A stretch of DNA of 64,000 bases from Escherichia coli (GTDB lineage Bacteria; Pseudomonadota; Gammaproteobacteria; Enterobacterales; Enterobacteriaceae). The notes below the pieces were generated by a model. The model saw only the letters and a program-made list of their open reading frames with translations. It did no database searches and was not told the origin of the DNA. This document shows positions 1 to 64,000 of this stretch, piece by piece. How positions within the stretch are numbered: the stretch's first letter is position 1; every line of letters begins with the position of its first letter. The DNA is taken from NCBI RefSeq assembly GCF_003334815.1, contig NZ_QOWO01000014.1. One strand, given 5' to 3'. The position numbers and the translations under genes are program-made.

Positions 1-87
1 TCAGATTCATCAGCATACTGTCATGACCCGCCACCGGGATAACCTGCATTTCAGTAACAACAGGCGTCGTAAATTGAGAACTCATAT
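1..87 (-). CDS. gudD: Glucarate dehydratase, N-terminal 29 codons only (gene runs off the window start)
   Basis: Reverse complement of 1..87 translates [28 protein letters not shown], closely paralogous to the gudX N-terminus; lies downstream of gudP-gudX on the same strand. Confidence 0.8.
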
Positions 88-105
88 TTATGTCCTTTTT
101 CAGAA

Positions 106-1446
106 TCAATGACGGCCGAAAACGGGACGTTTACGGTCAAAGGTCCAGCCGGGGATCAGGTACTGCATCGGACCTGCGTCGTTACGCGCACCGCCAGGCA
201 GACGTTTATAGGCCTCATGTGCCTTTTGTACCTGTTCCCAGTCCAGTTCCACGCCCAGACCGGGCGCATCAGGAACGGCAATTTTTCCGTTTTTAATCTC
301 CAGCGGATTTTGGGTCAGGCGACAATCGCCCTCCTGCCAAATCCAGTGGGTATCGATAGCGGTAGGATTACCCGGTGCCGCCGCGCCCACATGGGTAAAC
401 ATCGCCAGAGAGATATCGAAATGGTTATTAGAATGGCAGCCCCAGGTCAGCCCCCAGTCGTCGCAAAGCTGCGCCACACGGACTGCACCGGAAAGCGTCC
501 AGAAGTGCGGATCGGCAAGTGGAATATCTACCGCATTGAGCATCACCGCATGACCCATTTCGCGCCAGTTGGTGGCGATCATGTTAGTCGCGACGGGCAA
601 GCCGGTCGCCCGTCGAAATTCCGCCATCACTTCACGTCCGGAGAAGCCCTGTTCTGCGCCGCATGGATCTTCGGCATAGGTAAGAACATCATTCAGCCCT
701 TTGCATAAAGAAATGGCTTCATCAAGCAGCCATGCACCGTTGGGATCAACGGTAATCCGCGCATCCGGGAAGCGTTTCTTCAATGCACGAACAGTGTCGA
801 TTTCTTGCTCGCCAGGTAACACGCCGCCCTTAAGTTTGAAATCTTTAAAGCCGTAGCGATCCTGTGAGGCTTCCGCCAGACGCACAACGGCTTCGCTGTT
901 CATTGCTTTCTGATGCCGCAACTGATACCACTCATGGTTGCCCGGCGTATTTTCCACATAAGGAAGATCGGTTTTGGTCCGATCACCGATATAAAACAGA
1001 TAACCGAGGACGGTAATAGCCTCGCGTTGCTTGCCTGGCCCTAACAGTTCGCAGACCGGAACATTCAGCGCCTTACCTAGCAGGTCAAGCAAAGCGGCTT
1101 CCAGCGCCGCCACGGCGTTAACGCGTAATTCAAAGGTCCAGGCACCTTTACCGAAGGTATCAAAATCGGCGGCCTGATTACCTTTATGCACCTGCTGGAC
1201 CACTTTATTCAGTCGCGCAACTTCCTGGCCCAGAACCATCGGAATAGCATCGACAAGCGTCTGATAAATCACATCTCCGCCCGGCGCTTCACCAATGCCG
1301 GTATGCCCGGCGTTATCGGTGAGTACCACAATATTGCGGGTGAAATATGCGTTATGTGCCCCACCAATATTAAGCAACATGCTGTCATGCCCGGCCACCG
1401 GAATGACTTTCATATCAGTAATAACAGGACTGGATTGTGTCGCCAT
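106..1446 (-). CDS. gudX: Glucarate dehydratase-related protein (enolase superfamily)
   Basis: ORF track 106..1461; product begins [24 protein letters not shown], so I trim the start to the ATG at 1446; 1 nt from gudP stop. Confidence 0.88.
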
Positions 1447-1447
1447 C

Positions 1448-2800
1448 TTATTGCCCCGCAACAGGTTTCAACTCGATACGCTTGATATCGCCCACCAGCA
1501 CCAGGTAGCTCAGTACCGCGATTAAGGCATGAACACCAACATAAATCAGCGCCCCATTAAACGAGCCAGTCGTGCCAACGATATAACCAATTGCGATTGG
1601 CGTGACGATGCCAGAAATGTTACCGAACATGTTGAACAGGCCACCGGAAAGACCGCTGATCTCTTTTGGCGCGGTATCTGCCATTACTGCCCAACCCAGC
1701 GCCCCGATGCCCTTACCGAAGAAGGCCAGCGCCATAAAGCCGATGATCATCCACTCAACGTTGACGTAGTTGCAGAACACCATCACCATCGACAGCAACA
1801 TGCCCATTACGATCGGTGTTTTACGCGCAATGTTCAGCGATCCCGTGCGGCGCATCAGCCAGTCGGAAATAATCCCACCCAGCACACCGCCGATAAAACC
1901 GCAAACCGCCGGAACGGAAGCCACAAAGCCCGCTTTCAGAATCGACATCCCGCGTGCCTGCACCAGATAAACCGGGAACCAGGTAATAAAGAAGTAAGTC
2001 AGGGCGTTGATACAGTACTGACCGATATAAACGCCGATCATCATCCGTGACCCTAGCAGCTGTTTGATCTGCCCCCACTTCACGCTGAACGGCACTTTAA
2101 CTTTGGTGTTTTGCTGATCCATATTGATCAGCGCACCACCCGCGGCGATGTACTCCAGCTCTTTCTTATTTACCCCCGGATGTTGATTTGGCTCGTGGAT
2201 GACTTTCAACCAGATAAAGCTGATGACAATCCCCAGACCGCCCATAAAGAAGAAGACGTGTGACCAGCCCACTTCATGCGTCAGCCAGCCCATAATCGGC
2301 GCGAAGATCACCGTTGCGAAGTATTGAGCGGAGTTAAAAATCGACACCGCCGTTCCCCTTTCCTGCGCCGGAAACCAGGCCGCAACAATGCGACTGTTGC
2401 CGGGGAAAGATGGCGCTTCAGCAAGCCCGACCAGGAAGCGCAGCGTAAACAGGGCAACGATAATGCCGAATCCACTAAAGATATCGACGAAGCCTTGCAG
2501 CAAGGTAAACATCGACCAGATAAAGATCGACCAGAAGTAGACGCGTTTTGAACCAAAACGGTCCAGCAACCAGCCACCAGGGATCTGCCCGATAACATAA
2601 GCCCATGAGAAAGCAGAGAACACATAGCCCATTCCCACGGGATCAAGGCCGATATCTTTGGCCATTTCCGAACCGGCGATAGAGAGCGTAGCGCGGTCGC
2701 CGTAGTTGAAGGATGTGACGATAAACAACATCACCACTATCCAGTAACGAGCATTTGTGCGTTTTTCCACACTGCTCGCAGCCTGACTTAAAGAACTCAT
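1448..2800 (-). CDS. gudP: MFS transporter, D-glucarate/galactarate permease
   Basis: 450-aa ORF with 12-TM hydrophobic profile and MFS motif GDRATLS...; first gene of gudP-gudX-gudD. Confidence 0.9.
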
Positions 2801-3234
2801 TGTTGCACTCCTGAAAATTCGCGTTAGCCACGCTCACTCTGGACTGCGACATCGCCAGGAAATCAGAGGTGACGTAGGGTGTTTTTTGCCGTTTTTATAG
2901 GTCGTTCGCCGAATACGGCGCGTGTTTATATCTGGCAATAGCAGTATAAAAAGCGCGCCATAGCGGCTCACCGTGCAACAACACAACATTAATGCGTTCA
3001 ATGAGGCCCGATTTTGGCATTAGCCCTGGACGGTGGAATCCACTTCACGGAAATGAAAACAAGAACAAGAAAGGAAGGGTTAAAACGAAGAAATAAAGAA
3101 GAGTATGAAATGGATCGCTTGACTCCAGGCAAACGCCAGTAAAAATCCGCGCTATGAAGCAGTTTTTACTGGCATTTGCCTGAAAAGATTCGATTCAGCA
3201 CCGCTAAAACGACATTTACCGCTCGCTGAACATA

Positions 3235-3684
3235 TCAGGACAACAGCGTGCCCCACTGTTCGACCCACGGATTTGATTCCGTTTCCGGTTCCGGGTTCTC
3301 ACTGGCGTCAATCAACAGCATTTCGCCAACCCGCTGAGCGCTCTGTTCCTGCAACAAGGCATCGAACTGTTTGCCGCCATTGCAGAAATTCACATAACTA
3401 CTGTCGCCGAGCGCAATCACGCCATAACGCAGATTCGGCTGGAAGCCCAGACTATCTTTGATTCCCTGAAAGAGTGGCACAATGCTATCAGGAAGGTCGC
3501 CCTGCCCGGTCGTGGACGTAACCACCAGAACATACTTATCCTGATAGGGCAGCCAGTCGCTTAATTCAGGATCTTCAAATACCGTTGCTTTGTGGCCCTG
3601 CGCGGTCAGAATCGCTTCCGCTTCTTCGGCCACTAACAGTGAATTCCCGTACATGGTGCCGACAAAAATACCAATTTCCGCCAT
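3235..3684 (-). CDS. yqcA: Flavodoxin-like protein
   Basis: 149-aa ORF, N-terminal [15 protein letters not shown] and [11 protein letters not shown] flavodoxin FMN-binding signatures. Confidence 0.88.
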
Positions 3685-3701
3685 ACCGTTTTCTCCCTGG
3701 A

Positions 3702-4484
3702 TTAGGAACTTATCTCTCCATCCTGACCCGATGGCGCACTGAACTCAACCCTTTCATTTTCAGGAAGCAGACCGCGCCAGCCAAATTGTGATAACGCCTG
3801 CATCCAGGTGTCGTCCAGGCCCGCGTGAATAGTCAGCGGCTCGCCAGTAAAAGGATGCGTCAATGACAACTGACTGGCATGTAGCATTAACCGCTGGAGG
3901 CCAAAATGCTCAGCACCGCTGCGATTCTGGCGTAAATCGCCATGTTTGCTATCGCCAATAATCGGATGACGCAAATGGGCAAGATGTCGGCGAAGCTGAT
4001 GTTTGCGTCCGGTTTTCGGCTCCAGTTCCACCAGGCCGTAGCGCGTGGTCGGGTAACGTCCGGTCGCTACCGGCATTTCTACGGTCGCCAGACCGCGATA
4101 ATGCGTCACTGCTGGCTGCGGGCCTTTATCTTCGCGGGCAAATTTATCAGCGATTTTGTCCAGTTCTTCCACCAGTGGATAATCCAGCACCGCTTCTTCC
4201 ATCAACCAGCCGCGCACAATCGCATGGTAACGTTTCTGGATTTGGTGCTGTTCAAACTGTTGTGCCAGCAGCCGTCCGGCCTCGCTGGATAATCCCATCA
4301 ACAACACACCAGAAGTGGGTCGGTCCAGACGATGAGCAGTAAAAACATGCTGGCCTATCTGGTCACGCACGGTTTGCATGACCACTACTTTCTCGTCGCG
4401 ATCCAGCCAGCTGCGGTGAACCAGCCAGCCGGAGGGTTTATTTACCGCAACCAGCCATTCATCCTGATAGAGTATTTCCAGCAT
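3702..4484 (-). CDS. truC: tRNA pseudouridine(65) synthase (RluA family)
   Basis: 260-aa ORF with RluA-family motif [13 protein letters not shown]; overlaps yqcC stop by 1 nt. Confidence 0.88.
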
Positions 4485-4813
4485 TAGCTCGCATCATCCG
4501 CAAAAAGAGCATCCAGTTTTTCCAGCTCAGCCAGAATAAGCGCGCGTTGCGGATGGTCCGTCGCCAGCGCCATTTCATAATAGGGTGCAACGGCAAAAGC
4601 GCCCGGTAACGGCTGTTTGTTATCTAACAAATCGTGCATTCGCGGGATCAGCACCCACTGCAACCACTCCAGTGGTTCCATGGTGTCCATAAAGAACGGT
4701 TGGGTACTATTAAATTGATGCGGCTGGGGTTCATCGTTTCGCCAGTGCTGATGTTCACGCAGTAACGCTTCAAGCGCCTGCAACTGGAGACGAACGCGGT
4801 CATGAGTGGTCAT
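4484..4813 (-). CDS. yqcC: DUF446 family protein
   Basis: 109-aa ORF MTTHDRVRLQLQALEALLREHQHW...; position between truC and csrB. Confidence 0.82.
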   Translation of the reverse strand: MTTHDRVRLQLQALEALLREHQHWRNDEPQPHQFNSTQPFFMDTMEPLEWLQWVLIPRMHDLLDNKQPLPGAFAVAPYYEMALATDHPQRALILAELEKLDALFADDAS

Positions 4814-4855
4814 AAAGCAACCTCAATAAGAAAAACTGCCGCGAAGGATAGCAGG

Positions 4856-5224
4856 AATAAAAAAAGGGAGCACTGTATTCACAGCGCTCCCGGTTCGTTT
4901 CGCAGCATTCCAGCTACTTTTGTTGCTCCCTGCTCATCCTTGACAACTTTTCCTCTGGCCTTGCGGCCAATCGTTCATCCTGAACTATTGCTTCCTGCTC
5001 ACACCACCCCGATGTGATACTTCATCCTGAAGTGTCCCTGGCCTTCCTGACCCACCGAATCATCCTGACCGGTTCTCATTCTCCATCCTGGAGGTGTCCT
5101 TTAACGCGTCCTGCGTCATCCTCTTCGCTTCATCCAGAAGCCTTTCCCTGAAACACCATCCTGGTGTGTCCTGCAGAAGTGTCATCATCCTGATGTTCAC
5201 TTCGTTGTCTGACTCCCTGTCGAC
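4856..5224 (-). ncRNA. csrB: CsrB small RNA (CsrA-sequestering); ends approximate to within about 5 nt
   Basis: Minus strand carries about 18 repeats of CAGGA(U/A)G / AGGA motifs (seen as catcctg / tcctg on plus strand 4930..5220) and ends in a GC hairpin plus U-run (plus 4857..4889); no credible ORF. Confidence 0.85.
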
Positions 5225-5397
5225 GAAGATAGAATCGTCTTTTTCGCGAAGTCTTACAAGGCGCTTACAGACAATGCCTTAAGGAAAATTTCATATGAAA
5301 GTTAAGAATTAACAATCAACATTTTGATTTTAAATGAAAATAACGATTCTTATCTTTTTAAGTATTCGCTTATTTCCTGGCGATCTCCTACAGAGTC

Positions 5398-5415
5398 TGT
5401 AAGAGATCTCTCACA
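5398..5415. promoter_or_regulatory. 18-bp near-palindrome TGTAAGAGATCTCTCACA, matches the UvrY/SirA response-regulator site upstream of csrB
   Basis: Near-perfect inverted repeat about 175 bp upstream of the inferred csrB 5' end; recalled consensus TGTGAGAGATCTCTTACA. Confidence 0.6.
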
Positions 5416-5434
5416 ACCAGATGGGGTATTTGGA

Positions 5435-5980
5435 TTACAGAAGAGGCTTAAGTTGATTAAGGAATTCCGCAAGATTTGAGGCTAAATGCGTCCGTTTACG
5501 TGTTCCCAGCGTCTCTTTGCACACTTCACCGGAGAGATTACACACCGAGATGACCTCTAACTCTTCTTCCAGCGTCGCGATAAATAGTGTGGGCGGCAGT
5601 TTTAGCCTTTTCTGAGTCACCAGATGACCAATCAGATTTTCCTGCACCCGACGGAAGTCGTCTTCACTCCAGGTTTGCAGCAATGTCAGTTTGATATCGC
5701 CAAACTGCGCGTGCATATCCCCGGCAAACTGAGTCGTATAAAAGGTATGAATTGTGGGTTGTATCACAATATCAAAAGCGCGTTCAACCGCGTTTACATT
5801 TTGTTCCCCGGTAAACGGCTGGGGTTGCCAGTATACGGCATCTTCGGTAGTTGAAATAATGCACGGTGAAGGAACACCGTACAGTTCCTCACTTAACGGC
5901 CAGCTTTTATGCTCTTCATGCCACGCATCGCAGTAGCGTGCAGTAAAATCTTTCAGGGCTTGTGCGGTCAAATCGTCCAC
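5435..5980 (-). CDS. syd: SecY-interacting protein Syd
   Basis: 181-aa [43 protein letters not shown]... Confidence 0.88.
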
Positions 5981-6047
5981 TAATTTCTCTCTTCACTTAA
6001 ACCAGATACACTTGTCGTTTAGTTTATCTGGTTTATGACGGTGAAAC

Positions 6048-6896
6048 ATGTCTTCTTATGCAAACCATCAGGCACTTGCGGGCCTGACTCTTGGAAAATC
6101 AACCGATTACCGGGATACCTATGACGCCAGCCTACTGCAAGGCGTTCCACGCAGCCTGAATCGCGACCCGCTGGGTCTGAAAGCGGATAACCTGCCTTTT
6201 CACGGTACGGATATCTGGACGCTGTATGAACTTTCCTGGCTGAATGCGAAAGGTTTGCCGCAGGTCGCTGTCGGTCATGTTGAACTTGATTACACCAGCG
6301 TAAATCTGATTGAGTCGAAGAGTTTTAAGCTCTATCTCAACAGTTTTAACCAGACGCGTTTTAATAACTGGGATGAGGTGCGCCAGACGCTGGAGCGCGA
6401 CTTAAGCACTTGCGCTCAGGGTAAGATTAGCGTGGCGTTATATCGTCTTGATGAACTGGAAGGCCAGCCGATAGGTCATTTTAATGGCACTTGCATTGAT
6501 GACCAGGATATCACTATCGATAACTATGAATTCACTACTGACTATCTGGAGAATGCCACCTGTGGTGAAAAAGTAGTGGAAGAGACGCTTGTCAGCCACC
6601 TGCTGAAATCAAACTGCCTGATCACCCATCAACCAGATTGGGGTTCGCTCCAAATTCAGTATCGTGGACGCCAAATTGACAGAGAAAAACTGCTGCGTTA
6701 CCTGGTCTCATTCCGTCATCACAACGAGTTCCACGAACAGTGCGTGGAACGCATCTTTAATGACCTGTTACGCTTCTGCCAGCCAGAAAAATTGAGCGTT
6801 TACGCACGTTATACCCGTCGTGGCGGTCTGGACATTAACCCGTGGCGCAGTAATAGCGATTTTGTCCCATCGACCACAAGACTGGTTCGGCAATAA
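6048..6896 (+). CDS. queF: NADPH-dependent 7-cyano-7-deazaguanine (preQ0) reductase
   Basis: 282-aa [38 protein letters not shown]...; two-domain QueF type. Confidence 0.9.
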
Positions 6897-7007
6897 ATTT
6901 TTTCTCAATTTTGCGTGCTGGATTCACGCAGAAGGTTGTGAAAGGTCATCAGGCAGGGCTATTGTAATCAAAGGGAATGACGATATTCGTCCCATAAGGA
7001 GTTTTTC

Positions 7008-8372
7008 TTGATTACACATATTAGCCCGCTTGGCTCCATGGATATGTTGTCGCAGCTGGAAGTGGATATGCTTAAACGCACCGCCAGCAGCGACCTCTAT
7101 CAACTGTTTCGCAACTGTTCACTTGCCGTACTGAACTCCGGTAGTTTGACCGATAACAGCAAAGAATTGCTGTCTCGTTTTGAAAATTTCGATATTAACG
7201 TCTTGCGCCGTGAACGCGGCGTAAAGCTGGAACTGATTAATCCCCCGGAAGAGGCTTTTGTCGATGGGCGAATTATTCGCGCTTTGCAGGCCAACTTGTT
7301 CGCGGTCCTGCGTGACATTCTCTTCGTTTACGGGCAAATCCATAACACCGTTCGTTTTCCCAACCTGAATCTCGACAACTCCGTCCACATCACTAACCTG
7401 GTCTTTTCCATCTTGCGTAACGCTCGCGCGCTGCATGTGGGTGAAGCGCCAAATATGGTGGTCTGCTGGGGCGGTCACTCAATTAACGAAAACGAGTATT
7501 TGTATGCCCGTCGCGTCGGAAACCAGCTGGGCCTGCGTGAGCTGAATATCTGCACCGGCTGTGGTCCGGGAGCGATGGAAGCGCCGATGAAAGGTGCTGC
7601 GGTCGGACACGCGCAGCAGCGTTACAAAGACAGTCGTTTTATTGGTATGACAGAGCCGTCGATTATCGCCGCTGAACCGCCTAACCCGCTGGTCAACGAA
7701 TTGATCATCATGCCAGATATCGAAAAACGTCTGGAAGCGTTTGTCCGTATCGCTCACGGTATCATTATCTTCCCTGGCGGTGTGGGTACGGCAGAAGAGT
7801 TGCTCTATTTGCTGGGAATTTTAATGAACCCGGCCAACAAAGATCAGGTTTTACCATTGATCCTCACCGGCCCGAAAGAGAGCGCCGACTACTTCCGCGT
7901 ACTGGACGAGTTTGTCGTGCATACGCTGGGTGAAAACGCGCGCCGCCATTACCGCATCATCATTGATGACGCAGCTGAAGTCGCTCGTCAGATGAAAAAA
8001 TCGATGCCGCTGGTGAAAGAAAATCGCCGTGATACAGGCGATGCCTACAGCTTTAACTGGTCAATGCGCATTGCGCCAGATTTGCAAATGCCGTTTGAGC
8101 CGTCTCACGAGAATATGGCTAATCTGAAGCTTTACCCGGATCAACCTGTTGAAGTGCTGGCTGCCGACCTGCGCCGTGCGTTCTCCGGTATTGTGGCGGG
8201 TAACGTAAAAGAAGTCGGTATTCGCGCCATTGAAGAGTTTGGTCCTTACAAAATCAACGGCGATAAAGAGATTATGCGTCGTATGGACGACCTGCTACAG
8301 GGTTTTGTTGCCCAGCATCGTATGAAGTTGCCAGGCTCAGCCTACATCCCTTGCTACGAAATCTGCACGTAA
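7008..8372 (+). CDS. ppnN: Nucleotide 5'-monophosphate nucleosidase (LOG-family, YgdH)
   Basis: 454-aa ORF starting at TTG 7008 with AAGGAG Shine-Dalgarno at 6996..7001; LOG motif [10 protein letters not shown]. Confidence 0.88.
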
Positions 8373-8928
8373 TCTCCGCTCCCCCGGTGACGTTTGTTGC
8401 CGGGTTTTCTCGTTTTTGGTCACTTACTCATCAACTCATTTCATTTGTTATATGAATGTTTCTTACCACCCTCACGCGACAAATATCATCACAGTTAATA
8501 TGTCATACAATTTATGTTGCAACGCAAACGTTTCCCTATTTTCATAAACCGTATTTTATCGCTATGAAAAAGAAATTATCGCCATGATTAACTAAAAGTA
8601 TTGATTTTTTCAGTTCAACCTACATATATTGCGCGCCCCGGAAGAAGTCAGATGTCGTTTAATGGGCAAATATTGCCCTTAAATTCTCTTTTACTTTTGA
8701 TTTACAGAGTAAAGCGTTGGGATAATCTATCTTCCAAGTAGATTATTGTATTTGAGATCAAGATCACTGATAGATACATAACTTGTGTGTATCTTTCCGC
8801 CCTCAAATTATTACGGCGGTAAATGATTAAGCCATCGCCGATAGACAGATTTCATTTTTACGGTCAGGCACCTTCCCGGGCTGAACTGGCTAAAAGCTGA
8901 ATTATTTGCATTCCTCCAGGAGAAATAG

Positions 8929-10218
8929 ATGGAAACGACTCAAACCAGCACGATTGCGTCGAAAGACTCTCGTAGTGCCTGGCGCAAGACAGACACCATG
9001 TGGATGCTGGGCCTTTACGGCACGGCAATCGGCGCGGGCGTGCTGTTCCTGCCAATCAACGCCGGTGTTGGCGGTATGATCCCGCTGATCATCATGGCTA
9101 TCCTTGCGTTCCCGATGACGTTTTTTGCTCACCGCGGCCTGACTCGCTTCGTACTGTCTGGTAAAAACCCGGGCGAAGACATCACCGAGGTTGTAGAAGA
9201 ACACTTTGGTATTGGCGCAGGTAAACTGATTACCCTGCTCTACTTCTTCGCTATCTACCCGATCCTGCTGGTTTATAGCGTGGCAATCACCAATACCGTT
9301 GAAAGCTTCATGTCTCACCAGCTGGGTATGACGCCACCGCCGCGTGCGATTCTATCGCTGATCCTGATCGTGGGTATGATGACCATCGTTCGCTTCGGTG
9401 AGCAGATGATCGTTAAAGCGATGAGTATTCTGGTATTCCCGTTTGTTGGCGTACTGATGCTGCTGGCTCTGTACCTGATCCCGCAGTGGAACGGCGCTGC
9501 ACTGGAAACGCTGTCTCTGGACACTGCATCTGCAACCGGAAACGGTCTGTGGATGACCCTGTGGCTGGCAATTCCGGTAATGGTGTTCTCGTTCAACCAC
9601 TCTCCGATCATCTCTTCTTTCGCCGTTGCGAAGCGTGAAGAGTACGGCGATATGGCAGAACAGAAATGCTCGAAGATCCTGGCATTCGCACACATCATGA
9701 TGGTGCTGACCGTAATGTTCTTCGTCTTCAGCTGTGTACTGAGCCTGACTCCGGCAGACCTGGCTGCGGCTAAAGAGCAGAACATCTCGATTCTGTCTTA
9801 CCTGGCTAACCACTTTAACGCACCGGTTATCGCGTGGATGGCTCCGATTATCGCGATTATCGCTATCACCAAATCCTTCCTCGGTCACTACCTGGGCGCA
9901 CGTGAAGGCTTCAACGGTATGGTGATTAAATCTCTGCGTGGTAAAGGTAAGTCTATCGAAATCAACAAGCTGAACCGTATCACTGCGCTGTTCATGCTGG
10001 TAACGACCTGGATTGTTGCCACCCTGAACCCGAGCATCCTGGGTATGATTGAAACCCTGGGCGGTCCAATCATCGCGATGATCCTGTTCCTGATGCCGAT
10101 GTACGCAATTCAGAAAGTACCGGCAATGCGTAAGTACAGCGGTCACATCAGCAACGTATTCGTTGTCGTGATGGGTCTGATTGCAATCTCCGCAATCTTC
10201 TACTCTCTGTTCAGCTAA
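8929..10218 (+). CDS. sdaC: Serine:H+ symporter (HAAAP family)
   Basis: 429-aa polytopic membrane [45 protein letters not shown]... Confidence 0.92.
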
Positions 10219-10275
10219 GTCCTTTCGCGCCGCTTTCGGGCGGCGCTTCCTCCGTTTTAACGCGATGTATTTCCT

Positions 10276-11643
10276 ATGATTAGCGTATTCGATATTTTCA
10301 AAATCGGCATTGGCCCTTCCAGTTCTCATACCGTTGGACCAATGAAAGCGGGTAAACAATTTACCGACGATCTGATTGCCCGTAACCTGCTTAAAGACGT
10401 GACCCGCGTGGTGGTTGACGTGTACGGCTCGCTCTCTCTGACCGGTAAAGGCCACCACACTGATATCGCCATTATTATGGGCCTGGCGGGTAACCTGCCG
10501 GATACCGTGGATATCGATTCCATCCCCAGTTTTATTCAGGATGTGAATACTCATGGTCGCCTGATGCTGGCAAACGGTCAGCATGAAGTGGAGTTCCCGG
10601 TTGATCAGTGCATGAACTTCCACGCCGACAACCTTTCTCTGCATGAAAACGGTATGCGCATTACCGCGCTGGCGGGCGATAAAGTCGTTTACAGCCAGAC
10701 TTACTACTCTATTGGCGGTGGCTTTATCGTTGATGAAGAGCATTTTGGCCAGCAGGATAGCGCACCGGTTGAAGTTCCTTATCCGTACAGTTCAGCAGCC
10801 GATCTGCAAAAACATTGTCAGGAAACCGGGCTGTCACTCTCTGGCCTGATGATGAAAAACGAGCTGGCGCTGCACAGCAAAGAAGAGCTGGAACAGCACC
10901 TGGCGAACGTCTGGGAAGTCATGCGCGGCGGTATTGAGCGCGGTATTTCCACCGAAGGCGTGTTGCCTGGCAAACTGCGCGTTCCACGCCGTGCTGCGGC
11001 ACTACGCCGGATGCTGGTCAGCCAGGATAAAACCACCACTGACCCGATGGCGGTTGTTGACTGGATCAACATGTTTGCACTGGCAGTGAACGAAGAGAAC
11101 GCTGCTGGCGGTCGCGTGGTGACTGCGCCGACTAACGGTGCGTGCGGGATTATCCCGGCAGTTCTGGCGTACTACGACAAGTTTATCCGCGAAGTGAACG
11201 CTAACTCACTGGCTCGTTACCTGCTGGTAGCCAGCGCCATTGGTTCTCTTTATAAGATGAACGCGTCGATTTCTGGTGCTGAAGTGGGTTGCCAGGGTGA
11301 AGTTGGCGTGGCGTGCTCAATGGCGGCGGCTGGTCTGGCAGAACTATTAGGCGCAAGCCCGGCGCAGGTGTGCATCGCGGCGGAAATCGCCATGGAGCAC
11401 AACCTCGGTCTGACGTGTGACCCGGTCGCCGGACAGGTACAGGTGCCATGCATCGAGCGTAACGCCATTGCGGCAGTAAAAGCGGTGAACGCCGCACGTA
11501 TGGCGCTGCGCCGTACCAGCGAGCCGCGCGTCTGCCTCGATAAAGTTATCGAAACCATGTACGAAACAGGTAAAGATATGAACGCCAAGTACCGCGAAAC
11601 CTCTCGCGGCGGCCTGGCAATGAAGATCGTTGCCTGCGATTAA
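10276..11643 (+). CDS. sdaB: L-serine dehydratase (Fe-S, single chain)
   Basis: 455-aa ORF MISVFDIFKIGIGPSSSHTVGPM...; immediately downstream of sdaC. Confidence 0.92.
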   Translation: MISVFDIFKIGIGPSSSHTVGPMKAGKQFTDDLIARNLLKDVTRVVVDVYGSLSLTGKGHHTDIAIIMGLAGNLPDTVDIDSIPSFIQDVNTHGRLMLANGQHEVEFPVDQCMNFHADNLSLHENGMRITALAGDKVVYSQTYYSIGGGFIVDEEHFGQQDSAPVEVPYPYSSAADLQKHCQETGLSLSGLMMKNELALHSKEELEQHLANVWEVMRGGIERGISTEGVLPGKLRVPRRAAALRRMLVSQDKTTTDPMAVVDWINMFALAVNEENAAGGRVVTAPTNGACGIIPAVLAYYDKFIREVNANSLARYLLVASAIGSLYKMNASISGAEVGCQGEVGVACSMAAAGLAELLGASPAQVCIAAEIAMEHNLGLTCDPVAGQVQVPCIERNAIAAVKAVNAARMALRRTSEPRVCLDKVIETMYETGKDMNAKYRETSRGGLAMKIVACD

Positions 11644-12510
<867 letters not shown>

Positions 12511-12564
12511 CGGCGAGCCGGATACGCCGCAAACGTCGTATCCGGCATTATCACATCAGCGCAT

Positions 12565-13713
12565 TTACCAGGCGGTATGGTAAAGCTCTACAATATCCTC
12601 AAGCGTTGCTTCACGCGGGTTGCCACCGGTACAAACATCATCCAGTGCCGCCTGCGCCAGTGCCGGAATGTCTTCCTTGCGTACACCAACATCACGCAAA
12701 TGTGGCGGAATACCGACATCACGGTTGAGAGCAAACACCGCTTCAACAGCGGCATTACGCGCCTCTTCCAGGCTCATACCTTCCACTTTCACGCCCATAA
12801 CGCGCGCGATATCGCGGTACTTCTCACCGGTAAAGTCAGCGTTATAACGCATGACATGCGGTAACAGGATGGCGTTCGCAACACCGTGTGGAGTGTTATA
12901 AAACGCGCCCAGTGGATGCGCCATACCATGCACCAACCCTAACCCAACATTCGAGAAGCCCATACCCGCAACATACTGCCCGAGCGCCATTTCTTCTCCG
13001 GCATCCTTATCACCAGCAACCGATCCTCGCAGCGCCCCAGCAATGATTTCAATCGCTTTAATGTGCAGTGCATCGGTTAGCGCCCACGCGCCACGGGTAA
13101 TATACCCCTCAATAGCATGAGTGAGCGCATCGACACCCGTCGCAGCTTTCAGCGCTGGAGGCATACCATCCATCATGTCAGCGTCAATAAACGCCACCTG
13201 CGGGATATCATGCGGATCAACGCAAACAAACTTGCGCCGTTTCTCTTCGTCAGTGATCACGTAGTTAATGGTCACTTCTGCCGCAGTACCTGCTGTGGTA
13301 GGAATTGCCAGAATCGGTACACTGGGTTTATTGGTCGGGGAAAGCCCTTCCAGGCTACGCACATCGGCAAACTCCGGGTTGTTGCTGATAATGCCAATCG
13401 CTTTACAAGTATCCTGTGGAGAACCACCACCAATAGCGATCAGGTAATCCGCGCCGCTATTCTGGAATACACCGAGCCCTTCTTTGACGACAGTAATTGT
13501 TGGGTTGGGCACTACGCCGTCGTAAATCGCCCATGCCAGCCCTGCAGCATCCATCTTATCGGTCACTTTCGCCACCACGCCGCATTGCACCAGCGTTTTA
13601 TCGGTGACGATCAGCGCCTTCTGATAACCACGGCGTTTCACCTCATCGGTTAAAGCCCCAACAGCACCCCGACCAAACCATGCCGTTTCGTTCAGAATCA
13701 TTCTGTTAGCCAT
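12565..13713 (-). CDS. fucO: L-1,2-propanediol oxidoreductase (lactaldehyde reductase, Fe-ADH)
   Basis: MANRMILNETAWFGRG...; Fe-alcohol dehydrogenase motifs; second ATG chosen for better SD spacing. Confidence 0.9.
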   Translation of the reverse strand: MANRMILNETAWFGRGAVGALTDEVKRRGYQKALIVTDKTLVQCGVVAKVTDKMDAAGLAWAIYDGVVPNPTITVVKEGLGVFQNSGADYLIAIGGGSPQDTCKAIGIISNNPEFADVRSLEGLSPTNKPSVPILAIPTTAGTAAEVTINYVITDEEKRRKFVCVDPHDIPQVAFIDADMMDGMPPALKAATGVDALTHAIEGYITRGAWALTDALHIKAIEIIAGALRGSVAGDKDAGEEMALGQYVAGMGFSNVGLGLVHGMAHPLGAFYNTPHGVANAILLPHVMRYNADFTGEKYRDIARVMGVKVEGMSLEEARNAAVEAVFALNRDVGIPPHLRDVGVRKEDIPALAQAALDDVCTGGNPREATLEDIVELYHTAW

Positions 13714-13740
13714 CATCCTTCTCCTTGTTGCTTTACGAAA

Positions 13741-14388
13741 TTACTCTTCAATTCGTAACCCATAGGTTTTGAATTTCTCCAGCACTACGGCAATCTCTTC
13801 ATCGCTCAGCACTGGCACCGGGTCCGTAATCGCCAGGGTCGTCAGGTAAAGTTGCGCCAGCACTTCAACTTCATGCGCCAGCCATAACGCTTTTTCCAGA
13901 TTCACCTCACAAGCGATAAGCCCATGATGTTGTAACAAAGTTGCCTTACGATTTTTGAGAGCCAGCGCAACATGTTCAGAAAGTTCGCGTGTTCCAAAGG
14001 TCGCATAAGGCGCGCAAGGAATAGAATTACCGCCAGCCGCCGCAATCATGTAGTGAATAGCGGGGATCGATCGGTTAAGAATGGAAACTGCCGTGCAATG
14101 AACGGCATGATTGTGAACAACCGCGTTGGCATCCGGTCTGCTTTGATAGGCTGCCATATGGAAACGCCATTCGCTTGAGGGGAGCTTTCCTTCCTCATGT
14201 TTACCGTTGCCATCAATAAAGACAATATGCGACTCCGTCAGTTTTTCATATGGAATGCCTGTAGGCGTAATCAGCATCCCATCCTGATAACGTACACTGA
14301 CGTTCCCCGCTGTCCCCTGGTTCAGTCCCAGGCGGGTCATTTCCAGGCAAGTGTCAATAATCTGACGAGCAAGTTTATTTCGTTCCAT
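13741..14388 (-). CDS. fucA: L-fuculose-1-phosphate aldolase (class II)
   Basis: 215-aa ORF MERNKLARQIIDTCLEMTRLGLNQGTAGNVSVRY... Confidence 0.92.
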   Translation of the reverse strand: MERNKLARQIIDTCLEMTRLGLNQGTAGNVSVRYQDGMLITPTGIPYEKLTESHIVFIDGNGKHEEGKLPSSEWRFHMAAYQSRPDANAVVHNHAVHCTAVSILNRSIPAIHYMIAAAGGNSIPCAPYATFGTRELSEHVALALKNRKATLLQHHGLIACEVNLEKALWLAHEVEVLAQLYLTTLAITDPVPVLSDEEIAVVLEKFKTYGLRIEE

Positions 14389-14726
14389 TAGCTACCTCTC
14401 TCTGATTCAAAACAGGGCAATAATGTTGTTCCTTTCACACTATTGAATTAGCCGTTTAATTACCCACCATCTTCTTCCTGATTAACAAGAAAGAAATTCA
14501 CAAGCTTATATTTTGTGACCTGGTTCAACTAATCACAGTAAATAACTGCAAGTTCTCTTTTTATAACCCCATTAAAAATGACCGCTCTTAAAAATATTTA
14601 TCAAAACGGTCATTTTTCTATTCCTCCAAGCCCGGAATGACCGTTTTCGGCACAAACAATTAATACGGTCATCTGATTTGTGTTTTTTATGATTTATTTT
14701 CTGAAACGGGCATGAAATTTCGATTA

Positions 14727-14748
14727 TTAAAGTGATGGTAGTCACATA
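14727..14748. promoter_or_regulatory. CRP-like site aGTGA-N6-TCACA in the fucA/fucP divergent control region
   Basis: Sequence ttaaAGTGATggtagTCACATaaa, one mismatch from TGTGA-N6-TCACA core. Confidence 0.45.
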
Positions 14749-14934
14749 AAGTCACCTTCTAGCTAATAAGTGTGACCGCCGTCATATTACAGAGCGTTTT
14801 TTATTTGAAAATGAATCCATGAGTTCATTTCAGACAGGCAAATATTCACTGATATGAAGCCCGAACTCGCTGGTTTTGCACTTTTGAAAACATAACCGAT
14901 TACGTGCTTAAGCTTCTGAACCTAAGAGGATGCT

Positions 14935-16251
14935 ATGGGAAACACATCAATACAAACGCAGAGTTACCGTGCGGTAGATAAAGATGCAGGGCAAAGCAGA
15001 AGTTACATTATTCCATTCGCGCTGCTGTGCTCACTGTTTTTTCTTTGGGCGGTAGCCAATAACCTTAACGACATTTTATTACCTCAATTCCAGCAGGCTT
15101 TTACGCTGACAAATTTCCAGGCTGGCCTGATCCAATCGGCCTTTTACTTTGGTTATTTCATTATCCCAATCCCTGCTGGGATATTGATGAAAAAACTCAG
15201 TTATAAAGCAGGGATTATTACCGGGTTATTTTTATATGCCTTGGGTGCTGCATTATTCTGGCCCGCCGCAGAAATAATGAACTACACCTTATTTTTAGTT
15301 GGCCTATTTATTATTGCAGCCGGATTAGGTTGTCTGGAAACTGCCGCAAACCCTTTTGTTACGGTATTAGGGCCGGAAAGTAGTGGTCACTTCCGCTTAA
15401 ATCTTGCGCAAACATTTAACTCGTTTGGCGCAATTATCGCGGTTGTCTTTGGGCAAAGTCTTATTTTGTCTAACGTGCCACATCAATCGCAAGACGTTCT
15501 CGATAAAATGTCTCCAGAGCAATTGAGTGCGTATAAACACAGCCTGGTATTATCGGTACAGACACCTTATATGATCATCGTGGCTATCGTGTTACTGGTC
15601 GCCCTGCTGATCATGCTGACGAAATTCCCGGCATTGCAGAGTGATAATCACAGTGACGCCAAACAAGGATCGTTCTCCGCATCGCTTTCTCGCCTGGCGC
15701 GTATTCGCCACTGGCGCTGGGCGGTATTAGCGCAATTCTGCTATGTCGGCGCACAAACGGCCTGCTGGAGCTATTTGATTCGCTACGCTGTAGAAGAAAT
15801 TCCAGGTATGACTGCAGGCTTTGCCGCTAACTATTTAACCGGAACCATGGTGTGCTTCTTTATTGGTCGTTTCACCGGTACCTGGCTCATCAGTCGCTTC
15901 GCACCACACAAAGTCCTGGCCGCCTACGCATTAATCGCTATGGCACTGTGCCTGATCTCAGCCTTCGCTGGCGGTCATGTGGGCTTAATAGCCCTGACTT
16001 TATGCAGCGCCTTTATGTCGATTCAGTACCCAACAATCTTCTCGCTGGGCATTAAGAATCTCGGCCAGGACACCAAATATGGTTCGTCCTTCATCGTTAT
16101 GACCATTATTGGCGGCGGTATTGTCACTCCGGTCATGGGTTTTGTCAGTGACGCGGCGGGCAACATCCCCACTGCTGAACTGATCCCCGCACTCTGCTTC
16201 GCGGTCATCTTTATCTTTGCCCGTTTCCGTTCTCAAACGGCAACTAACTGA
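14935..16251 (+). CDS. fucP: L-fucose:H+ symporter (MFS)
   Basis: 438-aa ORF MGNTSIQTQSYRAVDKDAGQSRSYIIPFALLCSLFFLWAVANNLNDILLPQF... Confidence 0.92.
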   Translation: MGNTSIQTQSYRAVDKDAGQSRSYIIPFALLCSLFFLWAVANNLNDILLPQFQQAFTLTNFQAGLIQSAFYFGYFIIPIPAGILMKKLSYKAGIITGLFLYALGAALFWPAAEIMNYTLFLVGLFIIAAGLGCLETAANPFVTVLGPESSGHFRLNLAQTFNSFGAIIAVVFGQSLILSNVPHQSQDVLDKMSPEQLSAYKHSLVLSVQTPYMIIVAIVLLVALLIMLTKFPALQSDNHSDAKQGSFSASLSRLARIRHWRWAVLAQFCYVGAQTACWSYLIRYAVEEIPGMTAGFAANYLTGTMVCFFIGRFTGTWLISRFAPHKVLAAYALIAMALCLISAFAGGHVGLIALTLCSAFMSIQYPTIFSLGIKNLGQDTKYGSSFIVMTIIGGGIVTPVMGFVSDAAGNIPTAELIPALCFAVIFIFARFRSQTATN

Positions 16252-16283
16252 ACATATTTTCCGAATAAAGTGAGGAATCTGTA

Positions 16284-18059
16284 ATGAAAAAAATCAGCTT
16301 ACCGAAAATTGGTATCCGCCCGGTTATTGACGGTCGTCGCATGGGTGTTCGTGAGTCGCTTGAAGAACAAACAATGAATATGGCGAAAGCTACGGCCGCA
16401 CTGCTGACCGAGAAACTGCGCCATGCCTGCGGAGCTGCCGTCGAGTGTGTCATTTCCGATACCTGTATCGCGGGTATGGCTGAAGCCGCTGCTTGCGAAG
16501 AAAAATTCAGCAGTCAGAATGTAGGCCTCACCATTACGGTAACGCCTTGCTGGTGCTATGGCAGTGAAACCATCGACATGGATCCAACCCGCCCGAAGGC
16601 CATTTGGGGCTTTAACGGCACTGAACGCCCCGGCGCTGTTTACCTGGCAGCGGCTCTGGCAGCTCACAGCCAGAAAGGCATCCCAGCATTCTCCATTTAC
16701 GGTCATGACGTTCAGGATGCCGATGACACATCGATTCCTGCCGATGTTGAAGAAAAACTGCTGCGCTTTGCCCGCGCCGGTTTGGCCGTCGCCAGCATGA
16801 AAGGTAAAAGCTATCTGTCGCTGGGCGGCGTTTCGATGGGTATCGCCGGTTCCATTGTTGATCACAACTTCTTTGAATCCTGGCTGGGAATGAAAGTCCA
16901 GGCGGTGGATATGACCGAACTGCGTCGCCGTATCGATCAGAAGATTTACGACGAAGCCGAATTGGAAATGGCACTGGCCTGGGCTGATAAAAACTTCCGC
17001 TATGGCGAAGATGAAAATAACAAACAGTATCAACGTAATGCCGAGCAAAGCCGCGCAGTTCTGCGCGAAAGTTTACTGATGGCGATGTGTATCCGCGACA
17101 TGATGCAAGGCAACAGCAAACTGGCCGATATTGGTCGCGTGGAAGAATCACTTGGCTACAACGCCATCGCTGCGGGCTTCCAGGGGCAACGTCACTGGAC
17201 CGATCAATATCCCAATGGTGACACCGCCGAAGCGATCCTCAACAGTTCATTTGACTGGAATGGCGTGCGCGAACCCTTTGTCGTGGCGACCGAAAACGAC
17301 AGTCTTAACGGCGTGGCAATGCTAATGGGTCACCAGCTCACCGGCACCGCTCAGGTATTTGCCGATGTGCGTACCTACTGGTCACCAGAAGCAATTGAGC
17401 GTGTAACGGGGCATAAACTGGATGGACTGGCAGAACACGGCATCATCCATTTGATCAACTCCGGTTCTGCTGCGCTGGACGGTTCCTGTAAACAACGCGA
17501 CAGCGAAGGTAACCCGACGATGAAGCCACACTGGGAAATCTCTCAGCAAGAGGCTGACGCTTGCCTCGCCGCTACCGAATGGTGCCCGGCGATCCACGAA
17601 TACTTCCGTGGCGGCGGTTACTCTTCCCGCTTCCTTACCGAAGGCGGCGTCCCGTTCACCATGACTCGTGTCAACATCATCAAAGGCCTGGGACCGGTAC
17701 TGCAAATCGCGGAAGGCTGGAGCGTGGAATTGCCGAAGGATGTGCATGACATCCTCAACAAACGCACCAACTCAACCTGGCCAACCACCTGGTTTGCACC
17801 GCGCCTCACCGGTAAAGGGCCGTTTACGGATGTGTACTCGGTAATGGCGAACTGGGGCGCTAACCATGGGGTTCTGACCATCGGCCACGTTGGCGCAGAC
17901 TTTATCACTCTCGCCTCCATGCTGCGTATCCCGGTATGTATGCACAACGTTGAAGAGACCAAAGTGTATCGTCCTTCTGCCTGGGCTGCGCACGGCATGG
18001 ATATTGAAGGCCAGGATTACCGCGCTTGCCAGAACTACGGTCCGTTGTACAAGCGTTAA
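16284..18059 (+). CDS. fucI: L-fucose isomerase
   Basis: 591-aa [39 protein letters not shown]... Confidence 0.92.
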
Positions 18060-18167
18060 TACATTACTCCCTGATGTGATGCCCGGTCGCTCCGGCTACC
18101 GGGCCTGAACAAGCAAGAGTGGTTAGCCGGATAAGCAATGTTATCCGGCTATATTGCAGGAGCGATT

Positions 18168-19586
18168 ATGAAACAAGAAGTTATCCTGGTACTCGACTGT
18201 GGCGCGACCAATGTCAGGGCCATCGCGGTTAATCGGCAGGGCAAAATTGTTGCCCGCGCCTCAACGCCTAATGCCAGCGATATCGCGATGGAAAACAACA
18301 CCTGGCACCAGTGGTCTTTAGACGCCATTTTGCAACGCTTTGCTGATTGCTGTCGGCAAATCAATAGTGAACTGACTGAATGCCACATCCGCGGTATCGC
18401 CGTCACCACCTTTGGTGTGGATGGCGCTCTGGTAGATAAGCAAGGCAATCTGCTCTATCCGATTATTAGCTGGAAATGTCCGCGAACAGCAGCGGTTATG
18501 GACAATATTGAACGGTTAATCTCCGCACAGCGGTTGCAGGCTATTTCTGGCGTCGGAGCCTTTAGTTTCAATACGTTATATAAGTTGGTGTGGTTGAAAG
18601 AAAATCATCCACAACTGCTGGAACGCGCGCACGCCTGGCTCTTTATTTCGTCGCTGATTAACCACCGTTTAACCGGCGAATTCACTACTGATATCACGAT
18701 GGCCGGAACCAGCCAGATGCTGGATATCCAGCAACGCGATTTCAGTCCGCAAATTTTACAAGCCACCGGTATTCCACGCCGACTCTTCCCTCGTCTGGTG
18801 GAAGCGGGTGAACAGATTGGTACGCTACAGAACAGCGCCGCAGCAATGCTCGGCTTACCCGTTGGCATACCGGTGATTTCCGCAGGTCACGATACCCAGT
18901 TCGCCCTTTTTGGCGCTGGTGCTGAACAAAATGAACCCGTGCTCTCTTCCGGTACATGGGAAATTTTAATGGTTCGCAGCGCCCAGGTTGATACTTCGCT
19001 GTTAAGTCAGTACGCCGGTTCCACCTGCGAACTGGATAGCCAGGCAGGGTTGTATAACCCAGGTATGCAATGGCTGGCATCCGGCGTGCTGGAATGGGTG
19101 AGAAAACTGTTCTGGACGGCTGAAACACCCTGGCAAATGTTGATTGAAGAAGCTCGTCTGATCGCGCCTGGCGCGGATGGCGTAAAAATGCAGTGTGATT
19201 TATTGTCGTGTCAGAACGCTGGCTGGCAAGGAGTGACGCTTAATACCACGCGGGGGCATTTCTATCGCGCGGCGCTGGAAGGGTTAACTGCGCAATTACA
19301 GCGCAATCTACAGATGCTGGAAAAAATCGGGCACTTTAAGGCCTCTGAATTATTGTTAGTCGGTGGAGGAAGTCGCAACACATTGTGGAATCAGATTAAA
19401 GCCAATATGCTTGATATTCCGGTAAAAGTTCTCGACGACGCCGAAACGACCGTCGCAGGAGCTGCGCTGTTCGGTTGGTATGGCGTAGGGGAATTTAACA
19501 GCCCGGAAGAAGCCCGCGCACAGATTCATTATCAGTACCGTTATTTCTACCCGCAAACTGAACCTGAATTTATAGAGGAAGTGTGA
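18168..19586 (+). CDS. fucK: L-fuculokinase (FGGY family)
   Basis: ORF track starts at 18138, but that ATG lies inside an intercistronic hairpin; ATG 18168 has a CAGGAG SD and gives [19 protein letters not shown]... Confidence 0.88.
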
Positions 19587-19587
19587 A

Positions 19588-20010
19588 ATGCTGAAAACAA
19601 TTTCGCCGTTAATTTCTCCCGAACTATTGAAAGTGCTGGCAGAGATGGGACATGGAGATGAAATTATTTTTTCCGATGCTCACTTTCCCGCCCATTCGAT
19701 GGGACCGCAGGTGATCCGCGCTGATGGCCTGTTGGTGAGCGACTTGCTCCAGGCGATTATCCCGTTATTTGAACTGGACAGTTATGCACCGCCGCTGGTG
19801 ATGATGGCGGCGGTAGAAGGTGACACTCTCGATCCTGAAGTAGAACGACGTTACCGTAATGCGCTTTCACTACAAGCCCCGTGTCCTGACATCATCCGCA
19901 TCAATCGTTTTGCGTTTTATGAACGGGCGCAAAAAGCCTTTGCGATCGTTATCACAGGCGAACGAGCGAAGTACGGGAATATTCTTTTAAAAAAAGGGGT
20001 AACACCGTAA
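19588..20010 (+). CDS. fucU: L-fucose mutarotase (RbsD/FucU family)
   Basis: 140-aa [37 protein letters not shown]... Confidence 0.9.
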
Positions 20011-20067
20011 TCTCATACCGGTACGCCCGCATGACGCGGGCGGTTATCGAATGATGGGGTGAAAAAT

Positions 20068-20799
20068 ATGAAAGCGGCACGCCAGCAAGCGATAGTCGAC
20101 CTGCTGCTGAACCATACCAGCCTGACCACGGAAGCTCTCTCTGAACAGCTAAAGGTCAGTAAAGAAACCATTCGTCGCGATCTCAATGAATTACAGACGC
20201 AGGGTAAAATTCTGCGCAATCATGGACGCGCTAAATATATCCACCGTCAAAATCAAGACAGTGGCGATCCCTTTCACATCAGGCTGAAAAGCCATTATGC
20301 GCATAAAGCAGATATCGCGCGCGAGGCGCTCGCGTGGATTGAAGAAGGGATGGTGATAGCCTTAGACGCCAGTTCAACTTGCTGGTATCTGGCACGCCAG
20401 TTGCCTGACATCAACATTCAGGTCTTCACCAATAGCCATCCGATTTGCCATGAACTCGGTAAACGCGAACGCATTCAACTGATCAGTTCCGGCGGCACAC
20501 TTGAGCGCAAATATGGCTGTTACGTCAATCCCTCGCTGATTTCCCAACTTAAATCGCTGGAAATCGATCTGTTTATTTTTTCTTGTGAAGGGATCGATAG
20601 CAGCGGCGCACTGTGGGACTCCAATGCGATCAACGCTGATTACAAATCGATGCTATTAAAACGTGCCGCGCAATCGTTGTTATTGATTGATAAAAGTAAA
20701 TTTAATCGTTCAGGGGAAGCCCGCATCGGGCATCTGGATGAGGTAACGCACATTATTTCTGATGAGCGCCAGGTTGCAACTTCTTTGGTAACAGCCTGA
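20068..20799 (+). CDS. fucR: DeoR-family transcriptional activator of the fucose regulon
   Basis: MKAARQQAIVDLLLNHTSLTTEALSEQLKVSKETIRRDLNEL... (DeoR HTH); the ORF track start at 20059 is an in-frame GTG 3 codons upstream. Confidence 0.87.
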   Translation: MKAARQQAIVDLLLNHTSLTTEALSEQLKVSKETIRRDLNELQTQGKILRNHGRAKYIHRQNQDSGDPFHIRLKSHYAHKADIAREALAWIEEGMVIALDASSTCWYLARQLPDINIQVFTNSHPICHELGKRERIQLISSGGTLERKYGCYVNPSLISQLKSLEIDLFIFSCEGIDSSGALWDSNAINADYKSMLLKRAAQSLLLIDKSKFNRSGEARIGHLDEVTHIISDERQVATSLVTA

Positions 20800-20842
20800 C
20801 GGAAAGGGTAGCAGGCCGGAGACGACGCCCCGGCCTTGCCTG

Positions 20843-21943
20843 TTATCGCTCGTCGCGACGACCACCCACCGCAGCCCAGATGCGGCGGACGTGCACCGTC
20901 ACTTCTTCGCGATCGTGATACAACTGCCGCGCCTGAATCTGAGCATTTATGCCATGTTCATCAAGCTGTGCCTGAATATACGCCAGATTGTGTGACACTT
21001 CTTCGTAGCGTTTTTTCATCGGCAGTTTGAGGTTGAAAATGGTTTCACGGCACCAGCCATTAACCAGCCACTGCGCCATCAATGCCGCAACTTTCGCCGG
21101 TTTTTCAACCATATCGCATACCATCCAGGAGATATTGCTGCGCGTCGGACGGAATTTGAAACCGTCTTCCCGCAGCCACGTCACCTGTCCGGTATCCATC
21201 AGACTTTGCGCCATCGGGCCGTTGTCGACGGAATAAACCCACATGTTGCGCTTCACCAGTTGGTAGGTCCAGCCGCCAGGGCAAGCGCCTAAATCCACCG
21301 CCCACATCCCGTTCGCCAGGCGTTCATCCCACTCATCCGCAGGAATAAACACATGAAATGCCTCTTCCAGTTTGAGCGTGGAACGACTCGGCGCATCTGC
21401 CGGAAATTTCAGGCGCGGAATGCCCATATAGAACGGCGAATTATTGTTGCTGTATGAGTAACCGGTATAGCAGCAGCCTGGTGCAATAAAGAATACATGC
21501 ACAACCGGACGCTTCGGCGTTTCATAGTTCGCCAGCACCCCGGCATCGCGCAAGGCAGCGCGTAGCGGAACAGTAAATTTACGGCAGAATTTCAGTAACT
21601 CTTTGCTTTCGTTGGTATCGGCAACTTCAACACGCAGTTCACCGCCCTTCTCTACTACGCCCTGTAACATGCCGACAATGGGGGTAATACGATCTTCTGG
21701 CGGCAAATGCTGCAGGAGTTCCCCCACCACAAACCACTGGCGGGCAAAAATTAATGAACTGAACGGCAGCTCACGGATTAACTTATCGCCATCATCAGGT
21801 TGATAACATTCATAAATGACATAACCCGCATTCTCTTTCACGCGGGCAAAACCGAAAATTTCCCGCTGGCCGGCTTTATCGGTAATTTCTGCGGCGCACT
21901 CTTTTTCAAAGCCCGGACGGCACAGCAATACAACCTTATTCAT
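20843..21943 (-). CDS. rlmM: 23S rRNA 2'-O-ribose C2498 methyltransferase
   Basis: 366-aa [28 protein letters not shown]...; THUMP-like N-terminus plus methyltransferase C-terminus. Confidence 0.88.
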
Positions 21944-22331
21944 GACTTACGCCCTTGCGCTTTAAACGGATAGCACCAACTAACATTAACGCCCAGCCCG
22001 CGAGGAAGCTCACGCCGCCAACCGGAGTGACAAACGCCCACAAACGCAGATGGGACAGCGCCAGGCAATAAAGGCTGCCGCTGAACAACACCGTGCCTAA
22101 CGCGAGGAAAACGCTACTCCAGTAAAACCAGATACTGATGCGACGCTGCATTGCCACCGCCAGACCTAAGATCGCCAGCGTATGAAACGCCTGGTATTCG
22201 AGGCCGGTCTGGATCCAGCCCATCTCAACGGCCCCCATGGTTTTACTTAACACATGCGCGCCAAAAGCGCCCAGAGCCACAAAAATGAAGCCGCTAATGG
22301 CGGCGAAAATCAGCATAAAACGGCTGGTCAT
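21936..22331 (-). CDS. ygdD: DUF423 inner-membrane protein
   Basis: 131-aa four-helix hydrophobic ORF; overlaps rlmM start by 8 nt. Confidence 0.82.
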
Positions 22332-22349
22332 GGTCGTACCCTACGTAAA

Positions 22350-23267
22350 TTATTGTTCATAACGAAAGCGGAATTTTTCTTGTTCAGCAGCGGCTTTCGC
22401 CAGGATCCATTGGCGAAAGGCGGCTATTTTACCCAGTTCTGCCTGACTGTCATGACAAACCAGATAAAAAGCATTTTTACTGACCAGAACATCATTAAAC
22501 GGGCAAACAAGACGTCCGGCCTCGATTTCAGATTGCGCCATCACGTTATTTGCCAGCGCCACTCCCTGCCCGTGGATAGCCGCTTGCAGCACCATGGCGC
22601 TATGGCTAAAAATTGGCCCTTGCTGAACGTTGATATGATTTAACCCCAACTGTCGGGTATATGTCTGCCAGTCACGGCGCGAAGCATCATGTAATAACGT
22701 ATGTTTAGCCAGATCTTCCGGTGTCTTCAAGGGTTTTTCGCCAGTCAGCAGTAGCGGCGAACACACCGGCAATAAATATTCGGCGTACAGTTTTTCCACC
22801 CGTAGCCCCGGCCAGTTGCCCCGACCATAAAATATCGCCACATCAACATCATCCGCCAGCTTATCTTCCTGACGATCAACCGCCTGGATTCGAACGTCAA
22901 TTCCCGGATAAGCTGAATTAAAGCTGGAAAGTCGCGGAACCAACCAATGAATGGCGAAACTGGGGAGTAAACTGACCGTCAACGCCCCCTTGGCGCTACG
23001 GGCCTGGAGTTTACGCGTCGCTTCGGTTAATTGCGAAAATATCTCTTTGATATCGAGGAAATAGCTTTGCCCTTCCTCGGTCAGCAGGAGTGAACGATTA
23101 CGGCGGCGGAACAGTTTTAGCCCCAAAAAATCCTCAAGAGACTTGATTTGATGACTTACTGCGGCTTGGGTCACAAAAAGCTCTTCTGCTGCGCGAGTGA
23201 AACTTAAATGGCGTGCTGCGGCATCAAAAACTCGTAAGGCATTTAGCGGTGGTAATCGTTTAGACAT
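22350..23267 (-). CDS. gcvA: LysR-family regulator of the glycine cleavage system
   Basis: 305-aa ORF MSKRLPPLNALRVFDAAARHLSFTRAAEELFVTQAAVSHQIKSLE... (LysR HTH); divergent from gcvB. Confidence 0.92.
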   Translation of the reverse strand: MSKRLPPLNALRVFDAAARHLSFTRAAEELFVTQAAVSHQIKSLEDFLGLKLFRRRNRSLLLTEEGQSYFLDIKEIFSQLTEATRKLQARSAKGALTVSLLPSFAIHWLVPRLSSFNSAYPGIDVRIQAVDRQEDKLADDVDVAIFYGRGNWPGLRVEKLYAEYLLPVCSPLLLTGEKPLKTPEDLAKHTLLHDASRRDWQTYTRQLGLNHINVQQGPIFSHSAMVLQAAIHGQGVALANNVMAQSEIEAGRLVCPFNDVLVSKNAFYLVCHDSQAELGKIAAFRQWILAKAAAEQEKFRFRYEQ

Positions 23268-23395
23268 GGCTATTAAACTTTGATGTTAAATGAATTTAAC
23301 AATTAGATCACACTATGTAACCTATTAGTTTTTTTAATCTGAGCCATTATAAATTGTCCGTTGAGCTTCTACCAGCAAATACCTATAGTGGCGGC

Positions 23396-23601
23396 ACTTC
23401 CTGAGCCGGAACGAAAAGTTTTATCGGAATGCGTGTTCTGGTGAACTTTTGGCTTACGGTTGTGATGTTGTGTTGTTGTGTTTGCAATTGGTCTGCGATT
23501 CAGACCATGGTAGCAAAGCTACCTTTTTTCACTTCCTGTACATTTACCCTGTCTGTCCATAGTGATTAATGTAGCACCGCCTAATTGCGGTGCTTTTTTT
23601 T
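23396..23601 (+). ncRNA. gcvB: GcvB small RNA; ends approximate
   Basis: Starts ACTTCCTGAGCCGGAACGAAAAG, contains the G/U-rich seed tgtgatgttgtgttgttgtgtttg (23461..23484) and ends in hairpin gcaccgcctaattgcggtgc plus T8; divergent from gcvA as in the known arrangement. Confidence 0.85.
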
Positions 23602-23617
23602 ACCTTGCGATCGCGAA

Positions 23618-23845
23618 TTACTGATCCAGTTCGACCATCTCTTTCACGTCAGTACGGTTGATCTGCTGTTTGTTGCCATTAGCGTCTTTATACGAAATCA
23701 TACCGGTATCGTTATCAGTCTGTGGTTTGCCGTCAGAGACGATGGTACGTCCGTCATTGGTGTGCATCACATAGTTCGAACCGGAACAGGCGCTCAGGGC
23801 AAAAGTCAGCATACAGGCAGAAATAATTGCGGCAGTCTTTTTCAT
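23618..23845 (-). CDS. ygdI: DUF903 small lipoprotein
   Basis: [22 protein letters not shown] lipobox signal peptide; paralogue of ygdR in this window. Confidence 0.85.
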
Positions 23846-24036
23846 CATCTTCTCCTTAAAGCGATTAATAAATCTTAATAGTATTGATTAACAGGCTAAA
23901 ATTAACGCCTAACACTATTCAGCATATGTTACTTACGCGGCTTCGCCAGGATATCCAGATAATTCTGATGGTTAGCACTCTCCTTGTATCAAAGTGAATT
24001 TTGCGTCACGATCGGTGCATCAAGCCGAGGAGTACC

Positions 24037-25242
24037 ATGAACGTTTTTAATCCCGCGCAGTTTCGCGCCCAGTTTCCCGCACTACAGGATGCGGGCGTCT
24101 ATCTCGACAGCGCCGCGACCGCGCTTAAACCTGAAGCCGTGGTTGAAGCCACCCAACAGTTTTACAGTCTGAGCGCCGGAAACGTCCATCGCAGCCAGTT
24201 TGCCGAAGCCCAACGCCTGACCGCGCGTTATGAAGCTGCACGAGAGAAAGTGGCGCAATTACTGAATGCACCGGATGATAAAACTATCGTCTGGACGCGC
24301 GGCACCACTGAATCCATCAACATGGTGGCACAATGCTATGCGCGTCCGCGTCTGCAACCGGGCGATGAGATTATTGTCAGCGTGGCAGAACACCACGCCA
24401 ACCTCGTCCCCTGGCTGATGGTCGCCCAACAAACTGGAGCCAAAGTGGTGAAATTGCCGCTTAATGCGCAGCGACTGCCGGATGTCGATTTGTTGCCAGA
24501 ACTGATTACTCCCCGTAGTCGGATTCTGGCGTTGGGTCAGATGTCGAACGTTACTGGCGGTTGCCCGGATCTGGCGCGAGCGATTACCTTTGCTCATTCA
24601 GCCGGGATGGTGGTGATGGTTGATGGTGCTCAGGGGGCAGTGCATTTCCCCGCGGATGTTCAGCAACTGGATATTGATTTCTATGCTTTTTCAGGTCACA
24701 AACTGTATGGCCCGACAGGTATCGGCGTGCTGTATGGTAAATCAGAACTGCTGGAGGCGATGTCGCCCTGGCTGGGCGGCGGCAAAATGGTTCACGAAGT
24801 GAGTTTTGACGGCTTCACGACTCAATCTGCGCCGTGGAAACTGGAAGCTGGAACGCCAAATGTCGCTGGTGTCATAGGATTAAGCGCGGCGCTGGAATGG
24901 CTGGCAGATTACGATATCAACCAGGCCGAAAGCTGGAGCCGTAGCTTAGCAACGCTGGCGGAAGATGCGCTGGCGAAACGTCCCGGCTTTCGTTCATTCC
25001 GCTGCCAGGATTCCAGCCTGCTGGCCTTTGATTTTGCTGGCGTTCATCATAGCGATATGGTGACGCTGCTGGCGGAGTACGGTATTGCCCTGCGGGCCGG
25101 GCAGCATTGCGCTCAGCCGCTACTGGCAGAATTAGGCGTAACCGGCACACTGCGCGCCTCTTTTGCGCCATATAATACAAAGAGTGATGTGGATGCGCTG
25201 GTGAATGCCGTTGACCGCGCGCTGGAATTATTGGTGGATTAA
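24037..25242 (+). CDS. csdA: Cysteine desulfurase / sulfinate desulfinase (class V aminotransferase)
   Basis: [32 protein letters not shown]...; GAGGAG SD before ATG 24037; the ORF track start at 24001 is an upstream extension. Confidence 0.88.
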
Positions 25243-25685
25243 TGACAAACCCGCAATTCGCCGGACATCCGTTCGGCACAACCGTAACCGCAGAAACGTT
25301 ACGCAATACCTTCGCACCGTTGACGCAATGGGAAGATAAATATCGCCAGTTGATCATGCTGGGGAAACAGCTTCCGGCATTGCCAGACGAGTTAAAAGCG
25401 CAGGCTAAAGAGATTGCCGGATGCGAAAACCGCGTCTGGCTGGGATATACAGTGGCTGAAAACGGCAAAATGCATTTCTTTGGCGACAGCGAAGGGCGCA
25501 TTGTGCGCGGCCTGCTGGCGGTGTTGTTGACTGCCGTTGAGGGGAAAACCGCCGCCGAGTTGCAGGCACAGTCACCACTGGCATTGTTTGATGAGCTGGG
25601 ATTACGTGCGCAGCTTAGCGCCTCACGCAGCCAGGGGTTAAATGCGTTAAGCGAGGCGATTATCGCTGCGACGAAGCAGGTTTAA
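25242..25685 (+). CDS. csdE: Sulfur-acceptor protein (SufE-like)
   Basis: 147-aa ORF overlapping csdA stop; SufE-family sequence with conserved cysteine motif AGCENRVW. Confidence 0.88.
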
Positions 25686-25735
25686 GCACAGAACCGGGTC
25701 GGATAAGACGTTCGCGTCTCATCCGACCTGATTGT

Positions 25736-26542
25736 TTAACCCTGACGCGCCGCTTTCGCCATCATCTTCTTCAGCGCATGAGAAACCGCAACAAACCCAA
25801 AGGTGGCGGTCACCATCGTTGCCGCGCCAAATCCAGATGCACAATCCATCCGCTTCGGCCCTTCTGCCGTGGCTTTCATCGCACACACCGTACCGTCTGA
25901 CTGCGGGTACACCAGCGCTTCAGTAGAAAACACGCAATCCACGCCGAGCTTACCTTTACTGTTTTTCACTACGCCAAAATCGCTTTTCAGGCGCTCGCGC
26001 AACTTCGCCGCCAGCGGGTCCTGAATCGTTTTCGCCAGATCGGTAACCTGAATCTGCGTCGGATCAATCTGCCCACCCGCGCCACCGGTTGTGACCAGTG
26101 GGATTTTATTGCGCCGACAATAAGCAATCAGCGCCGCTTTGGGCCGTACACTATCAATGGCATCAATCACGTACGAATAACCCACGCTCATATACTGCGC
26201 TACGTTATCCGGCGTCACGAAATCATCCACCACCGTTACACGGCACTCCGGGTTAATCTGGCGAATACGCTCCGCCATAACTTCCGCTTTTGCCAGCCCA
26301 ACGTTATCGCGCAGGGCATGAATTTGCCGATTGGTATTGGTGACGCACACATCATCCATATCGATAAGCGTGATTGCGCCAATCCCCGTGCGCGCCAGCG
26401 CTTCCGCCGCCCAGGAACCGACACCACCGATACCAACCACACAAATATGCGCGTCAGCAAACAGTTGCAACGCTTTTTCACCATACAGACGCGCTGTGCC
26501 ACCAAAACGCTGACGCCATGCATCACTAATTACCACAGACAT
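25736..26542 (-). CDS. tcdA: tRNA threonylcarbamoyladenosine dehydratase (ThiF/MoeB-like E1 fold)
   Basis: 268-aa ORF with nucleotide-binding motif VVGIGGVGSW. Confidence 0.88.
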   Translation of the reverse strand: MSVVISDAWRQRFGGTARLYGEKALQLFADAHICVVGIGGVGSWAAEALARTGIGAITLIDMDDVCVTNTNRQIHALRDNVGLAKAEVMAERIRQINPECRVTVVDDFVTPDNVAQYMSVGYSYVIDAIDSVRPKAALIAYCRRNKIPLVTTGGAGGQIDPTQIQVTDLAKTIQDPLAAKLRERLKSDFGVVKNSKGKLGVDCVFSTEALVYPQSDGTVCAMKATAEGPKRMDCASGFGAATMVTATFGFVAVSHALKKMMAKAARQG

Positions 26543-26595
26543 AGCACCTCAGAATTAAAAAGGGCGAGGTTATCCCTCACCCTAAACGCATAAAT

Positions 26596-26693
26596 GCCTG
26601 ATGCGCTACGCTTATCAGGCCTACATAACTCCTGCAATATTTTGGATTTGCATGATTTGTAGGCCGGATAAGGCGTTCACGCCGCATCCGGCA
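26596..26693. repeat. Pair of REP elements (BIME-like) in the tcdA-mltA gap
   Basis: gcctgatgcgctacgcttatcaggcctac (26596..26624) and gtaggccggataaggcgttcacgccgcatccggca (26659..26693), classic REP palindromes in opposite orientation. Confidence 0.7.
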
Positions 26694-26780
26694 TGAACAA
26701 CGCGCACTTAGTCAATAATCAGGATGTGAGGTTACCCCTCACCCTGTCATATCCGTAAAAACGGCATACAGAATATCACA

Positions 26781-27878
26781 TCAGCCGCTAAAGACGTTAC
26801 CTGCGCCCGGGGCGGTTTTCAGCACCCAGACACGTCCATAGTGGTTGTACCAACCTGCGCGGTGTCCGGCTTCCGGCCCGATCCCTTGATAGATATCGAA
26901 GTGTTGGCCTTTGATTGCACCACCGACATCCAGCGCCACCATCAGACGCAGTTCGTACTGACCATTAAATTTGCCGTTATTATCCAGCAACGGCACTTCT
27001 GCCAGCAAGGTAGTACCTGGCGGAATAATGGAACGATCAGAGGCAACTGACGCGCGACCAACCAGCGGCACCGCACTTGCCCCTTTCACCGGAGCAAAAG
27101 ATTGCGGTTTAAAGAAGACGAAAGACGGGTTCTGTTCCAGCAGCTCGCGAACCTCGGCTTCACTGTGTGTTTCGCCCCAGTGACGAATCGCCTGCATCGA
27201 CATATCTTCTTTTTTCACTTCGCCACGGTCGATCAGCACCTTACCAATGCTGCGATAGGCATGACCGTTTTTCCCTGCATAGCTGAAAAAGTTAAGCGGA
27301 CTGCCATCACCAAAGTCGATATACCCACTACCCTGCACATCCATAATGAAGTTATCCATCAGGGAGTTACTGTAAGCGAGAATATATTTATCACTCAATG
27401 CCCCCGCGTAGATCTCCGCACGAGACGGCAGACGACCACGTTTTGGCGGCATACGGTAAATAGGATACTGGAACTCGCCCTGGCGGGTATGGCGCGCCTG
27501 AATTACCGGCGTGTAATAACCGGTAAACTGCACGTTACCATAGTTGTCGGCACCTTCCATCTGCCAGGCATCAATGCCGAACTGGCGCATATTGCGGGTA
27601 TCACCGCCTGCGCGCAGCCACTCTTGCACCGCGTTATAAACATTACTCTGGTTGCCATACAGACGCGGTGACGAATTACGGATATGGTTAATTTGCTCGG
27701 CAAAATCACCGGCGTTAATCGGCGCGCCAACGGCATCTGGCTGGTTCACCAGAGAGAAAGGCTGGGTAAATTTCCCGTCTTTATATTGCTGTCCGCGATC
27801 GGTTGGTTTGGAAGAGCAGGCGGCAAGCATTGCCACAACCGTGCCCATAAGAAGGTACTTTACCCAACGTCCTTTCAT
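26781..27878 (-). CDS. mltA: Membrane-bound lytic murein transglycosylase A (lipoprotein)
   Basis: Product starts MKGRWVKYLLMGTVVAMLAACSS (lipobox) at ATG 27878; the ORF track 433-aa version is a spurious 68-codon upstream extension. Confidence 0.87.
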   Translation of the reverse strand: MKGRWVKYLLMGTVVAMLAACSSKPTDRGQQYKDGKFTQPFSLVNQPDAVGAPINAGDFAEQINHIRNSSPRLYGNQSNVYNAVQEWLRAGGDTRNMRQFGIDAWQMEGADNYGNVQFTGYYTPVIQARHTRQGEFQYPIYRMPPKRGRLPSRAEIYAGALSDKYILAYSNSLMDNFIMDVQGSGYIDFGDGSPLNFFSYAGKNGHAYRSIGKVLIDRGEVKKEDMSMQAIRHWGETHSEAEVRELLEQNPSFVFFKPQSFAPVKGASAVPLVGRASVASDRSIIPPGTTLLAEVPLLDNNGKFNGQYELRLMVALDVGGAIKGQHFDIYQGIGPEAGHRAGWYNHYGRVWVLKTAPGAGNVFSG

Positions 27879-28044
27879 TGTTCTCTTCTTCAGGTTAAAA
27901 AATAAGGCGCAACGAAGATAACAAACCGCCGCGTTTAATGAAATGAGCAGCCTCTCCCTGACGCAAATTTTGCACAAAAAATAGGCTTTAGTGATTTGTT
28001 TTTGTTCAAAATCATGCCAAATCCGTGATCGGGGTAAAAAAAGG

Positions 28045-28072
28045 TTGCATGAAAACGCGAGCGGAGTATAGT
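28045..28072 (+). promoter_or_regulatory. Sigma70-type promoter for the initiator tRNA gene
   Basis: TTGCAT (28045..28050), 16-bp spacer, TATAGT (28067..28072), then GC-rich discriminator GCGC and an upstream A-tract; tRNA begins about 14 nt downstream. Confidence 0.5.
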
Positions 28073-28085
28073 GCGCATCCACGGA

Positions 28086-28162
<77 letters not shown>

Positions 28163-28170
28163 ATTATTGA

Positions 28171-28192
28171 ACACCCTAACGGGTGTTTTTTT
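28171..28192 (+). terminator. Rho-independent terminator after tRNA-fMet
   Basis: acaccc-taac-gggtgt hairpin followed by TTTTTTT. Confidence 0.65.
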
Positions 28193-28235
28193 GTTTCTGG
28201 TCTCCCATAAAAAAGCGCCATTCAGCGCCTTTTTA

Positions 28236-29489
28236 TCATCCCCTTCTCGCCAGCGTCGCCCCATCGGCAAAATACGCTTTAATCCCCGCAAGAATAGACT
28301 CCGCAACTTCCTGCTGGAAAGTCGCCGTTTTCAGTTTACGCTCTTCCTCAACGTTACTGATAAACGCCGTTTCGACCAGAATGGAGGGAATATCTGGTGC
28401 CTTTAGTACGGCAAACCCGGCCTGTTCAACTTGATTTTTATGCAGCTTGTTGATTTTACCGAGCTTATTCAGTACCGCTTTACCAAACTTCAGGCTGTCG
28501 GCAATGGTCAGCGACTGTACCATATCGAACATGGTGTGGTCGACATAGCGGTCACCGCTTTTGCTCACGCCACCAATCAAGTCCGAGGCGTTCTGGGTTT
28601 GTGCCAGATATTTTGCCGCAGTACTGGTTGCACCTTTGGTTGAGAGCGCAAACACAGAGGAACCGCTCGGCTGACGACTGGTAAAGGCGTCGGCATGGAT
28701 AGAGACAAACAGGTCAGCACGCTGTTTCTGGGCTTTTGCTACGCGCACTTGCAATGGAATGAAGATGTCTTCATTGCGCGTCATGTACACCTTCATATTG
28801 CCCTCTTTCTCGATCAGAGAGCGCAAACGGCGAGCTATTTGCAATACCACATCTTTTTCGCGCGTTTTGTATTTCCCCACCGCACCGGAGTCTTCGCCAC
28901 CGTGGCCAGGGTCAAGCATAATGACAATCGGACGATCGCGCCCTGCTTTACCCGGTTGTGGACCACTTTGCGCTGGCGGCACCTGCTTTTCGAGGTCGCC
29001 TTTGTTGTAATCCTCCAGCAGCGCCAGCAGCGGGTCCTGCATATCCTGTGCATTGGCCGGATAGAGGTCCATCACCAGACGTTCTTTAAACCCGGCGACC
29101 GGCGCAAGGGCAAACAGCTGCGGTTTTACGTTTTGCTTTAATTCAAAAACCATCCGTACGGTTTGCGGGTCAAATTGCCCGACGCGCGCCGACTTGATGA
29201 ACGGGTCGTCTGCACGAATTTGTGCCGCCATCCCCTTGAGTACCGAGTTCAGGTTTACATCTTCGATATCCACCACCACGCGTTCAGGGTTACTCAACGC
29301 GAACTGCTTATATTTCAGCTGACGATTTGATTCCACCGTCACGCGGGTGTAGCTGGACGCAGGCCAGACGCGCACCGCCACGACCTGGCTGACCGCAGCC
29401 AGACTGACCTGACTTACGCTCAATAGCCACATGGCACCCGCGCCTTGCAGTAAACGACGACGGCTGATTGCAGTGTTGGATCCTGACAT
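28236..29489 (-). CDS. amiC: N-acetylmuramoyl-L-alanine amidase (Tat-exported)
   Basis: Product starts [23 protein letters not shown] (twin-arginine signal) at ATG 29489 with GGGAGAGG SD; the ORF track start at 29579 is an upstream extension. Confidence 0.87.
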
Positions 29490-29720
29490 GCCTCTCCCGA
29501 GCAAAAGAAATCTAAGCTGTGTAACAAGTAAACGACTAATTTGACCGGAAACTTTAGCGAAAGACGCATAATCTGTCATCTAATAAACGGTAAACATTCT
29601 TTTTATATTCACGGCATTACTGATAAAAAAGTCGCTCTCGCATAAAATTTACACTTGCACCCTGCGAAAAAACAGAATAAAAATACACTAATTTCGAATA
29701 ATCATGCAAAGAGGTGTGCC

Positions 29721-31052
29721 GTGGTAAAGGAACGTAAAACCGAGTTGGTCGAGGGATTCCGCCATTCGGTTCCCTATATCAATACCCACCGGGGAAAAAC
29801 GTTTGTCATCATGCTCGGCGGTGAAGCCATTGAGCATGAGAATTTCTCCAGTATCGTTAATGATATCGGGTTGTTGCACAGCCTCGGCATCCGTCTGGTG
29901 GTGGTCTATGGCGCACGTCCGCAGATCGACGCAAATCTGGCTACGCATCACCACGAACCGCTGTATCACAAGAATATACGTGTGACCGACGCCAAAACAC
30001 TGGAACTGGTGAAGCAGGCTGCGGGAACATTGCAACTGGATATTACTGCTCGCCTGTCGATGAGTCTCAATAACACGCCGCTGCAGGGCGCGCATATCAA
30101 CGTCGTCAGTGGCAATTTTATTATTGCCCAGCCGCTGGGCGTCGATGACGGCGTGGATTACTGCCATAGCGGGCGTATCCGGCGGATTGATGAAGACGCG
30201 ATCCATCGTCAACTGGACAGCGGTGCAATAGTGCTAATGGGGCCGGTCGCTGTTTCAGTCACTGGCGAGAGCTTTAACCTGACCTCGGAAGAGATTGCCA
30301 CTCAACTGGCCATCAAACTGAAAGCTGAAAAGATGATTGGTTTTTGCTCTTCCCAGGGCGTCACTAATGACGACGGTGATATTGTCTCCGAACTTTTCCC
30401 TAACGAAGCGCAAGCGCGGGTAGAAGCCCAGGAAGAGAAAGGCGATTACAACTCCGGTACGGTGCGCTTTTTGCGTGGCGCAGTGAAAGCCTGCCGCAGC
30501 GGCGTGCGTCGCTGTCATTTAATCAGTTATCAGGAAGATGGCGCGCTGTTGCAAGAGTTGTTCTCACGCGACGGTATCGGTACGCAGATTGTGATGGAAA
30601 GCGCCGAGCAGATTCGTCGCGCAACAATCAACGATATTGGCGGTATTCTGGAGTTGATTCGCCCACTGGAGCAGCAAGGTATTCTGGTACGCCGTTCTCG
30701 CGAGCAGCTGGAGATGGAAATCGACAAATTCACCATTATTCAGCGCGATAACACGACTATTGCCTGCGCCGCGCTCTATCCGTTCCCGGAAGAGAAGATT
30801 GGGGAAATGGCCTGTGTGGCAGTTCACCCGGATTACCGCAGTTCATCAAGGGGTGAAGTTCTGCTGGAACGCATTGCCGCTCAGGCGAAGCAGAGCGGCT
30901 TAAGCAAATTGTTTGTGCTGACCACGCGCAGTATTCACTGGTTCCAGGAACGTGGATTTACCCCAGTGGATATTGATTTACTGCCCGAGAGCAAAAAGCA
31001 GTTGTACAACTACCAGCGTAAATCCAAAGTGTTGATGGCGGATTTAGGGTAA
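29721..31052 (+). CDS. argA: N-acetylglutamate synthase (amino-acid kinase plus GNAT domains)
   Basis: Starts at GTG 29721 ([34 protein letters not shown]) with AAGAGG SD; the ORF track start at 29655 is an extension. Confidence 0.87.
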
Positions 31053-31062
31053 GCGATGAAAA

Positions 31063-31110
31063 TCGTCGGATGCGACATGCGTAACACTCGTACGTCGCAT
31101 CCGGCAATTA
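31063..31110. repeat. REP-like palindrome between convergent argA and recD
   Basis: gtcggatgcgacatgcg...cgtacgtcgcatccggc inverted repeat. Confidence 0.5.
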
Positions 31111-31113
31111 CGT

Positions 31114-32940
31114 TTATTCCCGTGAACTAAACAACGCCGCCAGACCACTGCGCCGCTCAGTACGAGTGGCGATTGCCGCACTTAATATGCGCTCATCGGC
31201 ATACAGCGACAGACGGCGACGCGCGCGGGTCACCGCGGTATAAACCAGCTCTCGCGTTACTACCGGCGTGCGTTGGCTCGGCAAAATCAACGCCGCATGG
31301 TCGAACTCCGATCCCTGCGATTTATGTACCGTCATCGCCCACGTAGTTTCGTGCTCTGGCAAGCGACTCGGTTGCACAGACTTAATATTGCCGTCCGGCA
31401 TCGCAAACCAGACGCGCGTCCCCTGCCCGCGATCCAGCGCAATACCGATATCGCCATTAAACAACCCAAGCGCGCTGTCATTACGGGCAATCATCACCGG
31501 TCGACCTTCGTACCAACGAGAGTGCGGATGACGATGAATTTTGCGCTTCTGTTGCATAAACTGCTCAATTCGCTCATTCAGTCCAGCCACGCCAAACGGC
31601 CCTTCCCGCAGGGCGCACAAAAGCTGGTACTCATTGAACGCCTGAATGATTAAATCCGGCTCGGCACGCGCTTGCAGCAGATCCAGATAACGTCCGTAAC
31701 CCGCAAGAGCTTCCTCAAGCATCGCAATATAATCTTCGCCGCTCTGTAAAAGCCGTTTTTCGATATCAGTAAAATCCTGCTGAAAAACGGTTTTCACTGC
31801 CGTTTTATCACCACGGTTGATCGCCGCAGCTAACTGACCAATGCCAGAATCGCTGCCGAAACGATAGCTTTTTTGCAGCAGGCAGAGACTGTCGCGCAAA
31901 GATGCCGCTTCTGTGCCGGTTCCTGCCGGAACGTGAGTCCCCGTCAGGCGGCTTAGCTGCCTGGCACGCTCGGCGGTAAAGCCCGCGTTGGCATAAGCGC
32001 AGATATCGCCCAGCACAGCCCCAGCCTCAACCGAGGCCAGTTGATCACGATCGCCGAGAAAGATCACTCGCGCATGATCGGGCAAGGCGTCGATCAGTCT
32101 CGACATCATAGGCAGATCGATCATTGACGCTTCATCTACCACCAGCACATCAAGATGCAGCGGGTTACCGGCATGATGACGTAAACGCTGGCTACCCGGC
32201 TGCGCGCCCAGCAATCGGTGCAAAGTGCTGGCATCTTCCGGAATGCGTTTCTTTTGTTCATCGGTCAGCGGTAACTGTCGCAAAGCCTTGCCGAGAGATT
32301 CGGTTAAGCGCGCGGCAGCTTTACCCGTTGGTGCAGCCAGACGGATACGGCAGCGTTCGCCGTCGGCCATTTGAATTAACGCTGCCAGCAACTTCGCTAC
32401 GGTGGTCGTTTTACCGGTGCCAGGGCCGCCGGAAATCACCGAGATCCGCCGCGTCAGCGCCACTGCCGCCGCAACTTTTTGCCAGTTAATTTCATCGCTT
32501 ACTGGAAAAAGTTTGTCCAGGGTTTGCGCCAGTAGAGCTTCATCAACCTCAATGGCATGATTCACTTCGTTGAAAAAGCGTGCCACTGTGCGCTCGTTAC
32601 ACCACATGCGATTCAAATAAAGACGATCGCCACAGAGGATCATCGGCGTGGGTTCATCTCCCCTGCTGACCGCTTGAGAAGCCAGCAAGCATTCTTCCCA
32701 ATTTTGTAGCTCACCGATTTCACTGACACAGGTCGCCAACAGCGGATGCGACGCCTCGTTATTTTCCAGTCGTGAAAGCGGCAAACAAACGTGTCCCTCT
32801 CCGGCATCATGACTTAACAGTGCCGCCGCGAGGGTGACGGCAGGATGTTCATCTCCCGCCACGGTCAGGGCAAATTGCACATCCAGCGGGCGTAGCTGTT
32901 TGTGCTCCACAGCTTCCAGTAATTGCTTTTGCAATTTCAT
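31114..32940 (-). CDS. recD: RecBCD enzyme subunit RecD (5'-3' helicase)
   Basis: 608-aa ORF; Walker [10 protein letters not shown]; start overlaps recB stop. Confidence 0.93.
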
Positions 32941-35900
32941 TACGCCTCCTCCAGGGTCATACCGGCAAACATCTCATCCATCAGGGCAATCAACCCGGCG
33001 TTGGGTCGGGTTGTGTAAATCCCCTGTTGCGGATGTTCTTTATCAACGCCACGCAGGAACAGATAAATAACGCCGCCAAAGTGGTGCTCATAGTCGTAAT
33101 CAGCAATGCGATGGCGCAGATAACGATGCAGCGCCAGGGTATAAAGCTGATATTGCAGATCATAGCGGTGTGCCTGCATTGCCGCTGCCATAGCCTGTTG
33201 GGTGTAAGCCGAACTGTCTTCACCCAACCAGTTGGATTTATAGTCGAGCAGGTAATAACGCCCTTCGTGGCGGAACACCAGGTCGATAAAGCCTTTTAAC
33301 ATGCCACGTACCTGCATGAACTCCAGCGGCGGGCAGCCTGCGGATAGCGGGTCAAACTGGCGGATTAACGTATCAAGCTGACTGGCGATAAGCGGTTCAC
33401 TAATCGGCAGATAAAACTCCATCTCCACCTGTTTATTGCGGGCGGAAAGTTGACTCAGGCTTACGCCGGTTTCATTGAGAGGTGCCTGGAGGACAGCCGT
33501 GATCCACTCGGTCAATACCGGTTCCCACTGCGATTCAAAGCCGCCGAGTTCCAGTTTTTCCCGCACCCAGTTCGGGTCAACCGGCTGGGTAAAATCCAGG
33601 TCTTCAAACAAACTGTGCAAGAACGTCCCCGGTGACGCACCGCGCGGAAACTGATGTGGTGTTAACGTCGGTTCTTCAACGACGCTGGCAACGCCTGCAG
33701 CATCGACATCCAGCCGAGGCATCAAATCCTGGGCGATACCGTGACCACGCTGTTGCAAACCAGAGTAGCTGGTGACGCGCCAGTTATCGCCGGGCAATCG
33801 TTGTAACGTCTTCGCATTCAGCTCTGCTGTAGAAACATCATTAACCTGCCAGGGTTGGTTATCACCAGTTTGTGCCGTTTGCCAGGCAATATCATCATCG
33901 CATAACGCTTCAATACAGGTGCGAAGCCCTGCCGCATCTTGCGGTTCCCCTTTTTGCAGCAAACGCCCGAGCGCACTTTGGTGGACGTCGGTGTCACCTT
34001 TTTTATCGCCACGACGGCGCACCAGCGGTGCAACGCCGAGACTGCAATGCCAAACCGAACGTGTCAGCGCCACGTAAAGCAAACGCAGATCTTCCGCCAG
34101 ACGTTCGGCCTCCGCGAGGTCGACGCTTTCTGGCGCAGCATTAAGATCCAGAACTGCCTCAAACGAGTGGCGATCGTGATAAAACGCCTGCTCCTGGACG
34201 CGGAAATTGGTGATAAACGGCAGCCAGACCAATGGATATTCCAGCCCTTTCGATTTGTGGATCGTGACAATCTGCACCAGATGTTTATCACTTTCGAGAC
34301 GCATTTGTTGGCTGGAGGCATTACTGTCTGGCTCGAGGATATGTTGCGATAACCAGCGTACCAGCGCATGTTCACTTTCCAGCTGCGTTCCGGCTTCTTG
34401 TAGCAGTTCGCTGATATGCAAGATATCGGTAAGACGCCGCTCACCGCCTGCCGTTGCCAGCAAGTTTTCAGCAATGTTACGCGCCGACATCAGCGCCCGC
34501 AGCATCGGCATAACGCCACGTTTGCGCCAGATTTGCCGATAACCATCGAACTCTTCGACTACCACATCCCACGCATGTTCGTCATTGTTCAGCGTTTCGA
34601 TATCCAGCGCGTTCAGCCCCATCATTGACGTTGCCAGCGCACTACGCAGGGTGTTCTCACGTTCGGGCGTCATCACCGCCTGCAACAACCAAAGCATTTC
34701 CTGCGCTTCCAGAGTTTCAAAAACACTGTCGCGGTTCGAAAGGTAAACGGAAGGGATTTCCAGCAACGTTAAGGCATCGCGCACCTGGGCGGCCTCCTGG
34801 CGGCTGCGCACCAGCACACTGATGTCCGAAGCACGCACCGGACGCGCGTCGTCGCCGTTCATCAGCAACGCTTCGCCCCGCTGTCCGGCTTGTAGCCAGT
34901 CGCGGATTTGCGCAGCACATACCTGCGCCATGGTACTTTGATAATCGCCAACGCCGCAGCTTTCGCCTTCCATCAGCCACATTTTCATCGCAGGCTGTGT
35001 TTCACCTTTAAATACAAAACGTAACGCCTGATTTTTCCCGGCTGATTTCACTGGAATAAACGGTATTTCGCGAAACATGAACGCGTCATCAGTCTGGCTG
35101 AAAAGCTTATTCACGCTGTTCACCATTCCTGGTGCGGAACGCCAGTTGGTGTCTAAAGTGTAGTGGGCGTGAACTTCGCTACGCGCCTTCATATAAGTGA
35201 AGATATCCGCACCCCGGAATGCATATATGGCCTGCTTCGGGTCGCCAATTAGCAACAATGCGGTTTCCGGCTGATGGTGCCAGATACGGCGAAAAATTCG
35301 GTACTGCTGGGGGTCGGTATCCTGAAATTCATCGATCATTGCCACCGGGAATCGCGTACGGATCGCCGCTGCCAACACCTCACCGCTTTCGCTACGCAGC
35401 GCGGAATCGAGCCGACTTAACATGTCATCAAAACCCAATTCGCCACGGCGGCGTTTTTCACGCGCTACTGTTTCGCGGATCTCAGCCAATGCGCGGGTGA
35501 TCACCAGATCGCGGATCGACAATGGTTCTGCAAGCAGTTGATCGATCGCCTCAAACAGTGGATGTCGCGGGGTTCCCCCCCCGGCCTTCGTGCGATCTTC
35601 TAAGAAACGCTGGGAGAATTTTTCCAGCGACTCCGGCAACTGATAACTGTTTGTCTCTTCTTCTGCCCAGGCGCTGATCTTGTCGATCCATTTAGCCTGA
35701 TTGCTACGGTTAAACTTGCGTCGATCAATACCAGAAGATTCGATCAGCGCATCCAGTTCACCCACTGCGTCGCGCCACTGCTGTTTTACCGTATCAATAC
35801 GCGCCACAATTTGCGCGTGACGGGAAGCCAGCGTTTCATCATCGGGCGGCGGTGCTTTGATAACCGGCGCTTCGCCTTGCAGATAACGATTAATATCGCG

Positions 35901-36482
35901 CAGCAACGCCTGCGGCCCTTTCCAGGTTTCAAAGACGACCTGGGCTATTTCACGCGGCAGCGGGTAGCAGTGGCGACGCCAGAAATCGGCGCAGGCCTGG
36001 TAGCGTAGCAGAGACTCATCTTCAATCAGCTGCTGCTCAAACAGCATGCCGGATTCAAAGGCATTCAGGTTGAGCATGCGCTGGCAAAAGCCGTGAATAG
36101 TAAAGACTGCCGCTTCATCCATCTGCCGTTCGGCTAACAACAACCACTGCGCGGCTTGCGCTTTATCGTCGATCTCTTCCAGCAGGCGTTCGTACAGTGG
36201 ATTGTCGGTGGTTTCACGCAGACAGGCGATGCGCAACTCGTGGATATTGCTACGGATACGACCGCGCAATTCTGCCGTGGCAGCCTCGGTAAAGGTGACC
36301 ACCAGCAGTTCTTCAACGGTCAGCGGGCGGGGAAAGGCGGCGGAACCGCCTAGTCCAAGTAACAGGCGCAAATAGAGCGCCGCAATCGTAAAGGTTTTGC
36401 CTGTGCCGGCAGAGGCTTCAATCAGGCGCTCACCCTGTAAGGGCAAGCGCAAAGGATCTAGTGTCTCGGCGACATCACTCAT
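32940..36482 (-). CDS. recB: RecBCD enzyme subunit RecB (3'-5' helicase / nuclease)
   Basis: [37 protein letters not shown] (UvrD-like Walker A); start ATG 36482 overlaps ptrA stop by 8 nt. Confidence 0.93.
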
Positions 36483-39363
36483 TCTTTTCACTCATCAGGG
36501 GCATTGTTTGCTGCAACGCGCTGACGTTCTCCCACACTTTCCAGCCTTCAGGGTGTACATATTCGGCTTTCCCGTTCTGGCTGCCGGAAATCTGCGACAG
36601 AATAGCCATGCCTTGCGGCTCGACCACCGCCTGATGGAAGAAATCAGCAAGTTTTTGCGGCGTCAGCAGTTTTATCTGGGCCACGATTTTATCACGCGAA
36701 TCGAAGCGCATATTGCCGCGATCGAAATCTTTACTTAACTTCGATGCTTCTTCGCCGAGCGTTTGCGGTGCCTGCAGCATCTGGGTAATTACCGCCTGCT
36801 GGATTTGCGCAAACTCATCTGGCTTCATCGCTCGCAATTTTGCCTCTGCGGTTGGGAAAAACGCCTTGTAACGCTCCCACAAGAATGAAGGCTGTTTATC
36901 ATTGCTTTGCAAAAGGAAGCCCATGCCCCACTGACGCCCCACGCTCATTGGAAACGCAAACACGGCATAGCCCAATTGTTCTTCGGTACGCAACTGATTG
37001 TAGAACCACGGCTGTACGATCTGCCCCAACAGAGAGCTATAGGCTGAGCTGGTGTATTCATCGTAGCCAGTCGGTACAAATACCGCTGCCAGTGCGGAGT
37101 CGGTGCTGTTACCGGCTTTTTCAAAGATGACGGATTGTTTTTTATCGACCACTACATCTTTGTTTCGACACCACTCTGAACCATCAGCGCCCAACTGTTT
37201 TTGCACATCGCGTGCCAGCGTTGTTGCCTGGGCCTCGGTCATGTTGCCGATAACCATAAACTCTGGTCGAGCCCCTGATTTTAAGGCGTCGCGATAGGCC
37301 AGCACCTCTTTCAACGTAATGGAGGGCAAAATTTTACGCCGTTCATCTCGCGAGAAGTACGGCACTTGCGAGAGCATCTGCGCGGGCATAATCGCCTGCT
37401 CAAACGCTTTACCCTTTTCTGCGGAATCCATCATCTGGTTATACCAGGACTTCGCCTGCTCAAGCTGATCTTCCGTAGCGGTATAGCTAAAGTACCCCTC
37501 GAGCAATGCCTGGAACAGCTGCGGCAGACGCTGGGTGTAACCATTAGCATTAACCATAAGGCCGTTGTTAGCGTTGGTGGAAAAACTTATGCCACCAACC
37601 GACGCCTGGTTGCTTAACTGATCAAGCGCCAGCCCTGCGAGATAATCATTGAGCGCAAACATCACCTGATTGCGGGCGCTGTCCATGGCTTTCGGATTAC
37701 GCAAAATCAGGCTGACATCAGCTTTGGGCTCGCTGGCAAAATAACGGCTTGGCGCATACACCACGCGCAGATTCGACTCATCAACAATCAGCTCTGGATG
37801 GTCGTATTTCTTCTCTGACTTAATCAGCGAGAAATCATCAGGAATATAAGGGTTAAGCTCTGGCAAAGAGAGCGCAATGTCGGCGGCTTTTTTCTGCCAG
37901 TCGGCGAAAGTTTGTGCGCTGATTTTATCGACCTGATACGGCGCATCGACAAAGTAAGCCGTTTTGTTGTGCGGCTCTTTCGGGCTGATATACCAGATAC
38001 GCGCATTCTGCGGCGTCATCATCGCCAGACGTTCCTTTACTGCTTTAGCATCGTACCGATCGGCAATATTGACTGCATCCAGCGTATGCTCAACAGGAAC
38101 GCGAATCATGGTATCTGCCAGCCATTCGACGTAATCCATATCACGGGTGATCGACGGATAACGGAAGTCGATATCCAGCACATTCGCCAGTTCATCGAAG
38201 TATTGTTTATCAATGCCTTTTTCACGTAACAGATTGAGATAGCTAAAAATTGCCGCCACAACCTGATCGCGATTAGCCAGGCCTTTATCGGTTAAAGACG
38301 CAGAGATCGCTAATACGCCGCTGTTGCCGTTGACGATAGGATCGGAGTTGGCGCTAATGCCCTCAACTAATCCCTGCTTTTGCAGCCAGTCAGAAAGTGT
38401 ACCTGGGCTGCGATTGCCAATCAGATAGGTAATCAATTCATCGGTTTTACTACGGAACTTCGCTGAGTTGTTATCGATGCGAAACTCAACGCGCAACACT
38501 TTACGCGGCAGCGCAGGGACGTAATGAATGATAATGCCCTTTTGCGCGTCGGTGACTACCGGCACGGTGATTTCCGGTTTTTTGCTCTCTTTGTTCGGCA
38601 CGCGACCAAAGGTGTCCGCCGCCATTTTTGCCAACTCCGGCAGCGGTTTATTACTGTAAATAACCGCCTTCATCAAATTGGCGGAATAGTACTTCTCGTG
38701 GAAATCTTTCAGCGCCTGCTGCACCGGATTACCAGGTTTGTCGCTTAAAGTTTCGAGGTTACCACCAGAAAACTTTGAACCGGGGTGTGCCGGGTTAATG
38801 GTTTCTGCGCTGACCTGTGCCATGCGCATCCCGTCACGCGTACGCGCCATGGTTAATTCAGCGTTCACCGCATTACGCTCACGTTCGGCATATTTCTTGT
38901 CGAGCAAAGGTTCAGCAATAGCATCGGCCAGGCGGTCTACCGCACCAGGCAAGGCGTCGTTCTCAACTTCCAGATAGAAAGCCGTGCGATACGGCGCAGT
39001 GCTGGCATTGTGACTACCGCCGTGCATTTTGAGATATTCGGCCAGACTGTCAGCCTGCGGGTACTTTTTCGACCCCATCAGACTCATATGTTCAAGGTAA
39101 TGTGCCAGCCCCTGGTACGCCTCGGGATCTTCCAGCGACCCAACGGGCACCACCAGCGCCGAGAGCGATTTAACTGCCTGCGGATCAGAAACCAGCAAGA
39201 CCACCATACCGTTATCCAGACGTATAGCCTGATACTGGCGGTTATCTTTATCACTTTTACGGATGGTTTCCTGAATCGGCTGCCATCCCGTTTCTGCCTG
39301 ACTTAAGGGTGCCCAAAGGGCAACTAACAACAATAATGCTTTGAACCAGGTGCTGCGGGGCAT
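36475..39363 (-). CDS. ptrA: Protease III / pitrilysin (M16 metalloprotease, periplasmic)
   Basis: 962-aa ORF with signal peptide MPRSTWFKALLLLVALWAPLSQA and inverted zinc motif HYLEH. Confidence 0.93.
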   Translation of the reverse strand: MPRSTWFKALLLLVALWAPLSQAETGWQPIQETIRKSDKDNRQYQAIRLDNGMVVLLVSDPQAVKSLSALVVPVGSLEDPEAYQGLAHYLEHMSLMGSKKYPQADSLAEYLKMHGGSHNASTAPYRTAFYLEVENDALPGAVDRLADAIAEPLLDKKYAERERNAVNAELTMARTRDGMRMAQVSAETINPAHPGSKFSGGNLETLSDKPGNPVQQALKDFHEKYYSANLMKAVIYSNKPLPELAKMAADTFGRVPNKESKKPEITVPVVTDAQKGIIIHYVPALPRKVLRVEFRIDNNSAKFRSKTDELITYLIGNRSPGTLSDWLQKQGLVEGISANSDPIVNGNSGVLAISASLTDKGLANRDQVVAAIFSYLNLLREKGIDKQYFDELANVLDIDFRYPSITRDMDYVEWLADTMIRVPVEHTLDAVNIADRYDAKAVKERLAMMTPQNARIWYISPKEPHNKTAYFVDAPYQVDKISAQTFADWQKKAADIALSLPELNPYIPDDFSLIKSEKKYDHPELIVDESNLRVVYAPSRYFASEPKADVSLILRNPKAMDSARNQVMFALNDYLAGLALDQLSNQASVGGISFSTNANNGLMVNANGYTQRLPQLFQALLEGYFSYTATEDQLEQAKSWYNQMMDSAEKGKAFEQAIMPAQMLSQVPYFSRDERRKILPSITLKEVLAYRDALKSGARPEFMVIGNMTEAQATTLARDVQKQLGADGSEWCRNKDVVVDKKQSVIFEKAGNSTDSALAAVFVPTGYDEYTSSAYSSLLGQIVQPWFYNQLRTEEQLGYAVFAFPMSVGRQWGMGFLLQSNDKQPSFLWERYKAFFPTAEAKLRAMKPDEFAQIQQAVITQMLQAPQTLGEEASKLSKDFDRGNMRFDSRDKIVAQIKLLTPQKLADFFHQAVVEPQGMAILSQISGSQNGKAEYVHPEGWKVWENVSALQQTMPLMSEKNE

Positions 39364-39538
39364 TCACGGACCTCATAATCAACTTAATTTTCTGTCCAGA
39401 TTCAACACGTTAACGCAAATCATCTGCCAGAATTTAATCTTGTGCTGCACGAGTCAGCCTATGTTTATATAACCATCAGTCCGTGACTGGTGCGCATCAT
39501 AAAGTAAGCGGATAGATTGCGCAATTTTTATACAGCAC

Positions 39539-42500
39539 TCATGACTGATTAAAGCGAAACAGCGGTAACAGGAAACGTTGCGACTGTTCAACGATGGCCT
39601 CCATTGTCTCTGGTGTTAATTGCCGCCAGAGCCTTTGATACCAGATATCATCACCTTCGCCACGCACCATCATGTTGCCTTCGTAAGCCTGAAGGAATTT
39701 CGTACGGGCTTTTTGCAACGTGGAATCGTCATCCAGCATGGCATCGTTTTGCGCGTCATAACAGGTTTTTAGCCACGCGCCGCCACTTTCAGGTAACACC
39801 AGCAATGGCGCGGACATTCCTTCACGATACCCCTCAATCAGTTGTGAGAGGTAATGCAAAGCCTGTTCGGCTGCAAGCGGCGGAAAACGCCACTCGCCGT
39901 CTTTGCGTAGAAAAAGGCGACTTTCACCATTACCACCGCTGGCACAGTAGACAAGGTGTTCCAGCCAAAGTTGCATTCCCTGGGCCACACTTAATAAAGA
40001 GGGACGCCAGCGCAACAGGCCATCCGGCTGCACCTGCGGCAACCAGCCAGTTATCTGCACACCGTTGCAGGCGAGATCAATTTCCATACTCTGCCCCGGC
40101 TGGCGACAGGCAATGACTCTGTCGGCAAGCTGCTGCATCTCCTGGCACTGTGTTTCCCAGAAAATTTCACCAAAAGCGCCATACGGTAAATCCCCTGCCG
40201 CTCGGAAGCGGCGGAACAAGCGTTCGGCATCATCCTGCTCAACCAGTGCATTCAATAACTGCTGATTGATTTGATAACGGCTAAGTCCTTCCAGAATAAA
40301 TGGCTCGGTGTCGGGGATTTCGCTGTCTTCAGTACGGAAGTTCACCTGCAAACGCATCTGGAAAAATGCCCGCACCGGATGTGCCCAGAATCGTTGTAGC
40401 GTTTCCAGCGGCACGGTTTCCGGTAAGGTAAACGGCAGCGGCTGAACAAATTCAGAATGTGCTTTACCAGCCTGGCTGGCCGCAGGTAGCCATTCACGAG
40501 CATAGCTTTGTCGTTCGCCTGGCTGGTAGTTTTGTGGATCAAACGGCATCCGGGTATGGAGGCAAGTAAGATGCGCTTTTACCCTTGCCTCGCTTTCATC
40601 ACAGTTGAGCGCTTCATCGCCCGGTAGATAATGACTTTGCCCGATGTAGTCGATCAGTTCCTGCACCAGTACCGACGGGAAACGCTCACTGTTATCCTGA
40701 ATGGAACGACCGATATAGCTGATATAGAGTTTTTGCTGCGCGGAAATTAACGCTTCCAGGAACAGATAGCGGTCGTCATCGCGACGGCTACGGTCGCCAC
40801 GCTTCGGTTTCTGGCTCATCAGGTCAAAGCCCAATGGCGCAAGCTGACGTGGATAAACGCCGTCGTTCATTCCCAGCAGGCAAACCACTTTGAACGGAAT
40901 TGAACGCATTGGCATCAGAGTACAAATGTTAACCGGTCCGGCGAGAAAACGCTGGCTGATACGTTCTTGATCCAGACGCTGTGCCAGTTCATCACGCAAT
41001 AGTGACAGCGGCACCGCGTCGCCATACTGCGCACCTAAACCTTCGGCGATAATCGCCTGCCATTGTTGTTCGATCAGCGTCATCGCCGCTTCGGTTTCCG
41101 CATCCGGCAGGAAGAAGGCGTTGAGCATATCGCGACAAACCGGCAACCACTCTTCCAGCGGACGCTCCTGTGCCAGCCCGCGACGCCAGATGTTTAGCTG
41201 CATTAGCAGTGAAGCCAGATGCCCCACCAGTTCTGCAATTAAGCCGCTCGATTCATCATAAGGTAGAACCGATTGCCACTCGCCCTGCGCGCTCTCCATC
41301 GCGTAGCCCAACAACATACGCGTCAGGCCAAATCGCCAGGTGTGTTGTCCGGTGGCGGGGAGTTCCAGCTCGCGAACGTTGTCGTCATCTATGCCCCAAC
41401 GAATGCCGGATTCGTTGACCCACTGGCGTAAATAACGCAGCCCTTCTTCGGTGATGTCAAACCGCGCCGCCAGCACCGGCACATCCAGCAACGCCAGCAC
41501 ATCCTCTGACACAAAACGACTGTCAGGCAGTGATAACAGGCTGATAAACGCTTCCAGTACCGGATGTGACTGCCGCGCACGACGGTCGGAAATGGCGTAA
41601 GGTAGGTAACGATCCGCAGGTGCGCTACCAAACACAGCCTGAATAAACGGACTGTAGCTGTCGATATCAGCCACCATCACGATGATGTCGCGCGGAGTAA
41701 GTGTCGGGTCTTCCTCCAGCATCGCCAGCAGGCGATCGTGTAAAACTTCAACTTCACGCTGCGGGCTATGGCAAACGTGGAAGGTGATACTGCTATCCAG
41801 TGGATCAAGCGGGCGTTTGTTATCGCTACGGGAAAACTCTTCGATGTTCACACCAGCAACGGCGCGGTTTTCCAGTTCCAGAATGTCAGACTGAATGTTA
41901 TGCAGCAGGTTATCTGGCGTGACATCGACAAAGGCGTCCAGCTCCTGGCTGCTCTCCAGGTCAGAAAGGAGATAAATGTAGTCGCGCCCAAGCTTACCCC
42001 ATGAAGCCAGCAGCGGGTTGCCGACATCCTGTTCACCATCGCTGTTAAAGAGCTGCCCGGCATTTTCGCTATCACGAAATAGCGGCAATTCGCGATCTTC
42101 AAAACTGTGTCGACGCTGACGGGTCAGCAGTTTCGCCAGATAAGCAGGATCTTTAATATCGCCCCAGTAATAACGGCAGGGGTTGGTAAACAGGAGATGG
42201 ATTTCAATATGTTTACCCAGCGCCTGTAGCGCCTGGAGATAAACAGGCGGTAACGCGGAAATACCGCATATAAAGACGCGCGAAGGTAACCCCGGCGGGC
42301 AGGTCGTCGCGGACTCCAGCGTTTCGATAAAGCGCTGATAGAGATTGGCGCGGTGCCAGCGCGGTTGCCCGAGTTGATGGGTATATTCCACCAGCGCCTT
42401 CCACAACGGGGCTTGCCAGGCCTGTGCTTCTCCCAGCCCTTCAACCAAATGTCCTGTTTCCCACTGTGCCAGCCAGTCCGGACGATAGACCAGATACTGG

Positions 42501-42907
42501 TCAAACAGGTCCGCCGCTTTTGAGGAAAGCTGGAACAGTTTTCGCTTGTCGCTATCGTCAGTCAGATAATGCCGCAACAGGGTAAAGTCTTCGCGCTCCA
42601 GCAATTGCGGCAGCAGAGTCATCAGTTTCCAGCTCATGCTCTGTTTGTTAAAGGCGCTCTCTTTGGGGATTTCCGGTAACACCCGGACGAACATATCCCA
42701 GATAAAGCTCGCTGGCAGCGGAAAATCAATGTTTGCCGCAATACCAAACTTTTGCGACAGGGTCATTTGCAGCCACTGTGCCATACCGGTACTTTGCACC
42801 AGAATCATCTCTGGTTCGAAAGGATCGTCCAGCCGTTCGCGTTCGACAATAAACTCCATCAACGCTTCCAGCACGTCCAGACGATTGGAATGGTAGACCC
42901 TTAACAT
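39539..42907 (-). CDS. recC: RecBCD enzyme subunit RecC
   Basis: 1122-aa ORF MLRVYHSNRLDVLEALMEFIVERERLDDPFEPEMILVQSTGMAQWLQ... Confidence 0.93.
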   Translation of the reverse strand: MLRVYHSNRLDVLEALMEFIVERERLDDPFEPEMILVQSTGMAQWLQMTLSQKFGIAANIDFPLPASFIWDMFVRVLPEIPKESAFNKQSMSWKLMTLLPQLLEREDFTLLRHYLTDDSDKRKLFQLSSKAADLFDQYLVYRPDWLAQWETGHLVEGLGEAQAWQAPLWKALVEYTHQLGQPRWHRANLYQRFIETLESATTCPPGLPSRVFICGISALPPVYLQALQALGKHIEIHLLFTNPCRYYWGDIKDPAYLAKLLTRQRRHSFEDRELPLFRDSENAGQLFNSDGEQDVGNPLLASWGKLGRDYIYLLSDLESSQELDAFVDVTPDNLLHNIQSDILELENRAVAGVNIEEFSRSDNKRPLDPLDSSITFHVCHSPQREVEVLHDRLLAMLEEDPTLTPRDIIVMVADIDSYSPFIQAVFGSAPADRYLPYAISDRRARQSHPVLEAFISLLSLPDSRFVSEDVLALLDVPVLAARFDITEEGLRYLRQWVNESGIRWGIDDDNVRELELPATGQHTWRFGLTRMLLGYAMESAQGEWQSVLPYDESSGLIAELVGHLASLLMQLNIWRRGLAQERPLEEWLPVCRDMLNAFFLPDAETEAAMTLIEQQWQAIIAEGLGAQYGDAVPLSLLRDELAQRLDQERISQRFLAGPVNICTLMPMRSIPFKVVCLLGMNDGVYPRQLAPLGFDLMSQKPKRGDRSRRDDDRYLFLEALISAQQKLYISYIGRSIQDNSERFPSVLVQELIDYIGQSHYLPGDEALNCDESEARVKAHLTCLHTRMPFDPQNYQPGERQSYAREWLPAASQAGKAHSEFVQPLPFTLPETVPLETLQRFWAHPVRAFFQMRLQVNFRTEDSEIPDTEPFILEGLSRYQINQQLLNALVEQDDAERLFRRFRAAGDLPYGAFGEIFWETQCQEMQQLADRVIACRQPGQSMEIDLACNGVQITGWLPQVQPDGLLRWRPSLLSVAQGMQLWLEHLVYCASGGNGESRLFLRKDGEWRFPPLAAEQALHYLSQLIEGYREGMSAPLLVLPESGGAWLKTCYDAQNDAMLDDDSTLQKARTKFLQAYEGNMMVRGEGDDIWYQRLWRQLTPETMEAIVEQSQRFLLPLFRFNQS

Positions 42908-42919
42908 AGCGGCTCCTGA

Positions 42920-43243
42920 CTACTGACGATTCGGGCAATGCAGGCGGGTCATCTCGCCTTCTCTGCCCCCGGGTGAAACTAGCGTAACGCTGATGCTGAC
43001 ACATCCCGCCTGCGATGTCTGCATTCGGTTGACCTGCCAGTTGGCAGGTGGCGAAATCGCGCGCAGTTGCGTTTGCTGCCAGCCATGCCGCCAGAGCTGT
43101 TGGTACTGGTTTCTGCTGGCAAGACTGTTCATTAATGTTCGCTGGAAACCCGATAACGCAGTGACAATCATCACCATCAACACCATCGCCAACATTACCT
43201 CCGGCAGGCTAAAGCCTTGTTGATTCTTCAGGGAAGCTGACAT
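42920..43243 (-). CDS. ppdC: Prepilin peptidase-dependent protein C (pseudopilin-like)
   Basis: [26 protein letters not shown], class III prepilin-type N-terminus; ATG 43243 with GAGAGG SD. Confidence 0.83.
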
Positions 43244-43635
43244 AACGCCCTCTCTTTCAGCGGACAAAAATCGCTCCAGCCGCGTGGCGAAAAAACAATG
43301 TTTCCATCAATGACTTCGCCTGTTCGCCACAACGAAACGCCTTCATAACCGGCAATCAATAAGGCTTCATTATCTGCCAGTAAACGCAAACAAACCTGGG
43401 CATCGGTTTCAGCGTACTGCGAGCACTGAACTGCTGGCTGCGTCTGCCAGGAGTGCATTTTTCCCCACGCCAGCGCCGACTGAACGATGGCCTGGCGGCG
43501 CAATGACTGACTTTCCATGCTCACGCGAGAGGCAAAACTGCGATCCTGTTGGCTCATTCCTTGTAATAGCAAACTACCCAAAACCAGCAGCATCAGGACC
43601 AGAGCCAGTGACGAAACACCCTTTTCGCGGTTCAC
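43228..43635 (-). CDS. ygdB: DUF2509 protein in the pseudopilin cluster
   Basis: 135-aa [29 protein letters not shown]; overlaps ppdC and ppdB. Confidence 0.82.
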
Positions 43636-44195
43636 AGGTTGAATCCTGTCACGCTATAGCTGGCATTCACCACGGTTTGCGGTTCAGACTTACTGGCAGC
43701 ACGCATATTAACCGTCAACACCGGCGAGAAGCCGCTGACATCCTGACGTACGACCTGAAAAGTGTCGATAATGATGGCATCCGGATTAGTGACTTTATCC
43801 CAGCCCTTACCTTCACAGGATGTCGCACCGCGTAGCGTTTCCAGCACATGCTCCTTCAGACGAAATCCAATCTGGTCGGACTCTTTTACCGGTTCGCGAT
43901 CCCAGATACCGTTACTGTTCGCATCCCACTGCACAATGACACAGTCACCCTGTCCGACAATTTCCAGCCCTTCGCCGGTACAGATGCCATGACAATAACC
44001 CGCCCTCTGGAGATGCTTCGCGACGGTAAATACCCGCAGCCAGATTTCATCTTCCAGCGCCAGCTTACGGGTGCTCGTTAAACTTTCACGCTGTAACGCA
44101 GGCAGAAAGCGTGCCGCCCCCAGCAACAATACGCTACTGATCGCCATAGCAATCAACACTTCCAGCAGAGAAAAACCTTGCTCTTTTACAGGCAT
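43632..44195 (-). CDS. ppdB: Prepilin peptidase-dependent protein B (pseudopilin-like)
   Basis: [30 protein letters not shown]; start ATG 44195; the ORF track 267-aa version is an 80-codon upstream extension overlapping ppdA. Confidence 0.83.
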
Positions 44196-44656
44196 CCTTC
44201 TGTTTCTCCTTGCTGACAAAGCCGGAGTCTTCCCCACGGCGAAACCACCAGCCACCACTCGCCCGTTGAGTTTTTGAAGCGAATATGCCCGGCCCATGCG
44301 GTATTGCGCAGGCCAAAGAAAGCAAGCGAAGGTGTCAGGTCGCTCATTTCGACTTCGGGCCAGCGTGGCACAAAGACCAATGGTGAACTGCCATGACAGG
44401 TATTGGCCCCAGCAGCGGAACTCACAAGGCACCATAACGTCCCCTCCCTGATAACGCTGATACTGTGGTCGCGGTTATGCCAGTTGGCATCTTCACGTAA
44501 ATAGAGCAAATAGTCCCGCGCCTGGCTGGCGGTTTGCCATAGCCGTTGCGACTGCTGCCAGTATTGCCAGCCATAGAGTCCACTTGCGCTTAGCATGACC
44601 AAAATCAGCATCGCGACCAGCGTTTCAATCAGCGTATAACCACGTTGTGTTTTCAT
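44186..44656 (-). CDS. ppdA: Prepilin peptidase-dependent protein A (pseudopilin-like)
   Basis: 156-aa [33 protein letters not shown], prepilin-type N-terminus. Confidence 0.87.
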
Positions 44657-44791
44657 GCCGGCAGTATGGAGCGAGGAGAAAAAAAGACGAGGGCCAGTTT
44701 CTATTTCTTCGGCGCATCTTCCGGACTATTTACGCCGTTGCAGGACGTTGCAAAATTTCGGGAAGGCGTCTCGAAGAATTTAACGGAGGGT

Positions 44792-44818
44792 AAAAAAACC
44801 GACGCACACTGGCGTCGG
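44792..44818 (-). terminator. Rho-independent terminator downstream of thyA
   Basis: Minus strand reads agccgacgc-cagtgt-gcgtcgg followed by TTTTTTT (plus-strand A-run 44792..44798). Confidence 0.65.
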
Positions 44819-44839
44819 CTCTGGCAGGATGTTTCGTAA

Positions 44840-45634
44840 TTAGATAGCCACCGGCGCTTTAATGCCCGGATGCGGATCGTAGCCTTCAATCTCAAAGTCT
44901 TCGAAACGGTAGTCGAAGATGGATTCGGGTTTACGTTTGATAATCAACTTCGGCAGCGGACGCGGTTCGCGGCTTAATTGCAGATGAGTTTGATCCATAT
45001 GGTTGCTGTACAGATGCGTGTCGCCACCGGTCCAGACAAAATCACCCACTTCCAGATCGCACTGCTGCGCCATCATATGCACCAATAACGCGTAGCTGGC
45101 AATGTTGAACGGCAGGCCGAGGAAGACGTCACAGGAGCGCTGATAAAGCTGGCAAGAGAGTTTGCCGTCTGCCACATAGAACTGGAAGAATGCATGGCAC
45201 GGTGCCAGCGCCATTTTATCCAGTTCGCCTACGTTCCACGCTGAAACAATAATGCGGCGCGAATCCGGGTCGTTTTTCAGCTGGTTCAGTACCGTAGTGA
45301 TCTGGTCAATATGACGACCATCTGGCGTTGGCCAGGCGCGCCACTGTTTACCATACACTGGCCCGAGGTCGCCGTTTTCATCGGCCCATTCGTCCCAGAT
45401 GGTGACATTGTTTTCGTGTAGATAAGCAATGTTAGTGTCGCCCTGCAGAAACCACAGCAGTTCATGGATGATGGAACGCAGGTGGCAACGTTTAGTTGTC
45501 ACCAGCGGGAATCCATCTTGCAGGTTAAAACGCATCTGATGACCAAAAATGGAAAGCGTTCCGGTTCCGGTACGGTCGTTTTTCTGTGTGCCTTCGTCGA
45601 GCACTTTTTGCATCAGTTCTAAATACTGTTTCAT
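44840..45634 (-). CDS. thyA: Thymidylate synthase
   Basis: 264-aa [39 protein letters not shown]... with active-site region [12 protein letters not shown]. Confidence 0.95.
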
Positions 45635-45640
45635 GGTTCC

Positions 45641-46516
45641 TCAGGAAACGTGTTGCTGTGGGCTGCGACGATATGCCCAGACCATCATGATCACACCCGC
45701 GACAATCATCGGGATGGAAAGAATTTGCCCCATGCTGATGTACTGCACCCAGGCACCGGTAAACTGCGCGTCGGGCTGGCGGAAAAACTCAACAATGATG
45801 CGAAACGCGCCGTAACCAATCAGGAACAAACCTGAGACAGCTCCCATTGGGCGTGGTTTACGAATATACAGGTTGAGGATAATAAACAGCACCACACCTT
45901 CCAGCAGCAGCTCGTAAAGCTGTGATGGGTGGCGCGGCAGCACACCGTAAGTGTCGAAAATGGATTGCCACTGCGGGTTGGTTTGCAGCAGCAAAATATC
46001 TTCTGTACGGGAGCCAGGGAACAGCATGGCAAACGGGAAGTTCGGGTCAACGCGGCCCCACAATTCACCGTTAATAAAGTTGCCCAGACGCCCGGCACCA
46101 AGACCAAACGGAATGAGTGGTGCGATAAAATCAGAGACCTGGAAGAAGGAACGTTTAGTACGGCGGGCGAAGATAATCATCACCACGATAACGCCAATCA
46201 GGCCGCCGTGGAAAGACATGCCGCCGTCCCAGACACGGAACAGATACAGCGGATCGGCCATAAACTGCGGGAAATTGTAGAACAGAACATAACCAATACG
46301 TCCCCCGAGGAAGACGCCGAGGAAGCCCGCATAGAGTAAGTTTTCAACTTCATTTTTGGTCCAGCCGCTGCCCGGACGATTCGCCCGTCGTGTTGCCAGC
46401 CACATTGCAAAAATGAAACCCACCAGATACATCAGGCCGTACCAGTGAAGCGCCACGGGTCCTATTGAGAAAATGACCGGATCAAACTCCGGAAAATGCA
46501 GATAGCTACTGGTCAT
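45641..46516 (-). CDS. lgt: Prolipoprotein diacylglyceryl transferase
   Basis: 291-aa polytopic [37 protein letters not shown]... Confidence 0.93.
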
Positions 46517-46666
46517 CTGTCACCACAAGTTCTTGTTATTTCGCTGAAAGAGAACAGCGATTGAAATGCGCGCCGCAGGTTTCAGGCGCTCCAAAGGTGC
46601 GAATAATAGCACAAGGGGACCTGGCTGGTTGCCGGATACCGTTAAAAGATATGTATATGATCCGCG

Positions 46667-48913
46667 CTATAACCCTCCGCGAATCAGCCCGCCCATGCCG
46701 CGACGCTCCATAAAGGCTGCAACCTGATGGCGAACTTCGGTCGCCAGTTGCGCTTCCAGACTACGCTGCGCAAGATTTTCTGCTTCGGCATAATCAATGC
46801 GCCGCAGCAGGTATTTTGCCCGCGCTACAGAACGTCCGTTCATAGACAGATGGCGATACCCAAGCCCAATGAGGATTGCCACGCACATGGGATCGCCCGC
46901 CATTTCACCGCACAAACGGAGATCGATTCCATGTATTTCCGCTTCCCGGGCGATCATCGCCAGAGCTCGTAACATTGCAGGATGAAGACTGTCATAAATG
47001 TTCGCCACCCGGGTATTGTTGCGATCAACGGCCAGAATGTATTGAGTCAGATCGTTGGTGCCAACAGAGATGAAATCGACCCGCTTTGCCAGATGCGGCA
47101 GCATAAATACCATTGACGGCACTTCCAGCATGATGCCGATACGTGGTTTGGGAATTTCGTAACCGATCATCTCCTCGACTTCACGTCCGGCACGTTCAAT
47201 CAGGCGGCGTGCTTCATCAACTTCATCGAGGCTTGTGACCATCGGCAACAGAATATTCAGGTTGCCCGTAGCGGCATTAGCACGCAGCATCGCCCGCACC
47301 TGGATCAAGAAGATCTCCGGCTGATCGAGCGTAATGCGAATCCCACGCCAACCCAGGCATGGATTCTCTTCGCTGATCGGCATGTAAGGCAGCTGCTTAT
47401 CTGCTCCGACATCCAGCGTACGCAAGGTGACGGGTTTATCATTGAACATTTGCAGCATCCCCTGATACTGCGCCACCTGTTCTTCTTCCGACGGGAAACC
47501 ACTTTGCAGCATGAATGGGATTTCAGTGCGATAAAGACCGATGCCATCAATACGGCTGCCCAGTTTTTCTTCATGTTCCGGGCTTAAACCAGCATTGAGC
47601 ATGACTTTTATACGCTCACCGCTTTTTAACTGCGCGGGTAAATTGACGTCATCTTCCGCCAGACGGCTAAGCTCAATCTCTTCACTAATTAGCCGCTGAT
47701 ATTCTTGCAGCAGTACCGGCTCCGGATCGACCAGCAATTCACCGCGATAGCCATCAACGATCAGCGTCCTACGATGCAGCACCGAAGGCTGAATATCCGC
47801 GCCCATCACGGTAGGGATCCCCAGCGCACGTACCATGATCGCAGCATGGGAGTTGGCTGCGCCATCTCGCACGACAACACCGACTAAGCGATCCTGGGGC
47901 AGCTCAGCAAGCGTTGTCGCTGACAGTTCATCTGCCACCAGAATGAAACGTTCCGGCCAGGCGTTCGGCCCTTGATTAGCGTCATCAAGATGAAACAGCA
48001 ATCGCTGACCCAGCGCACGTAAATCGCCAGCCCGCTCTTTGAGATAGTTATCACTTAGCGCGGCAAACTGTTCGGCAAATTTTTCAATGACCGTTTTTAC
48101 CGCCCACTCTGCCACCGAGCCTTTATCAACCTCGGCAAACAATTCGCGACGCAGCCGGGTGTCCGAAAGCAGGTGCGAGTAAAGATCGAAAATAGCCGCC
48201 GTTTCTTTTTGTGCACCGGCGGCAAAGCGTTTGCTGTAGCGGCGAAACTCGTTTGCCGCTTCTTCCAGCGCCCCGGTCAGTCGTTCGCGTTCCAGAGCCG
48301 GATCCAGCGTTGATGCCTGATACACCTGTTCCATTAAAGGTAACGTGGCATCCTGCCAGCCTTCGGCAATCGCCACACCAGGTGCTGCCGGTAATGCGCG
48401 GATTCGCGTCTGGCGATATTGCCCAAACAAGGCAGTCAACTGCGACTGAGAAAGAATAGCTGCCATCTGGGTGGCAAGCGTCACCAGGAAGGATTCTTCA
48501 CTTTCGTCATACTGGCGCAACTCTCGTTGCTGTACCACCAGTACACCAAGCAACTGGCGACGTTGAATAATTGGTACGCCTAAAAACGCGCGGAAACGTT
48601 CTTCTTTTACGGAGGGGATGTATTTGAAGCTGGGGTGCTTTTGCGCATCTGCAAGGTTTATCGGTTCCGCCAGCCTGCCAACCAGGCCGACGATCCCTTC
48701 ATCAAACGCGAGCGTTACAGTGCGACCGCGTGGTTTTTTCAGCCCCCGGGTCGCCATCAGGTAGTAACAACGTCGATCATGATCGGCCAGGTAGACCGAA
48801 CAGACCTCGGTATCCATCGCAAGACAGATGTCGGTAACCAGAATATTTAACGCCTCATTCAGGCGTGGTGCGCTGGCTACCTTTTCGACTATTTCGCGCA
48901 GGCGAGTGAGCAT
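46667..48913 (-). CDS. ptsP: PEP-protein phosphotransferase enzyme I-Ntr (GAF domain plus EI)
   Basis: 748-aa ORF; N-terminal GAF-like region followed by EI PEP-utilising domains. Confidence 0.92.
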   Translation of the reverse strand: MLTRLREIVEKVASAPRLNEALNILVTDICLAMDTEVCSVYLADHDRRCYYLMATRGLKKPRGRTVTLAFDEGIVGLVGRLAEPINLADAQKHPSFKYIPSVKEERFRAFLGVPIIQRRQLLGVLVVQQRELRQYDESEESFLVTLATQMAAILSQSQLTALFGQYRQTRIRALPAAPGVAIAEGWQDATLPLMEQVYQASTLDPALERERLTGALEEAANEFRRYSKRFAAGAQKETAAIFDLYSHLLSDTRLRRELFAEVDKGSVAEWAVKTVIEKFAEQFAALSDNYLKERAGDLRALGQRLLFHLDDANQGPNAWPERFILVADELSATTLAELPQDRLVGVVVRDGAANSHAAIMVRALGIPTVMGADIQPSVLHRRTLIVDGYRGELLVDPEPVLLQEYQRLISEEIELSRLAEDDVNLPAQLKSGERIKVMLNAGLSPEHEEKLGSRIDGIGLYRTEIPFMLQSGFPSEEEQVAQYQGMLQMFNDKPVTLRTLDVGADKQLPYMPISEENPCLGWRGIRITLDQPEIFLIQVRAMLRANAATGNLNILLPMVTSLDEVDEARRLIERAGREVEEMIGYEIPKPRIGIMLEVPSMVFMLPHLAKRVDFISVGTNDLTQYILAVDRNNTRVANIYDSLHPAMLRALAMIAREAEIHGIDLRLCGEMAGDPMCVAILIGLGYRHLSMNGRSVARAKYLLRRIDYAEAENLAQRSLEAQLATEVRHQVAAFMERRGMGGLIRGGL

Positions 48914-48925
48914 AATTGGCGTGAC

Positions 48926-49456
48926 TTAACCTCTTTTACGTCGATAAGCAGATGCGTTTTGTGGTTTTGGCGTATTTTCCTGCAGTGACATCACCACACT
49001 CGCGAACTCTTTCATTACCCTACGGTAGACATCACGTTTAAATGACACCACCTGTCTGACCGGATACCAGTAACTTACCCATCGCCAGCCGTCAAACTCT
49101 GGTGTACTGCTGGTTTGCATATTGATTTCTGCATCGCCGCTCACCAGCTGCAAGAGAAACCATTTTTGTTTTTGGCCGATACAAACCGGCTTCGTGTCCC
49201 AACGCACCAAACGTTTCGGTAATTTGTAGCGCAACCAGTTACGCGTTGAAGCAAGGATTCGAACGTCTTTGCGGCTTAATCCTACTTCTTCAAACAATTC
49301 ACGGTACATCGCCTGCTCTGCGGATTCTCCGGGGTTGATTCCGCCTTGCGGAAATTGCCAGGAGTGCTGACCAAATCGCCGGGCCCACATTACCTGCCCC
49401 TGGCGATTACAAATCACGATACCTACGTTTGGGCGGTAGCCATCGTCATCAATCAC
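48926..49456 (-). CDS. rppH: RNA pyrophosphohydrolase (Nudix)
   Basis: 176-aa ORF with Nudix box [23 protein letters not shown]. Confidence 0.92.
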
Positions 49457-49559
49457 CGGACTACCTCAAAATAAAGCTTTATATACGAATGATTGTTTCA
49501 TACTCCAGGAAGACGGTAAACCACTCTCTGCAGGGCATTACACACTAATAACAATTGAA

Positions 49560-49960
49560 TAACTCACAGTTATGTGCAGAGTTATAAACAGAGGAAGGGG
49601 TGGATAGCCGTTTTTATTCACCTTTTCTGTGGATAGAGTTGTGAAGAACTACGGAATTACTACGGGAAAACCCGGAGCATTCTGAATAAGCCCGATATAG
49701 ACATTTTAAAATATTCATTATCAGTCAATGCATTACATGTAATTTTAGTAATGAAAAAGAGTAATTCGTGACCCAGGTCACACCTCTCATTTACGGGTTG
49801 GCGAAAGATCAACCAATGCCGTATTTATCCACAGAATGTGCCACTAAGTTAAGCACTGAACCACTAAAAACTGGAGTTTCGTCGCACGTCAAGGCTGTAA
49901 ATGGAAACAGTAGTGGAGGTTTTTCACAGTTATCCCAGCTTTCTGTGGATAACATGGTGT
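49560..49960. other. DnaA-box cluster consistent with DnaA-reactivating sequence DARS2 (non-coding chromosomal element); boundaries approximate
   Basis: Three DnaA-box-like 9-mers clustered at 49599..49636 (GGTGGATAG, TTATTCACC, TGTGGATAG) and two perfect TTATCCACA boxes in inverted orientation at 49825..49833 and 49944..49952; a 685-bp intergenic gap at the locus where DARS2 is reported. Confidence 0.55.
49809..49955 (-). CDS. ygdT: 48-codon hypothetical ORF inside the DnaA-box region; possibly non-coding
   Basis: ATG...TGA ORF translating MLSTESWDNCEKPPLLFPFTALTCDETPVFSGSVLNLVAHSVDKYGIG; both ends coincide with the two perfect DnaA boxes; the ygdT name is a guess from recalled K-12 gene order. 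Confidence 0.3.
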   Translation of the reverse strand: MLSTESWDNCEKPPLLFPFTALTCDETPVFSGSVLNLVAHSVDKYGIG

Positions 49961-50140
49961 AAGATCCTGTTTATTTTCAGTGACCAGATTTGGAAAACCC
50001 GTTGCAGTGTTGCGCAACTCGATTACCGGCAACCTAAAAAGCAATATAAATCAGAGAATTGAACAACGTATGTGGAAAAAGTTACACTGCGAATATTCGG
50101 CACATAATTGCTGTTTGTTTTTTAATCAAGGTATCATGAC

Positions 50141-50830
50141 ATGTCCCAACCTCGCCCACTGCTCTCTCCTCCCGAAACTGAAGAACAGTTGTTAGCGCAA
50201 GCACAGCAACTTTCTGGTTATACATTGGGAGAACTGGCGGCACTTGTCGGGCTGGTTACGCCAGAGAATTTAAAACGCGATAAAGGCTGGATTGGCGTGT
50301 TACTGGAGATCTGGCTAGGTGCCAGCGCAGGGAGTAAACCTGAGCAAGATTTTGCTGCTCTGGGCGTGGAACTTAAAACTATCCCTGTGGATAGTCTTGG
50401 TCGTCCGCTGGAAACAACATTCGTTTGTGTTGCCCCGTTAACGGGCAATAGCGGGGTGACCTGGGAAACCAGCCACGTGCGCCACAAACTCAAACGCGTA
50501 CTGTGGATACCGGTTGAAGGCGAGCGCAGCATCCCGCTGGCGCAGCGTCGCGTTGGATCACCGTTGCTGTGGAGCCCGAATGAAGAGGAAGACCGGCAGC
50601 TACGCGAAGACTGGGAAGAATTAATGGATATGATTGTTCTCGGTCAGGTTGAGCGGATTACCGCTCGTCACGGGGAGTATTTACAGATACGACCGAAAGC
50701 AGCGAATGCGAAAGCGCTTACCGAAGCCATTGGTGCCCGGGGCGAACGGATTCTGACGCTGCCACGCGGCTTTTATTTGAAGAAGAATTTCACCAGTGCA
50801 CTACTGGCCCGTCATTTTCTGATCCAGTAG
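50141..50830 (+). CDS. mutH: DNA mismatch repair endonuclease MutH
   Basis: 229-aa [40 protein letters not shown]... Confidence 0.93.
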
Positions 50831-50898
50831 CCATCGCTTTGACCTGCCGCTTTCCGGGCATATAATTACCGCTTCATTTTTTTGGCAGGGCTTTTTAG

Positions 50899-51612
50899 AT
50901 GTTATTTGCATGGATAACCGATCCTAACGCCTGGCTTGCGCTCGGTACGCTGACGCTGCTGGAGATCGTTCTTGGGATCGACAATATTATTTTCCTTTCT
51001 CTGGTGGTGGCAAAGCTTCCCACAGCACAACGTGCTCATGCGCGCCGTCTGGGGTTGGCGGGAGCCATGGTTATGCGTCTGGCGCTGCTGGCATCAATCG
51101 CCTGGGTTACGCGCCTGACAAATCCGCTTTTTACAATATTCAGTCAGGAAATTTCTGCCCGTGATTTGATTCTGCTTCTGGGTGGCTTGTTCCTTATCTG
51201 GAAAGCCAGCAAGGAAATCCACGAATCCATTGAAGGTGAAGAAGAAGGGCTGAAAACACGCGTTTCATCATTCCTCGGCGCTATCGTGCAGATTATGCTG
51301 CTGGATATTATCTTTAGCCTCGACTCGGTGATTACGGCTGTGGGTCTGTCAGATCACCTGTTTATTATGATGGCAGCCGTGGTGATTGCCGTAGGCGTGA
51401 TGATGTTCGCCGCGCGCTCGATTGGTGATTTTGTCGAACGCCATCCTTCGGTAAAAATGCTGGCGCTCTCTTTCCTGATTCTGGTGGGCTTTACCCTGAT
51501 TCTGGAAAGTTTCGACATCCACGTACCGAAAGGTTACATCTACTTCGCGATGTTCTTCTCTATTGCGGTTGAAAGCCTCAACTTGATTCGCAACAAAAAG
51601 AATCCGCTCTGA
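50899..51612 (+). CDS. ygdQ: TerC-family integral membrane protein
   Basis: 237-aa multi-[46 protein letters not shown]... Confidence 0.87.
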
Positions 51613-51749
51613 TACTCCGTACGCTCTCCTGCGGGAGGGCGTACTCACTCCTTTTACCCTCACAGTTTAAGATTTTCCTGCTTTCAAGATATATAACGTC
51701 GGTTTATAAACAGACTATTATCATAGGTAGGCCAAATGAGGATAACCGG

Positions 51750-51968
51750 ATGAAAAAATGGGCAGTAATAATTTCTGCAGTCGGACTGGCGTTTGCTGTT
51801 TCCGGGTGTTCCAGTGATTACGTCATGGCGACCAAAGATGGCCGTATGATTTTGACCGATGGAAAACCTGAAATTGATGATGATACCGGGCTGGTGAGTT
51901 ATCACGATCAGCAAGGTAACGCGATGCAAATTAACCGTGATGATGTTTCGCAAATTATTGAACGTTAA
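51750..51968 (+). CDS. ygdR: DUF903 small lipoprotein
   Basis: [32 protein letters not shown]... lipobox; about 50 percent identical to ygdI at 23618..23845. Confidence 0.85.
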
Positions 51969-52075
51969 CAAATAAGGTCAGCATCCGGCTGGCCTTAAGA
52001 TTTTTCTCTTTCCCTTTTCCCTTCCCTCTGCCATTTTTATATTCCTTATGTCGTGATTATAAAAAGGAAACGGCT

Positions 52076-53116
52076 ATGCAATATCACCGTATACCCCACA
52101 GTTCGCTGGAAGTCAGCACGCTGGGGCTTGGCACGATGACGTTTGGTGAACAGAACAGCGAAGCCGACGCCCACGCACAACTCGACTATACCGTCGCTCA
52201 GGGCATTAACCTTATCGACGTTGCCGAAATGTACCCAGTACCTCCGCGCCCCGAAACGCAAGGGTTAACCGAAACCTACGTCGGCAACTGGCTGGCGAAA
52301 CATGGCAGCCGCGAAAAGTTAATTATCGCCTCCAAAGTGAGCGGACCGTCGCGCAATAATGACAAGGGCATCCGCCCGGATCAGGCGCTGGATCGGAAGA
52401 ATATCCGCGAAGCGCTGCATGACAGCCTCAAGCGCCTACAGACTGATTACCTCGATCTTTATCAGGTGCACTGGCCGCAGCGCCCGACCAACTGCTTCGG
52501 CAAACTCGGTTATAGCTGGACGGATTCTGCGCCTGCGGTTTCGCTGCTGGATACGCTGGACGCACTGGCAGAGTGCCAACGCGCGGGAAAAATTCGTTAT
52601 ATCGGCGTGTCGAACGAAACTGCATTTGGCGTAATGCGCTACCTGCATCTGGCGGACAAACACGATCTGCCGCGTATTGTCACCATTCAGAACCCTTACA
52701 GTCTGTTAAACCGCAGTTTTGAAGTAGGTCTGGCAGAAGTCAGCCAGTATGAAGGGGTCGAACTGCTGGCCTATTCGTGCCTGGGTTTCGGCACGCTGAC
52801 CGGGAAATATCTCAATGGTGCAAAACCCGCTGGCGCACGTAATACGCTCTTTAGTCGGTTCACCCGCTATAGCGGTGAGCAAACGCAAAAAGCCGTCGCG
52901 GCGTATGTTGATATCGCCAGACGTCATGGCCTGGACCCTGCTCAGATGGCGCTCGCGTTTGTACGCCGTCAACCGTTTGTTGCCAGCACTCTGCTGGGCG
53001 CAACCACGATGGATCAGCTGAAAACTAACATCGAAAGTTTGCATCTGGAGTTAAGCGAAGACGTATTAGCTGAAATTGAAGCGGTGCATCAGGTTTATAC
53101 TTATCCGGCACCATAA
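52076..53116 (+). CDS. tas: Aldo-keto reductase (NADPH-dependent)
   Basis: 346-aa ORF MQYHRIPHSSLEVSTLGLGTMTFGEQNSEADAHAQLDYTVAQGINLIDVAEMY. Confidence 0.9.
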   Translation: MQYHRIPHSSLEVSTLGLGTMTFGEQNSEADAHAQLDYTVAQGINLIDVAEMYPVPPRPETQGLTETYVGNWLAKHGSREKLIIASKVSGPSRNNDKGIRPDQALDRKNIREALHDSLKRLQTDYLDLYQVHWPQRPTNCFGKLGYSWTDSAPAVSLLDTLDALAECQRAGKIRYIGVSNETAFGVMRYLHLADKHDLPRIVTIQNPYSLLNRSFEVGLAEVSQYEGVELLAYSCLGFGTLTGKYLNGAKPAGARNTLFSRFTRYSGEQTQKAVAAYVDIARRHGLDPAQMALAFVRRQPFVASTLLGATTMDQLKTNIESLHLELSEDVLAEIEAVHQVYTYPAP

Positions 53117-53147
53117 GATTAACGCCGGTTAAAACCGGCGTTAAATA

Positions 53148-56514
<3,367 letters not shown>

Positions 56515-56580
56515 TCAGTAAAAGCGAATGGAGGGAGATTACACGAGATAAAGAACGCGAGCGACAGTAAATTAGGTGCG

Positions 56581-56668
56581 AAAAAAAACCTGCGCATCCG
56601 CGCAGGTTGGTGCAAGAGACAGGGTACGAAGAGCGTACCGAATAATCTCACCAATCAATACCTCTGGG
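56581..56668 (-). ncRNA. omrA: OmrA small RNA (88 nt)
   Basis: Minus strand reads CCCAGAGGTATTGATTGGTGAGATTATTCGGTACGCTCTTCGTACCCTGTCTCTTGCACCAACCTGCGCGGATGCGCAGGTTTTTTTT. Confidence 0.87.
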
Positions 56669-56782
56669 ATCTTGATTGTGGTCTGCACGACGACTCTTCG
56701 CCAGCGAGAAAACGCAAAGGAATGAAGGGAAATGCAACGAGGTGTGTAAATTGTCGGTTACTGTTACAGATTGATGACCGGC

Positions 56783-56864
56783 AAAAAAAACCTGCGCATC
56801 TGCGCAGGCTGGTGTAATTCATGTGCTCAACCCGAAGTTGACTTCACCTATCAATACCTCTGGG
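56783..56864 (-). ncRNA. omrB: OmrB small RNA (82 nt)
   Basis: Minus strand reads CCCAGAGGTATTGATAGGTGAAGTCAACTTCGGGTTGAGCACATGAATTACACCAGCCTGCGCAGATGCGCAGGTTTTTTTT; shares 5' and 3' ends with omrA. Confidence 0.87.
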
Positions 56865-57077
56865 ATCACCACTTTAGCAACCTGAAGCCAAACGCCACCA
56901 GCGGTCAATCGCAACAGCGTTTCGCAAAGTGTAACCAAAGGTTTGCAATCTCTTTTTTTGTCTTACTTATTTGCGTTTGGCTCACATTCCCACGATGAAA
57001 ACACGCCACCCCTTGAACCAACGGGCGTTTTCCGTAACACTGAAAGAATGTAAGCGTTTACCCACTAAGGTATTTTC

Positions 57078-58109
57078 ATGGCGACCATAAAGGATGTAGC
57101 CCGACTGGCAGGCGTTTCAGTCGCCACCGTTTCCCGCGTCATTAATAATTCACCCAAAGCCAGCGAAGCTTCCCGGCTGGCTGTGCATAGTGCAATGGAG
57201 TCTCTTAGCTATCACCCGAACGCCAACGCCCGTGCGCTGGCGCAGCAGACCACTGAAACGGTCGGTCTGGTCGTTGGTGATGTTTCCGATCCGTTTTTCG
57301 GTGCAATGGTGAAAGCGGTCGAACAGGTGGCTTATCACACCGGTAATTTTTTATTGATTGGCAACGGTTACCACAACGAACAAAAAGAGCGTCAGGCCAT
57401 TGAGCAACTGATCCGCCATCGCTGTGCTGCGTTGGTCGTCCATGCCAAAATGATCCCGGATGCTGATTTAGCCTCATTAATGAAACAAATGCCCGGTATG
57501 GTGCTGATCAACCGTATCCTGCCTGGCTTTGAAAACCGTTGTATTGCTCTGGACGATCGTTACGGTGCCTGGCTGGCAACGCGTCATTTAATTCAGCAAG
57601 GTCATACCCGCATTGGTTATCTGTGCTCTAACCACTCTATTTCTGACGCCGAAGATCGTCTGCAAGGGTATTACGATGCCCTTGCTGAAAGTGGTATTGC
57701 GGCCAATGACCGGCTGGTGACATTTGGCGAACCAGACGAAAGCGGCGGCGAACAGGCAATGACCGAGCTTTTGGGACGAGGAAGAAATTTCACTGCGGTA
57801 GCCTGTTATAACGATTCAATGGCGGCGGGTGCGATGGGCGTTCTCAATGATAATGGTATTGATGTACCGGGTGAGATTTCGTTAATTGGCTTTGATGATG
57901 TGCTGGTGTCACGCTATGTGCGTCCGCGCCTGACCACCGTGCGTTACCCAATCGTGACGATGGCGACCCAGGCTGCCGAACTGGCTTTGGCGCTGGCGGA
58001 TAATCGCCCTCTCCCGGAAATCACTAATGTCTTTAGTCCGACGCTGGTACGTCGTCATTCAGTGTCAACTCCGTCGCTGGAGGCAAGTCATCATGCAACC
58101 AGCGACTAA
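57078..58109 (+). CDS. galR: Galactose operon repressor (LacI family)
   Basis: 343-aa ORF with HTH MATIKDVARLAGVSVATVSRVINN. Confidence 0.93.
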   Translation: MATIKDVARLAGVSVATVSRVINNSPKASEASRLAVHSAMESLSYHPNANARALAQQTTETVGLVVGDVSDPFFGAMVKAVEQVAYHTGNFLLIGNGYHNEQKERQAIEQLIRHRCAALVVHAKMIPDADLASLMKQMPGMVLINRILPGFENRCIALDDRYGAWLATRHLIQQGHTRIGYLCSNHSISDAEDRLQGYYDALAESGIAANDRLVTFGEPDESGGEQAMTELLGRGRNFTAVACYNDSMAAGAMGVLNDNGIDVPGEISLIGFDDVLVSRYVRPRLTTVRYPIVTMATQAAELALALADNRPLPEITNVFSPTLVRRHSVSTPSLEASHHATSD

Positions 58110-58115
58110 CCGCAG

Positions 58116-59378
58116 TTAAAGCAATTCCAGCGCCAGTAATTCTTCGATGGTCTGGCGACGGCGAATCAACCGCGCCTGACCATTATCAAACAGAACTTCT
58201 GGTAACAGCGGACGGCTATTGTAGTTGGATGACATTGATGCGCCATATGCCCCTGTATCATGCAGTACCAGATAATCACCTGCCTTCACTTCCGGCAAGG
58301 CGCGGGTTTCAACATTTCCCCCTTCCTGCTGGGTAAAGACATCGCCCGATTCACATAACGGTCCGGCGACGACGGTTTCCACCGTTGGCGCGTGTTCCAG
58401 AGAACGACCATCAGCTGCCAGGGCACTGATATGGTGGTAACTACCGTACATTGCCGGGCGCATCAGATCGTTGAACCCGGCATCAACCAGCACAAAGTGG
58501 CGGCTCCCCATTTGTTTGACGCTCCGCACCTGAGTAATTAATACGCCAGACTGCGCTACCAGGAAGCGACCCGGTTCAATTTCCAGTTTCACAGGGTGGC
58601 CCAAATGGCGGGCGATTTGCTCACGCGCGGCATTCCACAGACCATAATAATGTTCGGTATCAACCGCCTCTTCACCCTGTTGATAAGGAACAGAAAGCCC
58701 ACCGCCCGCAGAAATAGCCTGTAAATCCTGACCGAATTCGATGACCTGACGCACCATAGCACCACACACCTGTTCCAGATGGGCATAATCAACGCCAGAA
58801 CCAATGTGCATGTGAATGCCGACCAGCTGCAGATGATGACGTTGTATCACGTCCAGTGCGGCGGGCAGATCGGTGTACCAGATACCGTGCTTGCTGTTTT
58901 CGCCACCGGTATTGGTTTTTTGGCTATGTCCGTGACCAAACCCCGGATTAACGCGCAGCCATACCCGATGCCCTGGCGAAACCTGGCCCAGTTGGTCGAG
59001 CATATCAACAGAACCCGCATTCACCGGAATTTGCAATTCACTGACGCGTTCAAGCGTCGCCTGATCGATAACATCTGCCGTAAAAACAATATCATCGGGG
59101 TGCGTTTGCGGATTGTAACCCGCCGCCAACGCACGCTCTATTTCGCCTAACGAGACGGAATCCACTTTCACGCCCTGCTCACGCATTAAGCGCAAAATAT
59201 GAATATTGGAACAGGCTTTCTGTGCAAAGCGCACCACATCAAACTGTTTCAGCGCTGCAATCTGCCGACGAATAATTTGCGCATCGTAGACCCACACCGG
59301 GCAGCCAAATTCAGCGGGCAAACGCAGCAGATTTTCGGCGGTGAGATCGGTATCGGTGCTGAACAGTGAATGTGGCAT
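58116..59378 (-). CDS. lysA: Diaminopimelate decarboxylase
   Basis: 420-aa ORF MPHSLFSTDTDLTAENLLRLPAEFGCPVWVYDAQIIRRQIAAL... Confidence 0.93.
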   Translation of the reverse strand: MPHSLFSTDTDLTAENLLRLPAEFGCPVWVYDAQIIRRQIAALKQFDVVRFAQKACSNIHILRLMREQGVKVDSVSLGEIERALAAGYNPQTHPDDIVFTADVIDQATLERVSELQIPVNAGSVDMLDQLGQVSPGHRVWLRVNPGFGHGHSQKTNTGGENSKHGIWYTDLPAALDVIQRHHLQLVGIHMHIGSGVDYAHLEQVCGAMVRQVIEFGQDLQAISAGGGLSVPYQQGEEAVDTEHYYGLWNAAREQIARHLGHPVKLEIEPGRFLVAQSGVLITQVRSVKQMGSRHFVLVDAGFNDLMRPAMYGSYHHISALAADGRSLEHAPTVETVVAGPLCESGDVFTQQEGGNVETRALPEVKAGDYLVLHDTGAYGASMSSNYNSRPLLPEVLFDNGQARLIRRRQTIEELLALELL

Positions 59379-59499
59379 AACAAACTCCAGATAAGTGCTT
59401 TTTTATGATTACGCCACATCATAAAAAGAATAAAAAATATCGATTTATGTCGAGTCTATGCAAAAATGATATGGATTACCGGATTGCGAGAGAGCGCTA

Positions 59500-60435
59500 A
59501 TGGCCGCCGTTAACTTACGTCATATTGAAATTTTTCATGCGGTAATGACCGCCGGAAGCCTGACTGAGGCGGCACACCTGCTACACACCTCACAGCCAAC
59601 CGTCAGCCGCGAACTTGCGCGCTTTGAGAAGGTGATCGGGCTGAAATTGTTTGAGCGCGTACGTGGGCGATTACATCCTACCGTGCAAGGACTGCGTCTG
59701 TTTGAAGAAGTGCAACGATCCTGGTACGGACTGGATCGCATTGTCAGCGCCGCAGAAAGTCTGCGCGAGTTTCGCCAGGGAGAACTGTCTATTGCCTGCC
59801 TGCCGGTCTTTTCGCAATCTTTTTTACCGCAGCTCCTGCAACCCTTTCTGGCACGTTATCCCGATGTCAGCTTAAATATCGTGCCCCAGGAATCACCGCT
59901 ACTTGAAGAGTGGCTCTCGGCCCAGCGTCATGATTTAGGACTCACTGAAACGCTCCATACGCCTGCGGGAACAGAACGTACCGAATTACTCTCTTTAGAT
60001 GAAGTGTGTGTGTTACCTCCGGGTCATCCGCTGGCGGTAAAAAAGGTATTAACGCCGGATGATTTTCAGGGTGAGAACTACATCAGCCTTTCCCGTACTG
60101 ACAGCTATCGCCAGTTGCTGGATCAGCTATTTACTGAACATCAGGTTAAACGACGCATGATCGTAGAAACCCACAGCGCCGCGTCAGTCTGCGCAATGGT
60201 ACGGGCGGGGGTAGGTGTTTCGGTGGTTAACCCGCTCACCGCACTAGATTATGCGGCAAGCGGTTTAGTGGTGCGGCGGTTCAGTATTGCGGTTCCGTTC
60301 ACCGTCAGCCTGATCCGCCCCCTGCACCGCCCGTCATCAGCGCTGGTTCAGGCGTTTAGTGGGCATTTACAAGCGGGGTTACCGAAACTGGTCACTTCTC
60401 TTGACGCTATTTTGTCGTCAGCTACGACAGCATAA
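59500..60435 (+). CDS. lysR: LysR-type activator of lysA
   Basis: 311-aa ORF with LysR HTH; divergent from lysA. Confidence 0.92.
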
Positions 60436-61114
60436 AAGCGACAGCATCCTCGGCATGGATCGCCGCGGTATCAAACACAGGCAAAACACTGCGCTCTTCT
60501 GGCACCAGTAAACCAATTTCTGTGCAGCCAAAAATGACGCCCTGTGCGCCCTGTTCTGCAAGGCGAGCAATCACTTGCGCATAATAAGCGCGTGACGCTT
60601 CGGTAAATTGCCCCAGACACAGTTCTTCAAAAATAATCTGATTAATTTTCGCCCGTTCATCCGCTTCAGGAATAAGACAATTGATGGAAAATTGTTCCGT
60701 CAGCCGCCCGCGATAAAAATCCTGTTCCATGGTGTAACGCGTACCCAGCAGCGCCACACGAGTCATTCCGGCCCCGGTAATTGCACGTCCGGTGGCATCC
60801 GCAATGTGTAAGAAAGGCAGAGTGCAACGTGACTCAATGGCATCCGCCACTTTATGCATCGTATTGGTACATAACACAATACCTTCTGCGCCCGCCCGCT
60901 GTAAGCCAAGCGCCGCCTCAGCCAGAATGTCCCCGGTTTTATCCCATTCCCCGCGACGCTGGCACTCTTCTATTTCATGAAAATCGACGCTATGTAGCAG
61001 CACTTGCGCAGAGTGAAGCCCACCAAGCCGCTGTTTAATGCCTTCATTTATCAAACGATAGTAAGGAATGGTGGATTCCCAGCTCATTCCTCCCAGCAAA
61101 CCAATTGTTTTCAT
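60422..61114 (-). CDS. ygeA: Broad-specificity amino-acid racemase (Asp/Glu racemase family)
   Basis: [25 protein letters not shown] from ATG 61114 with AGGAGAGAGGA SD; the ORF track start at 61183 is an extension. Confidence 0.85.
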
Positions 61115-61203
61115 TCCTCTCTCCTGATGTGTGTTACCGCAACAAGGCTGAATAAGGAACGAGACAAACGCCTCAACGGCCAAGTGCCCAATCTCTATTA
61201 ACG

Positions 61204-61236
61204 AAAAAAGGGCCGGATGTACAGCACATCCGGCCC
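61204..61236 (-). terminator. Rho-independent terminator downstream of araE
   Basis: Minus strand gggccggatgt-gctgt-acatccggccc followed by TTTTTT. Confidence 0.65.
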
Positions 61237-61242
61237 GTGAAA

Positions 61243-62661
61243 TCAGACGCCGATATTTCTCAACTTCTCGCCTGCCATCAGTTTGCGTTCGATATGTTCC
61301 AGCGTGACATTTTTGGTTTCCGGAATGAGCCAGAAAGTAATGCCCACAAACGCAATGTTCAGCGCAGTGTAGAGCCAGAACGTACCGGCAGCGCCAATGC
61401 TATCAAGCAGTGTCAGGAAGGTCGCGCCGATAATCATATTCGACACCCAGTTCGTGGTGGTCGAACAGGTAATACCGAAATCGCGGCATTTCAGCGGCTG
61501 AATTTCAGAGCACAGGATCCACACCACTGGCGCGGCGCTCATCGCATAACCGGCAATACACATCATCGTCATGCCAACAGAGAGCCAGGACAAGCCACTG
61601 GAAGCCGTACCGTTATCAAACTGCATCAGGCAATAGCCCAGCACCAGAGTGCCTAACGCCATCACGCTGAAACCAATTTTCAGAGCCGGTTTACGCCCTG
61701 CTTTATCTACCGTAAACACCGCAATAAAGGTGGCGAACATAAAGGTCAGCCCTACGACCAGAGTCGCAATCATCTGTTGTTCTGTGGTCGTAAAGCCCGC
61801 CATTTTGAAGATACGCGGCGCGTAGTACATGATGATGTTCATACCGGTAAACTGCTGCATCGCCTGCAACAACATACCGAGAAACACAGCACGACGGACG
61901 TTACGGTTGATCTTAAACAGTGCCCAACCGCCCTGTTTTAACTTCAGGCTTTCACGAATTTCGTTGAGTTCTTCTCGCGCTTTTTCCGACGTATCGCGCA
62001 GCATACGCAATACTTCTTCCGCCTCAATATGACGCCCCTTTTCCGCCAGCCAGCGCGGGCTATTTGGCAGGAAGACTACCAGAATAATCAGCAGAACTGC
62101 TGGTAAAGCAAGAACCCCCAACATTGCGCGCCAGTTACCGCTATAACTGAACGCTGTATCGGATAAAAACGCCAGCACGATGCCGAGTGTGACCATCAAC
62201 TGGTACATACTGATCATCTTACCGCGAACGTTTTCACTTGCCATTTCAGAAAGATACAGAGGAGCGGTGTAAGACGCGATCCCGACAGCAATGCCCAGCA
62301 CCACACGAGCGGCGATTAACATCTCTACGCTGGTCGCAAAAGCGGACCCTATAGAACCGAGTACAAACAGGATGGCCCCCGCCATCAGGCTGTATTTACG
62401 CCCCAGGCGGAACGACAGCCAACCATTAAACAGCGCACCAATTGCTGCACCGAGCATCATGCTACTAACCACCCATTCCTGCAAACGACTGGTCAGCACA
62501 AAGTGATCGGTAATGAACGGCAACGCTCCGGCGATTACGCCGATATCAAGACCAAATAACAATCCTGCGACCGCAGCAGCTACCGAAACAAACATATTCA
62601 TACGCCGCGTATCCCGCAAAGAACGTGGCGTTAAAGCAGATTCCGTATTGATAGTAACCAT
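61243..62661 (-). CDS. araE: Arabinose:H+ symporter (MFS sugar porter)
   Basis: [42 protein letters not shown] from ATG 62661 with AGGA SD; the ORF track 515-aa version is a 43-codon upstream extension. Confidence 0.9.
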
Positions 62662-62880
62662 TTTTTCCTGCCAGCAGAGAGTAAGACATAGTGAAAAAAT
62701 ACGTGAACAACTCACGCAGGTGTCAGGTCGGAAACAGCATAAATATGGATTAAATTGCTGCGACATGTCGTTATGTGATGGATATTCCAATTTTCAAATT
62801 AAGTTGAATTATTGAGATTATTATTAACCACCTAATTTTACAGCAGATAAAATTCATAAAGTTCATTAATTGATAATTAA

Positions 62881-62913
62881 TATGGATTATTTCATAACCA
62901 TGATATGGATTAT
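62881..62913. promoter_or_regulatory. Direct repeat TATGGATTAT x2 upstream of araE, candidate AraC half-sites
   Basis: Identical 10-mers at 62881..62890 and 62904..62913; reads ATAATCCATA on the araE strand, resembling the AraC TCCATA half-site. Confidence 0.35.
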
Positions 62914-62928
62914 GATGATCTACAGGTA

Positions 62929-62953
62929 TAAAAAACCCTGCCATGCGGCAGGG
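62929..62953 (-). terminator. Rho-independent terminator downstream of kduD
   Basis: Minus strand ccctgcc-gcat-ggcaggg followed by TTTTTT. Confidence 0.55.
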
Positions 62954-62975
62954 TCATAAAAGTAAGAAGAATGAA

Positions 62976-63737
62976 TTAACGCGCCAGCCAACCGCCATCC
63001 ACGGCAATGGTATAACCATTCACATAATCTGAAGCGCTGGAGGCAAGGAACACTATCGGCCCCATCAGGTCACTCGGCAGTCCCCAACGACCAGCTGGAA
63101 TGCGGTCGAGAATTTCCGCGCTACGTTGTTCATCTGCCCGTAGTTGTTGAGTATTGTTGGTCGCCATGTAACCCGGGGCTATCGCATTAACATTAATGTT
63201 GTGTTTAGCCCATTCGTTCGCCATCAATCGCGTCACACCCATCACGCCGCTTTTTGATGCGGTATAAGAAGGCACACGGATCCCGCCCTGGAAGGAGAGC
63301 ATTGACGCGATATTGATAATCTTGCCGCCATTGCCTTGCGCGATAAAGTGTTTCGCCGCTGCCTGAGACATGAAGAATACGCTCTTGATATTCAGGTTCA
63401 TGACATCGTCCCAGTCCTTTTCGCTGAACTCGAGAGCATCTTCGCGGCGAATCAATCCGGCGTTATTCACCAGGATATCAATATGACCAAACTCCGCTAC
63501 CGCGCGATCCAGCAGTGCTGGAATACCATCAATCTTTCGCAGATCGGCGGTCAGGCTTAAAAAACGACGCCCCAGCGCTGTGACCTGCTCGATGGTTTCA
63601 GTCGGTTCAACGATGTTAATGCCAACAATGTCACAGCCCGCTTGCGCCAGCCCCAACGCCATCCCCTGACCCAGTCCAGTATCACAACCAGTGACGACCG
63701 CAACTTTACCTTCGAGAGAAAATGCACTTAAAATCAT
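62976..63737 (-). CDS. kduD: 2-dehydro-3-deoxy-D-gluconate 5-dehydrogenase (SDR)
   Basis: 253-aa ORF with SDR Rossmann motif VTGCDTGLGQG. Confidence 0.92.
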   Translation of the reverse strand: MILSAFSLEGKVAVVTGCDTGLGQGMALGLAQAGCDIVGINIVEPTETIEQVTALGRRFLSLTADLRKIDGIPALLDRAVAEFGHIDILVNNAGLIRREDALEFSEKDWDDVMNLNIKSVFFMSQAAAKHFIAQGNGGKIINIASMLSFQGGIRVPSYTASKSGVMGVTRLMANEWAKHNINVNAIAPGYMATNNTQQLRADEQRSAEILDRIPAGRWGLPSDLMGPIVFLASSASDYVNGYTIAVDGGWLAR

Positions 63738-63766
63738 AACAATACCTTATTCGTTTATGCCCACAA

Positions 63767-64000
63767 CTAGCGCAAATCTTTAACGGCCACATGGTCCATA
63801 TCATCAAAGACCTGGTTTTCACCGACCATGCCCCAGATAAAGGTATAAGCTTTGGTTCCGACACCGGAATGGATCGACCAGCTCGGGGAGATCACCGCCT
63901 GCTCGTTATGCATCACAATATGACGCGTTTCTTGCGGCTGCCCCATCATGTGGAAAACGCAGGCGTCATCATCCATATTGAAATAGAAATAAACTTCCAT
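63767..64000 (-). CDS. kduI: 5-dehydro-4-deoxy-D-glucuronate isomerase, C-terminal part (gene runs off the window end)
   Basis: ORF fragment ...[51 protein letters not shown] upstream of kduD. Confidence 0.85.

Follow-up and report, generated by a model that had tools for sequence, protein, structure and literature searches.

GudX, a strongly conserved paralogue of glucarate dehydratase in the Escherichia coli gudPXD locus, is a likely partner subunit of GudD

Downstream of a permease gene, Escherichia coli carries two adjacent genes for proteins of the glucarate dehydratase type, gudX and gudD, of which only gudD is thought to encode an efficient enzyme; what, then, has kept gudX in place? 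The question is a pointed one: even in the best-studied of bacteria, this long-kept and tightly constrained copy, its active site whole, has only a putative role. We approached it from a 64,000-nucleotide stretch of E. coli DNA (the window; contig NZ_QOWO01000014.1), at the first positions of which gudD is cut short. The gudPXD locus and its gudX/gudD pair are already known and are ordinary for E. coli; a study from 1998 reportedly described both, along with the difference in activity between the two products. GudP imports D-glucarate and related diacids, and GudD would be the efficient D-glucarate dehydratase of the enolase superfamily, yielding 5-dehydro-4-deoxy-D-glucarate. The catabolic pathway for D-glucarate and galactarate is the subject of Hubbard et al. 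1998 (PMID 9772162), as that paper is cited by later ones, and being able to use the two compounds is important to Enterobacteriaceae when they colonise the gut (PMC3877842, PMC11775122).

Over positions 1..3300 the window matches E. coli K-12 MG1655, as well as many other genomes of the species, at 100% nucleotide identity; this is the K-12 gudPXD (ygcZYX) operon at the same locus, and the window merely stops gudD after codon 28. RefSeq annotates this interval of MG1655, flanked by yqcA and barA, as gudP, gudX (named 'enolase C-terminal domain-like protein') and then gudD ('glucarate dehydratase'). The 28 gudD codons in the window correspond exactly to residues 1-28 of MG1655 GudD (WP_000098255.1), and the gudD sequence beyond the window edge was taken from the MG1655 record; GudX of the window is identical to RefSeq WP_000235391.1, and the gudP product matches TIGR00893 with 539 bits against a cut-off of 395. 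Coordinates are collected in Table 1, together with RNA genes found elsewhere in the window; CsrB occupies a region in which several short mechanical open reading frames are therefore not genes. In one strain, E. coli WP7-S17-ESBL-04 (NZ_AP022177.1, 965795-970407), the match to gudP-gudX-gudD is otherwise identical but comes as two parts set about 1.3 kb further apart; the annotation beneath it includes an IS3-like IS1203 transposase, indicating an insertion sequence in the gud region.

Table 1. Positions of the gud locus features and of RNA genes in the window
Feature	Position	Strand	Details
gudD 5' end	1..85	-	ATG 85..83; 28 codons + 1 nt, truncated at window edge
gudX-gudD spacer	86..105	-	20 nt, TTCTGAAAAAGGACATAAAT, between TGA and ATG; Shine-Dalgarno-like AAGGA upstream of gudD start
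gudX (ygcY), glucarate dehydratase-related protein	106..1446	-	complete, 446 aa; ATG at 1446, TGA 108..106
gudP, MFS galactarate/glucarate/glycerate transporter	1448..2800	-	450 aa; RefSeq annotation
gudP upstream non-coding region (yqcA-gudP gap)	2801..3234	-	434 nt, annotated yqcA stop to gudP start
CsrB sRNA	4856-5215	-	Rfam RF00018, 380 bits, full length; between syd and yqcC
GcvB sRNA	23396-23601	+	Rfam, above gathering score
ES036 (CssrF) sRNA	26617-26659	-	Rfam, above gathering score
tRNA	28086-28159	+	Rfam, above gathering score
OmrA/OmrB sRNA tandem pair	56581-56668 and 56783-56864	-	Rfam, above gathering score

The permease gene, gudX and gudD run on one strand at the yqcA / barA locus with short spacers. 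These spacers (1 nt and 20 nt), together with a consensus scan that found no convincing internal promoter or terminator within gudPXD, are consistent with a single operon, and from this layout we infer that gudP, gudX and gudD are transcribed as one. At the gudP-gudX junction (CAATAAGATGGCG) the gudX ATG stands one base past the gudP stop, an arrangement typical of translational coupling. A mechanical reading frame for gudX opens earlier, at TTG 1461 inside the end of gudP, and would add five residues (MRGNK); ATG 1446 is the start given by RefSeq and corresponds to residue 1 of the crystallised protein after the tag. The promoter and regulatory region of the operon presumably lies in the gap upstream of gudP, where a simple sigma-70 scan in the orientation of the locus returned no site on the plus strand. 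Beyond the window, 13 nt past the gudD stop, MG1655 has a palindromic hairpin with a perfect 10-bp stem (AAACCGGCTC...GAGCCGGTTT; 8569-8594 of the MG1655 locus record L001); gudD and barA converge there, and the hairpin probably terminates transcription in both directions. As to regulation, the operon would be induced by glucarate, galactarate and glycerate through CdaR (SdaR), as Monterrubio and colleagues reportedly described in 2000.

The first-pass annotation had read the two genes, from their N-termini, as a tandem pair of paralogues directly downstream of the permease gene, and this reading stood: the two peptides it quoted match the sequence exactly, and their local alignment scores 96 under BLOSUM62, a value reached by none of 20,000 shuffles of the 27-mer (maximum 44) and none of 2,000 shuffles of the whole of GudX (maximum 39). 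Even the 28-residue GudD fragment alone matches the NCBIfam glucarate dehydratase model TIGR03247 (E=1.6e-7). A full-length alignment, which it had proposed for when upstream sequence became available, gave 63% identity between GudX and GudD (282/446; 78% positives, E=0), so the genes are adjacent paralogues in an operon-compatible arrangement. Their DNA is 64% identical, with about 40% matching third codon positions and a longest exact run of 20 nt; the low identity, nearly saturated synonymous sites and short longest run indicate an old duplication without recent gene conversion. We considered conversion for a 30-residue stretch common to both proteins and rejected it, as only 35-40% of third positions match there; the identity of this stretch instead reflects constraint at the protein level.

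To place the duplication we fetched GudX-type loci from Erwinia persicina, Enterobacter, Mixta calida, Lonepinella koalarum, a Neisseria species, Entomomonas moraniae and Gilliamella apicola in addition to E. coli, and built a neighbour-joining tree of 19 sequences: 16 X and D proteins, the crystallised 3N6H and 4G8T, and Pseudomonas putida GlucD (1BQG). The tree resolved two clean clades, X and D, with like internal branching and with 1BQG on the D side; each spans Enterobacterales, Pasteurellaceae, Orbaceae, Entomomonas and a Neisseria species. Mean identities are 77% within X, 81% within D and 63% between them, and the two structures sort accordingly, 3N6H scoring 788 bits to GudX versus 624 to GudD, and 4G8T 895 bits to GudD versus 655 to GudX. 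The duplication thus predates the split of Enterobacterales, Pasteurellaceae and Orbaceae. By its position in the tree and its signature, which includes the elements ATNWREM and FDRKRP, GudX belongs to the GlucDRP clade (4IL0, 4GYP chain C, 3N6H/3N6J/3PFR), of which it is the founding member: 4IL0 and chain C of 4GYP have the very same sequence, and 3N6H falls in with it.

Two local departures accompany this picture. The pair of Neisseria sp. CCUG17229 (locus L006, 6001-9017), with a 350-nt spacer between its genes, is nearest to Pasteurellaceae sequences even though it resides in a betaproteobacterium, which suggests horizontal transfer of the whole cluster. In the GudD-type proteins of Entomomonas and Gilliamella (L007, 7362-8696; L008, 7381-8715) the sequence GEVPCVGTVTKTL stands where all other D and X proteins have GE(I/V/A)PGG(E/D)..., a divergence local to the N-terminal domain.

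Does GudX still possess the means of catalysis? It has the two-domain architecture of the enolase superfamily, with Pfam MR_MLE_N at residues 39-136 (E=3.4e-8) and MR_MLE_C at residues 187-404 (E=1.5e-50). The first-pass annotation had suggested checking its catalytic residues against GudD, and GudX proved to keep every residue checked: 14 of 14 positions (H32, T103, Y150, K205, K207, D235, N237, E260, N289, D313, H339, N341, H368 and R422, GudD numbering), including those that the Catalytic Site Atlas gives for 1ECQ (K205, K207, N237 and H339), are identical in GudX and invariant across all 19 X and D sequences. In its own numbering, GudX has the KxK motif at the end of barrel strand 2 as K204 and K206 (GudD K205 and K207), the metal-ligand positions on barrel strands 3, 4 and 5 as D234, E259 and N288 (GudD D235, E260 and N289), and the His-Asp dyad with its Asn as H338, D312 and N340 (GudD H339, D313 and N341). 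From the GlucD structures of Gulick and colleagues we take D235, E260 and N289 to be the Mg2+ ligands of GudD and D313 to pair with H339, and we assume that H32, T103, Y150, N237, N341, H368 and R422 contact the substrate in GlucD. The acid-base pair of GudD would then be Lys207 and His339-Asp313, with Mg2+ held by Asp235, Glu260 and Asn289.

This intact apparatus has to be set beside a difference in activity. Hubbard and colleagues reportedly found in 1998 that GudD is an efficient glucarate dehydratase and that the product of ygcY, GudX, is poorly active, so that the intrinsic activity of GudX appears to be low. The idea that GudD alone of the pair is the efficient enzyme also agrees with curation: GudD passes the 828.7-bit cut-off of the equivalog model TIGR03247 with 898.7 bits, GudX falls short with 748.1, and the PDB calls GudX 'glucarate dehydratase-related protein'. 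This shortfall explains the unspecific RefSeq name of GudX, 'enolase C-terminal domain-like protein'. Could a missing catalytic residue account for the low activity? We considered this and rejected it; with all of them retained, the activity gap between GudX and GudD does not come from such a loss. Here GudX differs from typical pseudo-enzymes, and a regulatory or structural role for it is only putative.

Has selection been guarding this intact protein? Among four enterobacterial genera dN/dS is 0.04-0.11 for gudX, 0.03-0.09 for gudD and 0.03-0.14 for gudP; judged from these ratios, purifying selection on GudX is about as strong as that on GudD. Of the 449 alignment columns, 259 show no variation among the X sequences of the eight species and 293 show none among their D sequences, and the gudX reading frame is intact in every lineage examined. 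Every one of the 5,426 complete E. coli genomes has a match to this part of the locus (gudP and gudX with the start of gudD), and in 5,409 of them the match spans at least 80% of the query. A view of GudX as a decaying duplicate, a pseudo-enzyme with no selected function, could draw on its score under the family cut-off and on the rare frameshifted or chimeric gudX-gudD products in databases, but it founders on the low dN/dS, on so many invariant columns among eight distant X-clade sequences, on the unbroken reading frames and on the near-universal presence of the region in E. coli, and we regard it as effectively refuted by the selection analysis.

The same evidence bears on whether GudX simply stands in for GudD, as a redundant dehydratase that works normally on glucarate in vivo, its low activity in vitro being an artefact of a missing partner or the wrong conditions. 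A complete active site, similar constraint on both genes and co-transcription with gudD, as the operon layout implies, would all suit such an isozyme. Mere redundancy, however, seldom lasts as long as this, over hundreds of millions of years and with two clean clades that mirror each other and have fixed differences; NCBI curation keeps X-clade proteins out of the equivalog model, and the original biochemical study reportedly found GudX poorly active. We consider a back-up role improbable.

Long products that head the homologue lists deserve a separate word. Proteins of 583-690 aa that look like gudX-gudD 'fusions' might be taken as Rosetta-stone evidence for an interaction, and we rejected them as such: they are aberrant gene products, mostly singletons. 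The entries concerned are P0001-P0005, P0007 and P0010. P0002 and P0003 carry a frameshift near the 3' end of gudX that leads to read-through of the 20-nt spacer; P0004 and P0007 are deletion chimeras in which non-equivalent positions are joined at short micro-homologies (GA; A-D), P0007 occurring on 23 E. coli contigs; and P0010, from Phytobacter, belongs to the GudD type and has part of its own sequence duplicated internally; it is not a gudX-gudD fusion.

Where, then, do the clades part? Fifty alignment columns have non-overlapping residue sets in X and D, and 23 of these 50 fall within 78-118, where 4.6 would be expected (hypergeometric p=3e-14). Relative to GudD, the GudX segment at about 78-116 has a 2-residue insertion and a 2-residue deletion, and fixed D-to-X changes within it include R88H, R99K, Q102W, D105E, H111N and T114A (GudD numbering). 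Fixed changes elsewhere are S29G, three residues before H32, and E146T, A257T, D294N, Q297E, M319L, S322A, M328L and N439R. The segment belongs to the N-terminal capping domain. Enzymes of the enolase superfamily close this domain over their active site, and it generally sets substrate specificity, as reviewed by Gerlt, Babbitt and Rayment; residues 78-116 of GlucD, to go by its crystallography, presumably cover the active site. The segment is nearly invariant within each clade (D consensus ...GRG.QTFD.R.TIHVVT.IE...). GudX is like GlucD (E. coli 1EC7/1ECQ and P. putida 1BQG) in its two-domain architecture, its 63% identity, KxK motif, metal ligands, His-Asp dyad and substrate contacts, but differs from it in falling below the TIGR03247 cut-off, in forming a separate clade, in the remodelled 78-116 segment and in its fixed changes.

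The main rival explanation is an independent enzyme. Here GudX would act on an acid sugar or diacid of its own, imported by GudP or arising in the pathway, with the remodelled loop setting its specificity and its co-crystallisation with GudD incidental. Such a role would fit the clustering of clade-specific changes in the capping domain, where 21 of 27 columns of the segment are invariant in the X clade, and the catalytic and metal residues kept by every X-clade member; strong purifying selection on an intact site would suit it equally well. The putative glucarate contacts (H32, T103, Y150, N237, N341, H368 and R422) are nevertheless unchanged in GudX, which argues for the same or a very similar ligand. 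PDB 3PFR is reported to be the X-clade protein of Actinobacillus succinogenes with D-glucarate bound, and GudX is not known to have an alternative substrate. The arrangement of the genes, to which we turn now, also weighs against this rival, and on balance we think an independent enzyme unlikely.

In all 8 fetched lineages the X-type gene has a D-type gene in its own cluster. These lineages, like one published annotation considered with them, were selected through GudX-type proteins, so that a GudX-only genome would surface just by chance; in these cases the X gene always comes with a D-type gene and never alone, which speaks against a separate enzyme. Permease-X-D is the commonest order, frequently with garL, garR and a gene for glycerate kinase after it and a divergent garD upstream. 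Around the gud locus, Enterobacter, Erwinia and Mixta show the gene order and the neighbours of E. coli. Lonepinella koalarum (L005, 1582-7338) has D - tctC - tctB - tctA - X, a tripartite tricarboxylate transporter standing in place of the MFS permease, from which it follows that the pair survives a switch of transporter family; downstream, the opposite strand carries a CdaR-like regulator (Diacid_rec/HTH_30) as well as garK, garR and garL.

For Dickeya solani, a published supplement annotates garD, then gudP-gudX-gudD-garL-garR-garK, then barA, and a Tn-seq study found that gudX matters for growth on galactarate (PMC10202176). We considered this phenotype as a hint of galactarate activity in GudX and discarded it as not usable for GudX function: with gudP-gudX-gudD-garL-garR-garK head to tail on one strand, polar effects on garLRK account for it.

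What role do the structures suggest? The GudX sequence is that of PDB 4IL0 and of 4GYP chain C, each deposited under the name 'Glucarate dehydratase-related protein', and full-length GudD is identical to 1EC7. The entry 4GYP holds chains of wild-type GudD sequence together with GudX chains, which means that the two proteins were crystallised together; within the library searched, GlucDRP, 4GYP, 4IL0 and 3N6H led to no relevant paper. Weak paralogues that act as partner subunits are a general concept, and the gud pair is likewise adjacent, co-inherited and co-crystallised, with one efficient member. We accordingly rank most likely, and hold to be the more probable account, that GudX is a retained paralogue serving as a partner subunit in a GudX-GudD hetero-tetramer. 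GudX is an ancient paralogue that is not decaying, its catalytic apparatus whole, under strong purifying selection and co-inherited with a GudD-type gene, departing from GudD chiefly in the remodelled capping segment at about 78-116. GudX and GudD may assemble into a mixed tetramer like that suggested by the 4GYP co-crystal, in which GudX would be a weakly catalytic or differently tuned partner subunit and not a second independent glucarate dehydratase. That the hetero-oligomer functions in vivo is what we infer from these several lines; a co-crystal alone is no proof of a tetramer in the cell.

A stronger form of this partner-subunit reading, which we hold only tentatively and which may well not be right, has GudX as an obligate partner of GudD and the mixed tetramer as the physiological enzyme across many Gammaproteobacteria, with the X-specific capping loop (about 88-116) tuning activity, specificity or regulation. 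If it is true, the enolase superfamily would include a conserved heteromeric dehydratase whose second subunit carries a full but poorly used active site. If the GudX-GudD complex is the real enzyme, models of the glucarate pathway would be refined, and the engineering of strains for glucaric acid would be helped.

Follow-up and report, generated by a model that had tools for sequence, protein, structure and literature searches.

The stretch of E. coli DNA analyzed here, hereafter the window, is 64,000 nt long and K-12-like, and its coordinates equal those of MG1655 minus 2919300. The yqcA gene (positions 3235–3684, minus strand, with the stop codon at 3235–3237) is the last gene of yqcC-truC-yqcA, and the next gene downstream, gudP (1448–2800), is also encoded on the minus strand. 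Since both flanking genes have this orientation, the 434-bp spacer between them comprises the 3′ region of yqcA, followed by the region upstream of gudP. The RefSeq annotation of MG1655 places nothing within this spacer. The yqcA-gudP arrangement is widespread in Enterobacteriaceae, and the comparative set used in this work consisted of 80 loci gathered through YqcA (individual loci are cited by their L numbers where they need to be told apart). No main text was found in the literature in which yqcA and gudP appear together, the papers on yqcA being concerned with the flavodoxin structure, and nothing about promoter architecture was found in the literature on CdaR and gudP or on CRP and gudP. 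On the other side of the operon, the CsrB small RNA (Rfam RF00018, 380 bits) was located at 4856–5215 on the minus strand, in its expected place between yqcC and syd. The features of the spacer are collected in Table 1.

Table 1. Features of the yqcA-gudP spacer in window coordinates, with the basis of each assignment
Feature	Position	Strand	Basis
Predicted gudP −10 hexamer TATACT	2943..2948	−	Conserved in all genera examined
Conserved block TTTTCATTTCCGTGAAGTGG	3040..3059		Opens the universally conserved region upstream of gudP; holds the ATG of the 29-codon ORF (opposite strand)
Pyrimidine-rich, G-poor tract (purine-rich on the plus strand)	3053..3110	−	Composition; separates two conserved blocks
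29-codon ORF, judged not to be a gene	3053..3142	+	Length drift, substitution pattern, profiling list, no family
Conserved block TCAAGCGAnnnnnnTCA(C/T)A, CRP-like	3101..3122 (center 3111.5)		Invariant columns; adjoins the hairpin
Mapped steady-state yqcA 3′ end	3117..3120 (MG1655 2922417–2922420)	−	TRS, PMC10687069
yqcA 3′ untranslated region	3118..3234	−	Stop codon and TRS 3′ end
RNA stem-loop in the yqcA 3′ untranslated region	3126..3182	−	20-bp stem with one G-U; 4 further inner bp beyond a 1-nt bulge

The most prominent element of the spacer is a long inverted repeat, for which the preliminary description had given arms at 3126–3145 (caggcaaacgccagtaaaaa) and 3163–3182 (tttttactggcatttgcctg) and a 17-nt loop (3146–3162). 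The repeat was recovered exactly in this form, including its single arm mismatch between c3134 and a3174, which is a C-A mismatch on the plus strand and a G-U pair on the minus strand. Its location downstream of the yqcA stop codon was also correct, but the distance is 52 nt and not 50 nt as had been claimed. The hairpin is the top-ranked inverted repeat of the whole window, and all 5426 complete E. coli genomes contain it as a single copy. Its arms are invariant in the sampled E. coli strains, in which variants are confined to the loop or to positions outside the hairpin. The folding energy of the minus-strand RNA is −47.4 kcal/mol (z −6.43; none of 200 shuffles was as good) and that of the plus-strand RNA is −39.6 kcal/mol (z −5.50), and the minus strand has a folding advantage of 8–9 kcal/mol. 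The yqcC-truC-yqcA transcription unit is closed by a stable, GC-containing stem-loop (−40 to −47 kcal/mol). The hairpins of Escherichia exceed those of other genera in stability (−27 to −40 versus −11 to −28 kcal/mol), and the gene strand is the more stable strand in all Escherichia sequences. A mild strand signal is also found in the core stem, in which 30 G-U wobbles contrast with 16 A-C mismatches, and within Escherichia the majority of stem substitutions are G-U wobbles when read on the gene strand.

Two side observations concern the DNA of the hairpin and its surroundings. A 10–11-nt mini-palindrome, GGCWWWTGCC, is present in both arms (3130–3139 and 3170–3180) and in the conserved block upstream of gudP (3015–3025, GGGCTAATGCC), and it lets each hairpin arm fold a small alternative hairpin. 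In two E. coli strains, rearrangement breakpoints lie close beside the hairpin, which is kept in both (aligned to 3045–3260): in EC6563 (L084), gudPXD is wholly absent and barA faces yqcA, with the junction at ∼3078 inside the purine tract, and in 2014C-4135 (L087) the sequence diverges to the left of ∼3118.

The position of the yqcA RNA terminus is available from published TRS data (PMC10687069), in which a minus-strand terminus is listed in three tables (Supplementary Data 2, 3 and 4). The dominant position is 2922417, 2922418 or 2922420 and the peaks span 2922415–2922428, with a signal of 0.57–0.89 and adjusted p-values that are significant in two or three libraries per table. The terminus is annotated there as ‘Distant primary’, with a 118-nt 3′ untranslated region and no U-run longer than 3. 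It is located 6–9 nt (∼8 nt) past the last pair of the stem at 3126 and is not preceded by a U-tract; the RNA ends in ...CCUG-GAGUCAAG, with one U in the tail GAGUCAAG. Read density in the same data set (PMC10687069) is 0.26–0.45 in the 3′ untranslated region, compared to 0.14–0.16 in the coding sequence, and this 2–3-fold difference is compatible with a protected 3′ fragment. At yqcA/gudP (coordinates 29223xx–29224xx), Adams et al. 2021 report neither a 3′ end nor a bicyclomycin-sensitive (Rho) region, and the SMRT-Cappable-seq tables contain no entry for the locus. These two negative results carry little weight because expression of the locus is low.

A homologous hairpin was found in 28 of the 80 fetched loci. 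In Citrobacter, Superficieibacter, and sequences of the Raoultella terrigena type, the apex is a canonical terminator that consists of an unrelated GC stem and a run of five or six U (for example, CCUUUC-AUUU-GAAAGG-GUUUUU), and the Citrobacter locus L009 was called terminator-like; when these hairpins are considered as a whole, the next element is UUUUCA. The U-run of the orthologues is always located on the 3′ side when read on the gene strand, and the A-run on the 5′ side is often imperfect. This consistent placement of the U-run indicates that the element is oriented on the yqcA/gudP strand. A core stem of 11–12 bp is kept across genera, with compensatory changes. Analysis by explicit pair counting and covariance-model realignment showed that pair 42/74 is CG in nine loci, AU in seven, UA in three and UG in two, and that pair 44/72 is UA in 17 loci, CG in two and GC in two. 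The covariation scores of 0.177 and 0.163 were above 500 of 500 and 499 of 500 shuffles, respectively, and above every slid control. With modest counts and related sequences, the covariation supports the pairing but does not prove it. Since the loops and inner stems cannot be aligned, no consensus structure emerged from RNAalifold applied to the raw MAFFT alignment of 29 orthologues. A covariance-model search of all 81 sources recovered only the 29 orthologues and weak or palindromic matches, with no further copies.

The lowest eight pairs of the stem are restricted to Escherichia. In this genus UUUUCA(U) is now UUUGCCUG and pairs with CAGGCAAA on the 5′ side, so the helix is longer by 5–8 bp, and the inner GC stem is weakened; in E. 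coli, the inner stem has 4 bp with a wobble, and the U-run is buried in the long helix. The best reading of these alignments is that the E. coli stem-loop descends from a canonical intrinsic terminator, which can still be recognized in Citrobacter, Salmonella, Superficieibacter and Raoultella. In many genera (L008, L009, L020, L023–L025, L047–L059 and others), an extra hairpin, CCCUCC...GGAGGG, is found directly past the yqcA stop codon, in the first ∼100 nt, and the same genera contain a conserved stretch of ∼60 nt (GCCAGTAAGCAAAA..AACGACC..ACTGAATCGAGTTAGC) before the second hairpin, which is mostly lost in Escherichia. In those genera, the extra hairpin and this stretch could be part of a tandem terminator arrangement or of a small transcript that has escaped annotation.

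The hairpin is probably a 3′-end-defining, exonuclease-blocking stem-loop of the yqcC-truC-yqcA mRNA, derived from an ancestral intrinsic terminator, to which read-through RNA is trimmed back. Its proposed role as an RNA on the yqcA strand, in 3′ end formation or stability, is in agreement with the mapped minus-strand end just past the stem, the better fold of the minus strand, the prevalence of G-U substitutions within Escherichia and the compensatory changes in the core stem, which is maintained between genera. In the mechanism that we envisage, the inverted repeat would form the final structured part of the mRNA once transcribed, and the resulting stem-loop of ∼24–27 bp would define and protect the 3′ end. 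Since no U-tract follows the stem and the end nevertheless lies 8 nt beyond it, we infer that the end most likely arises from exonuclease trimming: read-through RNA would be stopped by Rho or cut by an endonuclease in the unstructured, G-poor, pyrimidine-rich tract downstream, and 3′-to-5′ exonucleases (PNPase, RNase II) would trim the longer transcripts back to the stem. One point that counts against trimming is the distance of 8 nt between the stem base and the 3′ end, which is the geometry of hairpin-driven termination as well.

The composition of the tract that follows the hairpin is distinctive. On the gene strand it contains 25% C versus 8–11% G, with 17 YC dinucleotides over 81 nt; it ranks among the 0.6% of windows with the lowest G fraction, and U is more abundant in it than C. 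The same DNA had been described as about 90% purine on the plus strand between 3053 and 3110. This figure is too high, the value being 84.5% (49 of 58 nt), but the strong purine bias is real, and it is the maximum among 58-nt stretches in the window. The excess of C over G is independent of U-tail loss, as it is also observed in genera with a retained U-tract. The pyrimidine-rich strand of this tract could serve for the loading of Rho or the entry of an RNase, as predicted from its composition.

Among the alternatives, a working intrinsic terminator, at which RNA polymerase would be released ∼8 nt past the hairpin or at the short UUU run with no trimming involved, fares best, and weak hairpin-driven termination at a pause-like site is a serious competitor, although we regard it as clearly less likely than trimming. 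The orthologous hairpins are canonical terminators, and the distance of 8 nt between stem and end is as expected for this type of release. The end sequence also fits, by inspection, the consensus for transcriptional pausing, G(−10)...Y(−1)G(+1), with G at −10, C at −1 and G at +1. The absence of a Rho region from the calls of Adams et al. at this locus is a further point in its favor. However, the E. coli tail GAGUCAAG and the longest U-run near the end, which is 3 nt long, fall short of the U-tract of ∼7–8 nt that directly follows the stem of an intrinsic terminator and contains the RNA end, and the reported ends are located beyond both the internal U5 run and the UUU run, with none at either. 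The position of the ends past both U-runs of E. coli, together with a tail that has one U, makes canonical intrinsic release unlikely. A simple terminator scan of the E. coli yqcA-gudP spacer also gave no minus-strand call, but the scanner misses orthologous terminators in which the A- and U-runs are paired (e.g. L080), so this negative result is weak when taken alone.

The comparison between genera can be carried one step further, to a reading that we offer tentatively. Escherichia may present a natural and datable switch of terminator type, in which the U-tail was lost by mutations that lengthened the helix as well, and the ancestral terminator became a ∼27-bp U-less cap that needs Rho or a nuclease acting downstream in the pyrimidine tract; the duplex might then be a substrate of ProQ or RNase III, and yqcA read-through and gudP regulation are possibly coupled. 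Terminator-type switching through uridine loss is predicted by Dar & Sorek 2018 (PMC6061677). If the switching reading is true, coupling of read-through to regulation of the glucarate transporter could follow from the fact that the yqcA 3′ end abuts the CRP-like gudP site.

It is improbable that the yqcA 3′ untranslated region functions as a regulatory RNA or as a ligand of ProQ/Hfq, of which the hairpin and the conserved 5′ flank CUGAAUCGAGUUAGC would act in trans. The idea draws on a conserved single-stranded block that is found immediately 5′ of the hairpin in many genera, although this flank is altered in E. coli. An A-run is paired with a U-run at the stem, and such pairing has been reported for ProQ ligands. 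The 2–3-fold higher abundance of the 3′ untranslated region relative to the coding sequence would also be in line with a regulatory RNA. Against it, an Rfam scan of positions 1–8000 (E ≤ 1) matched only CsrB and nothing in the intergenic region, and no mention of yqcA was found in the main text of RNA papers. In the TRS analysis (PMC10687069, Supplementary Data 4), yqcA is not an outlier for 3′UTR-derived transcripts in any of the three libraries, and no nearby transcription start site is listed. The independent small RNA that had been considered earlier is thus unsupported by this one comparison of 3′ untranslated region and coding sequence.

An RNase III processing site, used either for decay of the yqcA operon mRNA or for its separation from gudP read-through, is somewhat less probable again. 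The duplex of at least 24 bp exceeds about two helical turns, is nearly perfect, and was lengthened specifically in Escherichia, all of which would suit this enzyme. The steady-state 3′ end, however, is located outside an intact stem and not inside it.

The DNA beyond the mapped end contains conserved elements that point toward gudP rather than yqcA. The gudP upstream region (2943–3059, minus strand) has the order TTCCGTGAA...GGGCTWWTGCC...TGTGTTGTTGCACGGTGAG...TATACT, which is conserved in all genera examined, and TATACT is the probable −10 hexamer of an activator-dependent promoter. The block at 3040–3059 reads TTTTCATTTCCGTGAA on the gene strand, and that at 3101–3122 reads TCAAGCGAnnnnnnTCACA. 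The latter is present also in genera that lack this hairpin and have a different terminator, and judging from its distribution it probably belongs to the distal regulatory DNA of gudP. The CRP consensus is TGTGA-N6-TCACA, with G5, G7 and A8 and their mirrored positions as the key bases. We take the block at 3101–3122 to be a candidate CRP site, as its invariant columns coincide with the key consensus positions; its right half-site is TCACA in most genera and TCATA in E. coli. The CRP-like block and the CATTTCCGTGAA block, also conserved, are 72–73 nt apart in 32 of 32 loci (3044–3122 in the window; L003–L082), with unrelated intervening sequence, and in two genera (L033 and L043) this distance is 11 nt (one helical turn) shorter, at 61–62 bp. 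Constant spacing across unrelated sequence suggests helical phasing of proteins that would bind the DNA upstream of gudP. The TTTCATTT..CCGT motif was also found in the garP-garD spacer (L083, ∼6970–6990) and may be a putative CdaR site. A sigma54 promoter in TGGCATTTGCC was ruled out by inspection, the GG-GC spacing being wrong.

The proximity of these elements raises the question of whether the repeat acts as DNA, either as a palindromic protein site or cruciform in the gudP region or as part of a CRP-dependent antisense promoter on the plus strand, and we consider this very unlikely. The flanking conserved blocks do have a spacing that preserves helical phase, and the GGCWWWTGCC mini-palindrome of each arm recurs near the gudP promoter. 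A promoter-like TTGACT-16-AAAAAT is also present on the plus strand at 3119–3146, with the CRP-like site at −41.5 from an implied start at ∼3153, in the hairpin loop. However, the −10-like AAAAAT is unconserved outside E. coli and E. whittamii, so the promoter match is probably a coincidence. The arms covary instead of being fixed in sequence, and between genera the inner stem and loop differ wholly yet still form stems. Enterobacter and related genera, moreover, keep the gudP promoter region but have a REP-like palindrome in place of the hairpin. As for a dispersed repeat or mobile element, it is ruled out by the single copy per genome.

The preliminary description had further noted a small, lysine- and arginine-rich plus-strand ORF (MKTRTRKEGLKRRNKEEYEMDRLTPGKRQ) that runs from the purine tract into the hairpin. 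It exists as described, a TTG-started version of 42 amino acids is listed as well, and the weakness of its Shine-Dalgarno sequence was borne out, the sole SD-like bases being an unusable GGAA at 2 nt from the ATG. That the 29-codon (or 42-codon) frame encodes a small basic protein is hardly credible. It is intact in five of six Escherichia lineages, and in a minority of genomes (one in a sample of 30) the 42-aa form is annotated by PGAP as a hypothetical protein. Elsewhere, however, the frame is between 3 and 82 codons long and its sequences are unrelated past codon 2 or 3, so that only ATG-AAA is conserved, and in one Escherichia lineage (L006) it is interrupted by a stop at codon 11. Synonymous and non-synonymous changes occur at about equal frequency, no NCBIfam match was found, and the ORF is missing from the ORF tables of Stringer et al. 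2021, the single ribosome-profiling data set consulted. The conservation of the ATG is explained by its being the reverse complement of a CAT in the conserved block at 3040–3059. From these comparisons, the ORF appears as a by-product of the purine tract and the conserved DNA block and not as a gene.

For annotation, the stem-loop gives the yqcC-truC-yqcA operon the 3′ boundary that it had lacked, and the spurious PGAP hypothetical protein can be removed. The locus also provides a clean comparative example of an intrinsic terminator drifting into a U-less protective stem-loop. While the overall result will not surprise specialists, the lineage-specific conversion of a terminator to a 27-bp U-less cap is modestly new, and a second new angle is the placement of this cap directly beside a CRP-like site that is phase-locked within the control region of gudP. 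The CRP-like block at its fixed distance of 72–73 bp (or 61–62 bp) may be of more use to studies of the control of glucarate utilization, a pathway that experiences selection in the inflamed gut.

When the yqcA stem-loop is compared with known elements, it is apparent that it shares traits with several of them. It resembles 3′UTR-derived small RNAs and ProQ-bound 3′ ends in its terminator-type hairpin, paired A/U base and conserved flank, but unlike 3′UTR-derived small RNAs it is neither a TRS outlier nor accompanied by a nearby transcription start site. It is similar to REP/BIME elements in being an intergenic palindrome downstream of a gene, and Enterobacter has a REP-like palindrome at the equivalent position; however, it is single-copy in the 5426 genomes and A/T-rich, in contrast to the GC-rich REP consensus. 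With intrinsic terminators it has in common the location at an operon end, an inner stem flanked by an A-run (5′) and a U-run (3′), and an RNA end ∼8 nt away from the stem base. It differs from them in E. coli by an inner stem of 4 bp with a wobble, a buried U-run and a one-U tail, whereas the orthologues from Citrobacter, Raoultella and Superficieibacter conform to the type. In Rho-dependent transcripts, Dar & Sorek 2018 (PMC6061677) described a stable stem-loop with no U-tract at the steady-state end, an excess of C over G directly downstream, and trimming by PNPase and RNase II. The yqcA element is like these stem-loops in its precise end past the stem, the lack of a U-rich tail, the G-poor downstream sequence with more C than G, and its location at the far end of an operon with weak expression. 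It has the structural traits of that class (PMC6061677), its dependence on Rho and exonucleases would be presumed, and one bicyclomycin data set has no Rho region here; at ∼24–27 bp its stem is also much longer than typical terminator-like stems. Seen against these systems, the yqcA hairpin, though unannotated, works like an ordinary 3′ stem-loop that protects or terminates a transcript.

Follow-up and report, generated by a model that had tools for sequence, protein, structure and literature searches.

The yqcC-syd intergenic region of an Escherichia coli genome carries csrB, a CsrA sponge RNA with a distal UvrY palindrome

The region between yqcC and syd in the stretch of Escherichia coli DNA analyzed here (64,000 nucleotides, hereafter the window) raises the question of what is encoded in a repeat-rich gap whose plus strand also holds open reading frames. 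CsrA acts globally, at the post-transcriptional level, on carbon metabolism, motility, biofilm formation and virulence, and csrB has been characterized since 1997. A sequence-only reading of the window had placed csrB in this gap, on the minus strand, as a known element that alignment should identify, and alignment bears this out. In a covariance-model search the Rfam family RF00018 (CsrB), with a curated gathering score of 71 bits, matches 4856..5215 on the minus strand at 380.4 bits (E = 1.2e-110), and the match spans the full model (positions 1-356 of 356), as is expected of a member of the CsrB/RsmB family. The yqcC-syd intergenic region of 621 nt is 100% identical to that of K-12 MG1655, the record of which annotates csrB (b4408) as a 369-nt ncRNA between the same two genes. 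The csrB gene can therefore be placed at 4856..5224 on the minus strand, with +1 at 5224, as a 369-nt non-coding RNA with 22 GGA triplets and the role of a CsrA sponge; this placement rests on the Rfam match, the identity to K-12, the GGA statistics and the fold z-score. The Rfam match and b4408 agree on the strand, and the curated K-12 gene has the same length and corresponding coordinates. Within the locus, no difference from K-12 CsrB is seen in sequence, location, strand, length, terminator or promoter elements. Outside csrB, the window has one initiator tRNA-Met gene (28086..28162, plus) compared with three in tandem in MG1655 (metZ, metW and metV), and the window is therefore not from MG1655, even though the two csrB loci are identical.

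CsrB and CsrC belong to one Rfam clan and are alike in their GGA-hairpin design and their dependence on UvrY, and CsrC (b4457) is likewise a GGA-hairpin CsrA sponge activated by UvrY from about -180, which would suit another sponge of the Csr/Rsm clan, such as CsrC, in place of CsrB. The best model of the clan is nevertheless CsrB, at full length and 380 bits, and the syd-yqcC gap is the csrB locus, whereas csrC of K-12 lies between yihA and yihI. CsrC is also shorter (246 nt), with fewer sites, a less symmetric UvrY site and no dependence on IHF, and it lacks both the promoter-proximal TGTAAG repeats and the TTTC-N4-GAAA element that are present at csrB. The probability that the locus encodes a clan member other than CsrB is accordingly negligible.

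The csrB locus recurs throughout the complete genomes of the species: a 901-nt query spanning the gap matches all 5,426 complete E. coli genomes, and csrB itself is found in 5,426 of 5,426 with an identity of at least 95%. Across the Enterobacterales the order queF-syd-csrB-yqcC-truC-yqcA is kept; Syd and YqcC/TruC flank GGA-rich RNAs in Photobacterium too, and YqcC/TruC stand beside GGA-rich RNAs in Vibrio and Shewanella. The gene for BarA, the kinase controlling csrB, lies about 6 kb from csrB in K-12, just beyond the window. A plasmid-borne csrB, suggested by one match, was rejected, as the PLSDB matches consist of mislabelled chromosomes and a 728-kb Salmonella record; NZ_OL790696.1, NZ_CP141089.1 and NZ_CP134663.1 are "plasmids" of 4.8-4.9 Mb and evidently E. 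coli chromosomes. Two strains carry insertions at the locus. In strain 1919D62 (NZ_CP046009.1) an IS3-family element splits csrB at window positions 5131-5133 (RNA positions ~92-94) with a 3-bp duplication, and strain 100248 (NZ_CM128594.1) has an IS200/IS605 element at 4861-4863, within the U-tract of the terminator that separates csrB from yqcC. Rfam also scores other small RNAs in the window, namely GcvB (199 bits, 23396..23601, plus), the OmrA/OmrB pair (56581..56668 and 56783..56864, minus, 96.6 and 86.1 bits) and ES036/CssrF (26617..26659, minus, 46.5 bits).

The RNA strand of csrB contains 22 GGA triplets compared with two on the plus strand, and csrB is the densest 369-nt GGA window in the entire 64 kb, the runners-up having 13 (minus strand) and 14 (plus strand). 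The bias is sharper for longer motifs: AGGA occurs 14 times in csrB and six times in the best other 369-nt window of the 64 kb, and GGAUG occurs nine times against 1.07 +/- 0.97 in dinucleotide shuffles. Plain GGA is only modestly enriched by the same measure, the RNA being purine-rich: the 22 copies compare with 14.7 +/- 2.5 in the shuffles, which reach 24 at most, a difference of only about 3 standard deviations. What sets csrB apart is thus the extended motif, together with the strand bias and the placement in loops. Nine repeats match CAGGA(U/A/C)G perfectly; allowing one mismatch raises the count to 13, and allowing two raises it to 16. Both figures occur in the literature on CsrB, in which the potential CsrA sites number 22 and the CAGGA(U/A/C)G repeats, like the CsrA subunits bound, about 18 (PMC3856055, PMC7652899). 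The earlier estimate of roughly 18 motifs is therefore apt as the classic count of repeats or CsrA subunits but falls short of the strict count of GGA triplets, which is 22.

The predicted fold of the csrB RNA has an energy of -120.7 kcal/mol and a z-score of -3.85 relative to shuffled sequences. In the predicted minimum-energy structure 16 of the 22 GGA triplets are fully unpaired and nine lie in hairpin loops; in the partition function the mean unpaired probability is 0.80 for GGA nucleotides and 0.36 for all others, the reverse of the loop-less placement that had been named beforehand as evidence against csrB. The same arrangement recurs in 28 genera of Enterobacterales, where RNAs of 302-419 nt hold 21-30 GGA each (median 24), with unpaired probabilities of 0.51-0.80 for GGA and 0.32-0.45 for the rest. 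An RNAalifold consensus for 16 Enterobacteriaceae genera comprises 76 pairs in 16 helices, and GGA occupies 10 of its 14 hairpin loops, each in at least 14 of the 16 sequences. Standard pairs are formed in 97.4% of the consensus cells, a share that falls to 34-50% once the 3' partners are shifted by 1-3 columns, and 28 pairs are changed on both sides compared with 3-8 in these controls; none of 500 shuffles attains any of the observed covariation measures. Since one alignment served both to predict the structure and to score it, the comparison is tilted in its favor relative to the shifted controls. The GGA motifs thus appear, as anticipated, in predicted hairpin loops on covarying stems, and in the predicted structures many of them occupy the hairpin loops and single-stranded linkers that characterize the CsrB/RsmB family.

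Two plus-strand open reading frames overlap this region. The first (4802..5017, 71 aa) runs antisense to the 3' portion of csrB and the start of yqcC, and the second (5094..5282, 62 aa) to the csrB promoter and the 5' portion of the gene. Their existence is what could be said for a pair of plus-strand small proteins, with the periodicity of GGA as a by-product of coding. Neither frame has an NCBIfam match at E-values up to 1, and neither is a CDS in the curated K-12 record or in PGAP records. Among the 28 genera, antisense frames of at least 40 aa agree neither in position nor in frame nor in length, and five genera lack them; no conserved frame is found on either strand of csrB, and what is conserved is RNA hairpins with compensatory changes. 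The plus strand has 11 stop trinucleotides per 369 nt, close to the 13.2 +/- 4.0 of the window as a whole, and frames of this size are expected by chance. Small proteins are effectively refuted as an explanation and retain an exceedingly small probability. Depletion of stop codons by the repeat was considered as the cause of the frames and rejected, since stop density is ordinary; the frames are chance products of a common size. Hence the sequence-only reading was right to regard them as spurious, being unconserved and without a protein family, but not in calling them artefacts of the repeat. Its description of the gap as non-coding but highly structured agrees with the lack of a conserved frame and with the fold z-score. 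In every sampled RefSeq record PGAP annotates nothing under csrB, which only the curated K-12 record names, and it is this omission that lets the gene track display the spurious frames. The K-12 annotation and the +1 numbering support the view that csrB would be expressed as a discrete, untranslated transcript of the minus strand.

The series of repeats was also expected to end in a terminator, and one is found at the 3' end of csrB. It extends over 4859..4891 on the minus strand and consists of an 11-bp, G+C-rich hairpin (4866..4891; 11 pairs, seven of them G-C) followed by seven U (4859..4865), and is the sole strong minus-strand terminator in the region. Its helix (helix 16 of the consensus) is paired in 100% of cells across the 16 genera and is essentially invariant; a 3' Rho-independent terminator is a further trait of the CsrB/RsmB family. 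Just 5' of it lies the unstructured stretch GAAACGAACC (4892..4901, minus), whose AACGAA is unchanged in all 28 genera. RNase E has been reported to enter CsrB in an unstructured segment near the terminator during CsrD-dependent decay (PMC7652899), and on the basis of its position and of the AACGAA invariance GAAACGAACC is the probable entry site, the exact stretch being our assignment.

Downstream of csrB, yqcC follows in the same orientation after only 42 nt, and the two genes are neighbors in most Enterobacterales, an arrangement that would suit a csrB acting mainly in cis, as a leader of yqcC-truC-yqcA through terminator read-through. The strength and invariance of the terminator speak against such a leader, as does the presence of other DNA between csrB and yqcC in several genera. 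Moreover, yqcC appears to have a conserved extended -10 of its own. The element TGCTATCCT (TGnTATnCT; 4845..4853, minus) abuts the csrB terminator, 32 nt before the yqcC ATG; 21 of the 28 genera have it, and it travels with yqcC where insertions part the two genes. It was for this reason rejected as a part of csrB and is most likely the extended -10 of yqcC, so that 4845..4853 probably belongs to the yqcC promoter. With a trans-acting sponge role already established for CsrB, a predominantly cis-acting leader is very improbable, and csrB is best regarded as a sponge gene that is terminated before yqcC.

At the other end of the locus, the near-palindrome of 18 bp TGTGAGAGATCTCTTACA (5398..5415) occupies -191..-174 relative to +1 at 5224, with its center at -182/-183 (-182.5). 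The coordinates had been given correctly, and the proximal edge at -174 agrees with a stated distance of about 175 bp from the RNA 5' end; as a palindrome, though, the element is imperfect, since 16 of its 18 positions are symmetric and one pair is mismatched. It conforms to the UvrY/SirA/GacA site TGTRAG-N6-CTYACA (read 5415..5398) and is unique in the window even at three mismatches (0.03 expected). UvrY protects an 18-nt inverted repeat centered at -183/-182 in a DNase I footprint on the identical sequence, and its ChIP-exo crosslink at the csrB palindrome is BarA-dependent (Zere et al. 2015, PMC4682653). The designation "UvrY-type" is borne out by this coincidence with the published footprint of phosphorylated UvrY (UvrY-P), and the computed and published centers agree exactly.

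A third UvrY-like half-site, TGTAGGAGATC (5382..5392, minus; -168..-158), lies 5 bp downstream of the palindrome and has been noted for E. coli and Salmonella (Zere et al., PMC4682653). Its core, TGTnnGAnAT, is retained in 28 of 28 genera, though it lies outside the search pattern with which these loci were retrieved. The only unbiased check on the palindrome is the Salmonella locus, which was fetched by overall similarity; there ~40 nt comprising the TGTGAGAGATCTCTTACA 18-mer and the third half-site are identical, and the next ~60 nt have diverged almost completely. GATC (Dam) sites occur at the exact center of the palindrome (5405..5408) and in the third half-site (5382..5385); the central AGATCT was forced by the search pattern, so the conservation of GATC in the fetched loci is uninformative.

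The association of this palindrome with a GGA-rich RNA extends well beyond E. coli. A scan for TGTRAGAGATCTCTYACA in one genome per species gave at least 120 loci, those listed belonging to Enterobacterales, Vibrionaceae, Shewanella, Halomonadaceae, Alcanivorax and Kangiella. Among the matches listed, 93 of ~125 exact palindromes in other Gammaproteobacteria (~74%) have a GGA-dense RNA downstream (17 or more GGA on one strand and 0-3 on its complement, within a 350-nt segment that opens 150 nt from the palindrome). An exact match to the palindrome was the criterion by which these loci were chosen, so that its own conservation is there by construction. The RNA starts ~170-220 nt from the palindrome among the matches listed, and a full-length Rfam CsrB is found beside it in 13 of 17 sampled loci. 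A UvrY site far upstream of a sponge gene, at about -180, is thus a link conserved across taxa. The asymmetric form of the palindrome favors one orientation relative to the RNA: the 93 linked loci listed comprise 61 with TGTGAGAGA on the distal and TCTCTTACA on the proximal side, 12 with the opposite arrangement and 20 that are perfectly symmetric, each related genome being counted separately.

The known sponges RsmB, CsrB1-3, RsmY and RsmZ with a GacA/UvrY box (TGTAAG-N6-CTTACA) resemble csrB in the palindrome, the spacing of ~170-220 nt, the strongly strand-biased, GGA-dense RNA and the intrinsic terminator, but differ from it in RNA length, copy number and primary sequence. The sponge RNAs of Shewanella, Vreelandella and Alcanivorax score below the Rfam gathering score for CsrB. 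In two Shewanella loci and one each of Vreelandella and Alcanivorax, strand-biased segments with 10-22 GGA lie beside the palindrome and match no Rfam family at the gathering threshold; these segments are presumably divergent Csr/Rsm sponges.

Between the UvrY site and +1 several further elements can be recognized. Two overlapping perfect matches to the IHF site WATCAANNNNTTR lie at 5314..5329 (-105..-90) and are two of only three perfect matches in 64 kb; their TCA...TT core is kept in the 28 genera. A putative IHF site was placed between two UvrY crosslink regions, and CsrB drops ~10-fold in ihf mutants (PMC4682653). The ArcA motif GTTAATTCTT, published at U00096.3 2,924,604-2,924,613 and confirmed by mutation in 2025 (PMC12266141), falls at 5304..5313 on the minus strand (-89..-80) when converted with the offset between K-12 and the window. 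Closer to the start, position and conservation point to a putative -10 region, GATTCTAT (5229..5236, minus), in which GATTCT at -12..-7 (5236..5231) is a weak match (3 of 6) and is conserved as GATTCTAT in Enterobacteriaceae. The putative -35, TTGTAA (5254..5259, minus; -35..-30), stands at a 17-bp spacing from GATTCT, and its TTG is invariant in 28 of 28 aligned genera. A strict sigma-70 consensus scan of the csrB region returned no promoter, which fits an activator-dependent one. A terminator-like hairpin on the plus strand (5222..5239; GACGAAGATAGAATCGTC followed by TTTTT) overlaps the -10 and +1 of csrB; it is probably a chance match, three such sites being present against 1.0 +/- 1.2 expected.

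The UvrY half-site hexamer TGTAAG is present as two direct repeats on the minus strand, at 5264..5269 (-45..-40) and 5253..5258 (-34..-29). They overlap the -35 and are the same in Salmonella; the background rate of TGTRAG is 0.45 per kb. Both fall inside the promoter-proximal UvrY ChIP-exo region, which extends over -56..+25 (PMC4682653). An orphan occupancy peak common to csrB and csrC has also been reported (PMC12266141), and the repeats were considered as its cause; the csrC promoter has no TGTAAG half-sites near its -35, so that the repeats cannot explain a peak shared by both genes and this explanation was rejected.

A further element of the csrB promoter is the perfect 12-bp palindrome TTTCATATGAAA (5289..5300, minus; -76..-65), of the form TTTC-N4-GAAA. 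In 16 Enterobacteriaceae loci, Salmonella included, it stands at a fixed 105-107 nt from the center of the UvrY site, with invariant TTTC and GAAA arms around four variable inner nucleotides. Shuffled spacers give TTTC-N4-GAAA at any position in 2.5 +/- 1.6 loci, a comparison in which the 16 loci are related and their counts not independent. The palindrome abuts the ArcA motif (-89..-80) without overlap and was rejected as the ArcA site itself, as the published ArcA coordinates correspond to 5304..5313 and are adjacent only. It is absent from Zere et al. 2015 (PMC4682653) and from the literature searched, although Martinez et al. 2014 may cover it; a literature search by the sequence of TTTCATATGAAA returned only cloning primers with NdeI sites. 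In a defined system UvrY-P together with IHF did not bring about csrB transcription, and Zere et al. invoked an unknown factor (PMC4682653). That TTTCATATGAAA is a conserved regulatory element which could bind this factor is a speculative proposal with a rather low likelihood.

The mechanism proposed for the locus combines two sources. The identity of the locus, the motif enrichment, strand bias, loop placement, covariation, terminator, positions of the promoter elements and link between palindrome and RNA were derived here, while CsrA binding, the binding of UvrY, IHF and ArcA, and the decay pathway are taken from literature on the identical sequence. According to that literature, BarA would phosphorylate UvrY and UvrY-P would bind the palindrome at -182/-183, with the adjacent third half-site probably sharing in the binding. 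IHF would bend the AT-rich spacer at about -100 and ArcA would bind -89..-80, both being reported to help activate a weak sigma-70 promoter (+1 at 5224, minus) that would in this way be switched on from a distance. The 369-nt transcript is predicted to form a string of short hairpins with GGA in loops or single-stranded linkers. Each CsrA dimer would take two GGA sites, so that one CsrB could, by published estimates, sequester ~9 dimers (~18 subunits), and this sequestration would relieve the control exerted by CsrA on its mRNA targets. Transcription would end at the intrinsic terminator, and RNase E cleavage just before it would start decay, under CsrD and EIIA-Glc as described in the literature. 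Taken as a whole, the segment is almost certainly the E. coli csrB locus, with a weak, distally activated sigma-70 promoter, a CsrA sponge, a terminator and decay through RNase E, and no observation speaks against this reading.

The identity and strand of csrB, its terminator, its GGA repeats and the UvrY palindrome are all already known, and in this respect the finding is an ordinary one. CsrB is the main antagonist of CsrA, and the locus is biologically important, though its confirmation brings no new biology. Possible novelty is confined to side observations, chief among them TTTC-N4-GAAA at -76..-65. For the genome records of the species, the analysis means that csrB goes without a PGAP annotation in essentially every E. 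coli genome of RefSeq. For the regulation of csrB, it means that even this well-studied promoter still has conserved sequence to account for, in the form of the palindrome near -70 and the promoter-proximal TGTAAG repeats.

What the first reader, a model, noticed from the sequence alone, without database searches (positions are those of the whole stretch)
14570..14680. Duplicated inverted-repeat module ATGACCG-N22-CGGTCAT in the fucAO/fucPIK divergent control region
Two copies of the same architecture sit 59 bp apart: ATGACCG (14578..14584) and CGGTCAT (14607..14613), then ATGACCG (14637..14643) and CGGTCAT (14666..14672), each with a 22-bp spacer. A related TGACCGccGTCA palindrome lies at 14773..14784 and a good CRP site at 14727..14748. 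The repeated half-site is a natural candidate operator for the DeoR-family activator FucR encoded in the same window. I do not remember the experimentally defined FucR site, so this is inference from repetition.
Basis: partly seen in the sequence, partly recalled or inferred. Interest (0 to 1): 0.4.

Follow-up and report, generated by a model that had tools for sequence, protein, structure and literature searches.

The report
Paired FucR operator boxes, largely known
The repeated ATGACCG/CGGTCAT heptamers are real and are the DNA boxes bound by the fucose activator FucR between the E. coli fucAO and fucPIK operons. The motif and two of the four boxes were already published, so the finding is correct but mostly ordinary. 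The strictly conserved pairing of the boxes is a modest new detail.

Summary
ATGACCG-N22-CGGTCAT occurs at 14578-14613 and 14637-14672, against 0.01 matches expected per window. The window is the E. coli fuc locus.

A DAP-seq FucR motif (..AAAACGGTCATT) exists. The two left arms are the published, mutationally validated operators OFucR3 (14577-14591) and OFucR2 (14636-14650).

The "related palindrome" at 14773-14784 is not FucR-related. It is the core of the published CRP site OCrp0.

In 35 fucA-fucP intergenic regions from about 12 enterobacterial genera, all four boxes are conserved as AAACGGNCAT, about as strongly as the CRP sites. I also found:
- a fifth canonical box (14700-14714);
- a conserved non-canonical box (14678-14687).

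The 22-bp AT-rich spacer inside each pair is almost invariant, while the linker between the pairs floats from 12 to 23 bp. This splits the region into two rigid, mirror-image blocks: CRP2-A-B for fucAO, and C-D-E-CRP1-CRP0 for fucPIK.

Against obligatory pairing, a published truncation that keeps only box A retains about 70% of induction.

Verdict: a known kind of element at a known locus. The paired architecture and boxes B and E are small additions. Interest is low.

The parts
14577..14591 (-). FucR box A (core CGGTCAT = 14578-14584 read on the minus strand). This is the published operator OFucR3, the fucAO-proximal arm of module 1.
   Evidence: The reverse complement equals the published ttaagagCGGtCAtt, and its mutation gives a >50-fold loss of induced PfucAO. 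PWM score 18.6. Mean conservation 1.40 bits per column.
14600..14614 (+). FucR box B (atcaaaaCGGTCATt), the inverted partner of A. I did not find it named in the papers I could read.
   Evidence: It is the best PWM match in the whole window, at 24.7. Conservation is 1.72 bits per column. The A-B spacer is 22 nt in 30 of 35 loci and 23 nt in 5.
14636..14650 (-). FucR box C, the published operator OFucR2 and the left arm of module 2.
   Evidence: The reverse complement equals the published ccgaaaaCGGtCAtt, and its mutation gives about a 30% loss. PWM 17.1. 1.74 bits per column. The N position is polymorphic within Escherichia.
14659..14673 (+). FucR box D (attaataCGGTCATc), the inverted partner of C. 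It points toward fucPIK.
   Evidence: PWM 17.5. 1.62 bits per column. The C-D spacer is 22 nt in 34 of 35 loci. It lies outside the -270 fragment that has full PfucAO activity, so it is not needed for fucAO.
14700..14714 (+). FucR box E (tctgaaaCGGGCATg, core 14707-14713), a fifth canonical box 18 nt upstream of the CRP site OCrp1.
   Evidence: The consensus of 35 loci is CtcAAACGGtCAT at 1.73 bits per column. The E-to-CRP1 spacing is fixed at 18 nt in 34 of 35 loci. PWM 14.0.
14678..14687 (.). Box E', a conserved non-canonical element (E. coli TTGTGTTTTT; consensus cTGTGGgTTT). It sits where an inverted partner of E would lie, 22-23 nt from E.
   Evidence: 1.45 bits per column, with the register shown. 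It lacks the CCG of canonical boxes in every species examined. Its function is unexplained.
14511..14532 (-). CRP site OCrp2, essential for PfucAO. It is rigidly spaced from box A.
   Evidence: The published sequence is ttagtTGAaccaggTCACAaaa. The spacing to A is 47 or 48 nt in all 35 loci.
14728..14749 (.). CRP site OCrp1.
   Evidence: GTGA-N6-TCACA is conserved in all loci. It is published as one of two CRP sites for fucPIK.
14768..14789 (.). CRP site OCrp0.
   Evidence: The published sequence taaTaTGAcggcggTCACActt is the reverse complement of this stretch. The conserved part is TGTGAC....TCATATT, and the inner bases vary.
14759..14762 (.). CTAG target of the IS5 insertion that activates fucAO and silences fucPIK. 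The insertion separates all FucR boxes and OCrp1 from the fucPIK core promoter.
   Evidence: The published position is -374 to -371 from the fucA start. This maps to 14759-14762.
20068..20799 (+). fucR, the DeoR-family activator that binds the boxes.
   Evidence: It is annotated as the L-fucose operon activator. Pfam finds HTH_DeoR at residues 5-60 and DeoRC at 76-233.

Best explanation
The four heptamers are the cores of four binding boxes (about 10 bp each, AAACGGNCAT) for FucR, the DeoR-family activator encoded at 20068-20799. FucR becomes DNA-binding when it is loaded with fuculose-1-phosphate. The four boxes belong to a conserved array of five canonical boxes plus one degenerate box between the divergent fucAO and fucPIKUR promoters. 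Bound FucR acts from far upstream together with CRP, and the published view is that it helps CRP occupy its adjacent site, which then recruits RNA polymerase.

The following part is inferred, at roughly 50% likelihood. Each inverted pair (A/B and C/D), with its fixed 22-bp AT-rich spacer, is the docking unit of one FucR oligomer whose two helix-turn-helix domains sit about 29 bp apart. The region is built from two mirror-image rigid blocks. CRP2-A-B serves PfucAO. C-D-E-CRP1-CRP0 serves PfucPIK. In each block the promoter-proximal arm (A, and D plus E) does most of the activating, and the distal arm adds affinity or cooperativity.
For: Shown in the literature:
- The FucR DAP-seq consensus and the operators OFucR2/OFucR3 coincide with boxes C and A, and mutagenesis supports both.
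- The 2025 paper speaks of four FucR operators, OR0-OR3, all on the fucA side of the IS5 site.
- IS5 at 14759-62 cuts every box off from PfucPIK, and fucPIK is silenced (paper title).

Shown here:
- Boxes B, A, D and C are the four best PWM matches in 64 kb, and E is sixth.
- In 35 fucA-fucP regions, matches of at least 12 bits are about 380 times denser inside the intergenic region than in the 673 kb around it. The counts are 167 against 14. This is partly circular, because the PWM was trained on those sites.
- Each box is a conservation island of 1.4-1.74 bits per column. CRP sites score 1.3-1.5 and spacers 0.2-0.9.

Support for the pairing:
- The A-B spacer is 22 nt (30 loci) or 23 nt (5 loci). 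The C-D spacer is 22 nt in 34 loci and 23 nt in one. The B-C linker ranges from 12 to 23 nt.
- TG.CCG-N22/23-CGG.CA occurs 66 times in the 35 intergenic regions, and no other spacer from 16 to 29 nt occurs there at all.
- Intramodule spacers average 81-83% A+T, against 61% for the whole region.
- Within Escherichia, polymorphisms pile up in the B-C linker, while the boxes and intramodule spacers are invariant.

Mirror geometry:
- The centre of A lies 59.5 bp from the centre of CRP2. The centre of D lies 69.5 bp from the centre of CRP1. The two distances differ by one helical turn, and both arms point at their own promoter (coordinates).
Against: - The published -206 truncation ends at window 14594, so it keeps box A but removes B, C, D and E. 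It still gives about 70% of induced PfucAO activity. B is therefore not required for most fucAO activation in that reporter, and pairing is not obligatory.
- I found no accessible direct binding data for B, D or E. The identity of the 'putative' operators OR0 and OR1 could not be read, because it is given only in a figure.
- The core centres are 29 bp apart, which is 2.76 helical turns, so the two arms are not on one face of straight B-DNA.
- The oligomeric state of FucR is unknown to me. No solved homologue was found by sequence.
- In E. coli the most perfect inverted repeat is B/C, not A/B or C/D.
- About 14 Citrobacter-type loci keep a FucR with the same recognition-helix sequence but have no box array upstream of fucI.
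Confidence: 0.85

Rival explanations
1. Independent, direction-specific boxes. Each box binds FucR on its own. Minus-strand boxes (A, C) serve PfucAO and plus-strand boxes (B, D, E) serve PfucPIK. The apparent inverted-repeat modules would then be just two interleaved directional sets.
For: Box A alone supports about 70% of PfucAO induction. The published DAP-seq motif is an asymmetric 15-mer, not a dyad. Both published fucAO operators are minus-strand boxes. D is dispensable for PfucAO.
Against: Under this model C should keep a fixed distance to A and CRP2, and B a fixed distance to D, E and CRP1. Those are exactly the distances that vary, because the B-C linker ranges from 12 to 23 nt. The opposite-strand neighbours A-B and C-D are locked at 22 nt.
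Confidence: 0.25
2. The functional dyad is B/C, with 12-nt perfect arms (AAAACGGTCATT / AATGACCGTTTT) and 21 nt between them. A and D would be auxiliary flanking sites.
For: the repeat finder reports B/C as the only 100% complementary long inverted repeat in the region.
Against: The B-C spacing is the only strongly variable distance in the array, at 12-23 nt across 35 loci, and it is the polymorphism hot spot within E. coli. Arm identity is not maintained, because the N base and the flanks differ between B and C in most species.
Confidence: 0.08
3. The inverted repeats act through nucleic-acid structure, as a cruciform or as an RNA/DNA hairpin, rather than as protein-binding boxes.
For: The region folds better than shuffles as single-stranded DNA (-15.9 kcal/mol, z = -3.8). 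This follows trivially from the repeats themselves.
Against: The arms do not covary. The variable fourth base is the same in both arms in only 16 of 35 loci for A/B and 18 of 35 for C/D, and the seventh base in 19 and 10 of 35. The loops would be 22 nt of unconserved AT-rich sequence. No terminator-like or promoter-like signal was found. The boxes match an experimentally derived protein motif.
Confidence: 0.02

Closest known systems
Published E. coli FucR operators OFucR2/OFucR3 and the DAP-seq FucR motif (Baumgart 2021, as quoted in Zhang et al. 2024, PMC11011485; OR0-OR3 in PMC11894529)
   Same: It is the same locus, the same protein and the same motif. Boxes C and A are these operators base for base. 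The 2025 paper already counts four FucR sites on this side of the IS5 target.
   Different: The papers I could read treat the sites as separate 15-mers. I found no mention of inverted partners, the fixed 22-bp spacer, box B, the mirror-image block structure or cross-genus conservation. I could not see the figure that places OR0 and OR1.
Operator architectures of other DeoR-family regulators: DeoR 16-bp palindromes with looping and GlpR tandem 10-bp half-sites (both from my own knowledge), and DeoR-family RhaR motifs of two direct repeats with 10-11 bp periodicity (PMC3870299)
   Same: The DNA-binding domain family is the same: HTH_DeoR plus the DeoRC sensor domain. Multiple short boxes are recognised per promoter, the effector is a sugar phosphate, and the regulator cooperates with CRP.
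   Different: FucR boxes are asymmetric. They are paired in inverted orientation at about 29 bp centre to centre, not as a compact palindrome or as 10-11-bp tandem repeats. FucR is an activator acting from roughly -130 and further upstream, not a repressor overlapping the promoter.
Divergent CRP-plus-specific-activator control regions, such as malEp-malKp with MalT boxes and CRP sites (from my own knowledge)
   Same: There are two divergent activator-dependent promoters with no good sigma-70 consensus. An array of specific-activator boxes is interspersed with several CRP sites at fixed spacing, which suggests a higher-order nucleoprotein complex.
   Different: The activator family is different. 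Here the array splits into two spacing-independent blocks joined by a variable linker, which argues for two complexes rather than one.

Membership tests
FucR operator (DeoR-family activator box) | Match to the experimentally derived FucR consensus ..A A A CGG T/G CA T.. | tested here: met
   All four boxes and box E carry CGGNCAT preceded by an A-rich tract, compared with the consensus quoted. They rank 1-4 and 6 by PWM in the window.
FucR operator (DeoR-family activator box) | Location in the control region of FucR-dependent operons, next to a fucR gene | tested here: met
   The region is the fucA-fucP intergenic region, with fucR 5.4 kb downstream.
FucR operator (DeoR-family activator box) | Conservation in orthologous control regions of genomes that encode FucR | tested here: met
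   35 loci from about 12 genera, with FucR identity of 60% (a frameshifted C. koseri copy) and otherwise 67-98%. Boxes score 1.4-1.74 bits per column and spacers 0.2-0.9.
FucR operator (DeoR-family activator box) | Loss of FucR-dependent induction when the box is mutated | not testable with these tools
   This is published for A (>50-fold) and C (about 30%) in PMC11011485. I found no accessible data for B, D or E. The -206 truncation suggests that B, C, D and E together contribute only about 30% to PfucAO.
FucR operator (DeoR-family activator box) | Direct binding by purified FucR with fuculose-1-phosphate (footprint or EMSA) | not testable with these tools
   Only DAP-seq is reported, as quoted. 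The primary paper is not held in the library.
CRP site (applies to the 14773-14784 palindrome and to 14727-14748) | TGTGA-N6-TCACA dyad, with conservation confined to the two pentamers and their flanks | tested here: met
   14771-14786 reads TGTGA-ccgccg-TCATA, and across 35 loci the consensus is TGTGAC....TCATATT. It is published as OCrp0. 14732-14746 reads GTGA-N6-TCACA, is invariant, and is published as OCrp1.
FucR box (applies to the 14773-14784 palindrome) | Conserved CGG..CA in either arm | tested here: not met
   The right arm is CCATCAT or TTATCAT in most species, and the G of the left-arm TGACCG varies. No PWM hit of 8 bits or more falls there.
Classical DeoR-family operator architecture (compact palindrome, or 10-11-bp tandem repeats) | Two half-sites within about 20 bp, in dyad or tandem arrangement | tested here: not met
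   The boxes are asymmetric and the nearest partner is 29 bp away, centre to centre, in inverted orientation. There is no conserved second repeat 10-11 bp from any box.
Structured nucleic-acid element (hairpin or cruciform) | Compensatory covariation between the arms | tested here: not met
   The variable positions of partner arms agree in only 10-19 of 35 loci.

The most novel reading that the evidence does not exclude
FucR recognises a long bipartite operator: two inverted 10-bp boxes held exactly 22 bp apart (core to core) by an AT-rich, presumably bent or wrapped, spacer. The fuc control region is two mirror-image, spacing-independent nucleoprotein blocks, one per divergent promoter. This predicts that boxes D and E, not the published OFucR2, drive fucPIK. 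It also predicts that box B, the best-matching box and one not named in the texts I could read, stabilises FucR on the essential box A at physiological FucR levels. This would be an operator geometry not described for the DeoR family.
Probability: 0.45. Interest if true: 0.35.

Novelty: already known. Interest (0 to 1): 0.22.

Why it matters
L-fucose use matters for gut colonisation by E. coli and its relatives. The fucAO/fucPIK region is also a classic model for IS5-mediated operon activation. The finding does not change that picture, because the motif and the key operators are already published. The comparative analysis adds three things. It gives a cleaner parts list: five canonical boxes, one odd conserved box and four CRP sites, all at fixed spacing except for one linker. 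It gives a testable assignment of boxes to promoters. It also gives an unusual long-spacer pairing for a DeoR-family activator, which could guide footprinting, reporter design and fucose-biosensor engineering.

Tried and rejected
1. Hairpin or cruciform reading. The fold looks significant, but the arms do not covary, so I rejected it.
2. The 14773-14784 palindrome as a third FucR module. It is the published CRP site OCrp0, and its conservation pattern is CRP-like, so I rejected this.
3. B/C as the real dyad. It is perfect in E. coli, but its spacing is the only variable one, so it is disfavoured.
4. Box E' as the SrsR site. The SrsR box is gCtGgTTTTGC at 14869-14879, so this is rejected.
5. 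FucR boxes elsewhere in the window. The isolated matches at 48083-48102 and 27257-27276 lie inside long ORFs. I treated them as chance.
6. The 17 FucR loci without an adjacent fucA-fucP pair as independent tests. They have no box clusters although the recognition helix is unchanged. This is uninformative for the pairing model and mildly awkward for universality.
7. Locating the 'putative' operators OR0 and OR1. The main text and supplements of PMC11894529 give no sequences.
8. Reading the older and primary papers. Podolny 1999, Zhang 2010 and Baumgart 2021 are not held in the library.
9. A solved structure to judge the distance between the two helix-turn-helix domains. None was found by sequence.
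10. The simple promoter and terminator scan found nothing in the intergenic region.

Full report
**Observation**

The window is the E. coli fuc locus. The layout is:
- fucO 12565-13716 (-)
- fucA 13741-14388 (-)
- a 546-bp intergenic region
- fucP 14935-16251 (+), followed by fucI, fucK and fucU
- fucR 20068-20799 (+)

ATGACCG-N22-CGGTCAT matches only at 14578-14613 and 14637-14672 in 64 kb, with 0.01 matches expected by chance. The repeat finder recovers the same copies.

**What is already known**

Zhang et al. 2024 (PMC11011485) quote a DAP-seq FucR consensus, G(A)C(T)C(G)A(C)A(G)A(TC)A(T)CGGT(G)CAT(A)T(CG). They define two operators:
- OFucR2, ccgaaaaCGGtCAtt
- OFucR3, ttaagagCGGtCAtt

These are the reverse complements of window 14636-14650 and 14577-14591, which are the two left arms. 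Mutating OFucR3 lowers fucose-induced PfucAO more than 50-fold, and mutating OFucR2 lowers it by about 30%.

The 2025 NAR paper (PMC11894529) speaks of four FucR operators. OR2 and OR3 serve fucAO, and 'putative' OR0 and OR1 serve fucPIKR. All lie on the fucA side of the IS5 target CTAG, which maps to 14759-14762. Their sequences are not given in the text or supplements.

The same paper gives the CRP site OCrp0 as taaTaTGAcggcggTCACActt. The site at 14728-14749 is OCrp1. OCrp2 is 14511-14532 and OCrp3 is 14421-14442.

**Comparative test**

A scan of one genome per species, using FucR as the query, returned 52 loci from Enterobacterales. Of these, 35 have divergent fucA and fucP genes. They include E. 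coli itself, three other Escherichia, and about a dozen further genera reaching as far as Rahnella and Edwardsiella.

In a MAFFT alignment, the four boxes stand out as AAACGGNCAT, with N = T, G or A. A fifth canonical box, E (window 14700-14714, core CGGGCAT at 14707-13), also stands out.

Conservation per column:

| Element | Bits per column |
|---|---|
| Box A | 1.40 |
| Box B | 1.72 |
| Box C | 1.74 |
| Box D | 1.62 |
| Box E | 1.73 |
| CRP sites | 1.3-1.5 |
| Spacers | 0.2-0.9 |

A PWM built from these sites ranks B, A, D and C as the four best matches in the whole window, with E sixth. Matches of at least 12 bits number 167 inside the 35 intergenic regions and 14 in the surrounding 673 kb. 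This comparison is partly circular, because the PWM was trained on those sites.

A sixth conserved island, E' (14678-14687, consensus cTGTGGgTTT), sits exactly where an inverted partner of E would lie. It lacks the CCG of canonical boxes in every species. I cannot explain it.

**Architecture**

Spacings across the 35 loci:

| Interval | Spacing (nt) |
|---|---|
| CRP2 to A | 47 or 48 |
| A to B | 22 (30 loci), 23 (5 loci) |
| B to C | 12-23 (mode 20) |
| C to D | 22 (34 loci), 23 (1 locus) |
| D to E | 34 (30 loci), 35 (4 loci), 31 (1 locus) |
| E to CRP1 | 18 (34 loci) |
| CRP1 to CRP0 | 38 or 39 |

The array is therefore two rigid blocks, CRP2-A-B and C-D-E-CRP1-CRP0, joined by one floating linker.

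Further observations point the same way:
- TG.CCG-N22/23-CGG.CA occurs 66 times in the intergenic regions. No other spacer from 16 to 29 nt occurs there. The 13 matches elsewhere are GC-rich coding coincidences.
- Intramodule spacers average 81-83% A+T, against 61% for the whole region.
- Within Escherichia, polymorphisms concentrate in the B-C linker and at the N position of box C. The boxes and intramodule spacers are invariant.
- The two modules are mirror images. The centre of A is 59.5 bp from the centre of CRP2, and the centre of D is 69.5 bp from the centre of CRP1. Each arm points toward its own promoter.

**Mechanism**

Shown:
- FucR is a protein with HTH_DeoR and DeoRC domains.
- Boxes A and C are needed for FucR-dependent activation of PfucAO, and this activation also requires CRP at OCrp2.

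Inferred:
- B, D and E are also FucR boxes. The support is the motif match and the conservation.
- Each inverted pair is the docking unit of one FucR oligomer. The support is the locked 22-bp spacer set against the floating linker.
- Block 1 serves fucAO and block 2 serves fucPIK. This fits the fact that IS5 at 14759-62 silences fucPIK by cutting it off from everything upstream.

**Main counter-evidence to obligatory pairing**

The published -206 truncation ends at window 14594. It retains only box A, yet it keeps about 70% of induced activity. The core centres are 2.76 helical turns apart, so straight DNA would not present both arms on one face. I found no solved homologue to model the geometry.

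**Rival explanations**
- An interleaved directional-sets model is disfavoured. The distances it needs to be fixed (A-C and B-D) are the variable ones.
- B/C as the true dyad is perfect in E. coli but is not spacing-conserved.
- A hairpin or cruciform is rejected because the arms do not covary, despite a trivially good fold.

**Comparison and novelty**

The element is the published FucR operator set. The motif, the locus and two of the four boxes are known, and two further 'putative' sites are mentioned in print.

Compared with other DeoR-family operators, the geometry is unusual. Those include compact palindromes and 10-bp tandem half-sites (from my own knowledge), and RhaR direct repeats with 10-11-bp periodicity (PMC3870299). 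The FucR boxes are instead paired in inverted orientation at about 29 bp, with an AT-rich spacer. I did not find this described, but I could not read the primary DAP-seq paper or the older fucPIK promoter papers.

I rate the finding as already known. Interest is low, at about 0.2. There is a moderately interesting, testable architectural hypothesis as the upside.

Noticed in passing
window 14678-14687: Box E' is a conserved island (consensus cTGTGGgTTT, 1.45 bits per column). It sits exactly 22-23 nt from box E, in the register of an inverted partner, but it never carries the canonical CCG. It could be a weak FucR half-site or a site for another factor.
   Followed up: partly
L014 5707-6156 (also L015, L036, L039 and about 10 other Citrobacter-type loci): In these loci fucP is replaced by a minus-strand ABC-transporter operon between fucA and fucI. 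The intergenic region between that operon and fucI has no FucR box array. Instead it carries two copies of a perfect 16-bp palindrome, GCTAACTCGAGTTAGC, about 240 bp apart. The FucR recognition helix (VSKETIRRDL) is unchanged there.
   Followed up: partly
L054 (E. coli EC25); window 14868-14876: IS1A is inserted in the fucP 5'UTR with a 9-bp target duplication, CGCTGGTTT. This falls inside the published SrsR box (14869-14879).
   Followed up: yes
L055 (E. coli strain E3); break after window 14635: IS1B is inserted immediately before box C. The rest of the control region (C, D, E, both fucPIK CRP sites and the promoter) is deleted up to a shortened fucP. This looks like a natural mutant that should have lost normal fucPIK control.
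   Followed up: partly
L017, L030, L031, L047: These loci have fucR homologues (66-86% identity) with no fucI, fucK, fucU, fucA or fucP within 10 kb, and no FucR box cluster. They may be orphan or re-deployed regulators.
   Followed up: no
L051 (Citrobacter koseri NCTC10786): fucA, fucP, fucI, fucR and rlmM each align in two pieces or with a frame change. Either the locus is pseudogenised or the assembly has indel errors. The five boxes are intact.
   Followed up: no
window 14451 versus 14511-14532: By my arithmetic, the published PfucAO transcription start (63 nt upstream of the fucA ATG, which maps to 14451) puts the centre of OCrp2 at -70.5. [quoted passage not shown]
   Followed up: no
window 48083-48102 and 27257-27276 (minus strand): Two isolated good FucR-PWM matches (15.8 and 13.6 bits) lie inside long ORFs, with no partner box. 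They are probably chance. ATGACCG is over-represented across the whole window (20 copies against 8.2 expected), and most copies lie outside the fuc intergenic region.
   Followed up: partly

Follow-up and report, generated by a model that had tools for sequence, protein, structure and literature searches.

In the fucPIKUR operon of E. coli, the junction between fucI and fucK (~18060-18170) carries two hairpins that are, in all likelihood, a decayed BIME composed of two inverted REP units with their feet facing each other. Positions are those of the window, the whole stretch of 64,000 nucleotides of E. coli DNA that was analysed, and are converted to K-12 NC_000913.3 coordinates by an offset of +2,919,300. 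Overall, the explanation that we consider probable is an eroded BIME followed by a fucK start at 18168, with the hairpins inferred to act as a stabiliser or attenuator. The feature is real but ordinary, being a decayed member of the best-known E. coli repeat family. The original prediction, made from the sequence of this junction, had missed that the hairpins are REP/BIME-derived and are no structure made for fucK.

Layout and folding of the fucI-fucK spacer

The fucI stop codon TAA (18057..18059, plus strand) opens a spacer of 108 nt (18060-18167). Hairpin 1 (18081..18108) is a decayed REP unit with the REP on the minus strand and the iREP on the mRNA strand. Its stem has 7 bp (GCCCGGT/ACCGGGC, 18081-87 with 18098-18104) and encloses the loop region CGCTCCGGCT, with a 2-bp GC/GC step and a UCCG loop inside the stem. 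Beyond the 7-bp stem there is a 1x1 internal mismatch, the canonical REP bulge is absent and the foot is CCTGA (CCTGAAC) where a REP has CCTAC. The hairpin sequence cccggtcgctccggctaccggg that had been predicted in the spacer was found at 18082-18103, and the real stem extends over 18081-18104. A linker (18105..18123, plus strand) follows; here the GTAG foot of the second unit has mutated to GTTAG (18121-18125). Hairpin 2 (18122..18151, plus strand) is likewise a decayed REP unit, of the Y type, which has undergone an internal deletion and forms a perfect 11-bp palindrome, TAGCCGGATAA/TTATCCGGCTA, that pairs 18124-18134 with 18141-18151 around the loop GCAATG. The perfect hairpin predicted at 18125..18150 is thereby present and one pair longer. 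The fucK Shine-Dalgarno sequence CAGGAG (18157..18162, plus strand) begins 5 nt past hairpin 2 and lies 5 nt upstream of ATG 18168, the start to which the original prediction had assigned it; its GGAG is invariant in a 12-species alignment and its anti-SD duplex has an energy of -6.6 kcal/mol. The fucK CDS occupies 18168..19586 on the plus strand and encodes 472 aa, as annotated.

Folding of the RNA from 18057-18185 gave -46.4 kcal/mol with z = -4.3, and the spacer core by itself gave a fold z of -5.4. Folded separately, hairpin 1 and hairpin 2 had energies of -17.4 and -16.7 kcal/mol, respectively. Perfect stem-loops of at least 10 bp are rare, with six distinct ones in the 64-kb window compared to 0.97 ± 1.0 in dinucleotide shuffles. 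As none of 200 shuffles of the 18057-18185 RNA was equally stable and long perfect stem-loops are this infrequent, the structure goes beyond chance. An outer helix predicted around hairpin 1 (18063-69/18117-23) was rejected as the common T18065G variant breaks it with no compensation. A scan of 17500-18700 with Rfam 15 at E values up to 10 produced two chance-level matches to eukaryotic families (E 7.8 and 9), both of which miss the hairpins; one of them runs over the stop codon of fucI and ~18 nt into the spacer. Other perfect stem-loops of at least 10 bp in the window were located at 11653-11677, 53119-53144, 59400-59427 and 61210-61236, and the last of these (GGGCCGGATGT...ACATCCGGCCC) is REP-arm-like.

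Probable REP and BIME ancestry of the hairpins

Comparison of the junction across species showed a bimodal distribution of spacer lengths, at 50-57 nt and 93-125 nt. In ~25 of 43 species the spacer is long and holds an iREP...CCTAC - linker - GTAGG...REP pair, a typical intact pair being GCCCGGTGGCGCAAGCTTACCGGGCCTAC - linker - GTAGGCCGGATAAGCGCAGCGCCATCCGGC. Most genomes of Citrobacter, Klebsiella and Salmonella have such an intact pair between fucI and fucK, and so does R. planticola. When aligned with these intact pairs, the E. coli hairpins correspond to them column by column, with an internal deletion of 5-7 nt in hairpin 2, and the fuc pair is positionally homologous to the intact BIMEs of the sister genera. 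The positional homologue of hairpin 1 is the GCCCGGTGGCGCAAGCTTACCGGGCCTAC unit of Citrobacter and Klebsiella, and unit 1 is closer to this GCCCGGT type than to the Y and Z REPs of E. coli. The outer arm of hairpin 2, GCCGGATAAG, has the same sequence as that of the Y-type REPs of E. coli.

A covariance model (R1) was built from 34 REP units, all taken from non-Escherichia spacers, and was searched against the window. The true REPs in the window are the pair of the tcdA-mltA BIME, at 26596-26624 on the minus strand (36 bits, E 3.4e-05) and 26659-26692 on the plus strand (33 bits, E 0.00013), together with those at 25697-25731 and 12513-12546. Hairpin 2 was matched at 18122-18149 on the plus strand with 18.7 bits (E ~0.08), the fourth best match in the window, and hairpin 1 at 18081-18108 on the minus strand with 12.5 bits (E ~1.3), within the top seven. 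Both matches are weak, with scores about half of those of true REPs, but they lie on opposite strands with their feet facing a linker of 13-19 nt, which is the Citrobacter/Klebsiella layout. With E values of ~0.08 and 1.3, the sequence by itself would not suffice to call either hairpin a REP.

In several respects the pair resembles the REPs (Y, Z1 and Z2) and BIMEs of E. coli. It is extragenic and lies in a 3' spacer between tandem genes, here bounded by the stop codon of fucI and the start of fucK. Its units are GC-rich palindromes with GCCGGAT.../...ATCCGGC arms, and the two are inverted, separated by a short linker and have facing feet, as in a BIME. However, it differs from them in other features. 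The GTAG/CTAC foot is absent from both units, which have the mutated forms GTTAG before hairpin 2 and CTGAAC after hairpin 1, while the spacers of relatives retain GTAGG and CCTAC feet. The stem mismatch or bulge of REPs is also missing, as unit 2 has no inner stem or mismatch bulge and is now a perfect 11-bp palindrome, and hairpin 1 has no canonical bulge. The linker sequence is not conserved with relatives and matches neither the L linker with an IHF site of BIME-1 nor the S linker of BIME-2, and inspection of 18100-18125 by eye on both strands showed no IHF site or WATCAA-type core. Binding of TnpA-REP requires a GTAG foot and a stem mismatch (PMC3333891). Since the GTAG/CTAC feet and the stem mismatch of unit 2 have been lost, the fuc pair is a relic and no longer an active REP/transposase substrate. 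In addition, a search of ~5425 E. coli genomes showed the exact spacer sequence in a single copy per genome, unlike true REPs, and it is thus not an active repeat.

Insertion sequences in the spacer of natural isolates provided a further line of evidence. In strain BH100 (L056 1069-2500), a 1432-bp IS1397-family element is inserted in hairpin 2 with a GTTA duplication, 14 nt from the start of the hairpin 2 arm. IS1397 is reported to have REPs as its specific insertion targets (PMC1525189). Five other distinct IS1397 sites, from six E. coli strains (L057-L062), were all at the apex of a REP hairpin. The sites sampled lay 13-14 nt from the first base of a GCCGGAT or GCCTGAT arm with duplications of 3-4 bp, and the spacing looks to be measured from the arm and not from the loop. 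As the BH100 insertion is at this canonical distance, the IS1397 transposase treated hairpin 2 as a REP; hairpin 2 is the only one of the two hairpins found as an IS1397 target. In strain 13KWH46 (L055 170-1500), the loop of hairpin 1 is interrupted by an IS3-family element of 1331 bp, flanked by a CTCCG duplication. From its terminal repeats this element looks IS2-like, and it is not known to be REP-specific. Since it is not IS1397, it was left out of the evidence for REP identity. Both insertions should separate fucKUR from the fucP promoter.

A total of 355 REP elements are curated in K-12, with the REP/palindromic unit classes Y, Z1 and Z2 as defined in PMC3333891. REP203 (K-12 2931813) and REP207 (2950580) flank the region, and REP204-206 fall between them; the fuc hairpins (K-12 2937381-2937451) could be one of these. 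In the copy of the K-12 RefSeq record that was used, not even a true BIME carries a REP feature, so that a missing feature at the fuc spacer is uninformative. Two other REP-like hairpins were observed near the fuc operon. The convergent xni(ygdG)-fucO spacer has a perfect 10-bp hairpin GCCGGATACG/CGTATCCGGC at 12513-12551 (K-12 2931813-2931851), which scored 14.1 bits with the REP model and is listed as REP203 and as a mapped convergent-transcription terminator (bioRxiv 10.64898/2026.03.23.713779, supplementary table). The convergent fucR-rlmM spacer has a GC-rich hairpin GCAGGCCGGAG...CCCCGGCCUUGC at 20806-20842 (K-12 2940106-2940142) with 18.9 bits, level with fuc hairpin 2. It is listed as a mapped terminator of the fuc operon and does not carry a REP name (bioRxiv 10.64898/2026.03.23.713779).

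Start codon of fucK

FucK almost certainly starts at ATG 18168, giving a protein of 472 aa. This start is already known, as it is the accepted RefSeq, UniProt and K-12 annotation, and the downstream start favoured in the original prediction is thus the existing curated one, here supported by homology, the Shine-Dalgarno sequence and accessibility. Every RefSeq genome that was examined, including K-12 (NP_417283.2), has the fucK start at the equivalent of window position 18168 with 472 aa by PGAP/RefSeq. At least 1000 contigs carry the 472-aa form, which is UniProt FUCK_ECOLI, and 45 contigs from older records or submissions have the 482-aa form. In a tblastn search of 43 enterobacterial genomes, FucK homology set in exactly at the first residue of the 472-aa protein, and an alignment of 12 representative spacers showed little or no variation in GGAG, ATG and AAACAAGA. 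The solved FGGY kinases 4c23, 6k78 and 2itm have 3-7 residues ahead of the position aligned to FucK residues 3-8. With the start at 18168, the N-terminal FGGY beta-strand and DxGxT motif are at most ~10 residues from M1.

A real long ORF, with FucK starting at ATG 18138 (482 aa), is extremely unlikely. In its favour, no stop codon interrupts the frame from 18138 onwards, and the 482-aa protein is annotated in some older GenBank records. ATG 18138 (18138-40) is indeed the first in-frame ATG and lies in the loop of hairpin 2, as had been predicted, but an in-frame TAA (18132-34) precedes it by 2 codons and it has no Shine-Dalgarno sequence. A search across 43 loci showed no conserved upstream in-frame fucK start, and E. 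albertii has ATA where E. coli has ATG 18138, with no other upstream start. The 10 added residues are unmatched in homologues and in the solved structures. In addition, opening of the 30-nt initiation footprint would cost ~19.6 kcal/mol at 18138 compared to 7.4 kcal/mol at 18168, and anti-SD pairing is -3.3 kcal/mol at 18138 compared to -6.6 kcal/mol at 18168. In a longer-context fold, the fucK Shine-Dalgarno sequence was only ~18% unpaired, so that it is left free only in a relative sense. Overall, ATG 18138 is a spurious start that the loop sequence happens to contain. It is enclosed by an 11-bp stem, has no usable Shine-Dalgarno sequence and is absent in E. albertii. The 472-aa annotation of FucK is right and the 482-aa form of older records should be retired.

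Dedicated control of fucK translation, in which hairpin 2 or its pairing with hairpin 1 would tune access to the Shine-Dalgarno sequence or uncouple fucK from fucI, is improbable. The hairpin 2 stem ends 5 nt before the Shine-Dalgarno sequence, which is partly paired in the ensemble, and an alternative 8-bp pairing between the hairpins exists (18091-98 with 18124-31). However, E. whittamii and all short-spacer species have the same Shine-Dalgarno sequence and start without hairpin 2, and the alternative pairing simply reflects the remaining complementarity between REP and iREP, as a BIME would show. Moreover, no ligand- or protein-binding motif was found in the spacer and neither hairpin had an Rfam match.

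Possible effects of the hairpins on fuc expression

We consider it nearly an even call that the hairpins act as an mRNA stabiliser, a transcription attenuator or both. The eroded BIME still folds in the fucPIKUR mRNA as two independent hairpins of about -17 kcal/mol each. By analogy with known intra-operon REPs, these could block 3'-to-5' exonucleases, in which case the fucP-fucI segment would outlast the fucKUR segment, and they may also cause partial, Rho-assisted termination into fucKUR. Either effect would yield more FucI than FucK, FucU and FucR from one promoter, while the fucK Shine-Dalgarno sequence, 5 nt beyond hairpin 2, would stay usable.

The malE-malF REP is an intra-operon REP stabiliser/attenuator. 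[quoted passage not shown] The fuc pair is similar to both in having stable hairpins right after the upstream cistron of a polycistronic mRNA, and upstream stabilisation with partial read-through would be expected of it; in uninduced cells, fucI counts are above the roughly equal counts of fucK, fucU and fucR. However, REP325 has 12 units, whereas the fuc spacer has only two short decayed hairpins. The role suggested in the original prediction, stabilisation of the upstream mRNA or modulation of fucK translation, would plausibly fit the published intra-operon REPs. In RNA-seq, counts per kb were 972 for fucI, 612 for fucK, 660 for fucU and 575 for fucR (bioRxiv 10.64898/2026.03.23.713779). The step from fucI to fucK is ~1.6-fold in cells that were uninduced and pooled over mutant strains, and lies at the spacer; it is no more than suggestive of a stabiliser/attenuator.

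In the same data fucP (14935-16251), which is promoter-proximal to fucI (16284-18059), had lower counts, with 171 compared to 972 counts per kb for fucI, or ~5.7-fold fewer in the pooled uninduced cells (bioRxiv 10.64898/2026.03.23.713779). This gap could be due to selective stability of the fucI segment or to an internal promoter.

An intrinsic (Rho-independent) terminator that ends the fucPI transcript is very improbable. In Raoultella, Enterobacter 10-1 and Symbiopectobacterium, a GC hairpin followed by a T-run does occur at this place. However, the E. coli sequence continues with CCTGAACAAG after hairpin 1 and TATTGCAGG after hairpin 2, and since neither hairpin has a T-run, they do not constitute an intrinsic terminator. 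A promoter/terminator scan found nothing in the spacer, and the downstream genes rely on the fucP promoter of the fucPIKUR operon (PMC11894529).

The hairpins could instead be a neutral relic, a dead BIME left over from selfish DNA with no effect on fuc expression, that persists by being harmless and by the preference of REPs to enter or remain in 3' spacers. We regard this as a substantial possibility, appreciably short of an even one. The defining REP features have decayed, and the presence of the units varies among close relatives, E. whittamii having hairpin 1 only and C. sedlakii a unit-2-like REP only. As each of these two species has one unit, neither hairpin is indispensable. IS elements occur in the spacer of natural isolates, and a search of the literature on the fuc operon and REPs found no functional data (3'-end, half-life or reporter) on the fucI-fucK spacer. 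REPs accumulate in 3' spacers anyway, so that their recurrence at this junction could reflect insertion bias and not selection. However, hairpin 2 is now a perfect palindrome, and in the window and 8 Escherichia sequences (E. coli, divergent E. coli, Escherichia sp. and E. albertii) none of its 22 stem positions was variable compared to three of six loop positions (Fisher p = 0.006). The two substitutions in the arms of hairpin 1 (O157:H7 and L007) each yield a G.U pair and so preserve pairing, and species in which REPs are lacking have a stable hairpin of unrelated sequence in this position. The spacer is also at least 99% identical in 4935 of 5425 E. coli genomes, and in E. albertii it is 98.1% identical compared to 93-94% in 600 nt of flanking coding sequence.

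A stable fold (z < -2) was found in 42 of 44 enterobacterial spacers, with a median z of -4.4. The hairpins are non-homologous between lineages and consist of REP pairs, single REPs or terminator-like hairpins with T-runs. The terminator/attenuator hairpins of Raoultella, Enterobacter, Kluyvera and Symbiopectobacterium are located as in E. coli, likewise have a GC-rich stem (8-13 bp) and precede the same Shine-Dalgarno sequence and start. However, they are not REP-related and several have a T-run, which E. coli does not have. It is conceivable, if rather doubtful, that the junction has been under long-term selection for some stable stem-loop, filled by non-homologous elements in different Enterobacteriaceae. 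If this were true, the Escherichia hairpin would be a domesticated REP remnant, a perfect palindrome beyond REP transposase binding, and it would set the FucI:FucK ratio and with it the level of fuculose-1-phosphate, the inducer of FucR. The junction would then show a mobile REP turning into a fixed structural element. The comparison makes fucI-fucK a suitable natural system in which to ask whether selection retains intra-operon REPs for stabilising mRNA or attenuating transcription.

Finally, two further types of spacer were observed in the survey. Short spacers of 51-54 nt in Enterobacter sp. 10-1 (L024), Raoultella terrigena (L026), Raoultella sp. (L042) and Symbiopectobacterium (L045) contain a non-REP GC hairpin followed by 5-7 T, a terminator-like element that lies mid-operon and directly before the fucK Shine-Dalgarno sequence. 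C. amalonaticus (L013, 183-nt spacer) and Citrobacter sp. MGH106 (L046, 118-nt spacer) have a long, AT-richer palindromic insert that is neither REP-like nor terminator-like, an example from the latter being ctgcaggacaaaaacacattagcatttttgtcctgcag.

Follow-up and report, generated by a model that had tools for sequence, protein, structure and literature searches.

The closest described system is gcvB of Escherichia coli K-12 (b4443; Rfam RF00022), which encodes the GcvB small RNA. Its transcription is under the control of GcvA and GcvR, and the RNA is induced at high glycine (PMC9299463, PMC1557403). Two terminators, t1 and t2, give rise to RNAs of ~130 and 206 nt, of which the 206-nt species is needed to repress oppA and dppA; the RNA itself is not translated (PMC1557403). 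About 140 copies are present per cell in exponential phase. Contacts with target mRNAs are divided among three regions, R1 being used for most of them, R2 chiefly for cycA, and R3 for phoP, lrp and others. A second RNA, SroC, is derived from the gltI 3′ UTR and pairs with the SL1 and SL4 stems of GcvB, triggering its decay by RNase E (PMC9299463). Targets named in PMC1557403 and in the abstract of PMC3658540 include dppA, oppA and cycA.

The mechanism that emerges from this work would begin with GcvA which, modulated by GcvR and glycine, would activate gcvB when glycine and amino acids are plentiful (PMC9299463, PMC1557403). Together with Hfq, GcvB would pair mainly via R1, and also via R2 and R3, to C/A-rich stretches close to the ribosome-binding sites of its target mRNAs. 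Targeted in this manner would be many mRNAs that encode biosynthetic enzymes or transporters of amino acids and peptides, their translation being blocked by the pairing. Presumably, gltI, livJ and argT are among these targets as well. Pairing of the SroC sponge RNA with GcvB would then lead to removal of GcvB by RNase E. For the locus described here, expression of the RNA, its dependence on Hfq and its repression of mRNAs for amino-acid transporters are to be expected from published experiments on the identical K-12 sequence (PMC9299463, PMC1557403).

The DNA analysed is a 64,000-nt stretch of the E. coli genome, referred to below as the window. Its gcvB locus shares with K-12 the same 206 bases, the promoter, the two terminators and the neighbours (gcvA divergent, ygdI convergent and csdA beyond). 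With GcvB of Yersinia pestis and other Enterobacterales (PMC1557403), it has in common the divergent gcvA, a conserved control region, R1, R2 and R3, both t1 and t2, and the five-stem architecture of the RNA. Compared with the Rfam consensus, R1 is longer by about 8 G/U bases in E. coli (8 in the RNA of this window) and other Enterobacteriaceae, and the interior of SL1 in Enterobacteriaceae differs from that in Y. pestis and other Enterobacterales.

The gcvB gene, its neighbours and its control region

It is as good as certain that positions 23396..23601 on the plus strand are E. coli gcvB, encoding the 206-nt Hfq-dependent sRNA GcvB, and that the 97-aa ORF reported at its 3′ end is not a gene. 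A scan of the whole window with Rfam 15 returned RF00022 (GcvB) at 199 bits (gathering score 42; E 1.1e-46), covering model positions 1-204 of 204 without truncation. The first-pass annotation, made from the letters alone, had placed a 206-nt RNA here, and the span of the match agrees with it to the base at both ends. Across window positions 20700..25700, 5001 of 5001 bases are the same as in NC_000913.3 (2940000..2945000). The ncRNA annotated there as gcvB (b4443, small regulatory RNA GcvB, 2942696..2942901) projects onto 23396..23601 and is therefore identical to it. The alignment to GcvB that had been proposed as a check thus yields both a full-length family match and identity with K-12 b4443.

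Several further observations are consistent with this assignment. With +1 set at 23396, the R3 mutation sites of the literature, G156C, G160C and C162G (PMC9299463), land on G, G and C. Folded on its own, the RNA has an energy of -62.1 kcal/mol, whereas dinucleotide shuffles average -47.1 +/- 4.1 (z = -3.63); of 200 shuffles, not one is equally stable. A 631-nt region around gcvB is found in all 5426 of the 5426 complete E. coli genomes, 5386 of which carry it at 99% identity or more. In the RefSeq PGAP records examined, gcvB annotation is absent and only ygdI and gcvA are given; the gene is annotated only in the curated NC_000913.3 record (E. coli K-12 MG1655). Judged by its sequence, gcvB in this window is an already known gene with zero deviation from the reference, and nothing about it is new.

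The placement of gcvB divergent from gcvA and within the gcvA-ygdI gap, also proposed in the first pass, is borne out by the coordinates of both neighbours (Table 1). The distance from gcvA to gcvB is 128 nt, and the gcvA product matches NCBIfam NF008352 'transcriptional regulator GcvA' at 512.8 bits against a cut-off of 288. On the other side, the ygdI stop codon lies 16 nt past the gcvB 3′ end, and its product matches NF033216, the YgdI/YgdR lipoprotein family, at 113.2 bits against a cut-off of 42. Among the related loci listed, each one with enough upstream DNA has gcvA as its divergent neighbour on that side, and csdA is downstream of gcvB in nearly all. Between gcvB and csdA, ygdI is found in the Enterobacteriaceae-, Yersinia-, Serratia- and Rahnella-type loci among the matches listed, and it is missing downstream in those of Photorhabdus, Xenorhabdus, Proteus, Providencia, Morganella and Edwardsiella.

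Upstream of gcvB, a sigma-70-type promoter is predicted with a -35 hexamer TTGAGC (23361..23366), a 17-nt spacer and a -10 hexamer TATAGT (23384..23389), placing the RNA start 7 nt past the -10 hexamer. The TATAGT hexamer and its flanks are kept across species. In 103 distinct Enterobacterales upstream sequences, the block spanning -72 to -6 shows almost no variation, in contrast to the DNA towards gcvA. The block comprises an inverted motif, ATTAG-N7-TAATC, along with the gcvB -35 and -10 hexamers. It is presumed to be the GcvA binding region and fits the published location of that region within bp -90 to +1 of gcvB (PMC1557403).

The anatomy of the RNA in Table 1 was obtained by projecting the Rfam consensus structure onto the window. 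Both sequence features on which the first pass had based its reading can be located. The GU-rich seed corresponds to the G/U-rich GGTTGTGATGTTGTGTTGTTGTGTTTGCAA at about 23457..23487, and the strong terminator to an 8-bp stem with 6 G-C pairs and a 6-nt loop, followed by T8. The consensus scan also places the t1 hairpin directly ahead of TTTTTT, where termination would yield the ~130-nt short RNA. An R2/R3 sequence, CACUUCCUGUACAUUUACCCUGUCUGUCCAUAGUGA, is found at 23530..23565, and the window holds a single copy of the R2 14-mer against 0.01 expected by chance. By analogy with class I sRNAs, whose Hfq-binding module is a Rho-independent terminator with a U-tail, the terminator U-tail and the internal U-runs may bind Hfq.

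Table 1. Features of the gcvB locus and other small RNA genes in the window
Feature	Position	Strand	Basis or remark
gcvA, LysR-type regulator of the glycine cleavage system	22350..23267	-	305-aa ORF; b2808
Conserved gcvA/gcvB control block, -72 to -6 from gcvB start	23324..23390	.	cross-species conservation
gcvB sigma-70-type promoter (predicted)	23361..23389	+	consensus scan, 9/12 matches
gcvB, full-length 206-nt sRNA	23396..23601	+	RF00022, b4443
SL1, GcvB nt 9-59	23404..23454	+	Rfam consensus structure
Unpaired linker with G/U-rich R1, nt 60-93	23455..23488	+	single-stranded in Rfam structure
SL2, nt 94-112	23489..23507	+	Rfam structure and minimum-free-energy fold
SL3, nt 114-128	23509..23523	+	terminator-like site, then T6 (to 23529); internal terminator t1
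Unpaired stretch with R2, nt 129-144	23524..23539	+	Rfam structure
R2 (TCACTTCCTGTACA...) and R3	23529..23572	+	cross-species columns
SL4 holding R3, nt 145-177	23540..23572	+	Rfam structure
SL5, nt 178-199	23573..23594	+	with U-tail to 23601, Rho-independent terminator t2
97-aa ORF, TTG start, non-coding shadow ORF	23585..23878	+	mechanical ORF list
ygdI, small lipoprotein gene, convergent with gcvB	23618..23848	-	RefSeq start at 23845
CsrB	4856..5215	-	Rfam, 380 bits
ES036/CssrF, between tcdA and mltA	26617..26659	-	Rfam, 46.5 bits
OmrA/OmrB, two OmrA-B family matches	56581..56668, 56783..56864	-	Rfam, 96.6 and 86.1 bits

Conservation of the RNA across Enterobacterales

At least 120 loci were retrieved from species-representative genomes with a gapped R1-R2 pattern, and 108 sequences (107 of them distinct) were aligned with MAFFT. 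All of the retrieved loci belong to Enterobacterales, save one Paenibacillus contig. As a candidate GcvB outside the Proteobacteria, this contig was rejected, given that it lacks an Rfam GcvB match and has none of gcvA, ygdI and csdA in its vicinity. A chance match accounts for it, about one being estimated for a 22-base gapped pattern in 298 Gb.

The R1 core, TTGTGTTTGCAA, is invariant in the 108 sequences, although this 12-mer belongs to the retrieval pattern and its invariance is by construction. In R2/R3, CACTTCCTGTACATTTACCCTGTCTGTCCATAGTGA is invariant or nearly so, and the columns of CACUUCCUGUACAUUUACCCUGUCUGUCCAUAGUGA are either invariant or at least 90% conserved; here CACTTCCTGT, from R2, was part of the pattern, and the R3 stretch CCCTGTCTGTCCATAGTGA was outside it. 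The 5′ end (ACTTCC..AGCCGGAACGAAAAG) and the terminator (GCACCGC...GCGGTGCTTTTTTT) are likewise invariant or nearly so in the same 108 sequences. Because the pattern used both R1 and R2, their conservation is partly by construction, an effect that does not touch the 5′ end, R3 or the terminator. The first 8 nt of GcvB (ACUUCCUG, 23396..23403) recur exactly inside R2 (CACUUCCUGU, 23531..23538), and both copies are nearly invariant across species, the R2 copy being located inside the retrieval pattern.

The secondary structure of GcvB is supported by base-pair conservation and covariation. For the Rfam pairs, 85.4% of alignment cells form standard pairs, whereas sliding the partners by 1-3 columns lowers this to 35-51%. 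Pairs changed on both sides number 17 against 10.5 +/- 1.3 in column shuffles, and none of 500 shuffles reaches 17. It is in the inner helices of SL1 that the compensatory changes cluster; all 10 double-changed pairs of helices 2-3 are found in this stem-loop, and the SL1 helices have 83-99% of their cells paired. In SL2 the value is 63.7% in the MAFFT alignment, which looks low because MAFFT misaligned a one-base register shift between Enterobacteriaceae and the other families; the stem itself is kept across species. SL5/t2 is paired in 96.4% of cells across species. As SL4 and SL5 are nearly invariant, they are uninformative for covariation. What RNAalifold recovered from the same alignment was limited to SL3, the terminator, the outer part of SL1 and, for the invariant R2/R3 region, an alternative pairing. 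The RNAalifold covariation term was almost zero since the RNA is for the most part too conserved among these sequences.

Two of the loci (L088, 5575..5805, and L091, 3708..3937) carry a GcvB of ~230 nt in which the 5′ part, corresponding to the SL1 region, is strongly unlike the usual ACTTCC..AGCCGGAACG. Both RNAs still score 147-150 bits against RF00022.

Open reading frames opposite ygdI and inside gcvB

As the first-pass annotation had pointed out, a 97-aa ORF in the mechanical list overlaps the terminator and ygdI, and it in fact covers all of ygdI. That this frame is a real coding gene, overlapping the gcvB terminator and antisense to ygdI, is very unlikely, even though its 97 codons run uninterrupted from a TTG start and no stop breaks the frame in 26 of 73 orthologous loci either. 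The codons of the ORF (23585 + 3k) are the exact reverse complement of the ygdI codons (from 23848), and the ORF is therefore an in-register antisense frame. In this register, long open frames are expected by chance because stops arise only opposite TTA, CTA and TCA. Among the matches listed, 47 of the 73 loci with near-full ygdI contain at least one in-frame stop. An NCBIfam search with the predicted protein returned no match, whereas YgdI scores 113 bits, and in 53 ungapped comparisons amino acid identity is 60% for the ORF as opposed to 86% for YgdI. Substitutions at ygdI codon positions 1/2/3 number 378/141/1528, a pattern of purifying selection in the ygdI frame. The proposed start falls within the terminator hairpin of gcvB and past a strong terminator, and the frame is annotated in neither the curated nor the PGAP records.

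The 97-aa ORF was rejected as a gene on the basis of its lack of a family, its stops in orthologues and substitutions that follow ygdI. On this comparative evidence it is a shadow ORF opposite ygdI. It is also typical of shadow ORFs opposite real genes in being codon-aligned to the reverse strand of its partner with no conservation at the protein level. As an artefact of the ORF track, it should be discarded and not kept as a gene.

Two smaller ORFs in the mechanical list, of 46 aa (23429..23569) and 37 aa (23449..23562), raise the question of GcvB as a dual-function RNA that also encodes a peptide. Of the 108 aligned sequences, 60 retain the ATG of the 46-aa ORF, which speaks in its favour; against it, the start is lost in the other 48, and where it is kept the frame ranges in length from 2 to 59 codons, with indels that shift the frame. 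Moreover, the ATG is positioned within the SL1 loop/stem, and the frame crosses R1 and structured stems. Taken together with the published finding that the RNA is not translated (PMC1557403), the unconserved start and frame led to rejection of both ORFs as peptide genes, and a coding role for GcvB is given about as little credence as the 97-aa gene.

The weakest alternative, a chance resemblance to GcvB or a decayed and unexpressed remnant of it, is extremely improbable given a covariance-model E of 1e-46, sequence identity to the experimentally studied K-12 gene, a promoter, operator block and terminators that are intact and conserved, and the presence of the region in all 5426 E. coli genomes.

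Transcription from ygdI and variation at and around gcvB

One aspect of the locus concerns transcription arriving from the convergent gene. The consensus scan found no terminator-like site on the minus strand after ygdI. Since ygdI has no such site of its own and only a 16-nt gap separates it from gcvB, its transcripts may run into gcvB. That they go on to read through the t2 hairpin and run antisense across GcvB is improbable. If it did occur, such read-through would couple the lipoprotein gene to GcvB levels, either by antisense pairing or by transcriptional interference at the hairpin. When the shared hairpin is read in the ygdI direction (23573..23617, minus strand), it is followed by ACATTAATCA and not by a U-run.

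Within the species, less than 80% coverage of the gcvB region was encountered in only 2 of the 5426 complete genomes, one of which is E. coli OkiPb01677 (NZ_AP042483.1). In this strain, an IS10-type element is inserted in gcvB at 1547..3090 of the retrieved locus (L002), with an annotated ISVsa5-family transposase and an Rfam RNA-OUT match. The 9-bp target duplication, AGCAAAGCT, corresponds to window positions 23512..23520, inside the SL3/t1 hairpin. OkiPb01677 is a natural gcvB disruption.

Relative to MG1655, gcvB is without differences and the surrounding window is not. At 28086..28162 on the plus strand, a single initiator tRNA-Met gene stands in place of the tandem metZ-metW-metV of MG1655, a loss of two repeat units that together amount to about 220 bp. 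An A-run about 50 nt upstream of the tRNA-Met gene is also one base shorter than in MG1655. At most 226 of the 5426 complete E. coli genomes cover at least 80% of the tRNA-Met junction in one place. With one tRNA-Met gene to the three of MG1655, the window is therefore K-12-like and is not the reference record. The gcvB gene is at its textbook position in E. coli DNA and brings no new biology.

Follow-up and report, generated by a model that had tools for sequence, protein, structure and literature searches.

We found that the two near-identical repeats that flank a pair of REP sequences between mltA and tcdA of Escherichia coli are best read as a target duplication, in which a BIME-1 element would have inserted at the intrinsic terminator of mltA and left a copy of the terminator hairpin on each side of itself. 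We put the probability of this reading at about 0.8, taken together with the insertion scheme, the fates of the two copies and the route of loss that are proposed below. The analysis concerns a window of 64,000 nucleotides, by which we mean the whole stretch of DNA analysed; it is 100% identical to K-12 across the mltA-tcdA region. Both genes that flank the repeat pair, tcdA and mltA, lie on the minus strand. We refer to the tcdA-proximal hairpin copy as D and to the mltA-proximal copy as U, and the features of the spacer, in window coordinates, are as follows.

26540-26552, minus strand: tcdA start codon (26542-26540) and Shine-Dalgarno sequence GAGG (26550-26547), from the open reading frame at 25736-26542 (tcdA in RefSeq); CTGAGGT..ATG is conserved across genera
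26553-26560, minus strand: U-tract UUUUAAUU of the working terminator, from the terminator scan, with a Term-seq 3' end at 26555
26561-26583, minus strand: tcdA-proximal stem-loop of the mltA terminator (D hairpin), with a 9-pair stem, orthologous to the one hairpin found in empty E. coli alleles and outgroup genera; contains the direct-repeat copy 26564-26583
26584-26725, no strand assigned: inserted BIME-1 (RIP/RIB-type), 142 bp, absent from empty alleles and outgroups
26584-26595: short Y-side flank of BIME-1
26596-26624: Y REP
26625-26658: L linker
26659-26692: Z1 REP
26693-26725: Z1-side outer motif
26721-26745, minus strand: mltA-proximal stem-loop of the terminator (U hairpin), without a U-tract; contains the direct-repeat copy 26726-26745
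26753-26764, minus strand: small stem-loop CCGUUUUUACGG, an ancestral part of the mltA 3' UTR, present in occupied and empty alleles and partly conserved in Citrobacter
26781-26783, minus strand: mltA stop codon, from the list of open reading frames and the RefSeq annotation

An earlier note on this DNA had described two 18-bp direct repeats, each able to fold with the bases before it into a short hairpin, and both halves of that description hold. The copies, GAGGTTATCCCTCACCCT at 26566-26583 and GAGGTTACCCCTCACCCT at 26728-26745, lie on the plus strand with start-to-start spacing of 162 nt and differ by one mismatch. At up to three mismatches the 18-mer has two matches in the 64-kb window, where shuffled sequences give an expectation of 0.02. 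The order hairpin, REP, REP, hairpin between mltA and tcdA, also pointed out in that note, is real and non-random. The direct repeat extends unambiguously over 20 nt, and each 18-mer within it supplies the loop and the 3' arm of a hairpin that is completed by the preceding bases. Read on the minus strand, the D hairpin is AGGGUGAGG-GAUAA-CCUCGCCCU (-17.2 kcal/mol), followed by UUUUUAAUU, a U-tract; its nine pairs include a G.U wobble that corresponds to a C26565/A26579 mismatch on the plus strand, which bears out the claim that a G-U wobble exists on the minus-strand transcript only. The U hairpin is AGGGUGAGG-GGUAA-CCUCAC-AU-CCU (-15.4 kcal/mol); its lower stem is built from the final bases of the inserted element and carries a 2-nt AU bulge, and its stem is followed by GAUUAUUGAC without a U-tract. 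A promoter scan of the mltA-tcdA spacer gave no candidate, and the MG1655 RefSeq record annotates no repeat at this position.

The 142 bp between the hairpins is, by sequence, a BIME-1 (RIP/RIB). An inverted-repeat search and alignments placed one Y REP and one Z1 REP in inverted orientation around an L linker, which is the composition of a BIME-1, as a single unit downstream of the mltA stop codon with no tandem array. The element is ~90% identical over 137 bp (positions 1-137) to the BIME-1 of the fepA-entD spacer, found by searching with the inter-hairpin DNA only, and genomes in which the mltA-tcdA site is empty still carry that ~90% identical copy. When metagenome contigs were scanned for the pattern of the Y-REP/L-linker core, 120 loci were obtained, which fell into 18 genomic sites; the mltA-tcdA element aligns with 15 other BIME-1 sites, and the homology ends at the hairpin copies. 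Alignment of representatives gave the family layout tGAGAyTGmTGAC-AAACGCAAAACT-[Y REP]-[L]-[Z1 REP]-ATGAACAAAGCGCACTTTGTCAACAATCTGA, with a consensus of tGAGAyTGmTGACAAA at both ends; these terminal inverted motifs outside the REPs are presumably the "outer motifs" of the old nomenclature. The mltA-tcdA copy lacks the ~13-nt Y-side motif tGAGAyTGmTGAC that most copies carry and keeps only the Z1-side motif, with three mismatches. In the L linker the IHF consensus WATCAANNNNTTR is degenerate: the K-12 copy has two mismatches and gave no match at a limit of one, and the family-typical sequence and the allele of Escherichia sp. E1V33 have one mismatch. In an Rfam search only parts of the BIME were matched, and the hairpins were not: the L linker is the ES036 match at 26617-26659 on the minus strand (46.5 bits, gathering score 37.6), and the Z1 REP gives a sub-threshold match to naRNA4. 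The Rfam "sRNA" families at this position, among them ES036 (CssrF), are really pieces of a DNA repeat.

The D copy is the one that terminates transcription. In the Term-seq data that we drew from Adams et al. 2021 (eLife, PMC7815308), converted with an offset of 2,919,300 between window and MG1655 coordinates that was checked against the RefSeq record, a minus-strand 3' end with 32,337 reads maps to MG1655 2945855, or window 26555. This end falls within the U-tract, at a distance of 6 nt from the D stem and 13 nt upstream of the tcdA ATG; in the rows given for it, it has an intrinsic terminator score of 12.2 and a Rho score of 0.55, and it is not classed as a region of Rho termination. The D hairpin thus has a GC-rich stem-loop with a U-tract in the terminator scan and, in the published Term-seq/BCM data, an in vivo 3' end that is insensitive to Rho inhibition. 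Coverage in the same rows is 65 downstream of the end and 107 upstream, which indicates that the terminator is leaky. Naville and Gautheret 2010 had earlier counted the element upstream of ygdL (=tcdA) as a candidate attenuator associated with a BIME. D is thus both the working terminator of mltA and an attenuator of tcdA. The U hairpin was not called by the terminator scan and has no U-tract, and among the LB 0.4 rows listed from PMC7815308 no minus-strand 3' end falls between 2945855 and 2947055. U would accordingly be a non-terminating hairpin inside a lengthened mltA 3' UTR, where, with the REPs, it may act as a putative barrier to 3' exonucleases and not as a terminator. Transcripts do end at the site, as the earlier note had allowed for: besides the strong minus-strand end past D, the rows listed include a weak plus-strand end (1,964 reads) at MG1655 2946050, window 26750, antisense to mltA and 5 nt past U. 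Because a T-tract is absent there, it is probably the processed end of an antisense transcript that crosses the BIME. A further minus-strand end in these rows (25,474 reads), classed as ORF-internal and having no computable intrinsic terminator score, lies 123 nt into mltA (window 27755, MG1655 2947055).

The state of the spacer before the insertion was read from 80 orthologous mltA-tcdA loci, with one genome per species. Citrobacter amalonaticus, C. sedlakii, Citrobacter sp. NCU1, Phytobacter massiliensis and six Enterobacter species have spacers of 75-77 nt with a single hairpin, a T-tract and a Shine-Dalgarno sequence; their hairpin belongs to the same sequence family, and the spacing of the tcdA Shine-Dalgarno sequence is the same. 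The presence of this arrangement in Citrobacter, Enterobacter and Phytobacter indicates that a single intrinsic terminator of mltA is ancestral, and the two 18-mer hairpins are, judged from these alignments, two copies of that terminator, local to this locus. The same BIME-1 with the same junctions is found in E. albertii, Escherichia sp. E1V33 and one divergent E. coli representative, which makes the insertion an old one within Escherichia. The U copy of E. albertii is divergent in sequence, yet its stem is kept perfect by two G-C to A-T double changes, a hint that its structure matters.

Within E. coli the site is polymorphic. A 441-bp query was matched in full in 2,752 of 5,426 complete genomes (~51%), which have the K-12 arrangement; the remaining genomes gave a two-piece match that spans 278-279 bp and is about 162 bp shorter, the period of the repeat. 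When 11 E. coli alleles and three from divergent Escherichia were compared, the aligned empty alleles had one perfect hairpin, AGGGUGAGG-GGUAA-CCUCACCCU-UUUUUAAUU, in a 76-nt spacer. One could suppose that such alleles never held the element and either retained the ancestral state or acquired it by introgression through recombination. E. coli recombines freely, the flanks are mosaic, and the hairpin of one empty type (C10, 90-1), GAUAA/CCUCACCCU, resembles that of the outgroups, all of which would fit. Several features of the empty alleles argue against it, as does the sharing of the insertion with E. albertii and other divergent Escherichia. The empty alleles of Ecol745 and QA-1986 combine occupied-type upstream sequence with the loop GGUAA, otherwise confined to U copies; that of TUM1886 has the D-type loop and stem with a rare 1-nt T-tract deletion in common with the occupied allele of Combat11I9; and over 430 bp of flanking sequence some empty and occupied alleles are told apart by just 2-4 sites. 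The empty alleles of C10, 90-1 and S1-KEN have the upstream haplotype of an occupied allele (L008). We therefore consider it somewhat unlikely that the empty alleles were never occupied. That they are nested in several occupied haplotypes, together with the age of the insertion, favours several precise excisions, and the alleles suggest that empty sites arose repeatedly by precise excision between the 20-nt repeats, although recombination between alleles could mimic this in some cases. Loss of the element, supported by the empty alleles with copy-specific variants, probably explains the ~49% of E. coli genomes that are empty. Two small variants were seen among these alleles: around 26556-26560 the T-tract reads TTTTTATTC instead of TTTTTAATTC in Combat11I9 and TUM1886, and UMB200201_11 has the D-copy loop GAAAA.

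The same kind of duplication recurs at other BIME-1 sites. We compared 75 nt to the left of each BIME-1 with 90 nt to the right, using 240 cross-locus comparisons as controls. Direct repeats of 18-29 nt at the same locus, scoring above all 240 controls, were found at 8 of the 15 other sites, and at a ninth the flanking repeat is visible by eye. At the remaining 6-7 of the 15 this comparison gave no flanking repeat; these sites may be old, decayed or different. The flanking repeats are specific to their locus, form stable GC-rich hairpins and abut the terminal motifs of the element. They are direct and not inverted, because asymmetric loops and T-tracts keep their orientation; the same asymmetry and T-tracts exclude inverted copying of one flank, that is, an outward extension of the inverted repeat of the element. 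Empty alleles are available at two of these sites. Between metE and ysgA all 5,426 E. coli genomes are empty and have one CCGGGTGG..CCACCCGG hairpin, and a 93%-identical metagenome relative is occupied, with BIME-1 between two hairpin copies. The site between a prohibitin-family gene and tkt is occupied in 1,214 genomes, and its empty allele has one AAGGGCCGC..GCGGCCCTT hairpin. At both tkt and metE the limits of the repeat are the feet of the palindrome. Since hairpin duplication is found at most other BIME-1 copies, it was probably made by the insertion reaction itself. The site represented by 16 metagenome contigs (L093) has a direct repeat of 29-37 nt that spans the hairpin, the T-tract and CGCCAAAAGCAA; its Y-side end is truncated at a stretch like the element's own AAACGCAAAA, a possible microhomology junction.

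From these end states, with their direct repeats, repeat limits that coincide with the hairpin and conserved element ends, we infer an event of insertion and duplication. We propose that the ancestral spacer of ~76 nt held one intrinsic terminator, AGGGUGAGG-GAUAA-CCUCACCCU-UUUUU, ending 13 nt before the tcdA start. On the comparative data, BIME-1 would have entered at this hairpin in an ancestor of Escherichia, with ~20-23 bp of the hairpin duplicated on both sides. In the simplest scheme, a hypothetical enzyme would have cut or joined one strand at one foot of the target palindrome and the other strand at the other foot; after fill-in, the hairpin would have set the length of the duplication. 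The D copy, which kept its U-tract, would have stayed a working, leaky terminator or attenuator, as the Term-seq end shows, and the U copy, having lost its U-tract, would have become an internal hairpin of an mltA 3' UTR made 162 nt longer, along with the REP stem-loops. Slipped-strand events or recombination between the 20-nt direct repeats would remove one period and restore the single terminator, and the self-pairing arms of the element should promote this loss, as in the precise excision of Tn10.

A serious alternative to this scheme is replicative template switching of an MMBIR-like kind, in which a replication fork that has stalled at the hairpin would copy a BIME-1 at another place and then resume upstream of the hairpin. 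The junction at mltA-tcdA is not textbook-clean, as the Y-side motif is missing and the repeat can be counted as 20 nt or as 23 nt with a 2-nt insertion. Across BIME-1 sites the repeat varies in length from 18 to at least 29 nt, reaching at least 29 nt with the T-tract included at L093, and the Y-side end is variably truncated at mltA-tcdA and L093, with possible microhomology, while the Z1-side end is constant; this pattern of repeat lengths and ends would suit template switching. We nevertheless consider that route unlikely. Most copies have precise ends, the ~16-nt terminal inverted motif is common across genera, the flanking hairpins show no chimerism with the flanks of donor sites, and at tkt and metE the repeat ends where the palindrome does, which also speaks against it. 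To our knowledge, no known transposase gives a hairpin duplication of such variable length. In 1.38 Mb of fetched DNA we found no autonomous element with the terminal motifs, only pairs of BIME-1 size and weak or chance pairs; the inverted motif pairs with longer spacing there either matched weakly or were repeats that all belong to one locus. We rejected a link to rayT, since the rayT locus is flanked by a different, short-linker type of BIME without the BIME-1 outer motif.

The hairpin might instead have been duplicated in tandem first, for example by slippage, with BIME-1 landing between the copies later. The mltA-tcdA locus taken alone is compatible with these two steps, and the accumulation of REPs downstream of genes is well known. 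Among the spacers of the 80 species, none had a tandem hairpin that lacked an insert, and the empty alleles at tkt and metE-ysgA hold one hairpin, not two. Moreover, the configuration, in which the repeats adjoin the ends of the element directly, recurs at 8-9 other E. coli sites and in further genera, so that the same two rare steps would have been needed many times; we regard this order of events as improbable.

The earlier note had favoured a composite mosaic element and asked whether the 18-mer is a dispersed repeat. A BLAST search with both hairpin variants against complete E. coli genomes (E up to 10, sensitive to matches of roughly 19-20 nt and longer) returned 8,156 places in 5,425 genomes with a median of two per genome, about one per empty and two per occupied genome, which fits the mltA-tcdA locus only; in E. 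coli, as judged across 5,426 genomes, the 18-mer is not a dispersed family. That the two hairpins and REPs form one mobile unit, a notion to which the symmetric arrangement and the hairpins on each side of many other BIME-1 copies lend some appeal, is very hard to sustain and largely refuted, because the hairpin sequence is confined to this one locus at 1-2 places per genome, the flanking hairpin changes from locus to locus, and genera without the insert have the single hairpin with its T-tract; the DNA of a repeat family is only the 142 bp between the hairpins.

Comparable arrangements occur in other genera. In three Cedecea-like genomes (L047, L049 and L063) the mltA terminator hairpin of that group, CGGGCTGTATAATCAGCCCG, which has another sequence than that of E. 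coli, is duplicated around inserts of 150-160 bp upstream of tcdA (~1270-1500 in those loci); the inserts are of at least two different sequences, with interiors unlike the E. coli element, and four relatives of these species have one hairpin copy. In Kosakonia sp. S29 a hairpin copy stands on either side of two species-specific REPs. The inserts of L049 and Kosakonia sp. S29 have, beside each of their hairpin copies, a motif within 1-2 mismatches of the ~16-nt terminal motif of BIME-1; the insert of L063 has it at one end, and the ends of L047 gave no good match to it. L049 also has a perfect, palindromic IHF consensus at its centre, and L047 and L063 have 1-mismatch matches near theirs. We would tentatively, and at somewhat less than even odds, group BIME-1/RIP and these counterparts in other Enterobacteriaceae as one MITE-like family, with the ~16-nt terminal motif and a central IHF site, that integrates at the hairpins of intrinsic terminators by cutting or joining at the feet of the palindrome and thereby duplicates the entire hairpin. 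If so, the extent of the target duplication would depend on the structure of the DNA and not on the geometry of an enzyme, which the single-strand model of RAYT action does not predict, and both the position of BIME-1 at the 3' ends of transcription units and its precise loss would be explained. The spacer of Phytobacter diazotrophicus looks like a derivative that lacks the upstream hairpin and one element end.

Set beside known systems, the insert resembles other BIME-1/RIP/RIB elements as a typical single copy at the 3' end of a transcription unit; the descriptions of REP/BIME sequences in the literature searched give them neither terminal repeats nor target duplications, whereas this copy is bracketed by a duplicated target hairpin. 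Like a MITE, BIME-1 is non-coding, is ~150 bp long, has terminal inverted repeats as a family and flanking direct repeats, and is polymorphic for presence and absence, and at mltA-tcdA, tkt and metE-ysgA the flanking duplication is single in the empty site. It differs in that the duplication of a MITE is fixed at 2-10 bp and that of BIME-1 is 18-29 nt, variable and coincident with a palindrome, and in that no autonomous partner was found in the 1.38 Mb. In the single-strand transposition of IS200-IS605 type by RAYT (TnpA-REP) that has been proposed for REPs and REPINs, the substrate is likewise an inverted REP pair, and rayT is present in K-12. The reaction as described leaves no flanking direct repeats, and its reported cleavage sites are within the BIME at the feet of the REPs and not at its outer ends; mltA-tcdA, in contrast, has a 20-nt direct repeat, and most other BIME-1 sites have repeats as well, so that the locus does not have the form expected of RAYT. 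In Tn10 and Tn5, precise excision occurs by slippage between the target duplications and is stimulated by the inverted repeats of the element. The likeness to Tn10/Tn5 lies in direct repeats that bracket a self-pairing element and in a loss of one period that restores the site; at mltA-tcdA, however, the repeats are 20 nt long and themselves palindromic. As analogies only, Cas1-Cas2 spacer integration (IHF-assisted in E. coli) duplicates a whole, partly palindromic target of ~28 nt through attacks at its borders on opposite strands, and IS10 uses its target symmetrically on a smaller scale. The BIME-1 insert is ~150 bp against 33 bp for a spacer, its targets are terminator hairpins of any sequence, and we found no evidence that a Cas protein is involved in BIME-1 insertion. 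Class C group II introns and SPRITE/terminator-like repeats are likewise mobile or repeated DNA at intrinsic terminators and gene 3' ends, but they bring about no duplication of the terminator, and BIME-1 has no coding content.

Bachellier and co-workers are said to have described, in 1997, the loss of whole BIME-1 elements from some strains. BIME-1, its attenuator context and the loss of whole copies are thus already known in kind. The literature searched describes REPs as being without MITE signatures and does not describe hairpin duplication at BIMEs; key papers of the 1990s lie outside that literature, so earlier publication is possible. The spread of REPs and BIMEs has lacked an agreed explanation since the 1980s, and under the favoured RAYT model one would expect no target duplication. 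Duplication of the whole hairpin was seen at three loci for which empty alleles are available, at the majority of the BIME-1 sites sampled and in several genera; it is a signature that constrains any mechanism, and its footprint offers a simple way to spot recent insertions. That one terminator copy keeps the U-tract offers an explanation for how BIME-1 can sit at the ends of transcription units without lost termination, and the direct repeats account for scarless loss of the element. Roughly half of the strains of E. coli have an mltA 3' UTR and a tcdA leader that differ by 162 nt from those of the rest, and this polymorphism is a natural experiment on the effects of REPs on mRNA stability and on read-through into tcdA.

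Some further spacers upstream of tcdA carry repeats of another kind. In Enterobacteriaceae UBA5654 the spacer is 639 nt long and contains about five tandem repeats of ~105 nt. Each holds a boxC-like palindrome, CCCTCTCCC..GGGAGAGGG, and repeats the end of mltA, from its last codons to the stop (GGTAACGTGTTTAGCGGCTGA); the array is a tandem amplification that takes in the 3' end of mltA. In two Pseudocitrobacter loci, boxC-like repeats (..GGGAGAGGGTTAGGGTGAGGG..) stand in the place of the terminator, and the mltA hairpin arm AGGGTGAGGG resembles part of this repeat.
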